The translations under genes and the position numbers were made by a program. Shown piece after piece: positions 1 through 64,000 of a stretch of DNA of 64,000 nucleotides. The stretch lies in the NCBI GenBank assembly GCA_036276735.1, contig DASUOH010000031.1, positions 2,694-66,693 of the forward strand, written 5' to 3'. Below the pieces are notes generated by a model that ran no database searches, was not told where the DNA came from, and saw only the letters and a list, made by a program, of their open reading frames with translations. Position 1 is the stretch's first letter, and every line of letters begins with the position of its first letter. The DNA comes from Solirubrobacterales bacterium. Its GTDB lineage: Bacteria > Actinomycetota > Thermoleophilia > Solirubrobacterales > 70-9.

Positions 1-47
1 TAGGCACCGGCGGAAGCCTAGACCGGGCGGACTAGACTCGGGCCGGG

Positions 48-764
48 ATGCGCGAGGAGGAAATCGCCGACGGCGTCTGGCTGCTGCGGGGCGAACTGCG
101 CCGCAGCATGAACGTCTACTTCCTGCGCGACGGCGACGGCGTAGTCCAGTTCGACGGCGGCACCAAGGCAATGGTCCGCTCGGCGCGCCGCGCGGGCGAG
201 CGGCTCGGTGGCGTGAAGCGGGTCGTGCTCGGCCATGCGCACGCCGACCACCGCGGGACGGCGCCGTCGATGGGGGCGCCCGTCTTCTGCCACCCCGACG
301 AGGTCGCCGACGCCGAAAGCGACGCCTCGATCGCTCCATATATGGACCTTTCGCAGCTGCCGGTCGCCCCGGTGCGCTGGATCTACCCGTTCCTCCTGCG
401 CCGCTGGGACGGTGGCGCCGTGAAGATCGCCGGGACCGTCGAGGAGGGGGACGAGGTGGCCGGTTTCCGTGTCATCGACTTCCCCGGCCACGCTCCCGGG
501 CTGATCGGACTCTGGCGCGAGAGCGACCGCGTCGCACTGGTCAGCGACGTCGTCTACTTCGTCGACTCGGCGCGGCTGCGGCCCCTTCCCCACGGCGAGG
601 CGAGCGTCCCGCACCCCGCCTGGGCGCTGGACCATGCCGAGGCGAAGGAGTCGGTGCGCCGCCTCGCCGCGCTGGAACCGCGCCTGGTCGGAGCCGGCCA
701 CGCCGAGCCGCTGCGCGGTCCGAACCTGCGCGAGGTCCTCGAGCGGGCTGCCGAGAAGCACTGA
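48..764 (+). CDS. MBL-fold metallo-hydrolase
   Basis: 238-aa ORF with HAHADHRG (HxHxDH) metal-binding motif and later DFPGHAPG; the long antisense ORF 18..1835 is compositional noise. Confidence 0.85.
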   Translation: MREEEIADGVWLLRGELRRSMNVYFLRDGDGVVQFDGGTKAMVRSARRAGERLGGVKRVVLGHAHADHRGTAPSMGAPVFCHPDEVADAESDASIAPYMDLSQLPVAPVRWIYPFLLRRWDGGAVKIAGTVEEGDEVAGFRVIDFPGHAPGLIGLWRESDRVALVSDVVYFVDSARLRPLPHGEASVPHPAWALDHAEAKESVRRLAALEPRLVGAGHAEPLRGPNLREVLERAAEKH

Positions 765-809
765 GCACGGGGCGGGTCTGGCCGCGCCCCGGCGGGCGGC
801 TGTCATAGG

Positions 810-3215
810 TTGCCCGCACTGATGATCGGGACCTACGTCTCGGCGGCGCTGATCTGCGCCGCCTCGCTTTTGATCGGGCGCGCGCTGCTGATCGTCGCGG
901 GACGGGACTCGTGGTCGTGGCTCGCTCCGGCCGCCGGCTTCGGCGCGATTCTCACGGTGACGGGCGTGCTGGCCCGGGCACCCGGACACGGCACGTCGGC
1001 GACGCTGGGGCTGGTTGCGCTGGCTGCGATCGCCGCGGCGATCGTCCTCGCCGCCCGCCACCCCACTGGCGACGGGCCTGAAACGTCCAGATCGCGGACG
1101 GGAGAGCCCCGTCGGCGGCGGGATGCGTTGCGGGAGGGGCTGCCGGTGGCGCTCCTGGTCATCCTCGTCCTCTCGATTCCCTTCGCGATCACGGCCCGCT
1201 GGGGATTGCTCGGCGTCGGCTTCAACAACGACCTTGGCCTGCACCTGGCCTGGGCGGAGTGGCTGCGCAGCGGCGCCGGCCCCACGCCCGAGCCGGGCTA
1301 TCCGCTCGGGCCGCACGGCCTCGCCGTGGCGGTCGCCGCCGTGCCGGGGATCGGGCTCGGCCAGGCGTTCGTCGGCGAGATCTTCGCAATCGGCGTATTG
1401 ACCGGACTGACCGCGCTCGGCGCCCTGACCGACCTGCGGCCGGGGCGGCGACTGCTCGCCGCGGTCCTGGTCGCAGTCTCCTACCTCGGCGCCTCCTACT
1501 TCGCCCAGGGCGCCTTCAAGGAGACCGCCGAGGCGCTCTTCGTCCTCGCCTTCGCGGTCGGGCTGCTGAGGGCCGAGCCGCCGTTCCGCCTGCGAGCCGT
1601 GCTGCCGTACCTCGCCCTCGCCGGCGGCGTCTTCTTCGCCTACAGCTTCGCCGGCCTCGCCTGGCCGATCGCGATCGTGGCCCTCTGGAGCCTCACCCTG
1701 CCGGAGGTACGAGCCGTGCTGGCTCCCCGGCGGCTGCTGCGGCTGCTGCTGCGGCCGGTGACCGTGGCGGCGATCGTGCTGCTCGCCGGTGCCGCGGTCG
1801 CCGCGACCCTGGTCGGGCCGTTTGGCTTCGTCCACACCTTCAACAAGGTCGCGGGGACCAATACCTACGGGCCGGTCTCGCCGGTCGAGGCGCTCGGGGT
1901 CTGGCCGGCGTCCAACTACCGCCTCGACGCGCCCGGCGGAGCCAGGCTGCCGGCGCTCGCCGGGGCGATCGGGGCACTCGCCCTGGCGCTCGGCGCGATC
2001 TGGTGGGCTCGGCGGCGCCAGCTCGCGGTGCCTCTGGCGCTCGCCGCTTGCGCGCTGCTCTACCTCGCATCGCTGCCGTTCAGTGGCGACTACTCGCAGG
2101 CCAAGGCGCTGATGATCGGCGCGCCGCTGGCGATGCTGGTCGCGATCCGGCCGCTGCTCGCCGAAGCCACCGTTCGCTCTTTGTCGGGCCTAGGCCGACA
2201 AAAGACGAACGGCTCGCTTCTGCCGCGACTCGCTTGGTCGGCGCTAGCAGGTGTCTTCGTCGGCGGCGCTGCCTATTCGAGCTTCCTCGCCCTGCGGGAG
2301 GCGCCGGTCGGGCCGGCCGGCCACGGCGCTGAGCTGCGCGCCTTCCTGCCCGTGGTCCACGGCAAGCCGGTCCTCTACGCCGGCCAGGATCGCTACGCCG
2401 CCTACGACCTGCTGGGCGCCGACACGCACGTGCCGATCGTCGAGTTCCCCGACCCGGAAGTCTCCGAGAACCCCGAGAAGCCCTTCGACACCGGCGACGC
2501 CTACAGCCCGATCGACTTCGACTCCTTCTCGCGCGGGACGCTCGACCGCGTCCCCTACGTCGTCACCGGTCGCGCCGCCTGGAACAGCGAGCCACCGCCG
2601 AACTTCCGGCGCGTCGCCGCGACGCCGTCCTACCTGCTCTGGGAGCGGACCGGTGAGACGCCCGAGAACCGCCACGTCCTGCTCGAGGGGACCGACGCGG
2701 GCGCCTGGGCGGGCTGCGCTTCGCCGGAGATCCGCCTCCTGCTCGCCAGCGGCGGGCGCGCCTCGCTCTTCCCGGCACCGGCAATTGGGCGAAAAGAGGC
2801 CTGGCGAGACAGCCATGTGCTCGGAGTCGGCGAGAGCGCCTCGCAGTCGCTGGAGTTGCCGCGCGGCCGCTGGCGGCTCTCGCTGCAGTATTTCTCCCCC
2901 TTTGAGCTGACCCTCAGCGCCCCCGGCTTCCGCGAGGAGCTGAAGGCGGCGCTCGACGGTCAGCGGCCGAACACGATCAGCCTCGCCAACGACGGGCAAT
3001 TCTGGCCGGCGGGTGAGATTGTCAGCTCGGGCGGCTCGGTCCGCTTCGAGATCGCCGCCACCGAGCCGACCGCCCTGCAGGAGCTGAGCGGCTACGCCGG
3101 CAAGGCCCAGGTCGGCAGCCTGGTCGCCGTCCCGGCCCAACCGCGCCGCACCGTGCCGCTCGCCGCCGCGTGTGACTCGTGGATCGACTGGTACGAATCG
3201 CCCAAGGCCCCCTGA
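810..3215 (+). CDS. polytopic membrane protein with large C-terminal soluble domain (possible GT-C-type glycosyltransferase; function uncertain)
   Basis: 801-aa ORF; about 480 aa of repeated hydrophobic helices followed by about 300 aa hydrophilic domain; start could be TTG 810 or ATG 822. Confidence 0.6.
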   Translation: MPALMIGTYVSAALICAASLLIGRALLIVAGRDSWSWLAPAAGFGAILTVTGVLARAPGHGTSATLGLVALAAIAAAIVLAARHPTGDGPETSRSRTGEPRRRRDALREGLPVALLVILVLSIPFAITARWGLLGVGFNNDLGLHLAWAEWLRSGAGPTPEPGYPLGPHGLAVAVAAVPGIGLGQAFVGEIFAIGVLTGLTALGALTDLRPGRRLLAAVLVAVSYLGASYFAQGAFKETAEALFVLAFAVGLLRAEPPFRLRAVLPYLALAGGVFFAYSFAGLAWPIAIVALWSLTLPEVRAVLAPRRLLRLLLRPVTVAAIVLLAGAAVAATLVGPFGFVHTFNKVAGTNTYGPVSPVEALGVWPASNYRLDAPGGARLPALAGAIGALALALGAIWWARRRQLAVPLALAACALLYLASLPFSGDYSQAKALMIGAPLAMLVAIRPLLAEATVRSLSGLGRQKTNGSLLPRLAWSALAGVFVGGAAYSSFLALREAPVGPAGHGAELRAFLPVVHGKPVLYAGQDRYAAYDLLGADTHVPIVEFPDPEVSENPEKPFDTGDAYSPIDFDSFSRGTLDRVPYVVTGRAAWNSEPPPNFRRVAATPSYLLWERTGETPENRHVLLEGTDAGAWAGCASPEIRLLLASGGRASLFPAPAIGRKEAWRDSHVLGVGESASQSLELPRGRWRLSLQYFSPFELTLSAPGFREELKAALDGQRPNTISLANDGQFWPAGEIVSSGGSVRFEIAATEPTALQELSGYAGKAQVGSLVAVPAQPRRTVPLAAACDSWIDWYESPKAP

Positions 3216-3288
3216 CCAAGCAGATCAAGGACGCAGGGAGCGTGGTGTGCAGTGCACACGAGCGACCGAGGACGCAGATATGCGCCGG

Positions 3289-4215
3289 TCAGGTGGCCTT
3301 GGCCGCCATGCGCTCCGGGGTCGGGCGCACAACATCCCAGACCAGACCGGCCTTCTCGAGCGCCCTGATCACGGCTGCCGAGACGTCCACCTGCCAGCGG
3401 CCGAGGCCGTGGACGGCGGAGGTCGGGAAAGCGTGGTGGTTGTTGTGCCATGCCTCGCCGAGGGTCGGCAGCGCGATTAGGGCCAGATTGCGCGACTCGT
3501 CGGTGGTCTCGTAGTCGCGCCGCCCGAAGGTGTGGCAGAGCGAGTTGATGCTGTAGGTGAAGTGGTGCAGGACGAAGACGCGGACGAGGCCGCCCCAGAG
3601 CACGCCGGTCGCCGCGGCGAGAAGCGTGCCGCCGATGATCCAGCCGAGCAGGCCGGGGAGCAGCAGGCCGAGGATCGCCCAGTAGATGAACGTGCGGTCG
3701 ACCCAGCTGATCACCGGGTCCTCGAGCAGGTCGGGCGCGAAGCGTTCCTTGTTGCCGCGCTGAGTGTGGATGAAGAGCCAGCCCATGTGGGCGTGGTAGA
3801 GGCCCTTCAGCGCGCCGCGCAAGCCGCCGCCGTGGTCGACGTGGGGACTGTGCGGGTCGCCGTGTTCGTCGGAGAAGGTGTGGTGCTTGCGGTGGTCGGC
3901 GACCCAGGAGATGACCGGCCCCTCGATCGCGGCCGAGCCGAGGATGCCGAGCAGGCCGCGCAGCCACGGGTGCGTCTTGAAGCTGCGGTGGGTGAGGTGG
4001 CGATGGAAGCCGACCGTGATCCCGAGCCCGGTCAGCAGGTACATGCCGACGAAGAGGAAGACGTCGCTCCAGTGCAGGGCGCTCCCCCAGACCTGCCAGG
4101 CGGCGAAGCCGAGCGCCAGGAACGGGATCAGCGTCACCATGCCGGTGATGATCCGGTCCCGGGTCTCGTGCTCGACCGGCTGGATGTCGGAGGGAAGAGG
4201 TCCGCTCGCTTCCAT
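3289..4215 (-). CDS. membrane fatty-acid (acyl-CoA/acyl-lipid) desaturase
   Basis: 308 aa; three histidine boxes HRHLTH, HRKHH, HNNHH; N-terminal TM helices. Confidence 0.9.
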   Translation of the reverse strand: MEASGPLPSDIQPVEHETRDRIITGMVTLIPFLALGFAAWQVWGSALHWSDVFLFVGMYLLTGLGITVGFHRHLTHRSFKTHPWLRGLLGILGSAAIEGPVISWVADHRKHHTFSDEHGDPHSPHVDHGGGLRGALKGLYHAHMGWLFIHTQRGNKERFAPDLLEDPVISWVDRTFIYWAILGLLLPGLLGWIIGGTLLAAATGVLWGGLVRVFVLHHFTYSINSLCHTFGRRDYETTDESRNLALIALPTLGEAWHNNHHAFPTSAVHGLGRWQVDVSAAVIRALEKAGLVWDVVRPTPERMAAKAT

Positions 4216-4303
4216 CGTTCCGATGATACGTCGGTTCCCACTCGTCCCGCGACCAAACGCGAAAAGTGGACGATTGCGAGCGGGTGCGGATAAGGTCCGC
4301 CCG

Positions 4304-5506
4304 ATGGCGTTCGCGACGACCCAGCCCCTGCGCCGGGAGATCGAGGCGCAGATCCCCGAGCGACCGTTCTCCGTCGAGTTCTGGGACGGGACGCGGCTGC
4401 CGTCGACCGGCGGCGGGCCGACCTTCTACGTGCGCTCGCCGCGGGCCGCCGCACACGTGCTGCGAGCACCGGGGCAACTGGGCCTGGGCCGCGCCTACGT
4501 CAGCGGCGAGATCGAGGTCGACGACATCGACGCGGTTATCGAGGTGCTCGACGGCTGGCAGCCCCCACCGCTCGACGGCGCCGCGAAGCGCCGGCTGCTC
4601 CTCGCCACGGTGCGCGCCGCCGGCCTGGCAAAGCCGCCGCCGCGTCCCGCCGCCGAGCTGCGGCCGAGCGGCCGTCGCCACAGCAAGGAGCGCGACGCCC
4701 GCGCCGTCCGCCATCACTACGACGTCTCCAACGACTTCTTCTCGCTGTTCCTCGACGAGTCGAAGACCTACAGCTGCGCGATCTTCTCGCGCGGCGCCCA
4801 GACGCTCGAGGAGGCGCAGTTCGAGAAGCGTGAGACGGTCTGCCGCAAGCTGGCGCTGAAGGAGGGTGAGCGGGTCCTGGACGTCGGCTGCGGCTGGGGC
4901 AGCTTCCCGATCCACGCTGCCTCCGAGCACGGCGCCCGCGTGGTCGGCATCACGCTGTCCCCCGCCCAGGCCGAGGAGGCGCGGCGGCGGGTCGAGGCGG
5001 CAGGCGTCGCCGACCGGGTCGAGATCCGGCTGATGGACTACCGCGACCTGGCGGGCGAGCGCTTCGACGCGATTGCCTCTATCGGCATGGTCGAGCACGT
5101 CGGCGAGGCGCAGATCGACGTCTACGCGCGCAGCCTGGCCGGGCTGCTGGAGCCGGGCGGGCGACTGCTCAACCACGGGATTGCGCGCCTTCGCCACACC
5201 GACCCCGAGGCGGGGCCGTTCTCGGAGCGCTACGTCTTCCCCGACGCCGAGCCGCTGCACCTCTCGCGAGTGCTGCTGGCGCTGGAGCGGGCCGGCTTCG
5301 TCACCCGCCACGTCGAGGACTTCGGTGCCGATTACGCCGAGACGCTGCGCCACTGGGCGCGCCGGCTCGACGAGAACCGCGACGAGGCGCTGCGCCTTGC
5401 CGGCCCCGAACGGCTGCGCGTTTGGCGCCTCTACCTGCGCATGGCGCGCAACGGCTTCGAGAACGGGTTCCTGTCGATCTATCAGGCTCGCTGCAGTTTG
5501 GCGTGA
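4304..5506 (+). CDS. cfa: cyclopropane-fatty-acyl-phospholipid synthase family SAM-dependent methyltransferase
   Basis: In-frame ATG at 4304 (MAFATTQPL...) chosen because the tracked ORF start 3878 overlaps the desaturase on the other strand; SAM motif VLDVGCGWGS; family-typical HYDVSNDFF. Confidence 0.88.
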   Translation: MAFATTQPLRREIEAQIPERPFSVEFWDGTRLPSTGGGPTFYVRSPRAAAHVLRAPGQLGLGRAYVSGEIEVDDIDAVIEVLDGWQPPPLDGAAKRRLLLATVRAAGLAKPPPRPAAELRPSGRRHSKERDARAVRHHYDVSNDFFSLFLDESKTYSCAIFSRGAQTLEEAQFEKRETVCRKLALKEGERVLDVGCGWGSFPIHAASEHGARVVGITLSPAQAEEARRRVEAAGVADRVEIRLMDYRDLAGERFDAIASIGMVEHVGEAQIDVYARSLAGLLEPGGRLLNHGIARLRHTDPEAGPFSERYVFPDAEPLHLSRVLLALERAGFVTRHVEDFGADYAETLRHWARRLDENRDEALRLAGPERLRVWRLYLRMARNGFENGFLSIYQARCSLA

Positions 5507-5509
5507 GAC

Positions 5510-5616
5510 CCGATCCGGCAGGGGGTTTCACTTAACTTTTTTTGAAGAAAGGTTGCGGCTGTCCCCCGGCCTAGCCGCAAAAAAAGTACAAGACGTTTCA
5601 CCCCCTGCCGGATCGG
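5510..5616. repeat. nested inverted-repeat element in convergent intergenic region (A/T-rich core)
   Basis: Perfect 16-bp arms CCGATCCGGCAGGGGG (5510-5525) / CCCCCTGCCGGATCGG (5601-5616); inner hairpin TTGCGGCT (5553-5560) / AGCCGCAA (5573-5580); T7 run 5537-5543 complementary to A7 run 5579-5585. Confidence 0.75.
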
Positions 5617-5620
5617 CTCG

Positions 5621-6301
5621 TCAAGCCGGGAAGCGGCCCTCGACCGTGGGCAGAACCCAGTCGGCGCCAGCTTGCTCGAGCTGAGCGATCGAGTACTTGC
5701 CCGTGGCGACGGCGACGACCCGTATGCCGGCGCCGTGCCCGGCGCGGACGTCGCGCGGCGTGTCGCCGACCGCGATGCAGGCGCCGGGGTCGAGCGGGCC
5801 GCCGGAGACCAGGTCGGCGCGGCGGAGCGCCGCTTCGGTGACCTCGGTGCGGTCAGATGAGTCGGAGCCGTAGCCGCCGAAGCTGAAGAAGCGGTTGAGG
5901 CCGGCGCGCGAGAGCTTGATGTGGGCGGCCGCCTCGACGTTGCCGGTGACGAGGCCGAGCAGCAAGCCGGCGTCGATGAGGCGGTCGAGCAGTGCCTCAA
6001 TCCCGGGCATGAGGCGGTAGCCGCTCGACTCGCCGACGGTGTCCGGCAGGTGCTTGAGGTAGGCGCCGATCGCCCTGGCGCGCTCTTCGGCGTTGCCCTC
6101 CCTCCCGACCGCCTCACGGAAAACGATCGCGGCGATTTCCGGATCGGTCATGCCGGCGTCGGTGCGCTCGTGGACGTTCGCCTCGACTCCGTAGAGCTCC
6201 GCGAAAGCACGCTGCCAGGCCGCGCCGCCGGCGCCGCCCGTAACCAGGATCGTGCTGTCGACGTCGAACAGCACAGCGCGGAAGTCGGCGCCCTCACTCA
6301 C
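5621..6301 (-). CDS. HAD-superfamily hydrolase (phosphatase-like)
   Basis: 226 aa; N-terminal LFDVDST (DxDxT) motif and C-terminal VGDTPRD motif. Confidence 0.8.
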   Translation of the reverse strand: MSEGADFRAVLFDVDSTILVTGGAGGAAWQRAFAELYGVEANVHERTDAGMTDPEIAAIVFREAVGREGNAEERARAIGAYLKHLPDTVGESSGYRLMPGIEALLDRLIDAGLLLGLVTGNVEAAAHIKLSRAGLNRFFSFGGYGSDSSDRTEVTEAALRRADLVSGGPLDPGACIAVGDTPRDVRAGHGAGIRVVAVATGKYSIAQLEQAGADWVLPTVEGRFPA

Positions 6302-7292
6302 CGACGAGGTCCTTCTGGCTCAGCCAATAGAGAAGACCGAGCGCCGGCAGCACGACCACCGTCGCCGCGCCGAAGACGGCGAGCAGCGCGGTCAGGGTCG
6401 GATCGGGCGCCGCCGACTCGCCGATCCTCAGCGAGGTTGGCAGCAGGTAGGGGAACTGAGCGACGCCCCAGCCCCAGACCACCGCGACAACGGCACCGGC
6501 CGCAAGCGGGCGCAGGCCGCGCCGGTGTCCGCCCGCCAGCAGGACGAGTACGGCGAGGCCGCAGAGCGCCGAGGCGGCGACCAGCGGCAGCCCCTCGGCG
6601 ACGAGGCGGTCGTAGAGGTAGGGCGCCTCCTCTCGCAGAACGAAGCCGGCCGCGACGGCGAGCAGGCCGGCGACGATGCCCGCCAGGAGCGCGCGGTGCT
6701 CGAAGTAGTCCTCCAGCTCCTCGTCCCCCGCCCGGCGCGCGTCGGCGACGAGGAACACGGCCGCCAGGTAGGCGCCGGTGGCGACGAAGAGCGCCCCGAT
6801 CGTCAGCGGCAGTGGGTCGAGCCAGCTCGCGAAGGGCTCGCCGTTGCCCTCAGCCGGCACGTTGCCCGCGGCGACCGCGCCGACCACCGTGCCCATGAAG
6901 AAGGGCGTCAGCACCGAGGAGAGGGCGAACGTTGCGCCCATCGCACGCCGCTGCCGCAGCGATCGGATCGAGCTGCGGAAGGCAAAGCCGGCGCCCCGCA
7001 GCACGATGCCCAGCACCGCCAGCGCCAGCGGGATGTAGAGGGTCGAGGTGACGGCGCCAAAGGCCTCCGGGAAGGCGGTCCAGAGGACGACGACGATGAA
7101 GATCAACCAAACGTGGTTGGCCTCCCAGACGGGGGTCAGCGAACGCTGGATCAGAGCCCTGGGGCGCTCCCCGCGCTCGGCGCCGCCGGCGAGGAGGTCC
7201 CAGGCGCCACCGCCGAAGTCCGCGCCGCCGAAGAGCGTGTAGAGCGTCGCGCCGATCCAGAGGATCGCCGCCGCGGCGTCGGCCTTGCTCAT
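6294..7292 (-). CDS. cydB: cytochrome bd ubiquinol oxidase subunit II
   Basis: 332-aa polytopic membrane protein directly downstream of cydA; CydB-like N-terminus (LWIGATLYTLFGGADFGGG). Confidence 0.9.
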   Translation of the reverse strand: MSKADAAAAILWIGATLYTLFGGADFGGGAWDLLAGGAERGERPRALIQRSLTPVWEANHVWLIFIVVVLWTAFPEAFGAVTSTLYIPLALAVLGIVLRGAGFAFRSSIRSLRQRRAMGATFALSSVLTPFFMGTVVGAVAAGNVPAEGNGEPFASWLDPLPLTIGALFVATGAYLAAVFLVADARRAGDEELEDYFEHRALLAGIVAGLLAVAAGFVLREEAPYLYDRLVAEGLPLVAASALCGLAVLVLLAGGHRRGLRPLAAGAVVAVVWGWGVAQFPYLLPTSLRIGESAAPDPTLTALLAVFGAATVVVLPALGLLYWLSQKDLVGE

Positions 7293-7362
7293 CGCCGCCC
7301 GCCCTTTCGGTGCGACTTATGTCCACATATCGAGCAGAACTCGCACTGGAAGCTCGGCCGGC

Positions 7363-8757
7363 TCACCCTATGACCCCCGCATGGTCTTCGGGCGGCCCGT
7401 AGGGCGCTCCGGCGAGCTCGGCATCGCCCTCCTCGCGCCAGCGCCGCGACATCGCGCGCAGCACGAGGACGAGCCCGGCACCGAGCCCGGCATAGAGCGC
7501 AACGACGCCCGCAAAGGCGAACCAGATGCCCTCCGCCTCGGTCACCGCTTCGGAGGTGCGCATGTAGCCCTGCACGATCCAAGGCTGGCGGCCCACCTCG
7601 GTGACGACCCAGCCGCACCACATCGCCAGGACGGCCGCGCCGCCCGAGACGGCGACCGCGCGCAGGAACCAGACGGTGGCCGGCGGGCCGCGCCGCCGCC
7701 ACCAGGCGATCGCCAGCCAGGCGGAGAGCGCCAGCAGGCCGAAGCCGATGCCGACCATCGCGTCGAAGGCGAGATGGAGCAGCGTGTTGGCCGGCGGTCG
7801 CTCGTCGGGCGGAATGTCCTCCAGGCCGGTCACCACAGTGTCGGTGCTGAAGCCGACCAGCCAGGAGTCGAGGCCGGGGATGCCGATCGCGCCCTTCACT
7901 CCGTCGTCGGTGCAGATGCCGCCCAGGTACTCGGTCTGGTTCGGTCCCGTCTCCTCGATGCACTCGAAGCCGGCGAACTTGGCTGGCTGGTCCTCGGCCA
8001 CCGAGCGGGCGGCGACGTCGCCGACGTAGATCTGGACGGGGGTCGCAATCGCCGCCACGGTGAGCGGGATCAGCAGGCCGAGCCGGTGCAGGCGGTCGCG
8101 CCGTCCGCGCAGCATCCCGACCGCGTAGATCGAGGCGACCAGGAAGCCGGTCACCATGTAGGCGGCGAGGATCATGTGCGGTACCTCGTAGTGCCAGGCG
8201 CCGTTGAAGATGACCTCGAGCGGATCGGTTTCGACCACCTTGCCGGCAGCGTCGAGCGTGAAGCCGCCCGGCTGGTTCATCCAGGCGTTGGCGCTGACCA
8301 CCGAGAAGGCACCGCCGATGCCGGTCACGACCATCGGCACGCCCGACCAGAAGTGCGCCCAGTCGCCGAGCCGCTTCCAACCGTAGATGTAGATGGCGAG
8401 GAAGATCGCCTCGACGAAGAAGAAGATGCCCTCGATCGCGAAGGCGATGCCGAAGGCGTCGCCGAAGCGCTCCATGAAGCGCGGCCAGAGCAGCCCGAAC
8501 TCGAAGCTGAGCACGGTGCCGCTGACCGCGCCGACCGCAAAGGTGACCGCCATCGCCTTCGACCAGCGCCGCGCCAGGCGCAGCGCATCGGCGTCGCCGC
8601 GCCTCAGTCCCAGCCAGTTGGCGACGAGGATGATCGCCGGGAAGGCGACGCCGATGCAGGCCAGCACGATGTGGAAGGCCAGCGTGAAGGCCATCAGCTG
8701 GCGCGCCGCGAGCAGGTTGGACTCCGACGCCGCGAGCGGGAGGGCGTCGAGCGGCAC
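7363..8757 (-). CDS. cydA: cytochrome bd ubiquinol oxidase subunit I
   Basis: 464 aa; CydA-like N-terminus (LAARQLMAFTLAFHIV...) and Q-loop region; GTG start 3 nt after pgi stop. Confidence 0.9.
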   Translation of the reverse strand: MPLDALPLAASESNLLAARQLMAFTLAFHIVLACIGVAFPAIILVANWLGLRRGDADALRLARRWSKAMAVTFAVGAVSGTVLSFEFGLLWPRFMERFGDAFGIAFAIEGIFFFVEAIFLAIYIYGWKRLGDWAHFWSGVPMVVTGIGGAFSVVSANAWMNQPGGFTLDAAGKVVETDPLEVIFNGAWHYEVPHMILAAYMVTGFLVASIYAVGMLRGRRDRLHRLGLLIPLTVAAIATPVQIYVGDVAARSVAEDQPAKFAGFECIEETGPNQTEYLGGICTDDGVKGAIGIPGLDSWLVGFSTDTVVTGLEDIPPDERPPANTLLHLAFDAMVGIGFGLLALSAWLAIAWWRRRGPPATVWFLRAVAVSGGAAVLAMWCGWVVTEVGRQPWIVQGYMRTSEAVTEAEGIWFAFAGVVALYAGLGAGLVLVLRAMSRRWREEGDAELAGAPYGPPEDHAGVIG

Positions 8758-8760
8758 CGC

Positions 8761-10407
<1,647 letters not shown>

Positions 10408-10426
10408 GGGGCGACCTTACTGGCCA

Positions 10427-12208
10427 TCAGGGCTCGATCCGGGTGACCGTTCCGTCGCCGTTGTTGGCGACCCAGACCGCCGCCTCGCCGACCACCACGG
10501 CACCGGGGCTCGGGCCGACCTCGATCGGGTCGCCGATCGTCTCGCCGCTGGCCATGTCGATGCGGCTGACCGTGCCGTCCCCCGCGTTGGCGACCCAGAC
10601 GACGCTGGTCCCGGCGTCGATGCCGCCGGGCCGGTCACCAACGTCGATTGGCTCGCCGAACCGACTTCGAATCGAGGGATCGACCCGGGAGACCGTGTCC
10701 GTGCGGGTCGTCGCGACCCAGACGAGGCCGCGCCCGACGGTGAGGCCGGCCGGCCCGCGGCCCGCCGGGACCGGCTCGTCGGCTGAGGCGGTCTCGAAAT
10801 CGATGCGGCGAACGCTGCCGGTCGAGGCGCTGCTCACCCAGACCGCTCCGGCGCCGACGGTCAGCCGCAGCGGCGCCGCGTGCGGCTCGATGCCGCGCTT
10901 GTGGATCTCGCCGCCCGGGTTGATCGCGACGATCCCCCTCCCCGCCTCGTCGGCGACCCAGATGCGGCCGCCGCCGAAGACGATGGCGCCGGGCCGGCCC
11001 CCGACGCGGATCCGCTCCCGCCGCCGGGACACCGGCTCGACTCGGATCACCTCGCCGGTCCGCGGGCTCGACACCCAGATCGAGCCCTCGCCGACCGCGA
11101 CGCCGGCGATGCCGTCTTCGAGCCGCGTCGGCTCGCCCGCCACGTCGCCGCTGCGGGGATCGATCCGCCACAGCCTGCCGTCGCCGGCGCTCGTCGCCCA
11201 GACCGCCCCCTCCCCGACGGCGAGGCGCAGCGCGCCGCGTCCCACCTCGATCGGCTGGGATACGGAGACGTCGTCGTCGCCGAAGAGGAGCAGGGCGGTA
11301 GCGATCGCCGCGACGAGCACAACGCCCGCCAGGCCGAAGCCCCAGGCGGGCAGGCGGCGTCGCGCCCTGCGCTCTCCCAGCCGCAGGGTCGGGCGGTCCG
11401 CCGCCTCGGAGAGGACGGCGGTCTCGGTCGGCGTCGCGCCCTGGCGCTCGCGGGCCGCCTCGATCATCTCCCCGGCGCTCGGGTAACGCTCGGCCGGGTC
11501 CTTGGCCACGGCGCGTTCGATCACCGCGTCGAGACCGCGCGGCATCTGCGGCTCCGAATCGCCGGCCTGGCGCGCGAATGGAGCGATCCCGGTCGTCGCC
11601 TCGTAGAGGACGCAGCCGAGCGAGTAGACGTCGGCCGCCGGGCCGACCCGCGAGCCGCGCCACTGCTCGGGAGACATGTATTCGGCGGTGCCGACCACCG
11701 AGGCGTCGCTGAGCACGCCCGAGTCGCCGAGCGCCTTGGCGAGACCGAAATCCGTGAGGAAGGCGCGGTCGCCTTCGAGCAGGATGTTGTGCGGCTTGAC
11801 GTCGCGGTGGACGACGCCGGCCGCGTGGGCCGCGTCGAGCGCCTCCGCAACCTGGGCGAGCAGGTCGAGGGCCTCGGGGACCGGTAGCGGTCCGCCCACA
11901 GCGATCCGCTTCTTGAGATCGCCGCCCTTGACGAAGCGCATCGCGACGATCAGCTCGCCGTCCTCCTCGCGGGCGTCGTAGACCGGGACGACACCCGGGT
12001 GGTCGAGCCGGGCGGCGAGCCGCGACTCGCTCAGGAAGCGCTCGCGAAAGCCCTCCTGCTCGGCGAGGTGGCGGGCGATCACCTTCAACGCCACCGGTCT
12101 TTCCAGAGCGAGGTGGGTGGCCCGGTAGACGACCCCCATCCCGCCCCGGGCGATCAGCCCGTCGATGCGATAGCCGCCGAGCGTCGAGCCGATCGAGGGT
12201 TCCGCCAC
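10427..12208 (-). CDS. Ser/Thr protein kinase with TM segment and C-terminal beta-propeller repeats (PknD-like architecture)
   Basis: 593 aa; HRDVKPHNILL, DFGLAK, GTAEYMSPE; TM helix (GFGLAGVVLVAAIATALLLF); then about 7 repeats of about 41 aa (G..VWV....G.V.R.DP). Confidence 0.9.
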   Translation of the reverse strand: MAEPSIGSTLGGYRIDGLIARGGMGVVYRATHLALERPVALKVIARHLAEQEGFRERFLSESRLAARLDHPGVVPVYDAREEDGELIVAMRFVKGGDLKKRIAVGGPLPVPEALDLLAQVAEALDAAHAAGVVHRDVKPHNILLEGDRAFLTDFGLAKALGDSGVLSDASVVGTAEYMSPEQWRGSRVGPAADVYSLGCVLYEATTGIAPFARQAGDSEPQMPRGLDAVIERAVAKDPAERYPSAGEMIEAARERQGATPTETAVLSEAADRPTLRLGERRARRRLPAWGFGLAGVVLVAAIATALLLFGDDDVSVSQPIEVGRGALRLAVGEGAVWATSAGDGRLWRIDPRSGDVAGEPTRLEDGIAGVAVGEGSIWVSSPRTGEVIRVEPVSRRRERIRVGGRPGAIVFGGGRIWVADEAGRGIVAINPGGEIHKRGIEPHAAPLRLTVGAGAVWVSSASTGSVRRIDFETASADEPVPAGRGPAGLTVGRGLVWVATTRTDTVSRVDPSIRSRFGEPIDVGDRPGGIDAGTSVVWVANAGDGTVSRIDMASGETIGDPIEVGPSPGAVVVGEAAVWVANNGDGTVTRIEP

Positions 12209-12295
12209 CCCGTCGTTATATCGACGCCCCCGGGCAGGGGACCCGCCGTAGGTTGAGCACCCTATGGGTGCCTAATCGATGGCGGGTCCTTCCGG

Positions 12296-13402
12296 CTACC
12301 GCGTGGAGCGGGCCGGCTGCCAGGCCATCACCGAGCCGATCGTCGTCGTCGTTTCCCCGAAAGCGGAGGAGAAGCCGTCGGCGAGCTGGCGCTGACGGCG
12401 GGTCTTGACCGAGATCGCGGTCAGCGTCTGCCGCGTTTCGGTGCTCGTCTCGGTGGCGACGAAGGCCGCTACCTCGCGACCGTCCGAGGAGAAGACGGCG
12501 TTCGCCTGCGACTCGTCGGGCAGCTCGATCAGCTTGTGGGCGCGTTTCTCACCTCTGCGCGGCAGCGGCTTGACCCACAGCCCCTGGTCGCGGCGGAAGA
12601 GCAGCAGGCGGCCGTTCGGCGTCACGTCCTCGATGTAGGAGGAGCCGGCGCCCCTGACCAGCTCGCGCTGCTTGCGTCCGTCGGCGCCCATCACGTAGAT
12701 GTCGGCGTAGGCCTCGGGGCCTTCGCCGCTCGCGCCGCGGCTGTAGGCGATGCCGATCGCCGAGAAGCGCGGCGCGAACTCGTCGATGCGGCCGGTCCTG
12801 GTGAGGCGCCGCAGCTTCGCGCCGGAAGGGCGCACCGAGTAGAGGTCGTCGCTGGCTCCGGCGCTGCTGCGGACGAAGGCGATCGTCCTGCCGTCGGCCG
12901 AGTAGGTGACCGAGTAGTCGTCCCCCGGCGATTGAACGAGCGGCCGCAGTTTGCCGCCGCCGGTGCGGACCACATAGAGGTCCCGTGCCCCGTTCGCCAC
13001 GGCGCGACGCTCGAAGACGATCGTGCGACCGTCGGCCGAGAAGACCGGCCGGGTGTCGACCTCGGCGCCGCCGGTGACGGCGTGCTGGCCGGAGCCGTCA
13101 GCACGCATTGCATAGACGTCGCCGTCGCGCACGAAGGCGATCATGCGGCCGTCGGAGGAGAAGGCCGGTTCTGCGTCGGCCGGGTTGTCGGTCAGCTCGT
13201 TGAGGCGACCGTTGCGGGCCGCGAACAGGCCGCCTTCGGGCTCTTTGACAAATTTCTCGCCGCCCGGTTTCTCGTAGGTGCGGCTGTCCTCGGTGACCCG
13301 GGAGAAGACGACCGCCCCCGACGACGCGGCCATGGCATGGGCCGTCGAGAGGGCAAAGGCGAGGAGGGCGAGCACTGCGGTGAAGAGAGTTCGGTTGAGC
13401 AT
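12296..13402 (-). CDS. secreted TolB-like PD40/WD40-type beta-propeller repeat protein
   Basis: Start moved to ATG 13402 (MLNRTLFTAVLALLAFAL... signal peptide) preceded by AAAGGAAC RBS; repeated S[AS]DGR[TM]IAF motifs. Confidence 0.75.
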   Translation of the reverse strand: MLNRTLFTAVLALLAFALSTAHAMAASSGAVVFSRVTEDSRTYEKPGGEKFVKEPEGGLFAARNGRLNELTDNPADAEPAFSSDGRMIAFVRDGDVYAMRADGSGQHAVTGGAEVDTRPVFSADGRTIVFERRAVANGARDLYVVRTGGGKLRPLVQSPGDDYSVTYSADGRTIAFVRSSAGASDDLYSVRPSGAKLRRLTRTGRIDEFAPRFSAIGIAYSRGASGEGPEAYADIYVMGADGRKQRELVRGAGSSYIEDVTPNGRLLLFRRDQGLWVKPLPRRGEKRAHKLIELPDESQANAVFSSDGREVAAFVATETSTETRQTLTAISVKTRRQRQLADGFSSAFGETTTTIGSVMAWQPARSTR

Positions 13403-13512
13403 CGGAGTTCCTTTCGGATTGGGTGACGTTGCACCACCGATGCTCGCGCCCGGCGCCGTACGCGCAAACGACAGCGCTGCCGCCGACCGGGCCACCTTTG
13501 GCTCGCTTCGGG

Positions 13513-14094
13513 TCAGCGATCGAGGCCGAGCTCGATCACCCGCGCGGCGATCAGGCGGGGGCGTTCGCGCCCGGCGTCGCCCGGGATGCCGAGCTTGGCG
13601 GCGAGCGCGTCGAGGCGGCGCTGGGCGGTGCGCTCACTTACGTGGAGCGCCTCGGCGAGCTCGGCCCGAGTCGCCGGTCGACCGGCGAACGCGCCGGCGC
13701 TGCGGTAGGGCGCGACGAGCGCCGTCGCCGTCGCCCGCTCTTCCTCGCTGAGCGGCACCGACGGCTCCGTCGCGGCGACGGTCTCCCCGGCGCCGCCGGC
13801 GCCGGGGATTGAGACTTCCAGCCGCTGCGAGCCGACGATCAGCGTGTCGCCGTCGCGCAACCGCCGCGGCCGGTCGAGCGGCTCGCCGTTCAGGGCGGTG
13901 CCGTTACGGCTGTCGAGGTCCGTCGCCATCAGCACCCCGCCACGGCTCTCGATCTCCAGGTGGTGCCAGGAGACCGCCTCGTCGTCGAGCGGGACGCCGG
14001 CCTCCGGGTCGCGACCGATCGTCGTCGTCTCGCCGTCGTGCAGCGGGAACGAGCGCGGCTCGCGGCCGCCGGTCAGCCAGATACGGGCCTCCAT
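13513..14094 (-). CDS. FHA-domain protein with C-terminal HTH
   Basis: 193 aa; FHA core (TTIGRD..., SWHHLEIE, DLDSRNGTALNG); C-terminal ATRAELAEALHVSERTAQRRLDAL helix-turn-helix. Confidence 0.8.
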   Translation of the reverse strand: MEARIWLTGGREPRSFPLHDGETTTIGRDPEAGVPLDDEAVSWHHLEIESRGGVLMATDLDSRNGTALNGEPLDRPRRLRDGDTLIVGSQRLEVSIPGAGGAGETVAATEPSVPLSEEERATATALVAPYRSAGAFAGRPATRAELAEALHVSERTAQRRLDALAAKLGIPGDAGRERPRLIAARVIELGLDR

Positions 14095-14121
14095 CGCCGC
14101 CCGAGCATAGAGTCCCGGCCC

Positions 14122-14760
14122 GTGGGGACCGACGAGGAGAAGCGCCTCGCCGCCGAGGCAGCCGCGGAGCTGGTCGAGGACGGGATGACGGTCGGCTTAG
14201 GCACCGGCTCGACCGTCGCCCACCTGCTGCCGGCGATCGCGCGGCGCGGCCTGAGCGGGATCCGCTGCGTCGCCACCTCGGTCGCCACCGAGGAGCAGGC
14301 ACGCGGCCTCGGCATCGCTGTCGAGGAGTTCAGCGAGCTGGAGCGGCTCGACATCGCGATCGACGGAACCGACCAGGTGACGCCGGACGGCTGGCTGGTC
14401 AAGGGCGGCGGCGGCGCCCACCTGCGCGAGAAGATCGTCGCCGCGGCGGCGGATCGCTTTGTCGTGATCGCCGACTCGAGCAAGCCGGTCGAGGCGCTGA
14501 ACGCGCCGGTCCCGCTCGAGCTCTTCGCCTTCGGCTTGCGCGGCACGCTGGGCCGGCTCGGCCCCGAGGTGATCCTGCGCGATGCACCACGCAGCCCCGA
14601 CGACGGCGTGATCGCCGACTACAACGGCGCGGTCGCCGACCCCGCGGCTCTCGCCGCCTGGCTCGACGCCGACCCCGGCGTCGCCGCCCACGGCCTCTTC
14701 GCGCCGGAGCTGGTCAGTGACGTGCTGGTGGCACGCGGCGGGAAGGTCGAGTGGGCATAG
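14122..14760 (+). CDS. rpiA: ribose-5-phosphate isomerase A
   Basis: GTG 14122 chosen (tracked ATG 13960 overlaps the FHA gene); motifs GLGTGST, DGTDQV, KGGGGA. Confidence 0.85.
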   Translation: MGTDEEKRLAAEAAAELVEDGMTVGLGTGSTVAHLLPAIARRGLSGIRCVATSVATEEQARGLGIAVEEFSELERLDIAIDGTDQVTPDGWLVKGGGGAHLREKIVAAAADRFVVIADSSKPVEALNAPVPLELFAFGLRGTLGRLGPEVILRDAPRSPDDGVIADYNGAVADPAALAAWLDADPGVAAHGLFAPELVSDVLVARGGKVEWA

Positions 14761-14778
14761 TGGTACGATTTACCCACT

Positions 14779-15279
14779 TTGGCTTTCATCGTTGCGACCA
14801 AGCGTGGCCGGTTCGAGGTTCGCGAGTCCAATGCGACTCCTCGTGGGCCGCGTAGCCGCACCCTCGCCTCCTTCACCGAGCTCGACGACCGGGTCATCGA
14901 AGCCGCTCGCGCCAAGGCGTCGAAGCCGATAGATCGGGAGGATCTCCGCCGCGCCGCCAAGAAGGTGAGTGCCCCGATAGCGGCGCCGCCGGCCGAGCGC
15001 GCCGCGCGGGCGCTGATCGCGGAGCTCGGCAAAGGCCGCGCCCTCGACCCGACCCTGCGGCGCATCCTGCTCGACTTGCTAGAGCGGGGTCGTCGAGACG
15101 GGCGGCAACCGTCCCAGTGGCACGAGGCTGCCCACGAGGTCGCCGAGTGGATGGCGGCCACCCCGGCGGAGAAAGGCAGGGCGCTGGTCGACCTGCTGCT
15201 CCTCGCCGACGCGCTGCCCTCGGGGGGTCGACACGGGAAGCCCCTCTCCTTCCCACGACTCGATTCGACCGACCGATGA
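14779..15279 (+). CDS. hypothetical protein, upstream partner of nucleotidyltransferase
   Basis: 166-aa ORF (TTG start), coding-like composition; stop overlaps next start (ATGA at 15276-15279); no domain recognised. Confidence 0.5.
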   Translation: MAFIVATKRGRFEVRESNATPRGPRSRTLASFTELDDRVIEAARAKASKPIDREDLRRAAKKVSAPIAAPPAERAARALIAELGKGRALDPTLRRILLDLLERGRRDGRQPSQWHEAAHEVAEWMAATPAEKGRALVDLLLLADALPSGGRHGKPLSFPRLDSTDR

Positions 15280-15869
15280 CCCCGGATCCACGTCCGCTCA
15301 CCCTCAGCGAGGAGCCGCCGCTGCCCGACAAGGTGATCGCGGTCCACGAAGCGCTGACCGCCGCGCGCATCCGGCACGCCGTCGGCGGCGCGATCGCCCT
15401 CGCCTACTACGCCGAGCCGCGGGCGACGATCGACATCGACCTCAACCTCTTTCTCCCCGTCACCGCCTGGCGGGAGGCGATCGACGCGCTGGCCGAGATC
15501 GGGGTCGAGACCGGCGATCTCGACCCGGCGGCGCTGGAGCGCGACGGCCAATGCCGGCTCTGGTGGGGCGACAACCCGGTCGACCTCTTCTTCGCTTATG
15601 CGCCGATCCACGAGGAGATGCGGAAGGCCGTGCGCCGCGTGCCGTTCTCCGGAATCTCCCTTCCGATCCTCGCGCCCGAGCACCTTGCCGTCTGCAAGGC
15701 GATGTTCGACCGGCGCAAGGATTGGTTGGACCTCGAAAAGATGCTGATCGCAGACGATCTCGACCTCGACGCGGTCGAAGCGTGGCTGCAACGGATGGTC
15801 GGCGAGGGCGACGAGCGGCTGGCGCGGCTGGCCGAGGTCAAGGCCGAGTTGGCCGCCTCGCCGGGCTAG
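15276..15869 (+). CDS. minimal nucleotidyltransferase-fold protein (AbiEii/DUF1814-like)
   Basis: Start ATG 15276 (MTPDPRPL...); NTase signature VGGAIALAYYAEPRATIDIDLN (GG-x-R-x-T-x-DxD). Confidence 0.7.
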   Translation: MTPDPRPLTLSEEPPLPDKVIAVHEALTAARIRHAVGGAIALAYYAEPRATIDIDLNLFLPVTAWREAIDALAEIGVETGDLDPAALERDGQCRLWWGDNPVDLFFAYAPIHEEMRKAVRRVPFSGISLPILAPEHLAVCKAMFDRRKDWLDLEKMLIADDLDLDAVEAWLQRMVGEGDERLARLAEVKAELAASPG

Positions 15870-16540
15870 GCGCCTCCTGCAGCCGCCTCGTCGGCAACCA
15901 CGGTCATCGCCTCGTTCTCGACCCGGCCGGCGGGGATCGAGCGGTCGCCGGCGCGCAGCTTCGCGAGCGGCTCGCGGACCTTCTCGCCCAGGGTGAGCCA
16001 GAGGACCTTGCGGGCCGCCGCCAGCTCGGGGAAGGTCAGCGTCATGCGGCGGTGCCCCTCGTACTCGCCGGCGGTGACGGCGACGCGGCGATCGTCCACC
16101 TCGAGGACCGGATCGCCAGGCACCAGCGAGGCGGTGTGGCCATCAGGTCCCAAGCCGAGGTGGACGAGGTCGAGCCGTTCGGGCAGCTGCTCGGCGTACC
16201 CGGTGGCGGCCGCGTCGAGGTCTCGAGTTGTGACCGGCATCGGCTTCAGGCCGGACTGGTGAGACAGGGCGAGCATCTGGATTAGGTGCGTGAGGTTGCG
16301 GGCCTCGTCGCCGGGGGGCGCGACCCGCTCGTCGACCTGGTAGATCCGCGTCCGCTCCCACGGCATCTCGACGATGTCGCCGAGCAGAGCCACCATCCGC
16401 CAGGGGCTCTTGCCGCCGCTTAACGCCAGGGTGAACTCGCCGCGCTCGGCGACCGCGTCCTGGCCCGCCGCAGCGATCAGCTCGGCGGCGCGCCGGGAGG
16501 CAGCGTCGGCGTCCGGAAAGACCTCGGTCTCGATTGACAT
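15866..16540 (-). CDS. pgl: 6-phosphogluconolactonase
   Basis: 224 aa; FTLALSGGKSP and QVDERV motifs; sits next to gnd and zwf. Confidence 0.9.
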   Translation of the reverse strand: MSIETEVFPDADAASRRAAELIAAAGQDAVAERGEFTLALSGGKSPWRMVALLGDIVEMPWERTRIYQVDERVAPPGDEARNLTHLIQMLALSHQSGLKPMPVTTRDLDAAATGYAEQLPERLDLVHLGLGPDGHTASLVPGDPVLEVDDRRVAVTAGEYEGHRRMTLTFPELAAARKVLWLTLGEKVREPLAKLRAGDRSIPAGRVENEAMTVVADEAAAGGA

Positions 16541-16558
16541 CCGCTGCCCGCTCGTCGC

Positions 16559-17575
16559 CTAATGCGACTTCTCTTGGTGGCCGCCGAACTGCTTGCGCAT
16601 CGCAGAGAGCACCTTGTCGGCGAAGTCGTCGAGGTCGCGCGAGGCGAAGCGCTCGTACAGCGCCGCGGTGAGGACCGGCGCCGGCACGCCCTCGTCGATC
16701 GCCGCGATCGAGGTCCAGCGGCCCTCGCCCGAGTCGGAGACGCGGCCCTCGAACTCGGCGAGGTCGGGCGATTCGCGCAGCGCCGCCGCGGTCAGGTCGA
16801 GCAGCCAGGAGCCGACCACGCTGCCGCGCCGCCAGACCTCGGCCACCTCGGCGACGTCGATGTCGTAGCGGTAGTACTCGGGGTGGTCGAGCGGCGCCGT
16901 CTCGGCGTCGGCCTCGCGCTCGACCTTGCCGGCGTCGGCGTTGTGGAGGATGTTGAGGCCCTCGGCGTAGGCCGCCATCAATCCGTACTCGATCCCGTTG
17001 TGGACCATCTTCACGAAGTGGCCGGCGCCGTTGGGGCCGCAGTGCAGGTAGCCGCGCTCGGCTGGCGAGGGATCCCCCTCGCGCCCCGGCGTCCGGGCCG
17101 CCGCCTCGACACCGGGCGCCAGTGAGGCGAAGATCGGCTCAAGCCGCGCGACGGCCTCGTCCGGGCCGCCGATCATCAGGCAGTAGCCGCGCTCGAGGCC
17201 GAAGACGCCGCCGCTCGTCCCGCAGTCGACCAGGTCGATGCCGTGCTCGCGCAGCTTCTCGGCGCGGTGGATGTCGTCGCGGTAGTAGGAGTTGCCGCCG
17301 TCGACGATCGCGTCGCCCGTCTCCAGGACCTCAGCGAGATCGTCGATCGTCTGCCCGGTGATCTCGCCCGCGGGGACCATCACCCAGACGCCGCGCGGGG
17401 CGCTCAGCTTGGCGGCGAGCTCCTGCAGCGATCCAGCCGGGTCGGCTCCCTCCTCGGCGAGCGCCGCAACCGCGTCGGGGTTGACGTCGTAGGCGACGAT
17501 GCGGTGCCCGTCCCCGATCAGGCGGCGCGCCATGTTGGCGCCCATGCGCCCCAGTCCGACCAGTCCCAGCTCCAT
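16559..17575 (-). CDS. gnd: 6-phosphogluconate dehydrogenase (decarboxylating, short form)
   Basis: Start set at MELGLVGLGRMGANMARRL (Rossmann GxGxxG); rest typical of Gnd-like proteins (GHFVKMVHNGIEYG). Confidence 0.9.
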   Translation of the reverse strand: MELGLVGLGRMGANMARRLIGDGHRIVAYDVNPDAVAALAEEGADPAGSLQELAAKLSAPRGVWVMVPAGEITGQTIDDLAEVLETGDAIVDGGNSYYRDDIHRAEKLREHGIDLVDCGTSGGVFGLERGYCLMIGGPDEAVARLEPIFASLAPGVEAAARTPGREGDPSPAERGYLHCGPNGAGHFVKMVHNGIEYGLMAAYAEGLNILHNADAGKVEREADAETAPLDHPEYYRYDIDVAEVAEVWRRGSVVGSWLLDLTAAALRESPDLAEFEGRVSDSGEGRWTSIAAIDEGVPAPVLTAALYERFASRDLDDFADKVLSAMRKQFGGHQEKSH

Positions 17576-17637
17576 CGGTTGGACAATCCTATGCGTCCCC
17601 CCTCCACCCACCTCGCGTCCCTATAGCCTGGCCCGCG

Positions 17638-19071
17638 ATGGCCGCGAGCGCGAGAGCTTTGAATGGCGCCGCCCCCGCCGATGTCCTGACGATCTTCGGC
17701 CTGACCGGCGACCTGGCCCGCAAAATGACCTTCCGCGCCCTCTATCGGCTGGAGGCGCGCAAGATGCTCCACTGCCCGATCGTCGGCGTCGCAATCGACG
17801 AGTGGGACGACGAGGCGCTGCGTCGCCATGCGAGGGAGGCGATCTCGGCCACGGTCGGCAGCCCCGACGAGGACGTCTTCTCCCGGCTCGCCTCCCGCCT
17901 CTCCTACGTGCAGGGCGACTACGCCGACCCGGCGACCTACGAGCGCGTCCAGACGACGATCGGCGACGCCAAGCAGCCGGTCTTCTACCTGGAGGTGCCG
18001 CCGTCGCTCTTCGCCACCGTGGTGCGTGGGCTCGACGAGGCCGGGCTCGCCGCCGGCGCCCGCGTCGTGGTCGAGAAGCCCTTCGGCCACGACCTCGAGT
18101 CGGCGCGCGAGCTGAACGCGGAGCTGCACAGCGTCCTGCGCGAGGACCAGATCATGCGGATCGACCACTTCCTGGGCAAGGAGCCGGTGATGGACATCTC
18201 CTACCTGCGCTTTGCCAACTCGCTGCTGGAGCCGGTCTGGGACCGCCACCAGGTCGCCTACGTGCAGATGACGATGGCCGAGGACTTCGGCGTCGAGGAC
18301 CGCGGCCGCTTCTACGACCCGGTCGGGGCGCTGCGCGACGTCGTTCAGAACCACATCCTGCAGGTGCTGGCGCTGGTCGCGATGGAGCCGCCGGCCGGCA
18401 ACCACCCCGACTCGGTGCGCGACAAGAAGCTGGAGCTGTTCAAGGCGATCCGTCCCGCTGACCCGGGGCGCTACGTACGTGGCCAATACGAGGGGTACCG
18501 CGAGGTCGACGGCGTCGCCGCCGACTCGACCACCGAGACCTACGTGGCGCTGGAGTTGGCGATCGACAACTGGCGCTGGAGCGGCGTGCCCTTCTTCGTC
18601 CGCGCCGGCAAGGCGATGCCTGTCAAGGCGACGGAGGTGAGCGTCGTCTTCAAGCGGCCACCGCCGCTCGGCGTAGGTGGGGGCCCTAGTCCTGGCCAGA
18701 ACGAGATGACGATCAGAATCGACCCGCAGCCCGGCGCCCGCCTGCGGCTGCTCGCCAAGAAGGCCGGCGAGGACGCCTTCGAGCCCGCCGACCTGGAGGT
18801 CCTGTTCGAAAAGAAACCCGGCGAAGAGCCGGAGCCCTACGAGCGGCTTCTAGCCGATGCCCTCGCAGGCGACGCGCAGCTCTTCACCCGCGAGGAGTCG
18901 ATCGAGGAGACGTGGCGCATCGTGCAGCCGCTGCTGGACGAGCCGGGGCCGATCCACGCCTACGAGCAGGGTTCCTGGGGCCCACAGGCAGCGGACAAGC
19001 TGACGCGCGGGGTCTGCCGTTGGTATGAGCCGTGGCTTCCCGTGCGCAGCCTGCCGAGCGTACCCAGCTAG
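17638..19071 (+). CDS. zwf: glucose-6-phosphate 1-dehydrogenase
   Basis: 477 aa; FGLTGDLA, EKPFGHDL, RIDHFLGKE signatures. Confidence 0.95.
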   Translation: MAASARALNGAAPADVLTIFGLTGDLARKMTFRALYRLEARKMLHCPIVGVAIDEWDDEALRRHAREAISATVGSPDEDVFSRLASRLSYVQGDYADPATYERVQTTIGDAKQPVFYLEVPPSLFATVVRGLDEAGLAAGARVVVEKPFGHDLESARELNAELHSVLREDQIMRIDHFLGKEPVMDISYLRFANSLLEPVWDRHQVAYVQMTMAEDFGVEDRGRFYDPVGALRDVVQNHILQVLALVAMEPPAGNHPDSVRDKKLELFKAIRPADPGRYVRGQYEGYREVDGVAADSTTETYVALELAIDNWRWSGVPFFVRAGKAMPVKATEVSVVFKRPPPLGVGGGPSPGQNEMTIRIDPQPGARLRLLAKKAGEDAFEPADLEVLFEKKPGEEPEPYERLLADALAGDAQLFTREESIEETWRIVQPLLDEPGPIHAYEQGSWGPQAADKLTRGVCRWYEPWLPVRSLPSVPS

Positions 19072-19073
19072 CC

Positions 19074-19343
19074 CTACCCCTCAACCTCGCGCTCGCGGCG
19101 GGTGGCCCGCTCCTCATCGAGCTCCGCCTCCACCTGGGACCGCTTGGCGCGCTCCTCCGCGATCGCGGCCTCGGTGCGCTTCTCCTCCGCCCGCTCGCGA
19201 TGGTGACGTGCGTCGTCGTGCGTGGCCTCAGTCTGCACCTGGGCGAACTCGCGGTCGTGGGACTTACGGCGGCTGGCCGATATGACCAGGGCGAGAACGA
19301 TCAGGACGACAACGACTATTGCGATGATCGCCAGCGTGGACAT
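19074..19343 (-). CDS. small membrane-anchored protein with highly charged tail
   Basis: Start ATG 19343 preceded by GGAGGAGAG RBS; MSTLAIIAIVVVVLIVLALVI TM helix then R/E-rich helix. Confidence 0.6.
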   Translation of the reverse strand: MSTLAIIAIVVVVLIVLALVISASRRKSHDREFAQVQTEATHDDARHHRERAEEKRTEAAIAEERAKRSQVEAELDEERATRREREVEG

Positions 19344-19436
19344 CTCTCCTCCTTGTCTTGGTGACGGTCTTCGTCTCCCCCGCAATACCGCCCGGGAAAC
19401 CTGACCCGCGTCCCCGCTCGGGCGTACCCTGCGGCG

Positions 19437-20975
19437 ATGCCGCCGGGTCAAGACCATGCCGAGGCGCTGCTTGGACAGCTCGGCTTCGAGGCGTTCCGCC
19501 CAGGCCAGCGCGAGGCGGTGGAGGCCGCCCTGGCCGGACGCGACTCGCTGATCGTGATGCCGACCGGCGGCGGTAAGAGCCTCTGTTACCAGCTCCCGGG
19601 GCTAGCCTCGCCTGACCTGACGGTCGTCGTCAGCCCGCTCATCGCGCTGATCGTCGACCAGTGGAAGCGCCTCACCGCCGCCGGCCACCCGGTCGCGATG
19701 GTCACCTCGGCGATGGAGGGCGAGGCGGTCCGCGAAGCCTTGGCGCAGGTGCGCGGCGGCGAGGCGCGGATCGTCTACTGCTCACCGGAGCGGTTCGGCT
19801 CCTCGGTCTTCCTCGAGGCGATCGCCCAGCGTCGGATCGACCTGCTCGCCGTCGACGAGGCGCACTGCGTGTCCGAGTGGGGGCACGACTTCCGGCCCGA
19901 CTACCTGCGACTTCCGCAGATCGCCGAGCGGCTCGGCCGCCCCACCGTGATGGCCTGCACCGCGACCGCGACCGAGGCCGTGGGGCGCGAGATCGCCGCC
20001 CGCTTCGCGATGCGCGAGCCGCTCCAGGTCCGCTCCGGCTTCGACCGTCCCAACCTCTCCTTCGACGTGGTGCGGCTGGAGGGGAAGGGCTCGAAGGCGC
20101 GGCGCCTCGCCCTGCTCGAAGCGGGCCTCGCCGACCCAGCGAACCGGGCGGCGATCGTCTACTGCGGGACTCGCAAGGACACCGACGATCTCGCCGCGAC
20201 GCTAACGCAGTCGGGACTGCGCGCGGTGCGCTACCACGCCGGAATGGAGGCGGAGGATCGCGGCGCCGCCCAGCACCGCTTCATGGCCGGCGAGGTCGAC
20301 GTCGTAGTCGCCACCAACGCCTTCGGAATGGGCGTCGACAAGGCCGACGTGCGCTCGGTCTGGCACATGGCGATCCCGACCAGCCTCGAGGCCTACTACC
20401 AGGAGGCGGGACGGGCGGGTCGCGACGGGCTGCCGGCGAGGGCCGTGCTGCTGGCGATGAAAGCCGACCTCGGGCGGCTGGTCCGCTTCAACCAGCAGCG
20501 CGCCGGCGACCCGGAGCTGGCGATCGCCCACGAGCGCGGCTGGCGCGACTACCGCACGATCAAGTCGTTCATCTACTCGGATCGCTGTCGGCGGCGCAGC
20601 GTCCTCGACCACTTCGGGGACGGCGCGGCCGGCCGGGCGCTCGGCCGCTGTTGCGACGCCTGCGACCCAGAGAGCTGGCTCCCCGACCCGGAGACGATCG
20701 CGGTGCGGCCGGCGCGTCGCACCCGGCGGGGCGCAGCGGCAACGCCCACGGCAGCGCTCTCCGCTGACGACTCGTGCCTCTTCGAGGAGCTCAAGGCGTG
20801 GCGGCTGCGCGCCGCCGACGGCAAGCCCGCCTTCACGGTCGCCCACAACACGACCCTGGAGGCAATCGCCGCGACTCGTCCGGCCGATCCCGATGCTTTG
20901 CTCGCGATCAAGGGAGTCGGGCCCAGCTTCGTCGCGAAGTACGCGGCGGAGGTGCTGGCGATCGTCTCGAAAGGG
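19437..20975 (+). CDS. recQ: RecQ-family ATP-dependent DNA helicase (helicase, RQC zinc and HRDC modules); no stop codon before the next gene
   Basis: MPTGGGKSLCYQ (Walker A), DEAHCVSEWGHDFRPDY, Cys cluster CRRRSVL...CCDACD, HRDC-like LFEELKAWR...VGPSFVAKY; the ORF continues in frame to 22040. Confidence 0.85.
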
Positions 20976-22040
20976 ATGCGGCATGTGGCGCTTCTCGCCG
21001 TGGCGACGCTGTGCCTCGCCGTCCTCGCGTCGGCGCCCGGGGCGCGTGCCAACGCCCTGATGCCCCCAGGCGAGAAGGTCTACTTCGGCATCTCCGACAC
21101 CGGCGACCCGGCCGATTTTGGTGCGTTCAGCCGGACGATGAACAAGCACCCGGCGCTGATCCAGACCTTCCGCACCTGGGGCTCGGACTTTCCCGAGTCG
21201 ATCGAACGCTGGCAGGACGCGCGGGCGCGGCCGGTCCTCCACATCACGACCGCCGACAACAACGACGGGCACGAGCTGATCAGCCCGCGGGCGATCGCGC
21301 AGGGTGACGGCGACGGCTACCTGATCCGCCTCAACAAGCTCTTCTGGAAAAAGAAGCTGCCCGCCTACATCCGCCCACTCGGCGAGCCCAATCGCTGCCT
21401 CAACGTCTACGCCGCCTACGACTGCGCCGGAGGCTCACGCGGCGGCGCGCATAGCCCCCGCGCCTACAAACGCGCCTTTCGCCGCATCTACGTGATCGTC
21501 CACGGCGGCGGCAAGCGGGCAGAGATAGACGCCCGTCTCGCGCAGGCGGGCCTGCCGCCGCTGAACGCCGCCGTCGCGGGCCTGCCGAAGGCACCGGTCG
21601 CGGTCATGTGGAGCGTGCTGCCCGCCGGCTCGCCGACGGTGCCGCAGAACCGGCCGCGCCACTTCTACCCCGGCAGCCGCTGGGTCGACTGGGTGGGAAC
21701 CGATATCTACAGTGACAACCAGGACTGGAAGGCGCTGAAGGGCCTCTACCGCCGCTTCTCAGGCAAGCCGTTCGCGCTGCCCGAGTGGGGCGTCGTCGGC
21801 ATTGACGATCCGCGCTTCGTGCGGCGGCTGCTCGAGTGGGTCGACCGTCACCGGCGCTGCAAGATGCTCGTCTATTACCAGGATTTCGGCGACTCCAGCC
21901 CCTACCGGCTCCAGAACCACCCCTCCAGCGTCAGGGTCCTGCGCCGCTGGCTGCACCATCCGCGCGTCCCCCACTTCGCGCCCAACCCACCGCGCAAGCC
22001 GCCGCCGCCGAAGGGCGGGATCGGGGCGCGACGGCGCTAG
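20976..22040 (+). CDS. secreted glycoside-hydrolase-like protein (GH26-like motifs), paralog of 60767..61855
   Basis: Internal ATG 20976 preceded by GAAAGGG; MRHVALLAVATLCLAVLASAPGARA signal peptide; blocks YIRPLGEPNRCLN and ALPEWGV shared with the paralog. Confidence 0.65.
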   Translation: MRHVALLAVATLCLAVLASAPGARANALMPPGEKVYFGISDTGDPADFGAFSRTMNKHPALIQTFRTWGSDFPESIERWQDARARPVLHITTADNNDGHELISPRAIAQGDGDGYLIRLNKLFWKKKLPAYIRPLGEPNRCLNVYAAYDCAGGSRGGAHSPRAYKRAFRRIYVIVHGGGKRAEIDARLAQAGLPPLNAAVAGLPKAPVAVMWSVLPAGSPTVPQNRPRHFYPGSRWVDWVGTDIYSDNQDWKALKGLYRRFSGKPFALPEWGVVGIDDPRFVRRLLEWVDRHRRCKMLVYYQDFGDSSPYRLQNHPSSVRVLRRWLHHPRVPHFAPNPPRKPPPPKGGIGARRR

Positions 22041-23398
22041 CGGTTCCGGGGGCGGCTTGGCTTCCCCTTCGGCGCGACGATCCGATCGGCGATTGCCCGC
22101 CTGAGCTTGTAGGGCTGCAGGGCGGTGATGCTCGAGTAGCCGGTCAGGTAGATGCGGCGCCCGTCGGAGACGACCGGCGTGTAGGTGCCATAGGGATATT
22201 TGAAGACCCGCTTGCCGCTGCGCATCATGTAGCCGCTGGTCGTCTCGCCGGTGAACTCGGCCGCGTAGACGATGTCGCCGACCGCGGAGAGCGAGCCGAC
22301 GATCTGGCCTCCCGCGTCCCGACTCCAGCGCACGCTGCCGTCCTTGGCGTCGAGCGCGTAGACGTTGCCGTCGAAGGAGCCGATGAAGACGGTCGGCGGG
22401 CTGTGGCGGGTACTCGCCACAGCCGGCCCCGAGTAGGCGTAGCCACCGGTCGAGTAGCTCCAGGCGAGGGTCCCGTCGCGGGCGTCGTAGCTGTAGACGC
22501 GGGCGTCGTTGTTGCCGGCGTAGACGCGGCCGAAGGCCACGGCCGGCGTCGAGTAGAAGGCACCCGAGCCGCCGAAGCCAGGGCCGAGCGAGCCGCTCTG
22601 CCACTTCAGCTCGCCGCTGTCGGCGTCGACCGCGTTCATGTAGCCGCCGTAGTCGCCGACGTAGAGGGTGCCGCGGTAGTAGGCCGGCGCCGACTTGACC
22701 TCGCCGCCCAGCGTCGTCGCCCAGCGCACGTTGCCGTTGACGGTGCTGAGCGCGTAGAGCTCGCCGCACTCGCAGCCGAAGTAGACGGTGCGGCCGATCA
22801 CCAGCGGCGAGGACTCGGCGCGGCCCGGCAGCGACTTCTTCCAGATCGTCTTGCCGGTCCGCGCGTTCAGCTTCAGCACGTGCCCGGGGACGAGGTTGAC
22901 CATGTAGAGACGACCCTTCGAGTAGGCGGGCGAGGATGCGTTGAGCCGCCCGATGCGCCGCTTCCAGAGCAGCTTGCCGGTGTCCGCCTCGAGCGCCCGC
23001 GCGAAGCCGCTGTTGTCGACGAAGTAGAGCTTGCCGCCGACGAAGATCGGCGGGAACTCCATCAGCGGCCGGCCGGTGTAGCGCCAGAGTTTGCGGAAGG
23101 GTGGCTTGACGCCCTTCGCCGGCAGGTAGCGGGTGCGGGCACGGTCGAAGCCGAAAAACGGCCAGTTGACGGTGCGCGCCTTCTTCGGCGGCTGCTTCGG
23201 TTTCTCCGCCCGGAAGGGCACGTCTTCGTTATGGACGTCGGAGGGCCGCTTCAACAGCTCGTAGGCGAGCGCCGCACCGCCGGCGAGCAGGAGAACGGCG
23301 GCAGCAGCGACCGCGACGACGAGCCGCTTGTGCTCGCGCCAGACGCGCTTGCGGTCGCGCCAGAGGCGCTTGGCGCGCTTCACTTGCGCAGCTCCCAC
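22037..23398 (-). CDS. membrane-anchored PQQ-like (BamB-type) beta-propeller repeat protein
   Basis: 453 aa; N-terminal TM (VVAVAAAAVLLLAGGAALA); repeated G.LY.....G.VYALDA.DG...W motifs. Confidence 0.8.
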   Translation of the reverse strand: MGAAQVKRAKRLWRDRKRVWREHKRLVVAVAAAAVLLLAGGAALAYELLKRPSDVHNEDVPFRAEKPKQPPKKARTVNWPFFGFDRARTRYLPAKGVKPPFRKLWRYTGRPLMEFPPIFVGGKLYFVDNSGFARALEADTGKLLWKRRIGRLNASSPAYSKGRLYMVNLVPGHVLKLNARTGKTIWKKSLPGRAESSPLVIGRTVYFGCECGELYALSTVNGNVRWATTLGGEVKSAPAYYRGTLYVGDYGGYMNAVDADSGELKWQSGSLGPGFGGSGAFYSTPAVAFGRVYAGNNDARVYSYDARDGTLAWSYSTGGYAYSGPAVASTRHSPPTVFIGSFDGNVYALDAKDGSVRWSRDAGGQIVGSLSAVGDIVYAAEFTGETTSGYMMRSGKRVFKYPYGTYTPVVSDGRRIYLTGYSSITALQPYKLRRAIADRIVAPKGKPSRPRNR

Positions 23399-24147
23399 AT
23401 CTCGATGTGGCCGAGGTCGCGAAAGCCGAGCCGTTCGTAGATCGGCGCCCCGGCCTTGGTCGCCTGCAGCGAGGCGGTGCGCATGCCCCGCTCTCGCGCC
23501 GCGGCGAGCGTGGTGCAGAGCAACCAGCTCGCGATGCCCCGACCGCGCTGCTCGGGCGGCGTCGCGACGCCGGTGACGCAGCAGTCGTCTCCGACCTCGA
23601 TCATGCCGACCACGCTGACCGGCTCGCCTTCGCTATGCGCGGCGTGCCAGCCGATGCTCGTCTCGCCAGCGAGTGCGGCGCGGAACGCGTCGGGTCCGTA
23701 GCCGTAGGCGCAATCGTTGAGCTCGGCGGCGGTAGCCGCGTCGCCCGGCCGCGACTCGATGCCCTCGGGAGTCGGCGGCAGTGTGGCGAGGTCGGCCAGG
23801 TCAAGCGCCATCGCGCGCGGTTCGGCATCGAGCGAGTGACCGCGAGCGGCGAGCAGCTCAGCAGTCTCGCGATCTTCGTCGGCGACCCACACCGTCCAGG
23901 CCGCGATCCCCGCCTCGTCGTACACCCCTTGCAGGGAGTCCAGCTCCGCCCGCAGCGCACCCGCGTCCTCGTAGTACACCGAGTTGAAGAGCGAGCGCTG
24001 TGGGGAGACCGGGGTCAGCGACGCCAGCAGGCCCTCGCGCTCGATCAACCGCGAGTCCGGATGACCGCTGCCGAACGCCTCGACCTCGTCGCGCAGGCCG
24101 GAGATCGCCCGCCGGCGCAGCTCAGCATCGTCGACCCGTTGACCCAT
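23380..24147 (-). CDS. GNAT-family N-acetyltransferase
   Basis: 255 aa; C-terminal GNAT core (VATPPEQRGRGIASWLL...YERLGF). Confidence 0.8.
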   Translation of the reverse strand: MGQRVDDAELRRRAISGLRDEVEAFGSGHPDSRLIEREGLLASLTPVSPQRSLFNSVYYEDAGALRAELDSLQGVYDEAGIAAWTVWVADEDRETAELLAARGHSLDAEPRAMALDLADLATLPPTPEGIESRPGDAATAAELNDCAYGYGPDAFRAALAGETSIGWHAAHSEGEPVSVVGMIEVGDDCCVTGVATPPEQRGRGIASWLLCTTLAAARERGMRTASLQATKAGAPIYERLGFRDLGHIEMWELRK

Positions 24148-24156
24148 CCAGGCCGG

Positions 24157-24600
24157 TCAGCCCTCGACCGCCGCTCGCCGCTCGGACTCGGCGGCGACGT
24201 CGTCAAGCAGTCGTTGCACGGCCATCCGCGTGACCCCGAAGACGGCACGGCCGACGACGGGCAGCGTCGGAAAGGTCCGAATCGCATAGACGACGCTCGT
24301 GCCCTCGCCGTCGGCGGTCAACTCCACCGTGCCGACGTGGTCGCGGACCGGGATCCCGGAGAGGACGCGGTAGGCGAAGCGGCGCGGTGGCTCGTAAGCG
24401 ATCACTTCCTCGCGCAGCGGCGGCCCCACCGAATGCAGGGCGCGGATCGCGCCGACGCCGTTCGGCGCCGGCTCGCCCTCGCGCTCCAGCACGGAGCGGC
24501 GCATCGGGGTGATCTCGGCGTAGCGGCGGTGGTCGGTGAAGACGTCGAAGACGACCTCTGGCGGCGCCGCGACCCCGCGCGCGAGTCTGAAGCTGGCCAC
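24157..24600 (-). CDS. SRPBCC (polyketide cyclase/dehydrase-like) family protein
   Basis: 147 aa; family resemblance by eye only (FRLARGVAAPPEVVFDVFTDHRRY...). Confidence 0.65.
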   Translation of the reverse strand: MASFRLARGVAAPPEVVFDVFTDHRRYAEITPMRRSVLEREGEPAPNGVGAIRALHSVGPPLREEVIAYEPPRRFAYRVLSGIPVRDHVGTVELTADGEGTSVVYAIRTFPTLPVVGRAVFGVTRMAVQRLLDDVAAESERRAAVEG

Positions 24601-24632
24601 TGCGGCAGCCTACCGACGCCGGCAGGCGGGGC

Positions 24633-25631
24633 TCAGGCCAGCTTCCAGCACTGCGTATCGCCCTCGTCGACCGCTTCGGCCTCTCCGCGGATCGCCAGGT
24701 GGTCGAGCGCAGCGCGGACGATCTGCAATGCCCAGGCGCTGGCGGGCGATTTGATGTTCTCCGGGCCGATCAGCTCGGCGACGACTTCGAAGGCGGTCCG
24801 CTCGCCCTCGGCCAGCGAGGCGCGCACTTTGCCGAGCAGCTCGTCGACCTGGCGGCGCGCCTCGGCGATCTTGGCCGCCGGTTCGCGGAAGGTGCGCCCG
24901 TGTCCGGGCAGGACGAGGTCGACCGGGAGCGGCTCGATCTCGTCGAGGCCGCCGAGGAATTCGCCGACCGGGTCGGGCGTGTGCCCGTAGTCGAAGAAGA
25001 GGACCGTGCGGCCGAGCAGGTGGTCGCCGGAGATCATCAGCCTGCGCTCGGGCTGGTGGAGGACGACATGCGAAGGCGCGTGGCCGGGCGTCTCGTGGAC
25101 CTGCCAGGTGCCGAGGTCGGTCTCGACCTCGACGCCGGGCAGCAGGTCGCGGTGAGGCTCGACGATGCCGTCGATCCCGGTCTCGTCGTCTTCGGAGCGA
25201 GCCTGCCGATAGCGCTCCAGCGCCGCCGCTGGGACGCCGCTCTCTCGCGCGACGCTGATCCGCCGCTCCAGGGCCGCCGCGGGATCGTCGGCGAGCAGGC
25301 GCACGTGCTCCCAGGCGGGGTGCATCCACAGCTCGCAGCCGGCGGCCGCGACGATCGGCGCCGCCAGCCCGTAGTGGTCGATGTGCGAGTGCGTGCAGAC
25401 GACGAGCCGGACGTCCTCGAGGCCGAAGCCGGCCTGCGAGAGCGCCAGCTCGAAGTCGCGCAGCCGTCCCTTGCCGCCGATCCCGGTGTCGAAGAGGACG
25501 ACGCCGCCATCGGCCGCCAGCGCCCAGACGTTGCCGTGTGGAACGCCCGGCCAGGGCAGCGCCAGGCGCAGCCGCCAGGCGCCGGGCAGGACCCGTTCGG
25601 TCCGCGGCGCCTCGGGCCGCTCAGACGCCAC
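24633..25631 (-). CDS. MBL-fold metallo-hydrolase
   Basis: 332 aa; CTHSHIDHYG (HxHxDH) and TPGHAPSH motifs. Confidence 0.85.
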   Translation of the reverse strand: MASERPEAPRTERVLPGAWRLRLALPWPGVPHGNVWALAADGGVVLFDTGIGGKGRLRDFELALSQAGFGLEDVRLVVCTHSHIDHYGLAAPIVAAAGCELWMHPAWEHVRLLADDPAAALERRISVARESGVPAAALERYRQARSEDDETGIDGIVEPHRDLLPGVEVETDLGTWQVHETPGHAPSHVVLHQPERRLMISGDHLLGRTVLFFDYGHTPDPVGEFLGGLDEIEPLPVDLVLPGHGRTFREPAAKIAEARRQVDELLGKVRASLAEGERTAFEVVAELIGPENIKSPASAWALQIVRAALDHLAIRGEAEAVDEGDTQCWKLA

Positions 25632-25689
25632 GCCGGCTCTCGGGGTCGCTCATCGGGGCCGCATCCTTTCAAGCAACCCCCCTGCCAAG

Positions 25690-26886
25690 ATGGCCGCGAT
25701 GGCGTCCGCTGCCGAAACGCGCCGCTCGCGGGTCGCCGCCGTCATGCGTGAAGGCGAGCGGGTGACGCCGCTCGAGCTCTTCTTCGACCTCGTCTTCGTC
25801 CTCGCGCTCACCCAGTGCACGGCGCTGATGGCGCACGAACCGACCTGGCCGGGCCTCGGCCGGGGCCTGCTGCTGCTTGGCGTGCTGTGGTGGACCTGGG
25901 TCGGCTACTCCTGGCTGACCAGCGTCGTCGACCCGGAGGAGGGGGCGGTGCGGGGGGCGATGTTCGCGGCCATGGCGGCGCTGCTGATCGTCTCGCTCTG
26001 CGTTCCGAAGGCCTTCGACGACGAGGCGCTCGTCTTCGCGCTCGCCTACGGCGTCGTGCGGGCCGGGCACATCGCGCTGTTCACGATCGCCAGCCGCGAC
26101 GACGCGGACCTTCGCCACTCCGTCAACGGCCTGGCGATCGGAACGGCGGTCGGCGTCAGCCTGATCGCGGTTAGCTCCCTCTTCGACGGCGTCGCCCAAG
26201 GCGGGATCTGGGCGCTGGCGTTGGCGCTCGACGTCAGCGCGCCCTACTTCTTCATCAACCCGGCTGGCTGGAAGCTGGCGCCCGGGCACTTCGCCGAGCG
26301 GCACGGCCTGATCCTGATCGTCGCGCTCGGCGAGTCGATCGTGGCGATCGGCGCGGCGGCGGAGCTGGGCCTCGACGCCGGCATCGTCGCCGCGGCGGTG
26401 CTCGGCATCGCACTGGCCGCGGCGCTGTGGTGGATCTACTTCGACGTGGTCGCGCTGGTCGCCGCACGGCGCTTGGCCGAAGCCGAGCCGGGCCTCGTTC
26501 AGAACGAGATGGCGCGCGACTCGTACTCCTATCTGCACTTCCCGATGCTCGCCGGCATCGTCCTCGTCGCCCTCGCGATCAAGAAGACGCTCGCGCATGT
26601 CGGCGACCCGCTGGAGGTCGTGCCGGCGTTCGCGCTGCTCGGCGGGCTCGCCGCCTACCTGCTCGGCCACGTCGCCTTCCGTTATCGCCACATTCACACG
26701 ATCAACTGGCGACGGCTGATCCTCGCCGTCGGGCTGATCGCCCTAATGCCCGCGGCGCTGGAGTTGCCGGCGCTCGCAACGCTGGCGATCGCCACGGCGC
26801 TGCTCTGGGCGCTAATCGCCTACGAGACGCACCTCTACGGCGAGAACCGGGCGCGACTGCGGCGGGCGGAGCGGATCGAGATCTAG
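25690..26886 (+). CDS. low-temperature-requirement LtrA-family membrane protein
   Basis: Start ATG 25690 (tracked start 25381 overlaps the divergent MBL gene); PLELFFDLVFVLALTQ signature; polytopic. Confidence 0.8.
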   Translation: MAAMASAAETRRSRVAAVMREGERVTPLELFFDLVFVLALTQCTALMAHEPTWPGLGRGLLLLGVLWWTWVGYSWLTSVVDPEEGAVRGAMFAAMAALLIVSLCVPKAFDDEALVFALAYGVVRAGHIALFTIASRDDADLRHSVNGLAIGTAVGVSLIAVSSLFDGVAQGGIWALALALDVSAPYFFINPAGWKLAPGHFAERHGLILIVALGESIVAIGAAAELGLDAGIVAAAVLGIALAAALWWIYFDVVALVAARRLAEAEPGLVQNEMARDSYSYLHFPMLAGIVLVALAIKKTLAHVGDPLEVVPAFALLGGLAAYLLGHVAFRYRHIHTINWRRLILAVGLIALMPAALELPALATLAIATALLWALIAYETHLYGENRARLRRAERIEI

Positions 26887-26920
26887 CGGCTCCGGCCCTA
26901 TCGTCAAGAGGCCGGACTCC

Positions 26921-27094
26921 CTAGATGGTCGAGAGGCCGATCGCGAGCAGCGGGAAGGCCGCCAGGACGCCGAGGAAGGCGCCGATTGCCAAGCCGGTTG
27001 CGGCGCCCGTGCTGCGCGAGCGGGCACCGGAGACCAGCCCGACGAGGGTCGAGAGGAGAGCGATTCCTAGTCCGAGCCAGAAGATGTCGGGCAT
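26921..27094 (-). CDS. possible small membrane protein
   Basis: 57-aa hydrophobic ORF from an internal ATG; no homolog recognised. Confidence 0.3.
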   Translation of the reverse strand: MPDIFWLGLGIALLSTLVGLVSGARSRSTGAATGLAIGAFLGVLAAFPLLAIGLSTI

Positions 27095-27234
27095 GGGCGG
27101 CGGCAGCCTATCGAACGACCCCGGTCGTAGGCCGGTCCGAAGCCACAACGAGAAGCGCCGGCCCCAGGGCCGGCGCTCCATTTGGAGAGATCTCCTCAGG
27201 CGCCCGAAAGCGCCTATGGGCATCCCCCCAAGTT

Positions 27235-27516
27235 TCAGCGATAGGCGCTGCGGTGCCCCGCCCGGTCGCCGGCCACCATCCTGTAGAGGAACAGGAGCAG
27301 AAGCGCGCCGCCGATCGCGATCAGCCAGGTGCCGATGTCGAAGAACTCGTCGAGATCGCCGATGCCGAGGGCGCTGGCAATGAAGCCGCCAACCAAGGCG
27401 CCGGCGATGCCGATCAGGGTCGTCACGATGAAGCCACCCGGATCGTCACCGGGCATGATCAGCTTCGCGATCGCCCCCGCCAGCAGGCCGAGCACAATCC
27501 AACCGATGATTCCCAC
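27235..27516 (-). CDS. GlsB/YeaQ/YmgE-family (transglycosylase-associated) membrane protein
   Basis: GTG 27516 preceded by AAAGGAG; GIIGWIVLGLLAGAIAKLIMPG signature. Confidence 0.8.
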   Translation of the reverse strand: MGIIGWIVLGLLAGAIAKLIMPGDDPGGFIVTTLIGIAGALVGGFIASALGIGDLDEFFDIGTWLIAIGGALLLLFLYRMVAGDRAGHRSAYR

Positions 27517-27602
27517 GGTGAACTCCTTTCGCGGTTTGCAACCCCTTTCGGGGCCACAGTTACCCAGCCTGCGATAGAGCCGAAACGGATAAATTCGCTC
27601 GT

Positions 27603-28199
27603 GTGAAAATCCTTGCATTCAGCGATCTGCACCGCGACCTGCCCCAAGCGGCACGGCTGGTCGCGATGGCCGCTGAGGCAGACGTCGTGATTGGAGCCGG
27701 CGACTTCGCCTCGGTGCACGAGGGGCTGGAGGAGACGATCGACGCCCTGGCGGTGATCGAGAGGCCCACCGTGCTGGTGCCCGGCAACAACGAGACCGCC
27801 GACGCGCTGCGCGAGGCGGCGAGCGGCTGGCCCGCCGCCACCGTCCTGCACGGCGAGGGGACGACGATCGACGGCGTCGAGCTCTACGGGCTCGGCGCAG
27901 GAATCCCCGTCACCCCGTGGGACTGGAGCTTCGACCTCGACGACGAGGCGGCCGCGGAGCAGCTGGCCGCCTGTCCCGAGGGTGCCGTGCTCGTCCTCCA
28001 CTCGCCTCCACAGGGCCACTGCGACGCCAGCGGCGATGGCACCCACTTCGGCAGCGAGGCGCTGTTGCGGGCGATCGAGGAGAAGCGCCCCCGCCTCGCG
28101 GTCTGCGGCCACATCCACGAGTCGTGGGGCTGCCAGAGCCGCATCGGCGAGACGCCCGTCCGGAACCTGGGGCCGCAGGGCACCTGGCTGGAGGCTTAG
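27603..28199 (+). CDS. metallophosphoesterase
   Basis: 198 aa; FSDLH, GAGDF, PGNNE, CGHIHE motifs. Confidence 0.8.
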   Translation: MKILAFSDLHRDLPQAARLVAMAAEADVVIGAGDFASVHEGLEETIDALAVIERPTVLVPGNNETADALREAASGWPAATVLHGEGTTIDGVELYGLGAGIPVTPWDWSFDLDDEAAAEQLAACPEGAVLVLHSPPQGHCDASGDGTHFGSEALLRAIEEKRPRLAVCGHIHESWGCQSRIGETPVRNLGPQGTWLEA

Positions 28200-28247
28200 C
28201 CGCCGAGAGGACACGAGAAGCGCCAAAGCGGGTAGTGGCGAACCGCG

Positions 28248-29216
28248 ATGGGAAACCTCAGCGGCTCGGTCCGCGACCGTCCGGAGGCGGCGGCGTTCGG
28301 CGTTTTGGCGCTGATGGTGCTGGCCCTGCTTGCGGCTCGCGGCCTTCATGACGTCGCTCAGTCGACGCTGAACGGGTTGACGTTGGGGACGATTTACGCG
28401 CTTGGCGCCGTCGGGCTGACGCTGGTCTACGGAATCCTGCGTCTCGTCAACTTCGCCCACGGCGACTTCCTCGCCTTCGGCGCCTACATGGCGTACCTGG
28501 TCAACGTCACCTGGGGGATGCCGCTGTTCGCGGCGATCTTCTTCGCGATGGCGACGACGGCGCTGCTCGGGCTCTTCTTCGAGCGGACGATGTGGAGGCC
28601 GATGCGGGCCAAAGGCGCCGGCTTCCTGCAGCTCCTCTTGATGACGATTGGGCTCGCCTTCGTGATCCGCTCGACCATCCAGTGGTTCTGGGGAACCGAG
28701 ATCCGCACGCTCGACGTCAACGTCGTCGACAGCGTCACTTTCCTGGGCCTGCGAATCGGCGAGACCGAGCTGCTGGTGATCGTCGTCGGCCTCGCGGTGC
28801 TCTTGGCGACCGCGGCCGTGGTCCGCTTCAGCCTGCTCGGCAAGCGGATGCGGGCGCTGTCGGACGACCTCGCCCTGGCCGAGACGGCGGGCATCGACAC
28901 CCGCCGGGTCATCCTCTACACCTGGCTCTTCGCGGGGGCGCTGGCCGGCCTCGCCGGCGTCCTCTCCGGCGCGCTGACCAACCTCCGTCCCGAGCTGGGC
29001 TTCGAGCTGCTGCTGCCGATCTTCGCCGCGGTCATCCTCGGCGGCATCGGCAACCCGTTCGGGGCGCTGACCGCGGGGATCGTGCTCGGCGTCGTCATCG
29101 AGTGGTCGACGCTGGTGGTCGAGCCGCGCTGGAAGGTGACCTTCGGCTTCGTCGCCCTGATCGTCGCGCTGGTTATCCGGCCGCAGGGCATCTTCGGACA
29201 GGCGAGAGCGGCATGA
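28248..29216 (+). CDS. livH: branched-chain amino acid ABC transporter permease
   Basis: 322-aa polytopic protein; LivH-like (GLTLGTIYALGAVGLTLVYG). Confidence 0.85.
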   Translation: MGNLSGSVRDRPEAAAFGVLALMVLALLAARGLHDVAQSTLNGLTLGTIYALGAVGLTLVYGILRLVNFAHGDFLAFGAYMAYLVNVTWGMPLFAAIFFAMATTALLGLFFERTMWRPMRAKGAGFLQLLLMTIGLAFVIRSTIQWFWGTEIRTLDVNVVDSVTFLGLRIGETELLVIVVGLAVLLATAAVVRFSLLGKRMRALSDDLALAETAGIDTRRVILYTWLFAGALAGLAGVLSGALTNLRPELGFELLLPIFAAVILGGIGNPFGALTAGIVLGVVIEWSTLVVEPRWKVTFGFVALIVALVIRPQGIFGQARAA

Positions 29217-30208
29217 GCGCGCTGCCGCTTGCGGTCACCTTCGAGGCCTTCACCGACACCGGCTTCTGGAGCGGCGTGCTGGTCATCGCCGGCATCTACG
29301 CGGTCGTCTCGCTCGGCCTCCAGCTAAACGTCGGCTACACCGGCATCGTCAACTTTGGCCAGGCCGGCTTCATGGCGGTCGGCGGCTACTCGATGGCGAT
29401 CCTCGTGCTCGAGGCCGGCCTCTCCTTCTGGCTGGCGCTGCCGCTCGCGGTGGCGATCACGATGGCCTTCGGCGTCCTGATCGGACTGCCGTCGCTGCGG
29501 CTGCGGGCCGACTACCTGGCGATCGTCACCCTCGCGACCGCCGAGGTGGTGCGGCTCGTCGCCCAGAACGCGCGCGGGCTGACCGGCGGCAACAAAGGCC
29601 TCTACTGCGAGTTCGAGGGCGTGGAGCAGAGGTGTTTCGACGACGCCTGGCGCTCGGTCTCGGACGGGGTCCTCGGCTTCGTCGAGAGCTTCTGGGCAGA
29701 CCCCGAGCCGCTGCTGCCGCTGCTGCTGGTCGTCTGGCTGACGGTGGCGGTGGCGATCGTCGGGCTCAACTACGTGCAGCGGACGCCGTGGGGACGGGTG
29801 CTGCGCGCGGTCCGCGAGGACGAGGAGGCGGCGCGGGCGCTCGGCAAGAACACCCTCCTCCACAAGCTTCAGTCGCTGGCGATCTCCGCCCTGCTCGGCG
29901 CCGTCGCCGGTTTCTACCTCGCCCTCTTCCTGACCACGATCCACCCCGACGACTACGAGCCGATCGTCACCTTCTTCGCCTTCGGCGTGCTGATCCTCGG
30001 CGGCCTCGCCAGCTACACCGGGGTCGCGATCGGCGCGGTGCTGCTCTGGACGCTGCTTGAAGGGACCCGCTTCGTCGAGCTGCCGATCAGCGAGGAGAAG
30101 GCGGCCGCCCTGCGCTTTGCGATCGTCGGCGTGGTCCTGATCGGGCTGATGGCCTTCCGGCCGCAGGGCATCTTCGGCAAACGAGAGGAGATGGTCCTTG
30201 GCGATTGA
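29213..30208 (+). CDS. livM: branched-chain amino acid ABC transporter permease
   Basis: ATG 29213 overlaps livH stop (ATGA); LivM-like (NVGYTGIVNFGQAGFMAVGGY). Confidence 0.85.
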   Translation: MSALPLAVTFEAFTDTGFWSGVLVIAGIYAVVSLGLQLNVGYTGIVNFGQAGFMAVGGYSMAILVLEAGLSFWLALPLAVAITMAFGVLIGLPSLRLRADYLAIVTLATAEVVRLVAQNARGLTGGNKGLYCEFEGVEQRCFDDAWRSVSDGVLGFVESFWADPEPLLPLLLVVWLTVAVAIVGLNYVQRTPWGRVLRAVREDEEAARALGKNTLLHKLQSLAISALLGAVAGFYLALFLTTIHPDDYEPIVTFFAFGVLILGGLASYTGVAIGAVLLWTLLEGTRFVELPISEEKAAALRFAIVGVVLIGLMAFRPQGIFGKREEMVLGD

Positions 30209-31007
30209 GACGGCAAGCGCGCCGGCGCTGCCGGAAAGCGGCACGGCGCTGCTGGAGGTCGACGGGGTCGTCAAGCGCTTCGGCGGCGTCGCCGCGGTCG
30301 ACGGCGCCGCGTTCGCGGTCGAGGCCGGCTCGATCACGGCGCTGATCGGCCCCAACGGCGCCGGCAAGACGACGCTCTTCGACGTCGTCACCGGCTTCCA
30401 GCGGGCCGACGGCGGCTCGGTCCGGCTCGGCGGGGACGAGGTGCTGGGGCTGCCCGCCTACGCCGTGGCGCGGCGCGGCATGGTGCGGACGTTCCAGATC
30501 ACCAGGGCCCTGGCGGCGATGCCGGTGCTCGACAACATGATGCTCGCCGCTCCCGCCCAGCCCGGCGAGCGCCTGCGCAACCTGCTGCTGCGGCCGGGGC
30601 CTGTCCGACAGCGGGAGCGCGAGGTGCGCGAGCGGGCACTCGAGCTGCTCGACCTCTTCGGCCTCGAGCCGGTCGCCACTGACTACGCGGGCACGCTCTC
30701 CGGCGGCCAGCGCAAGCTCCTGGAGCTGGCCCGCGCCCTGATGGCGGAGCCGCGCCTGCTGCTTCTCGACGAGCCGATGGCCGGGATCAACCCGACGCTC
30801 GGGCAGCGCCTGCTCGAGCACATCCAGGAGCTGCGGCGGGAGAGCGGCATGACCTTCCTCTTCGTCGAGCACGACATGGACGTGGTGATGACCCACTCCG
30901 ACCGGGTCGTGGTGATGGCCGAGGGTCGCGTGATCGCCAGCGGCGCGCCGGGCGAGGTGCGCCAGAACCGCGCCGTGGTCGACGCCTATCTCGGGGGGCC
31001 GGCGTGA
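30198..31007 (+). CDS. livG: ABC transporter ATP-binding protein
   Basis: GPNGAGKTT Walker A, LSGGQRKLLELARAL signature, LLLDEP Walker B. Confidence 0.9.
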   Translation: MAIETASAPALPESGTALLEVDGVVKRFGGVAAVDGAAFAVEAGSITALIGPNGAGKTTLFDVVTGFQRADGGSVRLGGDEVLGLPAYAVARRGMVRTFQITRALAAMPVLDNMMLAAPAQPGERLRNLLLRPGPVRQREREVRERALELLDLFGLEPVATDYAGTLSGGQRKLLELARALMAEPRLLLLDEPMAGINPTLGQRLLEHIQELRRESGMTFLFVEHDMDVVMTHSDRVVVMAEGRVIASGAPGEVRQNRAVVDAYLGGPA

Positions 31008-31756
31008 GCCCCGCGGGCCCAAACGGAAGCGCGAACGGCGCCCTGCTCACCGCCGAGGGCTTGGTCGCCGGTTACGTGCCCGAGGTCGACATCCTCAACG
31101 GCGTCTCCTTCGAGGTGCGCGAGGGAGAGATCGCGACCCTGGTCGGCCCCAACGGCGCCGGCAAGTCGACCCTGATCAAAGCGATCTTCGGCCTGTTGCG
31201 CCCGCGCCAGGGCCGGGTCGTCCTGCGCGGCGAGGACCTCACCGGTCAGCAACCGCACGCGATCGCGCGGCGCGGCATGAGCTACGTGCCGCAGCTCGAC
31301 AACGTCTTCCCCAGCCTGACGGTCGAGGAGAACCTCGAGATCGGCTCGCTCGACCGGGCGCGAACGCGGGAGCGGATCGAGGCGATGTACGAGCTGTTCC
31401 CCCGGCTCGGCGAGCGACGGCGGCAGGCGGCCGGGACGATGAGCGGCGGCGAGCGACAGATGCTGGCGATGGCGCGGGCGTTGATGCCCGAGCCGCAGGT
31501 GCTGCTGCTCGACGAGCCCTCCGCCGGGCTGGCTCCGGCTTTCGTCGAGGCGATCTTCGCGCAGGTGCGCGAGATCAACGAGTCGGGCGTGACTGTCGTG
31601 ATGGTCGAGCAGAACGCGCGACGGGCGCTGGCGATGTCGGACCGCGGCTACGTCCTGGAGCTTGGCCGCAACCGCTTCGAGGGAAGCGGCCGCGACCTGC
31701 TCGAGGATCCGAAGGTCGCCGAGCTCTACCTGGGCGGCTCGGCGACCTCCGCCTGA
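31004..31756 (+). CDS. livF: ABC transporter ATP-binding protein
   Basis: GPNGAGKST, MSGGERQMLAMARAL, LLLDEPS. Confidence 0.9.
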   Translation: MSPAGPNGSANGALLTAEGLVAGYVPEVDILNGVSFEVREGEIATLVGPNGAGKSTLIKAIFGLLRPRQGRVVLRGEDLTGQQPHAIARRGMSYVPQLDNVFPSLTVEENLEIGSLDRARTRERIEAMYELFPRLGERRRQAAGTMSGGERQMLAMARALMPEPQVLLLDEPSAGLAPAFVEAIFAQVREINESGVTVVMVEQNARRALAMSDRGYVLELGRNRFEGSGRDLLEDPKVAELYLGGSATSA

Positions 31757-31759
31757 CGC

Positions 31760-33046
31760 TTATTCGTCGGCGCTCACCTCGACGGTGTCGACTTTCGTCA
31801 GTTTGCCGCCTTTGAATTCGGAGACGTCGTAGATGTAGCGGCTGAGGTCGCCGTTTTCATCCCAGTCGATCGGGCCCGAAGCGCCTTCGTAGTCGATGTC
31901 CTCGCCGTTATCGAGCGCTTCGATCGCTTTCGGCAGCTCCTCGAAGGTGTACTTCGTGCCGCCCGGTCCGGTGACGTCGACGATCGCGTCCGCCATCTCG
32001 GCGCCGTCGGTCGAACCGGCCGCGACCGCTGCCAGGTAGCAGAGGATCACATCGTCGAAGGTGGTCGCGTCGAACAGGTTGCGGGGCGGTCCCGGGGCGC
32101 CTTCATACCGTTTGTCGAAGGCTTTCGGGGCTTCGCCCGCGAAGGTGCCGGGGGCGGTGCCGAGCATCCCTTCGCTCACCTCCGGCCCGACCAGTTCGGT
32201 CAGGTCGGTCGAGCTGAGGCCGTCCGTGATGAAGGTCTGCTCCGGCGACCATTTGCCGGTGCGGACCAGCGCCGGCCCGAGTTTGGCGAACGTTTCCGGG
32301 AAGTCGATGATCACGAAGTTGTCCGGGCTGCCGGAGACGAGCTGGTCGGCCTCGGAGTTGTAGCTCGGCTGTTCGGGGTCGTAGATGACTTTCTCGGCGA
32401 CTTTGGCGCCCCGTTCTTCAAGCTCGGCCTCGAGCGAGTCGGCGAAGCCGGTGCCGTAGAGGTCGTTGCGGGCACCGATGTTGATCGTCTTGCCTTTGAG
32501 CCCGCCCAGCTCTTTCTCCATCCGGTCGGCGAGCGCTTTGCCCTGCAGGCCGTCGGGCGGGGCGGTGCGGGCGAAGAGCCCTTCGTCGTCGAGGTCGGAG
32601 AGCGCGTCGGCGGTCGATGCGGGCGAGATCAGCAGCACGCCCTCGGGGACGGTGACCGAGCGTGCCACCGCGACCGTCGCGGTCGAGGCGTAGTCGCCCG
32701 AGATGCAGCTGGCTCCGTCGGCGATCAGTTTGCGCGCCGCCTGAACGCCGCCCTGGTCGTCGGAGGCGCCATCCTCGGTGACCAGCTCGACGGTGTGCTC
32801 GACGCCGGCTCCTTTGATCGCCGCCTGGATCTCGTTGGCGGCCAGCTCGCCGGCCTTCTCCCCGGCGGCGCCGTACGGAGCGAGGTCGCCGGTCAGGGGA
32901 ACCAGGTTGCCGACGGTCAGGTCGATCTGGGCAGCGCCGCCACCACCCCCGCCCCCTTCGTCGTCGTCATCGCCGCAGGCGGCGACGCCGAGCGAAAGTG
33001 CGAGCACAGCTACGGCAGTGGCCAAGACGAGGCTTGATCGCTTCAC
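31760..33046 (-). CDS. ABC transporter substrate-binding lipoprotein (Leu/Ile/Val-binding family)
   Basis: GTG 33046 preceded by AAGGAGGA; lipobox LGVAAC followed by D/G-rich linker; periplasmic-binding fold by eye. Confidence 0.85.
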   Translation of the reverse strand: MKRSSLVLATAVAVLALSLGVAACGDDDDEGGGGGGGAAQIDLTVGNLVPLTGDLAPYGAAGEKAGELAANEIQAAIKGAGVEHTVELVTEDGASDDQGGVQAARKLIADGASCISGDYASTATVAVARSVTVPEGVLLISPASTADALSDLDDEGLFARTAPPDGLQGKALADRMEKELGGLKGKTINIGARNDLYGTGFADSLEAELEERGAKVAEKVIYDPEQPSYNSEADQLVSGSPDNFVIIDFPETFAKLGPALVRTGKWSPEQTFITDGLSSTDLTELVGPEVSEGMLGTAPGTFAGEAPKAFDKRYEGAPGPPRNLFDATTFDDVILCYLAAVAAGSTDGAEMADAIVDVTGPGGTKYTFEELPKAIEALDNGEDIDYEGASGPIDWDENGDLSRYIYDVSEFKGGKLTKVDTVEVSADE

Positions 33047-33145
33047 CGGGATTCCTCCTTTGACGCCAGGCGCTCCTCGCGCGGGATGCGATTCCCCTTC
33101 CCGGAACCGGTGCTCCAAAAACCAACACGCCGGTACCGGCGTCGC

Positions 33146-33647
33146 ATGCCAGTCGACCGCAACGGCGCCGCAGCCTTCGAGAAGCTGGTCGGAGAGCTCG
33201 ACTACCCGATGTTCATCGCGACGACCAGCGCCAACGGCGAGCGAGCCGGCTGCCTCGTCGGAGTTCGCCACCCAGTGCAGCGTCGACCCGCCCCGCTTCC
33301 TCGTCTGCCTATCGGAGAAGAACCGCACCTACCGCGTGGCGTGTCAGGCCGAGGCGCTCGCCGTCCACTTCGTCCCATCGTCGGCCGACCACCTGGCGCA
33401 GCTCTTCGGCAGCGAGACGGGTGACGAGGTCGACAAGTTCGCCCAGTGCGAGTGGCACGAGGGACCCAGCGGCCTCCCGATCCTCGATGAGTGCGACAAC
33501 TGGTTCGCCGGTGCCATCCTCACCCGCCACGACCTCGGCGACCACGTCGGCTTCCCGCTCGACCCCATCACCGCCCACAGCGGCACCCCGCTCGACGAAT
33601 TCACCCTCCATCGGGCGCGGCGGATGGAGCCGGGGCACGAGGCGTAG
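33146..33647 (+). pseudogene. flavin reductase-like protein interrupted by a 1-nt frameshift near 33263
   Basis: Frame 1 reads ...ERAGCLVG then junk; frame 2 resumes FATQCSVDPPRFLVCLSEKNRTY...; removing G 33263 gives a continuous GCLVGFATQCSVDPP. Confidence 0.7.
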
Positions 33648-33729
33648 CCTGACGCCGTCTCCGCCCGTTAGGTCGCTCCTCACACGACCGGTCGGCAACC
33701 AATCAGGCCCCTCGGGGGTACTCCTTCCG

Positions 33730-34065
33730 ATGGGCAACGTCGGTCGAGCAGCCATCGTCTTTGTCGCGGCACTCGTGGTCGGCGCCTGCACCTACGCGAG
33801 CGCATCCGATCTCGACCGAAACGGGGCGCTCGGCACGATCGTGTTCAGCACTGCTGCAGAGTTGGGATGTCTTGTCATCCCCGTCCTCGCGGCCGCATGC
33901 GACCGACTACACCTATCCCTTCCAGAGGATCCCTATCCAACCCTCGTCATCATGGGAACCGGATTCCTTCTCGCCATCTACTCGCTCGGCTTCCTGCTGC
34001 GCGCCGCGTTTGACCAAGTGGTTTCGAAGAGATCTGTCCGAAGGTTCCGGGACAAGGTCAGCTGA
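33730..34065 (+). CDS. hypothetical small membrane protein (lower GC)
   Basis: 111-aa ORF from ATG 33730 with 3 hydrophobic segments; one 60-nt line counted at 55% G+C. Confidence 0.4.
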   Translation: MGNVGRAAIVFVAALVVGACTYASASDLDRNGALGTIVFSTAAELGCLVIPVLAAACDRLHLSLPEDPYPTLVIMGTGFLLAIYSLGFLLRAAFDQVVSKRSVRRFRDKVS

Positions 34066-34091
34066 AAGCAGAGGGCGAGCCCCCGGACCCC

Positions 34092-34116
34092 GTGACCTTC
34101 GGTTTCGTAGCCCGAG
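34092..34116. repeat. att-like partial copy of tRNA-Arg 3' region (outermost island boundary candidate)
   Basis: GTGACCTTCGGTTTCGTAG identical to 43283-43301 of the tRNA gene; the next 6 nt CCCGAG are identical to the flank of the 36146 copy. Confidence 0.6.
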
Positions 34117-34234
34117 CCGCTGGGTCGGCTGGGTTACGTGGAGCTGGGTTTTAAGCGGCCTCAGGCGAATAGAGTCCCGCTGGGATCGGCTGGAATCTGT
34201 GGGGCATGTTGCCCCATTTGTTGCCCCAGCAAGG

Positions 34235-34921
34235 TTAGGTGAGGAGATTGTCGATGCGAGCTCGGACTAGCCGAGCGCGACCGGCTCCCGCCGGGCCGTG
34301 GGAAGCGGTCGCACTTTGGACGGCGTAGTCGAAGTAGGGCTCCCCGCGAAGCTCGGCCAGCTCGTCGCGGATGTACGTGCGTAGGTCGGGTACTGCGGAC
34401 GCAACTTCTTCGATCAACTCAGGTCGGCCGTCGATCAGCGTGAGCACGTCGTGGATGTCGAGGCTGGGCAACAGGTCGCCCCCGCCCCGACCCTTCCAGG
34501 CACAGAGCTTCGTCGCAACGAGCGCCAGCGGCGCTGCGGCACGTATCTCCGCACCGGATTCGAGAGTGACCGTCACAGCGCTGGAGATCGCCTCGTCGTA
34601 CCAGGGATTGGAGAATCCGAGGATGTCGAGATCGGTCGGCATGACATCCAGAACGAGTTGCGGATCGGCGCTTCTCCACCGACAGATGACGGGCGCGCCC
34701 ATCGCCTCCTGAAGTCCCCGCTCGCGCAGTCGATCGCCAAGCTGGTGGTACTTCACACGGCTTGCCACCTCGCAGACCACATCGACATCTTCCGTCGCCC
34801 GCGTTGGAGGAGCGCCGGGCTCGGTAATCCAGAGGTGAACCGTGGCACCACCGACGAAAACGACCTCATCGAGCAGAGGCCCGAGAAGCGCCGCCGCAGT
34901 CTCCAACTGAAGTGCGCTCAC
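34235..34921 (-). CDS. nucleotidyltransferase-fold protein (AbiEii-like candidate toxin)
   Basis: 228 aa; VFVGGATVHLW...TRATEDVDVV (GG ... DxD) NTase signature; 4-nt overlap with upstream HTH gene. Confidence 0.6.
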   Translation of the reverse strand: MSALQLETAAALLGPLLDEVVFVGGATVHLWITEPGAPPTRATEDVDVVCEVASRVKYHQLGDRLRERGLQEAMGAPVICRWRSADPQLVLDVMPTDLDILGFSNPWYDEAISSAVTVTLESGAEIRAAAPLALVATKLCAWKGRGGGDLLPSLDIHDVLTLIDGRPELIEEVASAVPDLRTYIRDELAELRGEPYFDYAVQSATASHGPAGAGRARLVRARIDNLLT

Positions 34922-35445
34922 CGGCCTGCGACCACGGATCGCTCCCGCAACATCTTCGAAAAAAGATCTCCCGCTACCTTCCGGACCCGAACATCTCCGG
35001 CCCTGAGGCTGTCAAGCAAAGCGAGGACTTCACCGAGCTCCGGCCAATTCTCCACCGCCTCAGGTGCAGCAGAGTGCAGCGGCTCGATGGCCTGCCCCCG
35101 AACTCGCCCGTGGGCGTAGGGCCAGACCGGGGGCGGCTCGTCACCTGAGGAGCGGATCGCGGCCACCATCGGCTCCGCTGCCCAAGCCGCAGGCACGCCC
35201 GGCGTCAGCGCACCGAGCCGAGCGGGAGCAACAAAGCGCAATGCGTGAAGCGCGAACTCCTCGAAGTGCGGGAAATGAACTTCGCGACGGTCCACCGAGT
35301 ACAGATCCGCACCCTTCGCCCGCTCCAGCGCTCGCTGTACGACTGGGTGCGGAACATGGAGCCGCTCCGCAAGCGATCGGTAGCTCCAAGCCCCATCGTG
35401 GGCGAGCAGTCCGCTGAGGACATAGACATCGGAATCCTTGACCAT
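34918..35445 (-). CDS. winged-HTH protein (AbiEi-like candidate antitoxin/regulator)
   Basis: ATG 35445 (MVKDSDVYVLSG...); WSYRSLAERLHVPHPVVQRALERA HTH; A/T-rich operator-like region immediately upstream. Confidence 0.55.
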   Translation of the reverse strand: MVKDSDVYVLSGLLAHDGAWSYRSLAERLHVPHPVVQRALERAKGADLYSVDRREVHFPHFEEFALHALRFVAPARLGALTPGVPAAWAAEPMVAAIRSSGDEPPPVWPYAHGRVRGQAIEPLHSAAPEAVENWPELGEVLALLDSLRAGDVRVRKVAGDLFSKMLRERSVVAGR

Positions 35446-35456
35446 GACGAGAATTA

Positions 35457-35477
35457 GTGTATCAAGTATCAATACAC
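35457..35477 (-). promoter_or_regulatory. operator-like repeat upstream of the HTH/NTase pair
   Basis: GTGTAT-CAAGTATCA-ATACAC: 6-bp inverted arms enclosing a tandem 7-mer GTATCAA GTATCAA, in an A/T-rich stretch 12 nt upstream of the ATG. Confidence 0.4.
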
Positions 35478-35503
35478 AATACAGCGAAGCCTCGCTGAGT
35501 CGC

Positions 35504-36060
35504 TTACCTGGACCGCGGATCATCCGCCGCGTAGCGAGGCGCACACTCGGCATCTGGCCCGTTGAGCTGCCCGATCTGGATCGACCCGTCGTCCCAACCC
35601 CAGACCGAGAAACCGGCCGCCGCGAGTTCGTCAAGGACCGCGTCAAGCCTTGCTTTCGCCTCTGCGATGTCCATAGGTTCAACCAGCTCCTCAATCTCGT
35701 ATCCCGCCTCCGCCCTCCTCGCAAGGACATCAATCAACCCATCAGTGATTTGCTTACCGCTAGCCGTCTTGCCATAGGTCTTCCTCGCCGTCGATCTCAC
35801 AGACATCGCCAAGACGGCGGCGAGCTGGTCGCGTCTGAAGACCTTGACCTCGTCCTCGGGGAGCTGCTCGCGATGGGGAATCGCCAGCCCCTGGGCAGGG
35901 TTGTGGTGGATCAAACCCTCACGCTTCGCCGTCGCCAAGGCAACGCGCAGCGGGAATCACGGCATTGGCAATGGTGCGATCGCTGAGGCGTTTGCCCTGC
36001 TCTGCCTCCTCGGGAAGTGGTGGTGCGCGTACGCGCGGATCAGGAATACGAACTTGCCCC
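35504..36060 (-). pseudogene. tyrosine-integrase remnant fused to a fragment of an RHH antitoxin gene
   Basis: Reads ...LSDRTIANAV (frameshift) RVALATAKREGLIHHNPAQGLAIP (integrase N-domain / core junction), then GKTASGKQITDGLIDVLARRAEAGYEIEE resembling 36281..36565; no catalytic R-H-R-Y region. Confidence 0.45.
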
Positions 36061-36113
36061 AGGCGTTGCCCCATGGGCAATTTTCGCACTGTTCGAGTGA
36101 CCCGCCGAAACGC

Positions 36114-36140
36114 GCAAACCCGCTTGGAAAGCGGGTTTGC
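36114..36140 (-). terminator. perfect 12-bp hairpin next to the tRNA 3'-end copy
   Basis: GCAAACCCGCTT-GGA-AAGCGGGTTTGC; on the minus strand it lies just downstream of the tRNA-end copy and is followed by GCGTTTCGG. Confidence 0.5.
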
Positions 36141-36145
36141 AAGGA

Positions 36146-36187
36146 CGCGCCTGACAGGATTCGAACCTGTGACCTTCGGTTTCGTAG
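36146..36187. repeat. att site: 42-nt perfect copy of the tRNA-Arg(ACG) 3' end
   Basis: CGCGCCTGACAGGATTCGAACCTGTGACCTTCGGTTTCGTAG identical to 43260-43301; the sequence beyond it cannot form an acceptor stem, so it is not a second tRNA. Confidence 0.85.
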
Positions 36188-36280
36188 CCCGAGAGGCTGC
36201 CGCGCTACCAAGCCGTTAGCGGGGGCGATGCGACCGAGATGAGACCTTCGCGGCGCCGTCGATCCCCGAGTCGGGCTAGC

Positions 36281-36565
36281 TCATCCTGCTTGCAGGTACT
36301 CGCGAAGCGCCTTACGGATGATTGACGATCTGGGTTCATGCTCGCGCTCGGCCCGCCTGTCGAGAGCCTGCCGTAGATCGGGATCGAGCCGAACCGACTC
36401 GACGCCGGCGGGAGCCGAGCCCATCGCGGGACGACCAGGGCGACGGCGCAGCGTCTGCTCGACGTCATAGCCCTGCTCTGCCTTCTCGGCAAGCTTCTCA
36501 ACCAGATCGTCGGTGATCGGCTTGCCGCTGGCCGTCTTGCCGTGAGGCTTCTTAGCCATTTTCAT
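36281..36565 (-). CDS. ribbon-helix-helix (CopG/BrnA-like) antitoxin candidate
   Basis: 94 aa; C-terminal RLDPDLRQALDRRAEREHEPRSSIIRKALREYL RHH pattern; overlaps upstream small gene by 14 nt. Confidence 0.6.
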   Translation of the reverse strand: MKMAKKPHGKTASGKPITDDLVEKLAEKAEQGYDVEQTLRRRPGRPAMGSAPAGVESVRLDPDLRQALDRRAEREHEPRSSIIRKALREYLQAG

Positions 36566-36797
36566 CTCCCGGGAGGAGTCGCCGGTACTTAGGTCTCATC
36601 CTCATTGCATGGATCGCCAGCTCCGACCCATCGTCTCGAACGATCGAGACGACCTCAAGCAGCTCCGTGTTCCGAGCTGGTCCTAGGTAGAGCCGCGTGT
36701 CGTCTTGCTGGGCATCCATGCTCATCGCGTTGTCAATTGCATGCCTAATGTCCTCGTCGGCAATACCGTGCTTCCGGGCCGACGGGTGGATCTCCAT
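36552..36797 (-). CDS. small BrnT-like toxin candidate
   Basis: 81 aa, MEIHPSARKHGIADEDIRHA...LLEVV...AIHAMRMR; recalled as a conserved actinobacterial small protein paired with RHH genes; family assignment tentative. Confidence 0.5.
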   Translation of the reverse strand: MEIHPSARKHGIADEDIRHAIDNAMSMDAQQDDTRLYLGPARNTELLEVVSIVRDDGSELAIHAMRMRPKYRRLLPGDENG

Positions 36798-36836
36798 GCG
36801 AATATCGTATTACGAATCTCAGATAGATTAGCGCGC

Positions 36837-37310
36837 ATGGCAATCCCCTTGAAGGGTTTGGTGGCGGGCATGCTGATTGGGATTGCCGGCGTGCTGCTGG
36901 TCGGCCATATCGCAGACCGCAATCAGGGCGTGCCTGAGCAGCTCGCTGAGGCGCTTGGCTGCTCGACCGGATCGAGCGGGCTACGCCCCTCCTCCGCAAG
37001 GGACGCACAGCGCTACTTCGGCCGCGATGACGGTTTCTCCAGGTTCGCTGCGACCAATGCGGAGCGAATCCTCGACATCAGCGGATGCGATCCACTCGGC
37101 CCCGCAACTACCTATCTCGAATTTGGACCTCGGACGAACATGAACCGTGTGCTCAAGACGCTCGACAACTTCGGCGCCGTCTGCGTCGTCGGCCAAGCCG
37201 TCTTCGAGGGCAAAGTGCTCGACGGGCGGGTGCACTTCGAAGAGCTATGCGACACGGTCGGAGGTGAGTTGAAGGTTCTCTCGCCGTCGAAGCCAACACG
37301 ACACGACTAG
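36837..37310 (+). CDS. membrane-anchored hypothetical protein
   Basis: ATG 36837 (MAIPLKGLVAGMLIGIAGVLLVG TM) then about 130 aa with no recognised domain; divergent from the TA pair across an A/T-rich 39-nt spacer. Confidence 0.5.
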   Translation: MAIPLKGLVAGMLIGIAGVLLVGHIADRNQGVPEQLAEALGCSTGSSGLRPSSARDAQRYFGRDDGFSRFAATNAERILDISGCDPLGPATTYLEFGPRTNMNRVLKTLDNFGAVCVVGQAVFEGKVLDGRVHFEELCDTVGGELKVLSPSKPTRHD

Positions 37311-37333
37311 GACACCGCGACTTTTCCGAAGAC

Positions 37334-37403
37334 CGGTGTCGTAGACCGAGAGGCTCGGCCTTGGCAAGCCGCTGGGCGGCGATCCTGTGACCAGGATGCG
37401 ACC
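37334..37403. repeat. degenerate att-like copy (tRNA anticodon-arm segment plus element arm)
   Basis: CGGTGTCGTAGACCGA matches tRNA 43291-43306 at 15/16; following GAGGCT...CAAGCCGCTGGGCGGCGAT...GCGACCG parallels the flank of the 36146 copy; GACCAGGATGCGACC (37389-37403) recurs 14/15 at 43138-43152. Confidence 0.45.
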
Positions 37404-37509
37404 GCCCGGTCTCAGGTCCAGCTCAAAGCGGGGGCAGGCGACGACGAAGGTCGTCGTAGGTGGAAGGTGGAATTAACGCTGATCAATTGAGTCTTCCTCT
37501 AGCGATACG

Positions 37510-38910
37510 GTGCAAGAAATGCCTGACCCAGCCGAGCCCCGACTCGCTGACTTCCTCCGCAGCCCAAGAGAGACGCAGGACAGGGAGCTCAAGCGATGGC
37601 TAGATCTCAGCGAGCCTGCAAATCGAGGCAAGGTGGCGCGGCACCTTATGGCCCTCGCCAACTTCGGCGGAGGATGGCTGCAATTCGGATTCAAAGAGGA
37701 AAGCGATGGATCATTTGCCCACGAGAGAACCGAGTGCCCAGACCCCAGCAGGTATTCGACGGATGCGGTCAACGCAATCGTCAGGCGACACGCGGAGCCA
37801 CGCTTCCATTGCGAGGTGCATTGGCAGAGCTGCAACGAGGGATGCCCGGGGCCACATGCCTTGATCCGCGTTCCAGGCGGCGACAAGGTCCCAATTGTGT
37901 GCAGCAAGGGAGGCCCCGGTCCAAAGAACGATCCTGAGAAAGGCGCCGTGTACGACCGCCTCCCCGGCCCGGAGAGCAGCAAGATCATCGAGCCGAACCA
38001 CTGGCATGACTTGCTTGAGCGTTGCTTGCAGGCACGGCATGACGCGCTGGTAGAGAGCGTGCGAGATGCGATCGAACTCTTAGGCCGGCGAGGTCTCGCT
38101 AGGGCTCTAGGCGCCGAAGTGGGGAGCCCTACCAGCGACGGGGACGATGTTCTAGGAAAGTGGACCGCAGACTCAAGAGTTCGTCTCGATCAACTGCTTC
38201 ATGAGCAGAGCGAGTATGCCCGACTGTACGAGCAAGGTTGGTGGTCGGTCTCGTATGCAGTGGATCCTCCGCCCGATCCACCGCTCCAGCTCAGGCGGCT
38301 GAAAGACCTCATCCTCAGCACCGCAGGAAGGGAGACTGGCTGGCCTGCGTGGCGCTGGCCTTCAAGTAGCGAGCACCAGCCTCGCTTAAACGATGACGTA
38401 ATTGAATGCTGGATGGCAGGTGGGGTTTTCACCGATGCTGCGCATGCGGACTTCTGGAGAGCATCCACCAAAGGCCTGTTCTACCTTCTTCGAGGCTACG
38501 ACGAGGACGCCATCGCAGAGTTGTCTCCGCGACACAGCAGTATCGCCCCTGGAAGCATGCTTGATCCCGGAATCGCGGTCTGGAGGATCGGTGAGTGCGT
38601 TCTGCATGCTGAGAGGATGTGCCGCCAGCTCAATGCCGAGAAGGTCCATTTCGATATTCGTTGGGAGGGACTTAGCGGACGCAGGATCAGCGTGCTAGAG
38701 CCAGCGCGTCGCGACTATTGGTCCGGACCCTCTCAGGATGACAACGCTTCCGTGAGGTTGACGATTGACCGTGATCTCATCAGCAGCACGTTGCCGAAGA
38801 TTGTCCATGAACTGACCACGCCCCTCTTTGTTCACTTCGATTTCTTCGAAATGCCGCTAGAGGATGTAAACCGCGAAATGAGCCGGATGCGAGGGCAGCC
38901 TGAAACGTAG
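37510..38910 (+). CDS. AlbA_2/Schlafen-like domain protein with unassigned C-terminal domain
   Basis: 466 aa; RETQDRELKRWLDLSEPANRGKVARHLMALANFGGGWLQFGF and GAVYDRLPGPES fit the AlbA_2 (formerly AAA_4) pattern; C-terminal about 270 aa unrecognised; 53-55% G+C in counted lines. Confidence 0.65.
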   Translation: MQEMPDPAEPRLADFLRSPRETQDRELKRWLDLSEPANRGKVARHLMALANFGGGWLQFGFKEESDGSFAHERTECPDPSRYSTDAVNAIVRRHAEPRFHCEVHWQSCNEGCPGPHALIRVPGGDKVPIVCSKGGPGPKNDPEKGAVYDRLPGPESSKIIEPNHWHDLLERCLQARHDALVESVRDAIELLGRRGLARALGAEVGSPTSDGDDVLGKWTADSRVRLDQLLHEQSEYARLYEQGWWSVSYAVDPPPDPPLQLRRLKDLILSTAGRETGWPAWRWPSSSEHQPRLNDDVIECWMAGGVFTDAAHADFWRASTKGLFYLLRGYDEDAIAELSPRHSSIAPGSMLDPGIAVWRIGECVLHAERMCRQLNAEKVHFDIRWEGLSGRRISVLEPARRDYWSGPSQDDNASVRLTIDRDLISSTLPKIVHELTTPLFVHFDFFEMPLEDVNREMSRMRGQPET

Positions 38911-38930
38911 CTCTGGTTCTGGCTGGTCCC

Positions 38931-40139
38931 TTGCCAATAGTCCTCTGCCCAGACCCCATGCAGCTCTTCGACAAGATCGAGCGTCACGACCCCTCCCCTT
39001 GCAAGGACTTAGAGGACAGCTTTGCCTTCCTGAACCGCGTCAACACCCCGTTCTGGGGGGAGGTACGAAGCCTGCTAGAAGAGTGGTTTTCTCGATATCC
39101 GCTGCATGAGGGAAAAGACTTATGGAAAGCGTTCAGATCCCGACTCCCAGGGCAGCACTACGGAGCCTGGTGGGAGCTTTATCTCCACGAGTTGTTTTCG
39201 AGGCTGGGCTATGAAATTGAGATCCACCCCGAGCTAGCCGACTCTTCGAAAAGGCCGGATTTCATGCTGCGGCTCGACGATTCTCTGCTTTATGTTGAGG
39301 CAGCCGTTGTCTTCTCGGGCATAACTACGAAGCGCGATCGGAATCCTCCCCGTTGGCTGCTCGACGCCATCAACCGGGCAAGTAGCCCCGACTTCTTTGT
39401 GAGGCTGGTGCGAGTAGAGCCAGGGGAGCCTCGGCAACTCAAGAGGAATGAGATCGTTACTCCACTTGAATCCTGGCTGTCCAGCCTTGACCACGAGGAG
39501 GTCTCGGCTTCCCATAAGAACGACGAAGGCCTACCGGAAGAAACGATCCGCTGCCGAGGCTGGGGGATGGTTTTTGAAGCCTGGCCAGTCAAACCAGAGG
39601 CTCGGGGTAGAACCGATAGGCGCCTGCTGGGAATCGGCCCAGCCCAGACCGGCTTTGTGAATGACGCTCGGCAGTTGAGAAGCACTCTGAAGAAGAAAGC
39701 GGGACGTTTTGGCCGCCCAAAGATCCCGATGGTGACGGCGACCCTCTCTCTTTCGGGCTTTATGGAGCAGCTAGATATTGAGCAGGCTCTTTATGGGGAT
39801 GAGGCCTTTCAGGTTCCCCGCGACGGCGAGGGGGCAGCCGCTCTTCTAAGGAGGCGAAATGGCTTCTGGACCGCTTCTGATGGCCCCCAGAACCAGCGCG
39901 TTTCGGCCGTTCTAACTGCCGTCGGTCTTCATCCGGCTAACGTCAACAAGGTGGCGCCCTCCCTCTGGTTGAACCCCTGGGCGGACTACCCGCTAGAAGA
40001 GCCGTGGCCTTTTTCCCGCTTCACGGCATCTGAGCGAGGCGAGATCCTGGGCGAGGAAGAGCATCCCGATATGGCCGCGCTATTTGATCTCTCTGCCGGC
40101 TGGCCCGGTAGTGACCCATTCCCTCGGAATAGGACTTAA
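38931..40139 (+). CDS. hypothetical protein with PD-(D/E)xK-nuclease-like N-terminal segment
   Basis: 402 aa (ATG 38958 also possible); WWELYLHELFSRLGYEIEIHPE..KRPDFMLRLDDSLLYVEAAVV resembles the E...D...ExK core but lacks the Lys; remainder unassigned. Confidence 0.6.
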   Translation: MPIVLCPDPMQLFDKIERHDPSPCKDLEDSFAFLNRVNTPFWGEVRSLLEEWFSRYPLHEGKDLWKAFRSRLPGQHYGAWWELYLHELFSRLGYEIEIHPELADSSKRPDFMLRLDDSLLYVEAAVVFSGITTKRDRNPPRWLLDAINRASSPDFFVRLVRVEPGEPRQLKRNEIVTPLESWLSSLDHEEVSASHKNDEGLPEETIRCRGWGMVFEAWPVKPEARGRTDRRLLGIGPAQTGFVNDARQLRSTLKKKAGRFGRPKIPMVTATLSLSGFMEQLDIEQALYGDEAFQVPRDGEGAAALLRRRNGFWTASDGPQNQRVSAVLTAVGLHPANVNKVAPSLWLNPWADYPLEEPWPFSRFTASERGEILGEEEHPDMAALFDLSAGWPGSDPFPRNRT

Positions 40140-40161
40140 CGAAAGATTTCGTGCGTGCTAC

Positions 40162-41252
40162 TCATCCAATAGCTGAGCGAACAGAGCCAAAGCTCGTTCC
40201 CACGGCATGCGTGTAACGCGCAAGCATCGTCTCCACGCGATGCCCAGCGATCTCGGCTAGGTCCGCGTCGTTGACGCCGGCGGCTCGGAGGTGCGTGACA
40301 TAGCTGTGCCGGCACTCGTGGGGGCGGATGTCTAGACCGGACGCCCCCTGGGCCGGCTTCCAGAGGTCGCGGTAGAAGTTGCGCTCACGCCACATGCGGC
40401 CGGTCGGGGTTGTGAAGAGGAGATCGCAGTCGGAGCCGTTGAGCCGGATCTGCGCTTCGAGCATCCAGGCGAGGGTCGCCGGGACCGGAACGACGCGGCC
40501 GGCGTCGGGCTGGCCGTGGTCGATCTTGGTGCCCTCGAGGATCACTCCCTCGTGCGCGGTGCGGCGAACTTGGAGCGTCTCGCCGTCGAAGTCTTCGCGG
40601 CGCAAGGGAAGAACCTCCCCCAGTCTCAGGCCGCAATCGGTGAAGACGCAGACCATCGCCTCGTAGCGGCCGGCCGCCTTAGCGAAGCGGTGCATCTCCT
40701 CGAAGCTGAAGACACGGATCGGCCGGGGCTTCTTCTTGGCCCTCGGATCGTTAGCCCTGATGCGGACGCCCTTGAACGGATTGAGGTCGCAGACTTCGTC
40801 CGTGATCGCGTCCTCTGCCATCGCCGAGAGCGAGCGCAGGATGCCAACCGCTCCCGTGGTGGCTCGGCCTTCGACTCGGAGCATGTGGTCGACCATGGCC
40901 AGGGCGTGACGACGGCGCAGCTCGCGCATCGGCCAGTCCTTAGTCGCATGCCCTCGATCTCCACCTCGGCGACGCGGCCGATCCGGTGCTCATTGGTGGC
41001 GTTGGTCCGCTCCGAGCGCGGGTGCCGCTCGGTCCAGGTGGCGAAGTAGTCGCCGAGGGTGTCGGGCCGATCTGAGAGGCCGTACGCCTCGTCAATCGCC
41101 TTCTGCGCTTCGCCCTTTCGTTTGAAGGTCCCCTTGCCTCGATTCCAGCTCGGCTTGGCGACACGCCGCTTGCCGTCTCTCCCCGTGTAGCGGGCAAGCC
41201 ACACGATCTCGCCGGAGGGGTTGCGGCGTTTGACTGGAGCCTCGCGCCTCAT
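40162..41252 (-). pseudogene. int: tyrosine recombinase/integrase split by a frameshift near 40938-40943
   Basis: N-terminal frame (40626..41252 ORF) ...RIGRVAEVEIEGMRL; C-terminal frame (40162..40929 ORF) KDWPMRELRRRHALAMVDHML ... HECRHSYVTHL ... GHRVETMLARYTH (R-H-R-Y type catalytic region). Confidence 0.8.
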
Positions 41253-41443
41253 GCCGCCTCGTCCCTGTGGCGAGCAAGGAAGTCCTCGACGTCGGCGGGG
41301 TCGATTCGTCGCGCGGCCCCGAGCTTGTAGCTCGCTAGCTCGCCTCGCCTGATCCAGTTGCGGACCGTGCGGTCGGAGACGGAGAGGTAGTTGGCGAGGC
41401 TGCGCTCGGTGAAGAAGCGAGGCTGGCCGGCTTTCCGTCCCAT
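41249..41443 (-). CDS. xis: excisionase-family (MerR-type) HTH DNA-binding protein
   Basis: 64 aa from ATG 41443 (RBS GGGGGAGG); LANYLSVSDRTVRNWIRRGELASYKLG; stop overlaps the int start. Confidence 0.75.
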   Translation of the reverse strand: MGRKAGQPRFFTERSLANYLSVSDRTVRNWIRRGELASYKLGAARRIDPADVEDFLARHRDEAA

Positions 41444-41775
41444 GCCTCCCCCATCACATTCACGCCGCGAGTGCCCCGGCCTGTTCGTCCACGTTCCGTC
41501 AGAGGCCACACCGGGAGGGGCGTTCCCACCTGCCGAACGCGCGGCGCAGCCGCGCCACAATCGGCAGTGGGACGCCCGACCGAAGGTCAGGTGATGAGCT
41601 GAGCTGCCCAACCCGGTCTCAGGCACGAAAAGCGAACACCGGTTCGGGTTCATAATGTGTCGGGGGTCAGAGGTTGGAGTTGAGGGAAGCCCCCTGGGAT
41701 CGCCAAGGCGGCTCGAACTGGCCCTTCCGTGTGGTCCTTCGGCTGGGCTTCCGACGAGTGCTGCTTGGTGGACAG

Positions 41776-42090
41776 TCATGGGGTGTTGGGTCTTCCGGTT
41801 CCTTTTGTCTTGACTGGGTTCGGGCCGGTCTGGCCCCAGCCGCCAACCCGCGCGTGACCCGGCCGCCAGGCAATCCCCTCGAACAGCTCCCCGACCGGCA
41901 CCTCCAGAGCCCCGGCGAGCTTGGCCAGCGTGTCGATCCGCGGCAGACGCCCACCGCGCTCAAGGAGGCCGATCTGCGTCCTGTGAAGCGAGGCCCGAAT
42001 GCCAAGCTCTTCCTGGCTGATGCCAGCTCGCCGGCGTGCCCGGATGAGGTTCTCGCCGAAGCGCTGAGCAACAGCGTGCGAGTCCCTCAT
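41776..42090 (-). CDS. XRE-family HTH regulator
   Basis: 104 aa from ATG 42090; FGENLIRARRRAGISQEELGIRASLHRTQIGLLERG. Confidence 0.75.
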   Translation of the reverse strand: MRDSHAVAQRFGENLIRARRRAGISQEELGIRASLHRTQIGLLERGGRLPRIDTLAKLAGALEVPVGELFEGIAWRPGHARVGGWGQTGPNPVKTKGTGRPNTP

Positions 42091-42386
42091 CGGCCCATCA
42101 CCAGCCGCTCGAAGTGAAGGGCCGCTCGCGTCGGGGCGACTAGAACTCCGTTGCTCAGGAGCAAGCCGGCCGCGACGAGGTCTCGAACGGCTGAGGCGAG
42201 GACGACCGCAGCGGAGAAATCGCTGCCATCGCACAGCAGCTCTCCGGCTAGCTCAGGCAGGCTGAGTTGCTCCGGGTGTTCGCGCAGGACGACGGCGAGC
42301 ACCAGCCGCTGCGCCTCTCGGGGCCGCGTCTGCGCCGTCACCTCGCGATGGCGCGAGCGTTGACGCCAACCGCCGACCCAAATCAC
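42087..42386 (-). CDS. small winged-helix-like protein, tandem paralog 2
   Basis: 99 aa; LVLAVVLREHPEQLSLPEL...SAVRDLVAAGLL...APTRAALHFERL, about 45% identical by eye to the upstream gene; 4-nt overlaps on both sides. Confidence 0.55.
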   Translation of the reverse strand: MIWVGGWRQRSRHREVTAQTRPREAQRLVLAVVLREHPEQLSLPELAGELLCDGSDFSAAVVLASAVRDLVAAGLLLSNGVLVAPTRAALHFERLVMGR

Positions 42387-42676
42387 TCTGCCTCCAGTCG
42401 GCGGAAGCGAAGCGCGGCAAGGGTCGGCACGACGGCCTCGTCCTGGCGGCGGACCAGGCCGGCGGCGGCCAGGTCGCGAACCGCGCGCCCGACCGCGTCT
42501 CTCGTCGCGAAGTCGTCTGCGTCGGGGTAAAGCGCTCGGTGGATCTCCGCGACGGTGGCTTGGTCTGGATGCTCGGTGAGGACAAAGCGAAGGACCGTGC
42601 GTTCTGTACTAGCGTCTTCAGCGGCTGGCGATTCGGGGCCGCACGACTCGCGGTCCGTAGGGTCTGGACTAGCCAT
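42383..42676 (-). CDS. small winged-helix-like protein, tandem paralog 1
   Basis: 97 aa; TVLRFVLTEHPDQATVAEI...RAVRDLAAAGLV...VPTLAALRFRRL. Confidence 0.55.
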   Translation of the reverse strand: MASPDPTDRESCGPESPAAEDASTERTVLRFVLTEHPDQATVAEIHRALYPDADDFATRDAVGRAVRDLAAAGLVRRQDEAVVPTLAALRFRRLEAE

Positions 42677-42843
42677 GAGGAGCTATGCCTCCTTGTGGTC
42701 AGGCGGCCCGTCGTGTTAGCCCACGGCGGGTCGCCGCTTCTTGGAGCCGGCGCATCGCTACCGTTCCCGCTGCGGCCGGCCTGGGTCACCTGTGCCGGTC
42801 GCCACGGGGCCGGCGTTCCAGCGCGCGGCCCCACTTATGTTTG

Positions 42844-43137
42844 ATGTCGCAGGCTATCACGCTTTCCCGACATATCTTGAAACCGACTGGACGAAAAACG
42901 CCTCACCCCCAGCCCGCCCTAGGTCAGGCGATTCGAGAGCTGCGCCAGAAGCGCGGTCTCAGCCTCGAAGCCGTTGCGGCGAAAGCGGGACTGGCTCTCA
43001 ACACGCTCTCCCTAATCGAGCGCGGCGAGGCCAACCCGACCTGGCAGACGGTCAAGGGGATCGCGGCCGCCCTCGACGTGTCGATTGCCGAGATCGCCAA
43101 GCGCTCGCTCAAGTTCGAGGATGCGTCTCGAAAATGA
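42844..43137 (+). CDS. XRE-family HTH regulator (cI/Cro-like), divergent from the wHTH operon
   Basis: 97 aa from ATG 42844; LGQAIRELRQKRGLSLEAVAAKAGLALNTLSLIERGEANP. Confidence 0.8.
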   Translation: MSQAITLSRHILKPTGRKTPHPQPALGQAIRELRQKRGLSLEAVAAKAGLALNTLSLIERGEANPTWQTVKGIAAALDVSIAEIAKRSLKFEDASRK

Positions 43138-43259
43138 GACCAGGATGTGACCACGAGGCCGCGGAACGCTTCGGAATCGGCGGGAAGCTAGATCAGACGG
43201 AAGCCGAGCATCTGGCTCTGCACCGGGAAACGTGCGGCGTCCGAGGGTACGCAGCGGAA

Positions 43260-43333
43260 CGCGCCTGACAGGATTCGAACCTGTGACCTTCGGTTTCGTA
43301 GACCGACGCTCTATCCAACTGAGCTACAGGCGC
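43260..43333 (-). tRNA. tRNA-Arg (anticodon ACG)
   Basis: Reverse complement GCGCCTG-TA-GCTC-AGTTGGATA-GAGC-G-TCGGT-CTACGAA-ACCGA-AGGTC-ACAGG-TTCGAAT-CCTGT-CAGGCGC-G folds as a cloverleaf; no encoded CCA. Confidence 0.92.
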
Positions 43334-43394
43334 GGGAGCGGGGAAGCTTCCCCGGAGAGGGGATTCTAGGGGTCGGGAGGCGGGGCCGCCGAAA

Positions 43395-44168
43395 TCAGCG
43401 GCCCTCGAAGGACGCGTGGCCGGGACCCTTCTCTAGGAAGGTCTTGACCGCGCCCTTCAGGTCCTCGGTTGCGAAGAGGTCGGCCGCTTCGGTCCGCACC
43501 GTCTCGTCGGCCGCCGGGATGCCGCCTTCGCGGTAGCGGCGCAGGATGCGCTTGGTCATCGCGTGCGCCCTGGTCGGCCCGGCCGCCAGCTCGGCCGCGT
43601 AGGCGCGGGCGTTCTCGTCGAAGCCGTCGTCCTCAAGCAGCACGTTGACGACTCCCCAGCGCTCCATCTCCTCCGCGCCGAACAGCACCCCGCTCATCAC
43701 GAAGTGCCGTGCCCGGCCGCTGCCGGCCCGCTCCGCCAGCCGCTGCGTGCCGCCCATCGAGGGCGTCAGGCCGACCACTTTCTCGACCAGGCCAAACTGG
43801 GCCGAGCGGGCGGCGAGGATCAGGTCGCAGCCGAGCGCCAGCTCGAAGGCCGCCGTCAGCGTCAGCGCGTGTGCCGCGAACACCACCGGCAGCGGCAGCG
43901 CTTCGACCCGCTCCACCAACCCGATCAGCTCGTCCCAGAGCCGGCTCCCCTCCTCCGGCGTCAGGCCCTCGAACTCGTGGACGTCGACGCCGCCGGACAC
44001 GGCGCGCCCGTCGGCGCGGAAGAGCAACGCCCGCGGCGGCTCAGCCTCGACCGCGTCGACCGCCTCCCTCAGCCCCTCGAACATCGCCCGGTCGAACAGG
44101 TTCAGCGGCGGGCTGTCGAAGCTGGCGACCGCCAGGCCGCCGTCGCGCTCGAGCCGCACGCTGCTCAT
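43395..44168 (-). CDS. enoyl-CoA hydratase/isomerase (crotonase) family protein
   Basis: 257 aa; crotonase-like layout (SFDSPPLNLF..., GGVDVHEF, AFELALGCDL). Confidence 0.85.
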   Translation of the reverse strand: MSSVRLERDGGLAVASFDSPPLNLFDRAMFEGLREAVDAVEAEPPRALLFRADGRAVSGGVDVHEFEGLTPEEGSRLWDELIGLVERVEALPLPVVFAAHALTLTAAFELALGCDLILAARSAQFGLVEKVVGLTPSMGGTQRLAERAGSGRARHFVMSGVLFGAEEMERWGVVNVLLEDDGFDENARAYAAELAAGPTRAHAMTKRILRRYREGGIPAADETVRTEAADLFATEDLKGAVKTFLEKGPGHASFEGR

Positions 44169-44653
44169 GCGCTGCCGTCCCGCTTCTCTTTGAGCCGCAC
44201 GTGCCAGCTGATCGTGGCCGAGGCGATGCGCTCACCACTCCCGTCGACCAGCTCGACGTCGCACGGGAACTCGACCTTCCCCTGCGAGTCGAGCGTCGCC
44301 AGCGCCTCGTCCCTGGAGACTCCGAGCCTCGCGATCGCCTCGATCGGGCCCTTGGCGATCCGCTCATAGGAGATCTCGGCGCTGCGCGCCAGTGGCGTCA
44401 CGTCGCCGAGTCGCTCGGCGAAGGCGCCGACGAATGCCGCCCCAGAGGCCGTCTCGGCAGCGGTAAAGAGGGCCCCGGCGTGCTGTGAGCCGACGTGATT
44501 CGTCAGCTCGGTCCGCTCGGGCAGGCGCACGGCCGCCTCCCCCTCTGAGATTCGCGTCACCTCAAGCCCGAGGTGGCCCGCAAAAGGCACCGCCTGGGTC
44601 ATCCCTCTGGCGATTACGTCGAAGTCGGTCACGGCAAGGACCCTAACTGCCAC
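44165..44653 (-). CDS. hotdog-fold thioesterase (PaaI/YiiD_C-like)
   Basis: 162 aa; 4-nt overlap with the crotonase gene; HVGSQHAGALFTAAETASG pattern. Confidence 0.65.
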   Translation of the reverse strand: MAVRVLAVTDFDVIARGMTQAVPFAGHLGLEVTRISEGEAAVRLPERTELTNHVGSQHAGALFTAAETASGAAFVGAFAERLGDVTPLARSAEISYERIAKGPIEAIARLGVSRDEALATLDSQGKVEFPCDVELVDGSGERIASATISWHVRLKEKRDGSA

Positions 44654-44683
44654 GCCGCCATCGAAGAGGGACCGTGAGCGCGC

Positions 44684-46117
44684 CTAGGGAACCCTATGCA
44701 CCTCGAACAGGTTCGTCCCCAGCCCGTGGTCCGGGAGCCCGGCGACGATCCCGATCAACTCGCCCGACTTGGCGATGCCGTGCTGCGCCGCCAACTCCGC
44801 GCAGTGTTCGAGCACCTCGCGTATCTGCGTCTCGTGCTCGGCGTGCACGGCCGTCACCCCGAACAGCAGGCCCAGCCGCCGCACCGTCTCGATCCGCGGC
44901 GAGACCGCCAGCACGGGCACCTTCGGCCGGTGCGCGGCCACCAGCCGGGCGCTGCGCCCACTCGTCGTCGGCACGACCAGCGCCGCCAGGTTGAGCCGGT
45001 AGACGGCTCCTACCGCGCTCTGCGCGACCGAGTCGGCGACGTCCTGCGTCGCCTGGTCGGTGCGGCCGAAGAGCCACTCGCCGTAGCGCAGGTCCGGCTC
45101 GGTGGCGCGTGCGATCTCGTCCATGGTCCGCACCGCCTCGATCGGGTGGCGGCCGATCGCCGTCTCCTCGGAGAGCATCACCGCGTCGGTGCCGTCATAG
45201 ATCGCGTTGGCGACGTCGGTCACCTCGGCGCGGGTCGGGCGCCGCTCGGTCACCATCGAGGCGAGCATCTGCGTCGCCGTGATCACCGGCTTCGAGCGCC
45301 GACCCGCCGCCCGGATCAGCCGCTTCTGGACGACCGGCACCTCGGCGAGCGGCAGCTCGATCCCGAGGTCGCCGCGCGCGACCATGATCCCGCCGGTCGC
45401 CGCTTCGACGATCTCCTCCGCGTTGGCCGCCGCCTGGCGCTTCTCGATCTTGGCGATCAGCGGCAGGTCTGCGTCGAGGACGCGCAGTCGCGCCGCCACC
45501 GGCTCCAGGTCAGCCGCTGAAGAGACGAAGGAAACGGCGAGCAGGTCCACGCCCTGCTCGACCGCGAACTCGATCCAGCCCATGTCCTCCTCGGTCGCTC
45601 CGCCGTCCGCGACGGTGCCGGGGATGTTCATTCCCTTGTGCGACGACAGCGTCCCACCGACCTCCACCTCGCAGTCGACGCCGCCGTCGTCTAGGCGCCC
45701 CTTGCCCTCGGGCTCACTCACCCGCAGGCGGATCGCCCCGTCCGCCAGGTAGACCAGCTCGTCCTCGCGCAGCTGGGCGACGCCCGGCCACTCGACTGGG
45801 ATCGTCTGCTCGTCGCCCTCGACCTCGCGCGGAGTCAGCTGCACGTGCATTCCCGTGTGCAGCTCGGCGACGTCGTCGCGCAGCTCGCCGATCCGCAGCT
45901 TCGGCCCGGGCAGGTCGCCGAGGATCGCGACCTCACGACCGACCTGCTCGGCGGCGGCCCGGATCGCCTCGATAGTTCGCGCGTGACGGTCGCGGTCGGC
46001 GTGGGAGAAGTTCAGCCGCATCACGTCCACGCCCGCCTCGATCACCCGCGGCAGCACGTCCTCACCCCAGCTCGCCGGGCCGATCGTCGCGATGATCTTG
46101 GTACGGCGTCCGTACAT
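44684..46117 (-). CDS. pyk: pyruvate kinase
   Basis: 477 aa; RRTKIIATIGPAS, MRLNFSH, MVARGDLG, ATQMLASM signatures. Confidence 0.95.
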   Translation of the reverse strand: MYGRRTKIIATIGPASWGEDVLPRVIEAGVDVMRLNFSHADRDRHARTIEAIRAAAEQVGREVAILGDLPGPKLRIGELRDDVAELHTGMHVQLTPREVEGDEQTIPVEWPGVAQLREDELVYLADGAIRLRVSEPEGKGRLDDGGVDCEVEVGGTLSSHKGMNIPGTVADGGATEEDMGWIEFAVEQGVDLLAVSFVSSAADLEPVAARLRVLDADLPLIAKIEKRQAAANAEEIVEAATGGIMVARGDLGIELPLAEVPVVQKRLIRAAGRRSKPVITATQMLASMVTERRPTRAEVTDVANAIYDGTDAVMLSEETAIGRHPIEAVRTMDEIARATEPDLRYGEWLFGRTDQATQDVADSVAQSAVGAVYRLNLAALVVPTTSGRSARLVAAHRPKVPVLAVSPRIETVRRLGLLFGVTAVHAEHETQIREVLEHCAELAAQHGIAKSGELIGIVAGLPDHGLGTNLFEVHRVP

Positions 46118-46150
46118 CTCTCAGTTCTGAATGTAGAGGTTGTGTGACCG

Positions 46151-47620
46151 ATGCACGTGCGGCCGGTCAGATGCTGCACGACACTCGTAGAGGTGAGTGT
46201 CGTGGGTCCAGCTGCAGCGGTCGAGCCCGTGCCGCAGGCGGGGCTCGTCGGCGAGGCGCCTCCCTCCCCAGCCGGCCCGATTGACGCTGCCGAGGCGGCG
46301 AGCCGGCCGGAACCGCCGGCGATTCGGCTGCCGCGCCTGCTGCAGACCCTGCGCTTCAACCAGCGTCAGATCGAGTTTGTCTTCCGCGGCCGCCGCGAGC
46401 TGGGGGAAGTCTTCCGAATGCAAGGAGTGATCCCTGGCCGCCCGGTCATCACCAGCCATCCCGACCACATCCGCTCGCTCTTCACCGCCAAGCCTGAGGA
46501 CGCCCCCTCGTTGACTGGCGAGTCGCCGCTGGTCCCGATCGTCGGACCCGACTCCGTCCTGACCGCGGTCGGGGCCCGGCACATGCGGCAACGCAAACTG
46601 CTGTTGCCGCCGTTCCACGGCGAGGCGATCGAGCAGTACGCGCAGATGATCGCCGATACGACCGAACGCGAGATCGACACCTGGCCGCTTCGTGAGCCGT
46701 TCACCCTGGCGCCGCGCATGCAGGCGATCACGCTCGACGTGATCATGGCCGGCATCTTCGGGATCGAGGGCAGGCCGCGGCCCGACAGTCCCGAGCACCG
46801 CCTGCGCACGACGATCCGCCGGCTGACGACGGCCTCGACCCTGCCGACCGCCCAGATCGGCGAGCTGATGAACATCGGCCGCGAGGAGGCGATCGGCCCG
46901 ATGCGCCTCGCGATCCAGATCCTCGACCGCGCGACCTACCCGATCATCGAAGAGCGCCGCCGCGTCACCGACCTCGAGGAGCGCCGCGACATCCTCTCGC
47001 TGCTGTTGCAGGCGCGCACCGAGGAGGGCGAGGCGATGAGCGACAAAGAGCTGCGTGACGAGCTCCTCACCCTGGTCCTGGCCGGCCATGAGACGACGGC
47101 CAACTCGCTCGCCTGGGCCTGGGAGCGGCTCGTCCGCAGCCCGGCCGCCCATGAGCGGCTGCGCGAGGCGGTCCGCTCGGGCGAGGAAGCCGCCGAGACG
47201 GTCGAGGCGACGATCGTCGAGGCGATGCGGGTGCGTCCGGTGATCCCGATGGTCGGGCGCCGCGTCAAGCGCCCCTGGCGGCTCGGCGAGTACGCGGTCG
47301 CGGCGGACACGCCGGTGAGCATGAGCATCCTGCTCGTCCATCACCGCGAGGATCTATATCCCCAGCCCTTCGAGTTCCGGCCCGAGCGCTGGCTCGGCCG
47401 CAAGCCGGGCACCTACGAGTGGATCCCCTTCGGCGGCGGCATCCGCCGCTGCCTCGGCGCGGCGCTGGCGATGGCCGAGCAGCGCGTCGTGCTGGAGGCG
47501 ATGGCTCGCCGCCTCGACGTCGAGGCCGCCGAACCTCAGCCCGAGCGCGCCCTGCACCGCAATGTGACGATGATCCCGGCGCGCGGCGCGCGGGTGGTCG
47601 TGCGGTCGCGCCGCAATTAG
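46151..47620 (+). CDS. cytochrome P450
   Basis: AGHETTA (I-helix), EAMR (ExxR), FGGGIRRCLG (Cys ligand); exact start uncertain (GTG candidates downstream of 46151). Confidence 0.85.
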   Translation: MHVRPVRCCTTLVEVSVVGPAAAVEPVPQAGLVGEAPPSPAGPIDAAEAASRPEPPAIRLPRLLQTLRFNQRQIEFVFRGRRELGEVFRMQGVIPGRPVITSHPDHIRSLFTAKPEDAPSLTGESPLVPIVGPDSVLTAVGARHMRQRKLLLPPFHGEAIEQYAQMIADTTEREIDTWPLREPFTLAPRMQAITLDVIMAGIFGIEGRPRPDSPEHRLRTTIRRLTTASTLPTAQIGELMNIGREEAIGPMRLAIQILDRATYPIIEERRRVTDLEERRDILSLLLQARTEEGEAMSDKELRDELLTLVLAGHETTANSLAWAWERLVRSPAAHERLREAVRSGEEAAETVEATIVEAMRVRPVIPMVGRRVKRPWRLGEYAVAADTPVSMSILLVHHREDLYPQPFEFRPERWLGRKPGTYEWIPFGGGIRRCLGAALAMAEQRVVLEAMARRLDVEAAEPQPERALHRNVTMIPARGARVVVRSRRN

Positions 47621-47628
47621 GGCCGGGG

Positions 47629-48876
47629 TCAGCGCTGCTCGGCGTGTTGGGTTGAACCCAGGTCCGCCGTCGAGCTGAGAGTGGCGAGCTTTTCGGTGAC
47701 AGCCCGCGCGAGCTCGGCGGCGGCATCGATCTCGGTCAGGTTCCGCTCCAGCGAGGCGATCCTGTCCATTGCCGCGCTGAGCTCGCGCCTTAGGTTCTGC
47801 TCACGCTCGGTGCTCTGCAGGCGCTCCTCCTCGAACCGGGCGCGTTCGTCGGCGAGCGTCACCATCGCCTGCTCGGCTTGGGCGTCGACATCTTCCAGCT
47901 CGTCGATTCGACGTTCGGTCGCCTCGGCCAAGTCGATCGCGCGGCGGGCGCGGTCCTGCAAGGCGACCAGCGTGGTTGAGAGCTCTCCGGGATTGTCACG
48001 CAGCGGAGCGGGCATCGGCTCGGGCTCAGGAGTGGGGTCGGGCTCAGGAACGGGATCTGCCTCGGGCTCAGGAACGGGGTCTAGGTCAGGAACTGGGTCC
48101 GGCTCGGGCTCAGGGACGGGATCTGGCTCAGGGACGGGGTCCGGCTCGGGCTCAGGGACTGGGTCTGGCTCCGGCTCAGGGACTGGGGGCGGGCTGGGAA
48201 CGGGTGCCGGCTCAGGGACTGGGGGCGGGCTGGGCACGGGTGCTGGGACTGGCTGTGGCTCCGGCGCAGCCACTGGCTGAGGCTCCTCTGCGACCGCGGT
48301 CGCATGCGCCGGCTCGGTCGGAGGATCTTGGTCCTCGGGCGCCGGCTCGGACTCCGTGGGCGCAGGTGATTGAGACGCCGGGACGGCGAGTCGATCTGGG
48401 ACGCTCTCGATAAGTCTCTGGATCTGGGTTCTGGCAGCTACCACCGGGCGTACCTCGCTCCTCGCCATCACCTCGATGTCGCTGATTCCCAGCATGTCGT
48501 GCGGATCCTCGAACGCGACTATCAACGCCCCGTCCGGGGCGAACGCGATCGGCAACGCGCTATACCTGACAGCCGTCGATTTGTCGATCAGGCTGATCGC
48601 CTCCAGATCCACCTCGAACAGGTCGAGGTCGACGTGGTCGAGCCCACTGCGCTCCGCCAGCGCCACAGAGAGTTGGCGCTCGTCGACGACGCCGTTGTCC
48701 AGAAGGCAGCGCTCGGGCGTCCTCGCCGACTGGCGGGCCGCCTCAACAGCTTTCTGAACCGAACCTTCATCGGCAAATCCAAGCTCGACCAGGACGTCAG
48801 TCAAGAAGACGCCCTGACGATCAAGCTTGGACGGCGGGGTAATCCCCGGCGCGGTGATGGTGGCTCCTGGGTTCAT
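47629..48876 (-). CDS. MshEN/T2SSE_N-domain protein with proline-rich repeat and C-terminal coiled coil
   Basis: 415 aa; N-terminal 150 aa match the GspE-N pattern ([27 protein letters not shown]...YSALPIAF...IVAFEDP); about 110-aa P/E/D/V repeat; heptad-like C-terminus. Confidence 0.7.
48010..48290. repeat. imperfect tandem DNA repeats encoding the PEPxPVP-type low-complexity linker
   Basis: The clearest unit is 36 nt, GGCTCAGGGACTGGGGGCGGGCTGGGAACGGGTGCC at 48173-48208, repeated 34/36 at 48209-48244; many shorter GGCTCAGG[AG]AC[GT]GG units upstream. Confidence 0.75.
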
Positions 48877-49862
48877 TCGGCCGCCTCTTGGTAGACCGGT
48901 TCCGGCGAGAGCCCGTGGCCCCCTGATGCGGTAGCCGCGGCATCAGCGAGCCCGAGCGCTTCTTCGGGAGAGGAGGTTTGGCCCAGCGTCTGAATGCCAT
49001 GCGATAGCTCGATCCGAGGATCGCCACCACGGGTCACCCGCTCGAGCGCCGCCCGGAAACGCTCCACGAACCCAGGCACCTGATCCGGGCGGCATCCGAC
49101 GAGGGTCGCAGCGAGGGTGGCCTCACCGATGCGGCCGGCGCGATCCGTCCTTCGAACGGTCGCCTCCAGCACCTCCGCCGCGATCTTGACGGCAAGCTTG
49201 CGCATTGCCTCACCACTGGGACTGCGATCGGATTCCCCGTCGACCCTGAAGGCGACGAGTACTGACTCTACGGTCCCTCGCTCGGCCAGGTGCCAGTCGT
49301 GATCCAGCAGGTCGAGAAAAGCGTCGCGGCTGAGCAGACGGGTCTCGGAGTCGACGTTCGCGTTCTCTTGGAAGCGCCCTCGTAGTCGCCGCAGCTCGGC
49401 ACGCCGCTCGACGCTCTCCCATTCGTAGCTCAACATCCGCGCCGCGATGCCAAGCATCGCGGCGTGTTGACAGCCGTAAAGTCCAGGCTGGGAATCCAGG
49501 GCTGAGAGGGTTCCCACGATCCTGCCGTCGCTCACCTCGAGCGGAATGCTCAAGCACGCACCTACGCCGAGTGAATCGAGGAATCCCTGATCGATCTCGC
49601 TGTTCGACGGCGAGCCAGTCGCATCGCCGCCATTCGGTGGTGAGCCGACGGGCAGCATCGCGCCCTTGTACACACCTTCCACCCCGTCGCCCTGAATGCC
49701 AATGATTCGACAGGCCTGCTGATCCGAATCCATCTGGCCTAAAAGAAGGGTGCCGGGAACAACCTCAACGAGTGCGCCAAGGACCGGCTCAACCGCCTCG
49801 GAGAAGTTGCGGAAGCGGGGTTGGCAGATGCGGATGAGAGCCTTCGTCTCGGCTGATTCCAC
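48873..49862 (-). CDS. GAF-like sensor fused to a degenerate GGDEF domain
   Basis: 329 aa; C-terminal half has GGDEF-domain layout ([16 protein letters not shown]...[18 protein letters not shown]...SHGI) with RIG-EAT in place of GGDEF; stop overlaps the MshEN gene start. Confidence 0.65.
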
Positions 49863-49927
49863 GTCTTGACTATCGGACGCAGAGCGAGATACCTAAGGCT
49901 GAACAGAAGATTGCCGCGCGGGACGAG

Positions 49928-50016
49928 CGGAGAGGGAGGGATTCGAACCCTCGAGAGAGCTTGCGCCCCCTACTCGCTTAGCAGGCGAGTGCCTTCAGCC
50001 ACTCGGCCACCTCTCC
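49928..50016 (-). tRNA. tRNA-Ser (anticodon GCT)
   Basis: Reverse complement GGAGAGG...CTCGC-CTGCTAA-GCGAG + long variable arm + GAGGG-TTCGAAT-CCCTC-CCTCTCC-G. Confidence 0.9.
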
Positions 50017-50070
50017 GGGTTTGAAAACGATAGCGCCGGCTCCGGGATGCGGCGGAGCTAGGCTCGTGTC

Positions 50071-51282
50071 GTGAGCGCCGCCGTCGAGCAGTCCCACGCC
50101 CGCTACGAGGAGGCCTTCGCCGAGGTCGAGGCGCCGTTCGCCTTCCTCGACCTCGACGCGATGGCAGCCAACGCGGCGGCGATGGCGGAGCGGGCCGGCG
50201 GCAAGCCGATCCGCGTCGCCAGCAAGTCGCTGCGCTGCCGGGCGGCGATCGAGCGAGCGCTCGACAGCGACGAGCGCTTCGCCGGATTGATGACCTTCAC
50301 CCTGCCGGAGACGCTGTGGCTCGCCGAGCAGGGCTTCGAGGACCTGCTGCTCGCCTACCCCTCCGCTGACATCGGGGCGCTGAGCGAGCTGGCGCTGCGC
50401 TCGGCCGCCAATCCCGAGGACGCCCCGATCGTCATGGTCGACTGCACCGAGCACCTCGACGCGATCGAGTCGGTGCTGGGCGCCGGCGCCCCGCCGGTGC
50501 GGGTCTGCATCGACGTCGACGCCAGCTGGCGGGCCTTCGGCGGCCGGCTCGAGGTCGGCCCGAAGCGTTCCCCGGTCCACAGCGTCGAGCAGGCGGTGGC
50601 GCTGGCCCGCGAGATCGAGCGGCGCCCGCAGCTGACGCTGGCGGCGCTGATGGCCTACGAGGGGCAGATCGCCGGAGTAGGCGACACGCCACCCGGGCAG
50701 CGCCTGCGCGGCGCCGCGATCCGCTGGATGCAGCGGCGCTCCGCCGCCGAGCTGGCCGAGCGCCGCGCCGCCATAGTCGCCGCCGTCCGCGAGGTGGCGC
50801 CCTTGCGGATCGTCAACGGGGGCGGCACCGGCAGCCTCGAGCTGACCGGAGCCGAGGAGGCGGTGACGGAGGTGACCGCCGGCTCGGGCTTCTACGCGCC
50901 GGCCCTCTTTGACCACTACAGCCGCTTCACCCTCATCCCGGCTGCCGGCTTCGCCCTGCCGATCGTTCGCAAGCCGGCGCCGGGCATAGCGACGGCGCTC
51001 GGCGGCGGCTACCTTGCATCCGGCAGCGGCGACGCCGCTCGACTGCCTTCCCCGTGGCTGCCCGAGGGCCTGCGCCTCGATTCCGAGGAGGGCGCCGGCG
51101 AGGTGCAGACGCCGCTGCTAGGGCAGGCCGCGGAGCAGCTCGGCATTGGCGACCGCGTCTACTTCCGCCACGCCAAGGCCGGCGAGCTGTGCGAGCGCTT
51201 CGACGCCCTGCACCTGGTCGAGGGCGGCCGGATCGTCGACCTCGTCCCGACGTACCGGGGCGAGGGCAAGGCGTTCCTGTGA
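50071..51282 (+). CDS. PLP-dependent alanine-racemase-fold enzyme (D-amino-acid deaminase/aldolase-like)
   Basis: 403 aa; N-terminal barrel with candidate PLP lysine in RVASKSLR; family call by eye. Confidence 0.7.
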   Translation: MSAAVEQSHARYEEAFAEVEAPFAFLDLDAMAANAAAMAERAGGKPIRVASKSLRCRAAIERALDSDERFAGLMTFTLPETLWLAEQGFEDLLLAYPSADIGALSELALRSAANPEDAPIVMVDCTEHLDAIESVLGAGAPPVRVCIDVDASWRAFGGRLEVGPKRSPVHSVEQAVALAREIERRPQLTLAALMAYEGQIAGVGDTPPGQRLRGAAIRWMQRRSAAELAERRAAIVAAVREVAPLRIVNGGGTGSLELTGAEEAVTEVTAGSGFYAPALFDHYSRFTLIPAAGFALPIVRKPAPGIATALGGGYLASGSGDAARLPSPWLPEGLRLDSEEGAGEVQTPLLGQAAEQLGIGDRVYFRHAKAGELCERFDALHLVEGGRIVDLVPTYRGEGKAFL

Positions 51283-51283
51283 C

Positions 51284-52576
51284 TCAGCCGAGGACTCGTT
51301 CGGCGTACTCGTTGGTGAAGACGCGCCGCGGGTCGAGCTCGTCGCGCGCCGCTTGGAAGCGGTCCCAGGCGGGGTAGAGCGGCGCCAGCGTCGCCGCCGT
51401 CTGGAAGTGGCGCTTGCCCCAATGGGGACGGCCGCCGTAGTCGCGCATGATCTCCTCGACCGCCTCGAAGTAGGGGCGCCACTCCATCCCCCGGTACTGG
51501 TGGACGGCGATGTAGGCGGTGTCGCGGTCGTGGGCGGGACTGAGCAGCGCGTCATCTGCGGCGCCGACCCGAACCTCGATCGGAAAGAAGACCGGATAGC
51601 GGTTCGACCGCACCCACTCGATTGCCCGGCGCACCGCCTCTGGCCCGTGCTGGCGCGGCACCGCGTACTCCATCTCGGTGAAGCGGACGCGCCGTTCGCT
51701 GGCGAAGATCCGGTGGCTAGCTTCGGTCCGCACGCCTCCGCTGGCGAGGCGGCCGGCGAGCTTGGAGAGGTGCGGGATCGCCGCCGGGAACCGCTTGCCG
51801 GTCGCGGCGAGCGCCCCGAGCGCCCAGTTCTCCAGAACGGTGTCGTTGAGCGTCGCAGCGGCCCGTCCGCGCGGCTGAGGTTGCCCATCCACCCTGTTGC
51901 GCTCGAGGACAAGCGCCAGGTCCGAGTAGGGGAACGTGAAGAGCTCGAAGTGATCGTGGGCGGCGAGCTGCCGCTCGAAGTCGTCGAGCACCCTCTGCCG
52001 CGGGCGCGCCACGTCGACCCGGCGCAGCGTAAAGGCCGGGACGCAGCGCAGCGTCACCGAGGAGATCGCGCCCAGCGCGCCGACGCCGACTCGGGCGGCC
52101 GCCAGCAGCTCAGGCTCGGAACGGTCGAGTCGGCGCACATCGCCGGCGGCCGTCACCAGCTCCACCGCCTCGACCTGGCCAGAGATGTTCGGCAGGCTGG
52201 CGCCGGTGCCGTGCGTCGCGGTGGAGATCGCGCCGGCGATCGTCTGGCGGTCGATGTCGCCGAGGTTCTCCATCGCCAGGCCGAGGCCGTCGAGGAGACG
52301 GTTGAGGTCGCCGATCACGGTGCCGGCGCCGACCTCGACGAGCCCCGACGCACGGTCGACGTCGAGGGCGCCGCTGAGTGCGGCGACGTCGATCGCGACG
52401 CCGTCGGTGAGGGCGGTGCCGGTGAACGAATGGCCGGACCCGACGACGCTCACCCTCTCCTCCGCCGCGGCAGCCTCGGCCACGGCGGCGACCAGCTCGT
52501 CGCGATTCCGAGGCGTCACCGTCCGCGCCGGGCGACATACCTGGTCCCCCGTCCAGTTGCGCCAGGTGCCGGTCAC
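51284..52576 (-). CDS. FAD-linked sugar-1,4-lactone oxidase (GULO/ALO family)
   Basis: 430 aa; WRNWTG start, FAD-binding PCMH part (VVGSGHSFT), ALO-domain GRPHWGK. Confidence 0.85.
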   Translation of the reverse strand: MTGTWRNWTGDQVCRPARTVTPRNRDELVAAVAEAAAAEERVSVVGSGHSFTGTALTDGVAIDVAALSGALDVDRASGLVEVGAGTVIGDLNRLLDGLGLAMENLGDIDRQTIAGAISTATHGTGASLPNISGQVEAVELVTAAGDVRRLDRSEPELLAAARVGVGALGAISSVTLRCVPAFTLRRVDVARPRQRVLDDFERQLAAHDHFELFTFPYSDLALVLERNRVDGQPQPRGRAAATLNDTVLENWALGALAATGKRFPAAIPHLSKLAGRLASGGVRTEASHRIFASERRVRFTEMEYAVPRQHGPEAVRRAIEWVRSNRYPVFFPIEVRVGAADDALLSPAHDRDTAYIAVHQYRGMEWRPYFEAVEEIMRDYGGRPHWGKRHFQTAATLAPLYPAWDRFQAARDELDPRRVFTNEYAERVLG

Positions 52577-52585
52577 GCCCGGAAC

Positions 52586-53788
52586 CTATCCGGCCGCGGG
52601 CCGGATCTCGTCGGCGCCCAGCACCTCGCCGGGTGGGCGAGCGAGCGGCGGGATCAGCACCCGGTAGGCGTAGGCAGCGGTGAGGACGAGCAAAACGGCG
52701 ATCGCGATGCTCGGCGCCTCATAGCCCGCGGCGCTGGCGGCGGCACCACCCGCGAGCGCGCCGACGGTCTGGCCCGCTGCCCACGCCATATTGGAGAGAC
52801 CCGCGGCGAAGCCCTGATGGAGTCGACTCAACTCCGCAGTCTCCGACAGCGTGGTCAAAGCCGGGGTGAAGCAGATCCCCGCTCCCAACGAGCCGAGGAT
52901 GAGCGCGGCCAGGACCGGCACGAGGGCACCGGCCGCGGCGATCGCGAGCATCGCGAGGGCGCAGATCGCGATACCGGCGACGAACGGCGCCCTGCGGCCG
53001 ATCCGGTCCGAGTAACGGCCCACCAGCGGCGCCAGGCCCGCCTCGAGCGCCGCCCCGGCGATAAAGCCGGCCGCGATCACCGCGTGGCCTCCGCCCAGCT
53101 CATCGATCCGCAGCGGCACCAGCACCTCGACCGCGCCGAACATGAGCGAAGGGACTGCGACGAAGACCGTCGCGGTGACGATCGGGCGGCTGAGCATGGC
53201 GCTGACGACTTCGCCCAACGCCTGGCGCTGCGGCGCCTCGACCGCGGGCAGCCGGGCCGCGAGGCCGGCCAAGATCACGCTTATGACCGAGACGCCGGCG
53301 AAGGCCGCCTCGGTACCGACTTCCACCGCCACCGATCCGAAGACTGGACCGACCAGGGCGCCAGCGACCGCGGTCCCGAGCGCGGTCCCTATAACCGAGC
53401 CGCGCCGCTCCGGGGGGGTGGAGCTGATCAGCCAGGTGAGCGCCCCCGCCCAGATCAGCGCCCCGGAGATGCCCTGCCCGAAGCGCGCGACGTCGAGCAG
53501 AACTACCGAGCCGGCGAAGCCGAAGACGATGCTGGAGCCGCCGAGCAGGAGCAGACCGGCGACGACCGTGCGGCGCGGCCCGACCCGACCGGCGACGAAG
53601 CCGGCGGGCAGCGAGGCGGCCAGCGTGCCGGCGGCGTAGGAGGCGGCGAGGAGGCCCGCCTCGGCGTGGCTCAGTCCGAACTCGTCGACGTAATCGGGAA
53701 GCAGCGGTGCGATCGCCGCGTAGAAGGCGACGTCGAAGAAGACGATGGCCGAGATGAAGACGAGAAGTCGCCGCACCTCATAATCCAA
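52586..53788 (-). CDS. MFS transporter
   Basis: 400 aa, about 12 TM segments; GRVGPRR and DRIGRR loop motifs. Confidence 0.85.
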   Translation of the reverse strand: MDYEVRRLLVFISAIVFFDVAFYAAIAPLLPDYVDEFGLSHAEAGLLAASYAAGTLAASLPAGFVAGRVGPRRTVVAGLLLLGGSSIVFGFAGSVVLLDVARFGQGISGALIWAGALTWLISSTPPERRGSVIGTALGTAVAGALVGPVFGSVAVEVGTEAAFAGVSVISVILAGLAARLPAVEAPQRQALGEVVSAMLSRPIVTATVFVAVPSLMFGAVEVLVPLRIDELGGGHAVIAAGFIAGAALEAGLAPLVGRYSDRIGRRAPFVAGIAICALAMLAIAAAGALVPVLAALILGSLGAGICFTPALTTLSETAELSRLHQGFAAGLSNMAWAAGQTVGALAGGAAASAAGYEAPSIAIAVLLVLTAAYAYRVLIPPLARPPGEVLGADEIRPAAG

Positions 53789-53886
53789 TCACCAAAGCGC
53801 CTGAGCGCTCCATGCTTATGTCCGTGCAGTTGCGGCTAGCATCGACGCTGGGGCGTAATACCCAAGGCGACGCGCCCTACTCCCCT

Positions 53887-53975
53887 GGAGGGGTGGCAGA
53901 GCGGTTGAATGCGACGGCCTTGAAAGCCGTTAGGCGTCGTAAGGCGTCTCGTGGGTTCGAATCCCACCCCCTCCG
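53887..53975 (+). tRNA. tRNA-Ser (anticodon TGA)
   Basis: GGAGGGG...ACGGC-CTTGAAA-GCCGT + long variable arm + GTGGG-TTCGAAT-CCCAC-CCCCTCC-G. Confidence 0.9.
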
Positions 53976-54020
53976 CTCCGCGCAGTGAGCGGACGGACGG
54001 TACGAGCCGCCGCTCGCCGG

Positions 54021-54509
54021 CTAGTCCGAGAGCTCGACGCGCTCGATCGTTTGCGGCTCGACCGGCCGGTCGGCGGCATCGGTCTCGGTCGCCTCGATCG
54101 CGTCGACCGCGTCCATGCCCTCGACGATGCGGCCGAAGACGGTGTGCTTGCCGTCCAGCCACGACGCAGCCTCGGTGGTGACGACGAAGAACTGCGAGCC
54201 GTTCGTGTTCGGCCCGGCATTGGCCATCGCCAGCGCCCCGCGGACGATCTTGTGCTCGTTGATCTCGTCCTCGAACGTGTAGCCGGGGCCGCCGCGACCG
54301 GTGCCCTCGGGGCAGCCGCCCTGGATCATGAAGTCGCGGATGACCCGGTGGAAGGCGAGTCCATCGTAGAAGCCGTCGGCGGCGAGCTTGCGGAAGTTCT
54401 CGACCGTCTTCGGCGCATCCTCGTCGTGCAGCTCGACGGTAATCGCCCCGGCGCTCGTGTGAAGAATTGCCTGCGACACGGCCGTCAACCCTACGGCATC
54501 CCGACTCAT
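54021..54509 (-). CDS. cyclophilin-type peptidyl-prolyl cis-trans isomerase
   Basis: 162 aa; [34 protein letters not shown]. Confidence 0.9.
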
Positions 54510-56791
54510 GGTCCGCTAACCCGGGCGAGCACCGGCTTCGAGGCCCCTGGAGCGTAAGGCCAGCGCTCCTCGGCGAGGGCGACGGCGCGAAGTCGGATCC
54601 GCGCCAAGCCGCTGACGTAGCGGAAGCGGTAGCGCGCCCGGAAGCGACCGCCGTGGTCGCTGCGCACGACGAGCACCGGCCGCCAGCGTCGCGCCGCATG
54701 CTCGAAGTACTGAATCGCGACCAGCTTGCCGCGACGGGGGATCGGCGCGCCCCTCGTCCGCACGCGCCCCCACAGATGGATCAACTCACCGGTTTCGAGC
54801 TGGCGCGGCGAGGCGGCAAGGGAGATGCCGCCGCGCACGCGCAGGGCCAGGGCGGCGCGGCGCGATCCGGCGAGCTCGGCGTCGCCGCGGAAGCCGACCG
54901 TTATCCGTCGCGAGGTCCCGGCCGGCAGCGGCAGCCGGAAGCCGCCGTGGCGGCCCGTCTCGACCACTTCGACCCGCCGCTTGGCCAGCGCCCCGCGCGA
55001 GGGACGGGCGACGACCCGGAGGCGACGCCCGGCCAGCCCGGCGCCCTCGGCGGTGACGAGTCGACCGGCAAGGACGCCGGTAGCCTCAAACGGGACGCTG
55101 AGGCTCTCGCCCCGCCGTTGATGCCAGCGCAGGTGCGCGAAGAGCCGCGTCTTGCTCCTCGCGGGCGCCGCCGCGGGCCGCGACGTCGCAATTGCGGTGG
55201 GCGGTCCCGGCGGCGCCGCCGGCTGGCGCAGCGACATCTCGGTGCCGTCGGCGCGCCGCGTCGTCGAGGCGGTGTTGCCGGCCGCGTCGCGGGAGTCTGC
55301 GCGAAAGACGTAGATCCCCGGCTCGAGGTCGCCGGGAACTCGCGCAACCAACTGCGCCTCGTCGGCCTCCTCGCCGGCGACCAGCTCGGTCGGCAGGTCG
55401 ACCCACTGCTCGCGATCGAGGCGCCGGAAGAAGATCTTGCCGCCGGCGGGACCGGATTGCTGGTCGCTGACGTCGACGCGGACGGTGGCGGGCAGCCCTG
55501 CGCCAGCGTCGTCGGCAGCCACCTCGAAGGCGATACCGGGCGGCACGTTGTCGAAGCGCAGCGGTACCGACACCGCGCTCGGCGGCGCCTCGTTGCCGGC
55601 CTCGTCGCGCAGCCAGACGTCGATTGCGTAGACGCCCGGTGCAGGGACGCTGCGGTCGGCGATGTTCGTGACACCGGGACGCGCCGCCGTCTTAACACCG
55701 CTGTCGTAGCCGGCCGGCCCCCGGATGCGCCAGAGCGCCGCGGTGATCGGGCTTCCGGCTCCCTGGTCGGGATTCGTCCAGGCCAGGTCGAAGTCGTTCA
55801 CGCGGCGCCAGCCGTCGCCGCCGATGAGCGCGAGGGCGCGCGGGTGGGCCGGCGCGTGGTTGTCGACCTTGATGGTCTGCTGCCCCGTGCAGCCCACGTT
55901 GCCGGCGAAGTCGGTGGTGCAGTGATGGAGCCGATGGCTGCCGTCGCTGAAGCGCGCCGTGTCGACCATCACCCCGTCGGCGCCGTGCGCGCCGCACGGT
56001 CGCATCCTGGTCCCTCGCCACTCACTGCCGATCAGCGCCTTGGCACAGGCGTACTCATGGAGGTGGATGCGGCTGTCGTCGAGCAGCGTCTCGGCGAAGC
56101 GAACGCCCCCGCCATCGTCGGTACCGGAGAACATCACCCGGTGTGCCCCCCGCAGCCATCCTCCCGCCACAAGCTCGCCCCATACCCAGGCGCCCGGCCC
56201 CACGTCGTCCTGGATCGTGATCGTCAGCGCCCTGATTCCGGACCACGAGCCGGGCTCGACCGAGCACCATCTGTCCGCCCCGCGCGCACAGAGCAAGCGG
56301 TCCTCGAGCGCCGGCTGCGGGGTCGAGAAGCCGGCCACGAAGTCGCGCAGGGCGACATCGGTCGTACTCGCAGTGAGGAAGGGGACGAAGCCACCGGCCG
56401 CGGTGCCCATGCCGATCCGCTGCTCCATCCCGTCGTGGAGGGCGTGCCACCAGGTGCCGCTGACCCTGGTGATGCCGGTTCCCGGCGGCGCCTCCCAGCG
56501 CCAGCGGGCGAACCGGGTTCCGGACACGGTCGAGCCACCCCGCGTGAAGCTCTTCAGGTGGATGCCGTCGAAGGGATCGTGCCCGGGCGGCGGCACGCAG
56601 TAGCCGTCGGAGCGGAACTTCGCACCCCCGGTCGAGTCCCACCAGCCCGCGTCGGCATCGACGCCCCAGCCGCATTGGGCGACGCTGTACTTGGCGGCGT
56701 TCGCCTCCCGCGCCGCGAACAGCAGCAGCGCCAGCGCCAAGCAGAACCCAAGCGCGACGATCCGCGCCAACCCGACTCGCGCTCCCGGCAT
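54506..56791 (-). CDS. large secreted multidomain protein of unknown function
   Basis: Start ATG 56791 (RBS GGGAGGAAG; signal peptide [32 protein letters not shown]); 761 aa with Cys-containing N-domain and Ig/CarboxypepD_reg-like beta segments; stop overlaps the PPIase start. Confidence 0.7.
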
Positions 56792-56900
56792 TTGTCTTCC
56801 TCCCTCGTTCGACCGCATTTGGGAGACAAAGGGCCTGGCGCGCCGATCTCTCCCCCCTCGACCGATGCCCGAAGCGCCCGCTTTGCGAGAATGGCGCCCG

Positions 56901-58052
56901 ATGCCGCTTCCCACGCAAGATCAGGTCACCGAGAAGCTGCGGGGCGTAATCGACCCCGAGCTGCGCCGCTCGATCGTCGAGCTGGGCATGGTGCGCTCGA
57001 TCGAGATCAAGGACGACGGCCGCGTCGACGTGGTCGTCTCGCTGACCACGGCGGGCTGCCCGATCCGCGCCCACTTCGAAGGGGCGGTGCGCCAGTGCGT
57101 CGGCGAGCTGGAGGGAGTGACCGCGGTCGCGGTCGGCTTCGACGTCCTCTCCGAGGAGGAGAAAGGCAGCCTCCAGAAAGCGCTCGGGCGCGGCAAGCTG
57201 CCGGCCGGGGCGCTGGCCCAGGTCAAAAACGTCGTCTGCATCGCATCCGGCAAGGGGGGCGTCGGCAAGTCGACGATGACCGCCAACCTGGCGGCGGCCC
57301 TGGCCGCCGAAGGCCACCCGACCGGCGCCCTCGACTGCGACGTCTACGGGTACTCGATCCCGCGCATGCTCGGGGTCAACCGCAAACCCGACGTCAACGC
57401 CGAGCGCAAGATCCTGCCGCTGGAAGCGGCCGGCGGCGTCAAGGTGATGTCGATCGGCTTCTTCGTCGAGGAGAACTCAGCGGTCGTTTGGCGCGGCGCG
57501 ATGCTGCACAAGGCGATTCAGCAGTTCCTCGAGGACGTCGCCTGGGGGGAGCTCGAGTACCTGCTGCTTGATTTGCCGCCCGGGACCGGCGACGTCTCGA
57601 TGACGCTCTCCCAGCTCCTGCCGCAGGCGAAGTTCGTGCTGGTGACGACGCCCCAGCCAGCCGCCCAAACGGTGGCCAAGCGCGCCGCCGACATGGCGCG
57701 CAAACTGGACCTCGAGCTGCTCGGCACGATCGAGAACATGTCCGGCTTCACGACGCCGGACGGCGAGCGCTTCACGATCTTCGGCGAGGGCGGCGGCCAG
57801 CTCTTGGCCGATGAGCTCGACGTGCCCCTGCTCGGCAAGGTGCCGCTCTCCGAGCCCCTGCGTGAGCACGCCGACGCGGGAACGCCGCTCGTCACCGCGC
57901 ATCCAGACTCCCCGGCCTCGCAGGCGATCCGCCAGGCCGCTCGCGGCATCGTCGCCGCCACTCCGCAGGAGCTGCCGGTGCTGCAGGCGGCCCCGGCGGC
58001 CGCCGAGCCGCCTCCCGTCAGCGGCACGCCGCTGCCGGTCGTACAGGGCTAG
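56901..58052 (+). CDS. mrp: Mrp/NBP35 (ApbC) family Fe-S cluster carrier ATPase
   Basis: ATG 56901; N-terminal DUF59-like VIDPEL..SIVELGMV; SGKGGVGKST P-loop. Confidence 0.9.
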   Translation: MPLPTQDQVTEKLRGVIDPELRRSIVELGMVRSIEIKDDGRVDVVVSLTTAGCPIRAHFEGAVRQCVGELEGVTAVAVGFDVLSEEEKGSLQKALGRGKLPAGALAQVKNVVCIASGKGGVGKSTMTANLAAALAAEGHPTGALDCDVYGYSIPRMLGVNRKPDVNAERKILPLEAAGGVKVMSIGFFVEENSAVVWRGAMLHKAIQQFLEDVAWGELEYLLLDLPPGTGDVSMTLSQLLPQAKFVLVTTPQPAAQTVAKRAADMARKLDLELLGTIENMSGFTTPDGERFTIFGEGGGQLLADELDVPLLGKVPLSEPLREHADAGTPLVTAHPDSPASQAIRQAARGIVAATPQELPVLQAAPAAAEPPPVSGTPLPVVQG

Positions 58053-58110
58053 CGCAAACCGTGCTCTTGCTCCTGCGTCAATTCGGTCCGATCCCGTTCG
58101 ATGACCGTTT

Positions 58111-58127
58111 GTAAGATGCTATCTTAC
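58111..58127 (+). promoter_or_regulatory. palindromic operator candidate upstream of vapB
   Basis: GTAAGAT-GCT-ATCTTAC ends 4 nt before the vapB ATG. Confidence 0.4.
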
Positions 58128-58131
58128 CGTC

Positions 58132-58362
58132 ATGAGAACGACCGTATCCACCAAGGGCCAGATCGTGCTCCCGGTCGAGCTTCGCCAGCGTGACGGCATC
58201 GCACCTGGGCAGGAGTTCGAGGTCGAGCGCCTCGATGCGGATGAGTACCGATTGCGCCGGGTAGCGCCATCGCCCAACGAAGGCTTGGTGGACTGGCTCC
58301 TCGCCTGCCCGCAAAAGGGCTACTTCGTCGCGATCGACTCCGAGTCGACCGAGACCCTTTGA
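58132..58362 (+). CDS. vapB: AbrB/SpoVT-family antitoxin
   Basis: 76 aa; MRTTVSTKGQIVLPVELRQ. Confidence 0.8.
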   Translation: MRTTVSTKGQIVLPVELRQRDGIAPGQEFEVERLDADEYRLRRVAPSPNEGLVDWLLACPQKGYFVAIDSESTETL

Positions 58363-58778
58363 AGCACCTCGTCGACGCCAACGTCCTCTCGGAGGCGACC
58401 AAGTCCGATCCCAACCCTCGAGTCGTCGAGTGGCTGCGCCGAAACGAGCGCTCGATCGTCGTCGATCCGATCGTCCTCGGCGAGGTTCGCTTCGGCATCC
58501 TGCTCCTCGCGCGTGGCGCTCGGCGCAGCGAGCTGGAGCGGTGGTTCGAGCAGGGAGTCGGCCGGATCCAATGCCTTCCCTGGGATTCGGCCGTCGGGAT
58601 CCGCTGGGCTCAGCTGTTGGCGGACCTGCGACGCCGCGGCCGGCCGATGTCGATCAAAGACAGCCTGATCGCCGCCACCGCCCTCGCGCACGATCTGGCG
58701 CTCGTCACGCTGAACCAGCGTGACTTCAAACCAGCACGGCTGAGACTCGTCGATCCGTCAGCCCGACCACCACGGTGA
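58359..58778 (+). CDS. vapC: PIN-domain ribonuclease toxin
   Basis: 139 aa; LVDANVL (first acidic residue), later conserved D/E positions; 4-nt overlap with vapB. Confidence 0.85.
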   Translation: MKHLVDANVLSEATKSDPNPRVVEWLRRNERSIVVDPIVLGEVRFGILLLARGARRSELERWFEQGVGRIQCLPWDSAVGIRWAQLLADLRRRGRPMSIKDSLIAATALAHDLALVTLNQRDFKPARLRLVDPSARPPR

Positions 58779-58886
58779 CCACGCCACTAGCCCCGCGTGA
58801 AGCGAGGCGCAACACAACAGCTCTCAGGCGGCCGATTTGCTCTTGCATCAATTGTTCGGTCCGATCCGGATAGGGGGCGGCGTCGG

Positions 58887-59252
58887 TTAGCTGTTGAGTC
58901 GGCGATGCGCGATCTCGTAGACGCTCGGCTTCCACGGGCGCGCCGGGTGGCGCTCACCTACCGCGACCAAGACGAGAGCCGGCTTCGTGGCCTCCTCGTC
59001 GCCGGATAGGACCGCTCCCCACTGGCCAGCGGGTTGAGGGATGTAGAGCTTCACGCAGCCCTTGAGACGTGTTCCATCCTGACCTTCCTCTTCGCAACGT
59101 CGAAGCCACTCGCGCGGGATACCCTCGTCGCGCAGCGTCGCCACCATCGGCTCGATTGTTGCTCGCGCGGCCGGTGTGCAGCGGGCAAGGTCCTCCGCAA
59201 GCACCTCATCGACCACCCGGACTTCGAAGCGCGGACCCGCACCCGCGCTCAC
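58887..59252 (-). CDS. hypothetical protein, possible RelE/ParE-fold toxin
   Basis: 121 aa; LKGCVKLYIP...LVLVAVGERH...SVYEIA loosely resembles RelE/ParE C-termini; preceded by a small acidic ORF. Confidence 0.4.
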   Translation of the reverse strand: MSAGAGPRFEVRVVDEVLAEDLARCTPAARATIEPMVATLRDEGIPREWLRRCEEEGQDGTRLKGCVKLYIPQPAGQWGAVLSGDEEATKPALVLVAVGERHPARPWKPSVYEIAHRRLNS

Positions 59253-59258
59253 AACTGC

Positions 59259-59459
59259 CTATCCCTCGCCGTCGGTGGGCAGCGATCCGAAGTGCCGGTC
59301 GAATTCCTCCGAACTCATCGGCGAAGTCCCGGTCCGCTTGCGAATCTCCTCGATGGAGGTCGCCTTGGAGGGCCAGTCCGGCGCAAAGATCAGCTTCACC
59401 TCCGCCGCTTCCTCCTCGGTCATCGAATCGATCTGCTCATGCAAGTCAGCCTTGGTCAT
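59259..59459 (-). CDS. small acidic protein, possible antitoxin
   Basis: 66 aa from ATG 59459; 6-nt gap to the downstream ORF; no fold recognised. Confidence 0.35.
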   Translation of the reverse strand: MTKADLHEQIDSMTEEEAAEVKLIFAPDWPSKATSIEEIRKRTGTSPMSSEEFDRHFGSLPTDGEG

Positions 59460-59543
59460 GGGCAAATCGTAGCGGCCGTCAAGGCAGCACTTTCGATGCA
59501 GCGCCACCAGATACGGGAATCGGCGGCCTCGCCTTCCCCGCCC

Positions 59544-59816
59544 TCAGGCTGCTGATTTGCTCTTGTAGTACTCGGCGTTGATCTCGGCGTATTTGGCCCA
59601 CTCGGCCGGGAGCTGGTCCTCGGCGAAGCAGGCGTCGACCGGGCACGCCTCGACGCAGGCATCGCAGTCGATGCACTCGTCGGGATCGATGTAGAGCATC
59701 TCGACCGAGTCGTAGTCGGGCTCGTCCGGGGTCGGATGGATGCAGTCGACCGGGCAGACCTCGACGCATGAGTTGTCCTTCTGACCGATGCACGGCTCGG
59801 CGATGACGTAGGTCAT
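59544..59816 (-). CDS. fdxA: 7Fe-type ferredoxin
   Basis: 90 aa; CIGQKDNSCVEVCPVDC and CIDCDACVEACP cluster motifs. Confidence 0.9.
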   Translation of the reverse strand: MTYVIAEPCIGQKDNSCVEVCPVDCIHPTPDEPDYDSVEMLYIDPDECIDCDACVEACPVDACFAEDQLPAEWAKYAEINAEYYKSKSAA

Positions 59817-59901
59817 TCGATGCTTTCTCCTAAGTCGCTTGTCGGTGCCAGGCGGGACCGTCCCTGCCGGCGCGAGTCAGCATTTTAGGCATGATGCACC
59901 G

Positions 59902-60786
59902 ATGCTGCTGCTGACGGGGGCGACTGGAAGCATCGGCTCACGACTGCTGCCGCTGCTGCTGGAGCGCGGTGAGGAGGTGCGTTGCCTGGTCCGTGAGCCG
60001 CGCCGGCTCGGCGCGCGGCGGGTCGACGTGCAGATCGCGCTCGGTGACCTCGGCGAGATGTCGGACCCCTACCTGGTGCGGCAAGCGCTGCGCGGCGTCG
60101 ACACCGTGGTCCACCTGGCGGCGACGATCCGCGACCAGCCGCCGCGCCGGATCGAGGAGCTGAACGGGCTGGCGACCGTGCGGCTGCTGCGGGCCGCCGA
60201 GCGAAGCGGAGTCCGCCGCTTCGTCTTCTTCAGCGCGCTCGAGGCTGGGGCGGCGCAGCGCACTCGCTTCTTCCGGGCAAAGTGGCTGGCCGAGGAGGCG
60301 GTTCGCTCATCGCCGCTGCAGACGATGGTCTTCGCCCCCTCGATCGTCTACGACCGCAGCGACCCCTGGGTGACGCTCTTGCGCCGCTTCTCGTTCCTGC
60401 CGGTGCTGCCCGTCTCTGGACAGGGCCAGGCCCGCTTCCAGCCGATCTGGGCGCAGGACGTGGCCCGCTGTGTCACCAACGGGCTGGCGATGGAGGCGCC
60501 GCGCGACCGCTACGAGCTTGCCGGCCCCGAGACGCTCACCTACGACGACATGTCGGAACTGGTCAGCGACGTCGCCGGCCGGCCGCGGCCGCTCGTCCAC
60601 GTCCCGCTGCCGGTCGTCCGCGCCGGTCTCATCGCCCTCCGCTCCGTCTTCGGCGAAGCCGTGTTCGCTACCTGGGAGGAGGCCGAGCTGATGGAGGTGG
60701 GCATGAGAAGCGAGCGTGGCACGCGGGACGCCGAGGCACTCGGAGTCGAGCCGAGGAGGATGGGCGATGTGCTGGCGGAGGCTTAG
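59902..60786 (+). CDS. NAD(P)-binding Rossmann protein (NmrA/NDUFA9-like epimerase family)
   Basis: ATG 59902; LLLTGATGSIGSRL glycine-rich loop. Confidence 0.8.
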   Translation: MLLLTGATGSIGSRLLPLLLERGEEVRCLVREPRRLGARRVDVQIALGDLGEMSDPYLVRQALRGVDTVVHLAATIRDQPPRRIEELNGLATVRLLRAAERSGVRRFVFFSALEAGAAQRTRFFRAKWLAEEAVRSSPLQTMVFAPSIVYDRSDPWVTLLRRFSFLPVLPVSGQGQARFQPIWAQDVARCVTNGLAMEAPRDRYELAGPETLTYDDMSELVSDVAGRPRPLVHVPLPVVRAGLIALRSVFGEAVFATWEEAELMEVGMRSERGTRDAEALGVEPRRMGDVLAEA

Positions 60787-61855
60787 CGCGGCACTGGCGG
60801 TGACGCTGGGCGTCGCCGCCCTCGCCGTCCAACAGGCCCCCGCGCTGACCCTCGCCCCGCCCAAGGGCAACGTCTTCTTCGGCGTCAGCGACCGTGGCAG
60901 CGCCGAGGAGTTCAACGAGTTCGTCGAAGTGGTCGGCAAGCACCCGGCGGTCCTGCAGACCTTCCACCCCTGGGGCAACAGCCTCAACCAGGCCTACGAA
61001 CGGTGGCGCGAAACGGCGACCCGGCCGATCCTCCACATCTCGACGATCGACGACCAGAACCTGGCCGAGCTGATCACGCCACAGCAGATCGCGCTTGGAG
61101 GTGGCGACGACTACCTGCTGCAGCTCAACGACTTCTTCGCCAAACGCGGCTTGCCGGCCTACATCCGCCCGCTCGGCGAGCCGAACCGCTGCCTGAACGC
61201 CTGGTCGGCGGTCACCTGCGAGGGCGTCCAGAGAGGCGGCGAACACACCACCGGCTGGTACAAGCAGGCCTTCCGGCGCATCTCGACGATCGTCCGCGGC
61301 GGCGGCTCGCTCGAACAGATCGACGCGACGCTGGCGGAAATAGGGTTGCCTCCCGTCAGGCGGAGCAAAGGTCCGCCGCCGACCAGCCTTCCCAGCGCGC
61401 CGGTCAGCATCGTCTGGGCGCCGCTGCCGGCCGGCTCGCCGCGCGTGCGTGGCAACTTCCCCGGCAACTACTGGCCGGGCGGCCGTTGGATCGACTGGGT
61501 CGGCACCGACTTCTACTCCCAGTATCCGCACTGGCGCGACCTCAACCGCTTCTATCGCGGCAGACACTGGCGCCGCAAGCCGTTCACGATCGCCGAGTGG
61601 GCGGTGGCGGGCGAGGACGACCCGCGCTTCGTCAAGCAGCTCGTCGCCTGGGCGGTGAAACGGCCCCGGGTGCGGATGTTCGTCTACTACCGCGGCTTCG
61701 GCGACACCGACAACCCCTACCAGCTCGGCCTCTACCCGCGGACGACGAACACGCTGCGGCTCAAGGTCCGCCGGCCCACCTTCCTCGAGTACGCCGACTA
61801 CAACGCCAGCCTCTTCCCGCCGCTGCCGCCGCCGCCCCCCAAAGCCAAAAAATAG
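60767..61855 (+). CDS. secreted glycoside-hydrolase-like protein (GH26-like motifs), paralog of 20976..22040
   Basis: ATG 60767; signal peptide; YIRPLGEPNRCLN, WIDWVGTDFYS, FTIAEWAV, DDPRFV, MFVYYRGFGD blocks shared with the paralog; Pro/Lys-rich C-terminus. Confidence 0.7.
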   Translation: MCWRRLSAALAVTLGVAALAVQQAPALTLAPPKGNVFFGVSDRGSAEEFNEFVEVVGKHPAVLQTFHPWGNSLNQAYERWRETATRPILHISTIDDQNLAELITPQQIALGGGDDYLLQLNDFFAKRGLPAYIRPLGEPNRCLNAWSAVTCEGVQRGGEHTTGWYKQAFRRISTIVRGGGSLEQIDATLAEIGLPPVRRSKGPPPTSLPSAPVSIVWAPLPAGSPRVRGNFPGNYWPGGRWIDWVGTDFYSQYPHWRDLNRFYRGRHWRRKPFTIAEWAVAGEDDPRFVKQLVAWAVKRPRVRMFVYYRGFGDTDNPYQLGLYPRTTNTLRLKVRRPTFLEYADYNASLFPPLPPPPPKAKK

Positions 61856-61859
61856 GGCC

Positions 61860-62037
61860 GACGCAGCGACCTGTCCCGGGAGATCCGGGGTGTGCGGCTG
61901 GCGAGCGCCGGACCAATCAGGGCAAGAACGCAGGAAGCCCGAATAGCAGAGCTATTCGGGCTTCTGAGGACGCCGCCCTGAGCCGGTCCGCCGCCGCCAG
62001 GCGTGCGCACCGGGATTCCGGGCCAGGTCGCTGCGTC
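61860..62037. repeat. intergenic long inverted repeat enclosing a perfect hairpin
   Basis: Outer 14-bp arms GACGCAGCGACCTG (61860-61873) / CAGGTCGCTGCGTC (62024-62037) span almost the whole convergent spacer. Confidence 0.7.
61934..61964. terminator. perfect 14-bp stem hairpin (candidate bidirectional terminator)
   Basis: GAAGCCCGAATAGC-AGA-GCTATTCGGGCTTC between convergent genes; no U-tract on either strand. Confidence 0.6.
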
Positions 62038-62038
62038 G

Positions 62039-63676
62039 TTACATCATGCCGCCCATGTCGGGCATACCGCCGCCGCCCGGCATGCCGGCCGCTTCTTTCT
62101 CCGGCGGTTCGGCGACGATGGCCTCGGTGACGAGGATGTTCTTCGCGATCGAGGCCGCGTTCTGCAGCGCCGACCGGGTGACCATGGTCGGGTCGATGAC
62201 TCCCGCCTTGATCAGGTCGCCGTACTCGCCGTTGGCCGCGTTGAGCCCTTCGCCCGGCTTCAGGGCGCGGATCTCGTTGACCACGACCGAGCCCTCGAGG
62301 CCCGAGTTCTCGGCGATCTGGCGGATCGGCTCCTCCAGCGAACGGTGCACGATGCGCGCCCCGGTCGCCTCGTCTGGATCATCCAGGGAGGTGGGATCGA
62401 GGTCGCTCTGCGCGTTCAGCAGCGCGACGCCGCCGCCCGGCACGACGCCCTCCTCGAGGGCCGCCCGGGTTGCCTGCAGGGCGTCCTCGACGCGGTGCTT
62501 TTTCTCCTTCATCTCGGTCTCGGTGGCGGCGCCGACCTTGACCACGGCGACCCCGCCGGCCAGCTTGGCGAGCCGCTCCTGGAGCTTCTCGCGATCGAAG
62601 TCGGAGTCGGTGTTCTCGATCTCCTGCTTGATCTGGTTGATCCGGCCCTTGATGTCGTCGCCCTCGCCGGCTCCGTCGATGATCGTCGTCGTGTCCTTGG
62701 AGACGACCACGCGGCGGGCCCGGCCGAGCTGGTTGAGCTGGGTGTTCTCGAGTTTGAGACTCATCTCCTCGGTGATCACCTCGCCACCGGTGAGGATCGA
62801 GATGTCCTCGAGCATCCGCTTGCGGCGATCGCCGAAGCCGGGTGCTTTGACCGCGACGCCGGTGAAGGTGCCGCGCAGCTTGTTGACCACCAGGGTCGCG
62901 AGGCACTCGCCCTCGACGTCCTCGGCGACGATCAGCAGCGGCTTGCCGCCCTGCATCACCTGCTCGAGCACCGGCAGGATGTCCCGCACCGAGCCGATTT
63001 TCTGGTTGGCGATGAGGATGAACGGCTCCTCCAGCACCGCCTCCATGCGGTCCTGGTCGGTGACCATGTACGGGGAGATGTAGCCCTTGTCGAACTGCAT
63101 CCCCTCGGTGAACTCCAGCTCCATGCCGAAGGTCTGGCCCTCCTCGACGTTGACCACGCCGTCTTTGCCGACCTTCTCGATCGCGTCGGCGATCACGTTG
63201 CCGATCTCGTCGTCGGCGGCCGAGATAGCGGCGACGCGGGCGATCTGGTCCTTGCCGGCGACCTCTTTGGACTGCTTGCCGCGAAGGTTGTCGACGACCT
63301 CGTCGACCGCCTTCTCGATGCCACGGCGCAGGGCCAGCGGGTTGGCGCCGGCGGCCACGTTCTTCAGCCCCTGGCGGACGATGATCTGGGCCAGCAGGGT
63401 CGCGGTGGTGGTGCCGTCACCGGCGACGTCGTTGGTCGCGGTGGCGACCTCGCGAACCAGCTGGGCGCCCTGGTTCTCGAAGACGTCCTCGACCTCGATC
63501 TCTCGAGCGATCGTGACGCCGTCGTTGGTGATGGTGGGAGCGCCGAACTTCTTGTCGAGAACGACGTAGCGCCCCTTGGGGCCGAGGGTCACCTTGACCG
63601 CATCGGCAACGCCGTCGACTCCGGCCTGCAGGGCAGCCCGTGCCTCGGCGTCGTACTTCAGTTCCTTGTGAGCCAT
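62039..63676 (-). CDS. groEL: chaperonin GroEL
   Basis: 545 aa; [12 protein letters not shown]-type core and C-terminal [10 protein letters not shown] tail. Confidence 0.97.
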
Positions 63677-63707
63677 GGTTCAGCTTCTCCTTCGTGTGGG
63701 GGCCGTC

Positions 63708-63998
63708 TTAGACGACCTTGGCGAGGACGTCGGACTCGCGCAGGACGAGCAGATCGTCGCCCTCGACCTTGACCTCGGTGCCGCCGTACTTCGAGTACAG
63801 GACCTCGTCGCCCTCGGCGACGTCGAGGGGGATTCGCTTCTCGCCGTCCTCGTCCCAGTTGCCCTCGCCAACCGCGACGACCTTGCCCTTCTGGGGCTTC
63901 TCCTTGGCGGTGTCGGGAAGGACGATGCCGCTCGCGGTCGTCTCCTCCTCCTCGATCGCCTGGACGATCAGCCTGTCGCCAAGCGGCTTCAGGTTCAT
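63708..63998 (-). CDS. groES: co-chaperonin GroES
   Basis: 96 aa; [12 protein letters not shown]...[21 protein letters not shown]. Confidence 0.95.
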
Positions 63999-64000
63999 CT

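What the first reader, a model, noticed from the sequence alone, without database searches (positions are those of the whole stretch)
37510..40139. Low-GC two-gene cargo cassette (AlbA_2/Schlafen-like + PD-(D/E)xK-like) on the tRNA-Arg island: candidate uncharacterised defence system
Two co-directional ORFs of 466 aa and 402 aa, 20 nt apart, form the cargo of the integrative element. They lie between the degenerate att-like copy at 37334 and the 3' end of the integrase, which is convergent with a 22-nt gap. Three 60-nt lines I counted gave 53% G+C (39181) and 55% (38401) inside the cassette, against 68% in a core line (44701), so the cassette looks horizontally acquired. ORF A starts with a segment that fits the AlbA_2/Schlafen-type domain: ETQDRELKRWL...VARHLMALANFGGGWLQFGF...GAVYDRLPGPES. 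It lacks the HATPase_c_4/wHTH tail usually attached to that domain and instead has about 270 aa I cannot assign. ORF B has an N-terminal stretch (ELYLHELFSRLGYEIEIHPE..KRPDFMLRLDDSLLYVEAAVV) resembling the E/D/ExK core of restriction-endonuclease-fold proteins, but the Lys is absent; about 250 further aa are unassigned. Schlafen/AlbA_2 and PD-(D/E)xK modules recur in phage-defence systems, and the neighbourhood (tRNA-integrated element, several TA-like pairs) is typical of a defence island. I do not recognise this pairing as a named system.
Basis: partly seen in the sequence, partly recalled or inferred. Interest (0 to 1): 0.8.

Follow-up and report, generated by a model that had tools for sequence, protein, structure and literature searches.

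The report
Two stacked single-gene defence candidates
The two neighbouring genes are real and look like anti-virus defence genes, but they are not a two-gene system: one belongs to the recently described bacterial Schlafen tRNA-cutting defence proteins, and the other belongs to a large unstudied family of putative nucleases, and the two lie side by side only in this island.

Summary
There are two co-directional ORFs: A at 37510/37519-38910 and B at 38931/38958-40139. Their G+C is 58-59%, against 69% for the window. They sit next to a tyrosine integrase in a tRNA-Arg island of a Solirubrobacterales MAG.

The interpretation as a two-gene system fails. I checked 88 loci encoding A relatives and 89 encoding B relatives, including the closest ones at 63% identity. 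None carries both genes, and neither gene has any conserved neighbour.

A is a prokaryotic Schlafen (pSlfn). Its N-terminal domain has the AlbA_2/Slfn fold and an invariant catalytic Ex4ExK motif (E21, E26, K28). Its C-terminal ~260 aa form a strongly conserved module that elsewhere is fused to TIR or AbiEi_2 domains, so it is probably the sensor or regulator.

B belongs to a large unannotated ~395-aa family (5151 clusters at 50% identity). Only a ~50-aa PD-(D/E)xK core is recognisable, and it is remotely related to the E. coli single-gene systems PD-T7-5 and PD-T7-1. D110, E123 and a distal K256 are invariant, while the canonical Lys is missing.

Relatives of both genes lie among known defence systems such as CBASS, Pycsar, Avs, RM and Lamassu.

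Verdict: two independent single-gene defence candidates stacked in one cargo slot. Interest is modest.

The parts
37519..38910 (+). Gene A (463 aa from ATG 37519; the longest ORF starts at GTG 37510): prokaryotic Schlafen-type protein, NCBI HEX5763153.1 'hypothetical protein'
   Evidence: AF2 model pLDDT 90.9
37570..37989 (+). A residues 21-160: AlbA_2/Schlafen nuclease-fold domain
   Evidence: Pfam PF04326 at residues 21-128, E=0.0026. Profile against PDB: CbCash 9ylu 1.5e-7, SLFN13 5yd0 2e-5. Foldseek: 2kyy, 5yd0, 9o0d, 7ksp
37570..37593 (+). ETQDRELK = the Ex4ExK catalytic motif of Schlafen RNases (E21, E26, K28)
   Evidence: Translation. Invariant in 41 homologs. Motif definition in PMC13056530
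38122..38907 (+). A residues 205-466: conserved C-terminal module (CTD), the putative sensor/regulator. Motifs: TGWP, ECW, DxAHxDFWR, LRGYxED, WRxGE, GLxGR, FDFF
   Evidence: Alignments A1 and A4. The same module is fused to TIR_2 and AbiEi_2 elsewhere. Only weak TBP/AdoMetDC-like fold hits
38958..40139 (+). Gene B (393 aa from ATG 38958; the longest ORF starts at TTG 38931): member of a large unannotated ~395-aa family, NCBI HEX5763154.1 'hypothetical protein'
   Evidence: AF2 model pLDDT 90.0
39156..39320 (+). B residues 76-130 (402-aa numbering): PD-(D/E)xK-like core with H76, E82, H99, P109-D110-F111 and E123-A-A. The canonical Lys is absent
   Evidence: Translation. PADLOC PD-T7-5 hit by 51 of 51 family members and PD-T7-1 by 47 of 51. 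Foldseek top hits are all PD-(D/E)xK nucleases but weak. D110 and E123 are invariant in 84 diverse members
39696..39698 (+). B K256 (LKKK-AGRFG): the only other strictly invariant residue of the broad family, and a candidate relocated catalytic Lys (inference)
40162..41252 (-). Tyrosine integrase, convergent with B. Its N- and C-terminal parts are in different reading frames (frameshift near 40940-40950)
   Evidence: Pfam Phage_integrase E=3.7e-15. The homolog in L125 is in a single frame. Sequence
43259..43334 (-). tRNA-Arg(ACG), the integration target. Its 3' 48 nt (43259-43306) form one att copy
36145..36192 (+). 48-nt direct repeat of the tRNA-Arg 3' end (98% identical): the distal att of the 7.1-kb element that carries A and B
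34068..34115 (+). Third, more degenerate att copy. It bounds an older remnant (34116-36144) that holds an AbiEii gene and its partner

Best explanation
The cassette is two unrelated, self-contained candidate immunity genes sitting side by side in the integrase-proximal cargo slot of a 7.1-kb tRNA-Arg integrative island.

Gene A is a prokaryotic Schlafen. Its C-terminal ~260-aa module probably senses an infection cue or otherwise holds the enzyme off (inferred). On activation, the N-terminal AlbA_2/Slfn RNase, which uses the Ex4ExK site, cuts tRNAs and shuts down translation, limiting phage yield. This mechanism is inferred from characterised pSlfn5, Cash and human SLFN11/13.

Gene B is a one-protein nuclease candidate from a large unannotated family. 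It has a helical N-terminal region, a PD-(D/E)xK-type metal-dependent nuclease core (E82, D110, E123; the Lys is possibly supplied by K256) and a further ~150-aa C-terminal region of unknown fold. It most likely cleaves nucleic acid of an invader, or of the host during abortive infection, as proposed for the single-gene PD-(D/E)xK systems PD-T7-5 and PD-T7-1.

Shown here: the folds and motifs, the independence of the two genes, and their defence-island and mobile-element contexts. Inferred: the substrates, the triggers and any phage protection.
For: Independence of the two genes:
- No locus encodes both A and B, among 88 A loci (L001-L083, L171, L172, window) and 89 B loci (L084-L170, L173, L174 and so on); tblastn, called or annotated genes for the later loci. 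Clustering of flanking ORFs found no family shared by more than 4 loci.
- The closest A relative, P0002, is convergent with an integrase across a 19-nt gap, with no B between them.
- The closest B relative, P0053, is convergent with an integrase 83% identical to the window's. Upstream of it lie an M78 peptidase, a DUF4411 protein and a 247-aa ORF, not A.

Gene A:
- Ex4ExK is invariant.
- The profile matches the tRNase CbCash across the catalytic region at E=1.5e-7, and also SLFN13, SLFN11 and SLFN12. The fold matches too.
- pSlfns are experimentally shown single-gene defences with fused sensors (PMC13056530; PMC13552941; PMC13462974).
- The CTD is a swappable module, also joined to TIR_2 (E=3.6e-16) and to AbiEi_2.
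- Neighbours of A relatives include Avs3, Pycsar, Lamassu, PARIS AriA, type III and IIG RM, and PDC-S11.
- Relatives occur on plasmids and near the genome ends of temperate Burkholderia phages.

Gene B:
- All 51 aligned relatives hit PD-T7-5 (best 2e-8) and 47 hit PD-T7-1.
- Every top fold hit is a PD-(D/E)xK nuclease.
- D110, E123 and K256 are invariant in 84 diverse members.
- The family has 5151 clusters at 50% identity, and its best-scoring members are nearly all full length at ~390-400 aa.
- Neighbours include dCTP deaminase, CBASS, type I RM, IetAS, Qat, DRT, mads, PDC-S39 and PDC-S66.
- Relatives lie on plasmids, one directly after a complete type III CBASS.
Against: - No functional data exist for either family member.
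- A's own Pfam score (18.7 bits) is below the PF04326 threshold of 25.3.
- The CTD is unusually conserved across phyla and carries many invariant charged residues. That is atypical for a fast-evolving phage-protein sensor, so it could be an enzyme or a ligand or nucleic-acid binder instead.
- B's structural matches are individually non-significant (E 0.007-0.6) and cover only ~50-60 residues.
- B lacks the canonical Lys, so it might be catalytically inactive or might use a different chemistry.
- The defence-neighbourhood counts have no matched background control. Some relatives of both genes sit among housekeeping genes.
- A and B share similar GC (59% and 58%) and are close together with no terminator found between them. 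Co-transcription, and functional interplay within this one island, cannot be excluded.
Confidence: 0.65

Rival explanations
1. One reading: A and B form one cooperative two-gene defence system. For example, the Schlafen-type protein could act as sensor or RNase and the PD-(D/E)xK protein as DNase effector, needing each other.
For: The genes are co-directional and 20-47 nt apart, with no terminator-like site between them. Their GC and GC3 are similar. Both are defence-like.
Against: They are never adjacent in any other locus examined, including the closest relatives of each. Each family is found alone in many unrelated contexts. The two families differ greatly in the number of relatives recovered: 51 full-length A hits and 341 CTD hits in the word-index searches, against 5151 B clusters in the exhaustive profile search. 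pSlfns are established as single-gene systems (PMC13056530).
Confidence: 0.07
2. The genes serve the mobile element rather than host immunity. They would be addiction or stabilisation toxins, or inter-element competition factors, that kill or arrest cells when the island is lost or when another element enters.
For: Both genes sit next to integrases in several related islands. TA-like pairs (RHH, AbiEii, HicAB, PIN) are frequent neighbours. Relatives occur on plasmids and prophages.
Against: No cognate antitoxin-like small gene is conserved next to either gene. Many relatives lie in chromosomal defence islands among RM, CBASS, Avs and Pycsar systems. Tested pSlfns protect against phages (PMC13056530, PMC13552941).
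Confidence: 0.15
3. A is a nucleic-acid-binding regulator rather than an RNase, as suggested by PGAP names such as 'AlbA family DNA-binding' or 'ATP-binding protein'. B is an inactive PD-(D/E)xK relic or a DNA-repair or recombination accessory.
For: Database names of A relatives. B lacks the canonical Lys. B's structure matches are weak.
Against: The catalytic Ex4ExK of A is invariant across bacteria and archaea and aligns with the catalytic motifs of CbCash and SLFN13. In B, D110, E123 and K256 are the only strictly invariant residues of a very large family, which argues for a maintained active site. The defence-island contexts also argue against this.
Confidence: 0.1

Closest known systems
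Prokaryotic Schlafen defence proteins (pSlfn; e.g. RorSlfn5 and EcoSlfn7, Perez Taboada et al. 2026, PMC13056530; the E. lactis Schlafen, PMC13552941)
   Same: A single polypeptide with an N-terminal AlbA_2/Slfn domain carrying Ex4(E/D)xK, joined to a different C-terminal domain. Located in defence islands and on mobile elements. The paper lists 55 architectures, including a 'TBP-like' class (1.5%) and 17% unannotated. A's CTD gives weak TBP/AdoMetDC-like fold hits.
   Different: A's C-terminal module is not the Ig-like, DUF262 or HisKinase domain of the tested proteins. No member with this CTD has been tested as far as I could find. I could not confirm which pSlfn class it belongs to, because the supplementary tables are not held.
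Cash (CRISPR-associated Schlafen; CbCash, PDB 9ylu; PMC13462974)
   Same: The best sequence-profile match of the A family in the PDB (E=1.5e-7, over A profile positions 10-139), covering the Ex4DxK/Ex4ExK region. It is a tRNase effector switched on by a fused sensor.
   Different: Cash uses a Csx15 Rossmann-like cA4 sensor and works with type III CRISPR. A has an unrelated CTD, and no CRISPR or cyclase lies nearby.
Human SLFN11/SLFN13 and the SAMD9 AlbA_2 tRNase domain
   Same: Fold of the nuclease domain and the catalytic motif.
   Different: The eukaryotic proteins have two lobes in one chain plus helicase or other domains. A has a single Slfn unit, so it would need to oligomerise (inference).
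PD-T7-5 and PD-T7-1 (single-gene E. coli anti-phage systems with PD-(D/E)xK domains; Vassallo et al. 2022, as tabulated in PMC10952713)
   Same: The only defence models that B and all its relatives hit. Single-gene PD-(D/E)xK proteins of 346-452 profile positions.
   Different: The match is confined to ~45-85 residues of the nuclease core (e.g. profile positions 57-99 of 346). The rest of B is unrelated. B is not a member of either family.
Classical PD-(D/E)xK nucleases (Hjc, EcoRV, Bax1, the R2 RLE domain)
   Same: Helix-E, strand-PD and strand-E topology of residues 76-127. These are the top Foldseek hits.
   Different: E-values are only 0.02-0.6. The third motif is E-A-(A/T/S/V) rather than (D/E)xK. 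About 75 aa N-terminal and 150 aa C-terminal have no match.

Membership tests
Prokaryotic Schlafen (pSlfn) defence proteins | AlbA_2/Slfn (PF04326) nuclease-fold domain | tested here: met
   Foldseek hits to 2kyy, SLFN13 and the SAMD9 tRNase at probability 1.0. Profile against PDB: CbCash 1.5e-7, SLFN13 2e-5. The Pfam hit of the window protein itself is below threshold (18.7 against 25.3 bits), but many homologs carry a precomputed PF04326 hit.
Prokaryotic Schlafen (pSlfn) defence proteins | Catalytic Ex4(E/D)xK motif | tested here: met
   E21-TQDR-E26-L-K28, invariant in 41 homologs. It aligns with the motifs of CbCash and SLFN13.
Prokaryotic Schlafen (pSlfn) defence proteins | Fusion to a separate putative sensor domain in one polypeptide | tested here: met
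   The ~260-aa CTD is confidently modelled and conserved, and is portable to TIR_2 and AbiEi_2 proteins. That it acts as a sensor is inferred.
Prokaryotic Schlafen (pSlfn) defence proteins | Location in defence islands or on mobile elements | tested here: met
   In a tRNA-Arg island here. Neighbours of relatives include Avs3, Pycsar, LmuB, AriA and RM systems. Relatives occur on plasmids and in temperate phages. There is no matched background control.
Prokaryotic Schlafen (pSlfn) defence proteins | tRNA cleavage and phage protection | not testable with these tools
   Needs expression, phage challenge and tRNA sequencing.
PD-(D/E)xK nuclease superfamily (for B) | Core alpha-beta-beta-beta fold with an acidic residue in helix 1, D at the start of strand 2 and (D/E)xK in strand 3 | tested here: inconclusive
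   The secondary-structure order fits (H75-91, E95-98, E111-115, E118-127). E82 is nearly invariant, and D110 and E123 are invariant. The third-motif Lys is replaced by A/T/S/V. Foldseek hits are all of this superfamily but weak.
PD-T7-5 / PD-T7-1 | Full-length match to the family model | tested here: not met
   Only profile positions 57-99 of 346 (PD-T7-5) and 168-210 of 452 (PD-T7-1) align. The same holds for relatives from Acinetobacter, Pseudomonas and Mycolicibacterium.
   No locus among 88 A loci and 89 B loci holds both genes. 34 of the first 84 B loci have at least 1.5 kb of upstream sequence.
CBASS effector (considered for B) | B is the only effector-like gene of an operon with a CD-NTase | tested here: not met
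   The two CBASS operons found next to B relatives are complete on their own: cyclase-HORMA-TRIP13-NucC, and cyclase-E2-1TM effector. No cyclase lies in the window island.

The most novel reading that the evidence does not exclude
The C-terminal module of A may be a previously undescribed, deeply conserved switch domain, sensing a small ligand or a nucleic acid such as tRNA. Evolution has attached it to three different growth-arrest effectors. These are a Schlafen tRNase (the A family), a TIR domain (Bathyarchaeia and others), and the AbiEi partner of AbiEii nucleotidyltransferase toxins (Actinomycetes/Solirubrobacterales). It also recurs next to AbiE pairs (window, L172, L082, L176). Its many invariant charged residues (E299, D309, H312, D314, R317, E332, D333, R359, E362, R391) point to a defined pocket rather than a fast-evolving phage-protein sensor. 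Separately, B would be the founding member of a new, very widespread single-gene nuclease defence family with a D-E-distal-K active site.
Probability: 0.3. Interest if true: 0.6.

Novelty: new variant of a known kind. Interest (0 to 1): 0.38.

Why it matters
If the reading is right, this island shows how integrase-proximal cargo slots collect interchangeable single-gene immunity modules. Related islands with an 83%-identical integrase, or with 76-79%-identical AbiE genes, carry A or B but never both.

It yields two testable leads. The first is a Schlafen architecture whose conserved C-terminal module is shared with TIR and AbiEi proteins. That could reveal a common trigger for three effector types. 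The second is a large ~395-aa family (over 5000 clusters at 50% identity) with no Pfam or NCBIfam model and a non-canonical PD-(D/E)xK site, repeatedly found beside known defence systems.

It does not provide a new multi-gene system.

Tried and rejected
- Conserved-neighbour search around 167 loci, by all-against-all BLAST clustering of flanking ORFs. Nothing was shared by more than 4 loci once near-identical haloarchaeal copies were removed.
- B as a CBASS effector. Rejected because the adjacent CBASS operons already have NucC or 1TM effectors.
- Homology between A's CTD and B. None found (hhalign probability 0.2).
- Pfam and NCBIfam for B: no hit. PADLOC for the A family: nothing meaningful.
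- B profile against PDB sequences: only chance-level hits.
- B against phage genomes: no match.
- BFVD fold search for B: only short nuclease-core hits.
- Rfam on the island: only the tRNA.
- Promoter and terminator scan: nothing above the shuffled expectation.
- The supplementary tables of the pSlfn papers are not held, so I could not assign A to a numbered pSlfn class.
- Literature search for the accession numbers of A, B and three B relatives: no paper.
- Model coordinates are not exposed, so I could not measure whether K256 reaches the D110/E123 site.
Full report
**1. Observation**

The window holds two co-directional ORFs, 37510..38910 (466 aa, GTG) and 38931..40139 (402 aa, TTG), 20 nt apart. 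A convergent integrase ORF ends at 40162. An exact look-up shows the deposited proteins start at M4 of A (ATG 37519, 463 aa, HEX5763153.1) and M10 of B (ATG 38958, 393 aa, HEX5763154.1). Both are annotated 'hypothetical protein' in a Solirubrobacterales MAG. Homolog N-termini (M-x-LFD) agree with the B start.

The composition claim holds and is stronger when computed over whole genes. A is 59.4% GC (GC3 0.66) and B is 58.0% (GC3 0.65). The integrase is 66% (GC3 0.82), an adjacent host gene is 72.7% (GC3 0.95), and the window is 69.3%.

**2. The island**

ARAGORN and Rfam find a full tRNA-Arg(ACG) at 43259-43334 (-) and a partial copy at 36146-36215. The 3' 48 nt of the tRNA are repeated at 36145-36192 (98%) and, more degenerately, at 34068-34115. 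A 20-mer from this repeat occurs three times against 0.01 expected.

The element carrying A and B therefore spans 36193-43258. Its content is:
- an RHH protein plus a small ORF;
- a 201-aa ORF;
- A and B;
- the integrase;
- an HTH_17 excisionase-like gene;
- XRE-type regulators.

An older remnant at 34116-36144 holds an AbiEii nucleotidyltransferase and its partner. The integrase's N- and C-terminal halves are in different frames, whereas a 49%-identical homolog is in one frame. This indicates a 1-nt indel near 40940-40950, or an assembly error.

**3. Are A and B a pair?**

I fetched these loci:
- 80 genome loci encoding A relatives;
- 80 metagenome loci encoding B relatives;
- contigs for the closest relatives of each;
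- three plasmid loci for B.

tblastn with A and B against all of them found no locus with both genes. The count was 83 A-only and 84 B-only at that stage, with 34 B loci having at least 1.5 kb upstream. The later loci were checked through their called or annotated genes and do not change this. Clustering of all flanking ORFs found no neighbour family shared by more than 4 loci.

The closest relatives are the most telling. P0002 (63% identical to A) is convergent with an integrase across a 19-nt gap, with nothing in between. P0053 (63% identical to B) is convergent with an integrase 83% identical to the window's. Upstream of it lie an M78 peptidase, a DUF4411 protein and a 247-aa ORF instead of A.

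So related islands use the same integrase-proximal slot for either gene.

**4. Gene A**

The Pfam hit to SLFN_AlbA_2 is sub-threshold (E=0.0026, 18.7 against 25.3 bits, residues 21-128). A 41-sequence profile matches PDB chains CbCash (9ylu, E=1.5e-7), SLFN13 (2e-5), SLFN11 and SLFN12. The AF2 model (pLDDT 90.9) hits the AlbA_2 domain 2kyy, the SLFN13 N-domain and the SAMD9 tRNase/DNA-binding domain at Foldseek probability 1.0.

Residues E21-x4-E26-x-K28 (ETQDRELK) are invariant in all 41 homologs. They align with the catalytic motifs of CbCash and SLFN13.

This is the Ex4(E/D)xK motif that defines prokaryotic Schlafen nucleases. Perez Taboada et al. (Nat Microbiol 2026, PMC13056530) report the following:
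- 5,930 pSlfns in 55 domain architectures, 97% of them fused to other domains;
- 70% lie within 10 kb of a known defence gene;
- two tested proteins protect E. coli;

Two further papers add support. Cash is a cA4-activated tRNase (PMC13462974). An Enterococcus Schlafen with an unannotated C-terminus gives abortive-infection defence (PMC13552941). A is therefore a member of an already named class of single-gene defence proteins.

**5. A's C-terminal module**

Residues ~205-466 are confidently modelled. Their only fold hits are weak ones to TBP and AdoMetDC (E 0.016-0.1). This may correspond to the 'TBP-like' class (1.5%) of the pSlfn paper, but I could not verify that.

The module is strikingly conserved across bacteria and archaea: 47% mean column identity over 16 sequences, including relatives in Actinomycetes, Terriglobia, Xanthomonas, cyanobacteria, Dehalococcoidia and haloarchaea. 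Its motifs are TGWP, ECW, DxAHxDFWR, LRGYxED, WRxGE, GLxGR and FDFF.

It is also portable. The same module is fused to other N-termini:
- a TIR_2 domain in a Bathyarchaeia MAG (Pfam E=3.6e-16), and in P0186 and P0235;
- a wHTH-AbiEi_2 N-terminus in five Actinomycetes/Solirubrobacterales loci;
- other unassigned N-termini.

Module swapping between effector types is the hallmark of a sensor or regulatory domain, so I assign it that role by inference. However, the many invariant charged residues suggest a defined ligand or nucleic-acid pocket, or even catalysis, rather than a rapidly evolving phage-protein sensor.

**6. Gene B**

B has no Pfam or NCBIfam family. The only hits in any library are PADLOC PD-T7-5 (E=8e-6) and PD-T7-1 (0.0023), over residues 79-129. 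All 51 aligned relatives hit PD-T7-5 (best 2e-8) and 47 hit PD-T7-1. So do plasmid-borne relatives from Acinetobacter, Pseudomonas and Mycolicibacterium. In every case only the core aligns, at most profile positions 27-115 of 346. PD-T7-1 and PD-T7-5 are single-gene E. coli defence systems with PD-(D/E)xK domains (PMC10952713; PMC10270631).

The AF2 model (pLDDT 90.0) has no significant match in PDB or BFVD. Even so, the top hits are uniformly PD-(D/E)xK nucleases aligned over ~50-60 residues: Hjc, the R2 RLE domain, EcoRV, Bax1, Can1, phage restriction enzymes and resolvases.

The motif layout fits: helix H75-91 with E82, strand 111-115 preceded by P109-D110, and strand 118-127 with E123. A relocated Lys is therefore plausible but unverified.

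The family is large. An exhaustive profile search finds 5151 clusters at 50% identity with E<=1e-3 and 2094 at E<=1e-30. Among the 150 best-scoring, nearly all are ~390-400 aa and match end to end.

**7. Genomic contexts**

For B, I took 147 neighbouring ORFs within ±3.6 kb in 21 non-redundant loci. They include strong PADLOC matches to:
- dCTP deaminase (3e-116) and a CBASS cyclase (3e-103);
- PDC-S39, type I RM, IetA/IetS, QatA/QatC, PDC-S66, mads and DRT;
- integrases and HEPN proteins by Pfam.

Some housekeeping genes are also present.

On A. baumannii plasmid pWM98-2, the B relative follows a complete type III CBASS (cyclase-HORMA-TRIP13-NucC) after a 3-nt gap. In a Solirubrobacteraceae MAG it sits beside a cyclase-E2-1TM CBASS and a HicAB pair. 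Both CBASS operons have their own effector, so I rejected the idea that B is a CBASS effector.

For A, 147 neighbours in 22 loci include Avs3 (1.5e-288), Pycsar (PycC, PycTIR), LmuB, AriA, type III and IIG RM, PDC-S11 and PDC-M21. A relatives also lie on haloarchaeal and rhizobial plasmids, and near the genome ends of temperate Burkholderia phages (phiE125 gp67, phi1026b gp78). I had no matched background for these counts, so they are qualitative support only.

**8. Mechanism**

For A, I propose that the CTD holds the Slfn RNase inactive until a cue is sensed. The Ex4ExK site then cleaves tRNA, and translation arrest limits phage production. The fold, the motif and the modularity are shown here. 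The substrate, trigger and oligomeric state are inferred from pSlfn5, Cash and SLFN11/13.

For B, I propose a self-contained, metal-dependent nuclease using D110 and E123, with a possible contribution from K256. The flanking N- and C-terminal regions would provide target recognition or regulation. The conservation pattern and the core similarity are shown here. Everything else is inferred.

The two genes act independently. Overall confidence is about 0.65. Confidence specifically that A and B are not an obligate pair is about 0.85-0.9.

**9. Novelty and score**

The proposed 'uncharacterised two-gene system' is not real as a system. A is a new member, or an untested architecture, of a known kind. 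B is an unannotated family whose only link to known defence proteins is a short nuclease core.

The more interesting by-products are the portable CTD shared by Schlafen, TIR and AbiEi proteins, and the size and defence-island habit of the B family. I rate the finding 'new variant of a known kind', with interest 0.38.

Noticed in passing
L003-L012, L072 (whole loci, 17.3 kb each): The 17.3-kb region around the A homolog is 99.9-100% identical in assemblies of six haloarchaeal genera (Halorussus, Halobaculum, Haloarcula, Natronomonas, Haloparvum, Haloplanus), about 99% identical in Halosegnis, and mosaic in Haloarcula japonica. The gene also lies on Haloarcula marismortui and Halobaculum roseum plasmids. 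This is either very recent plasmid spread across genera or cross-contamination of assemblies.
   Followed up: partly
window 34235-35733; L172:52-1298; L082:7353-7904; L176:5001-8152; L061/L068/L071/L073/L076: A's C-terminal module is repeatedly linked to AbiE-type toxin-antitoxin genes. It is fused to AbiEi_2 in five actinobacterial loci, four of which share a downstream ~282-aa gene. A CTD protein (P0200) sits directly upstream of an AbiEi_2 gene plus a 275-aa gene. Homologs 76-79% identical to the window's AbiEii/partner genes lie immediately upstream of A homologs in two related contigs. This may be a functional link or shared ancestry.
   Followed up: partly
window 40930-40950 (- strand): The tyrosine integrase is split into two overlapping ORFs in different frames (41252..40626 and 40929..40162). 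An intact homolog (L125) reads through in one frame. This is a probable 1-nt frameshift, which would immobilise the island, or a MAG assembly error.
   Followed up: partly
window 34068-34115, 36145-36192, 43259-43306: Three copies of the tRNA-Arg 3' end define a tandem array: a 2-kb remnant with an AbiEii pair, and the 7.1-kb element with A and B. The island has accreted at least twice at the same tRNA.
   Followed up: yes
window 36281-36797 (-) and 36705-37310 (+): An RHH_1 (CopG-type) protein of 94 aa overlaps by 14 nt an 81-aa ORF with no clear family, which looks like a TA-like pair. A 201-aa ORF with a likely membrane helix overlaps the latter on the other strand. None of these has a conserved link to A or B.
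   Followed up: partly
L082:9526-11418; L081:7317-7757: Close A homologs (58-59% identical) sit next to an OLD-family AAA_15/TOPRIM nuclease and two N6_N4 methyltransferases in one contig, and next to a PIN toxin and an integrase in another. This shows the variable cargo around this gene.
   Followed up: no
L175:5001-5780: A stand-alone copy of the CTD (P0190, 259 aa) has 1.3 kb of uncalled sequence upstream. It lies in a region with an MmeI-type RM, PLD-nuclease and PDDEXK_1 genes. It is possibly a decayed fusion or a split system.
   Followed up: no
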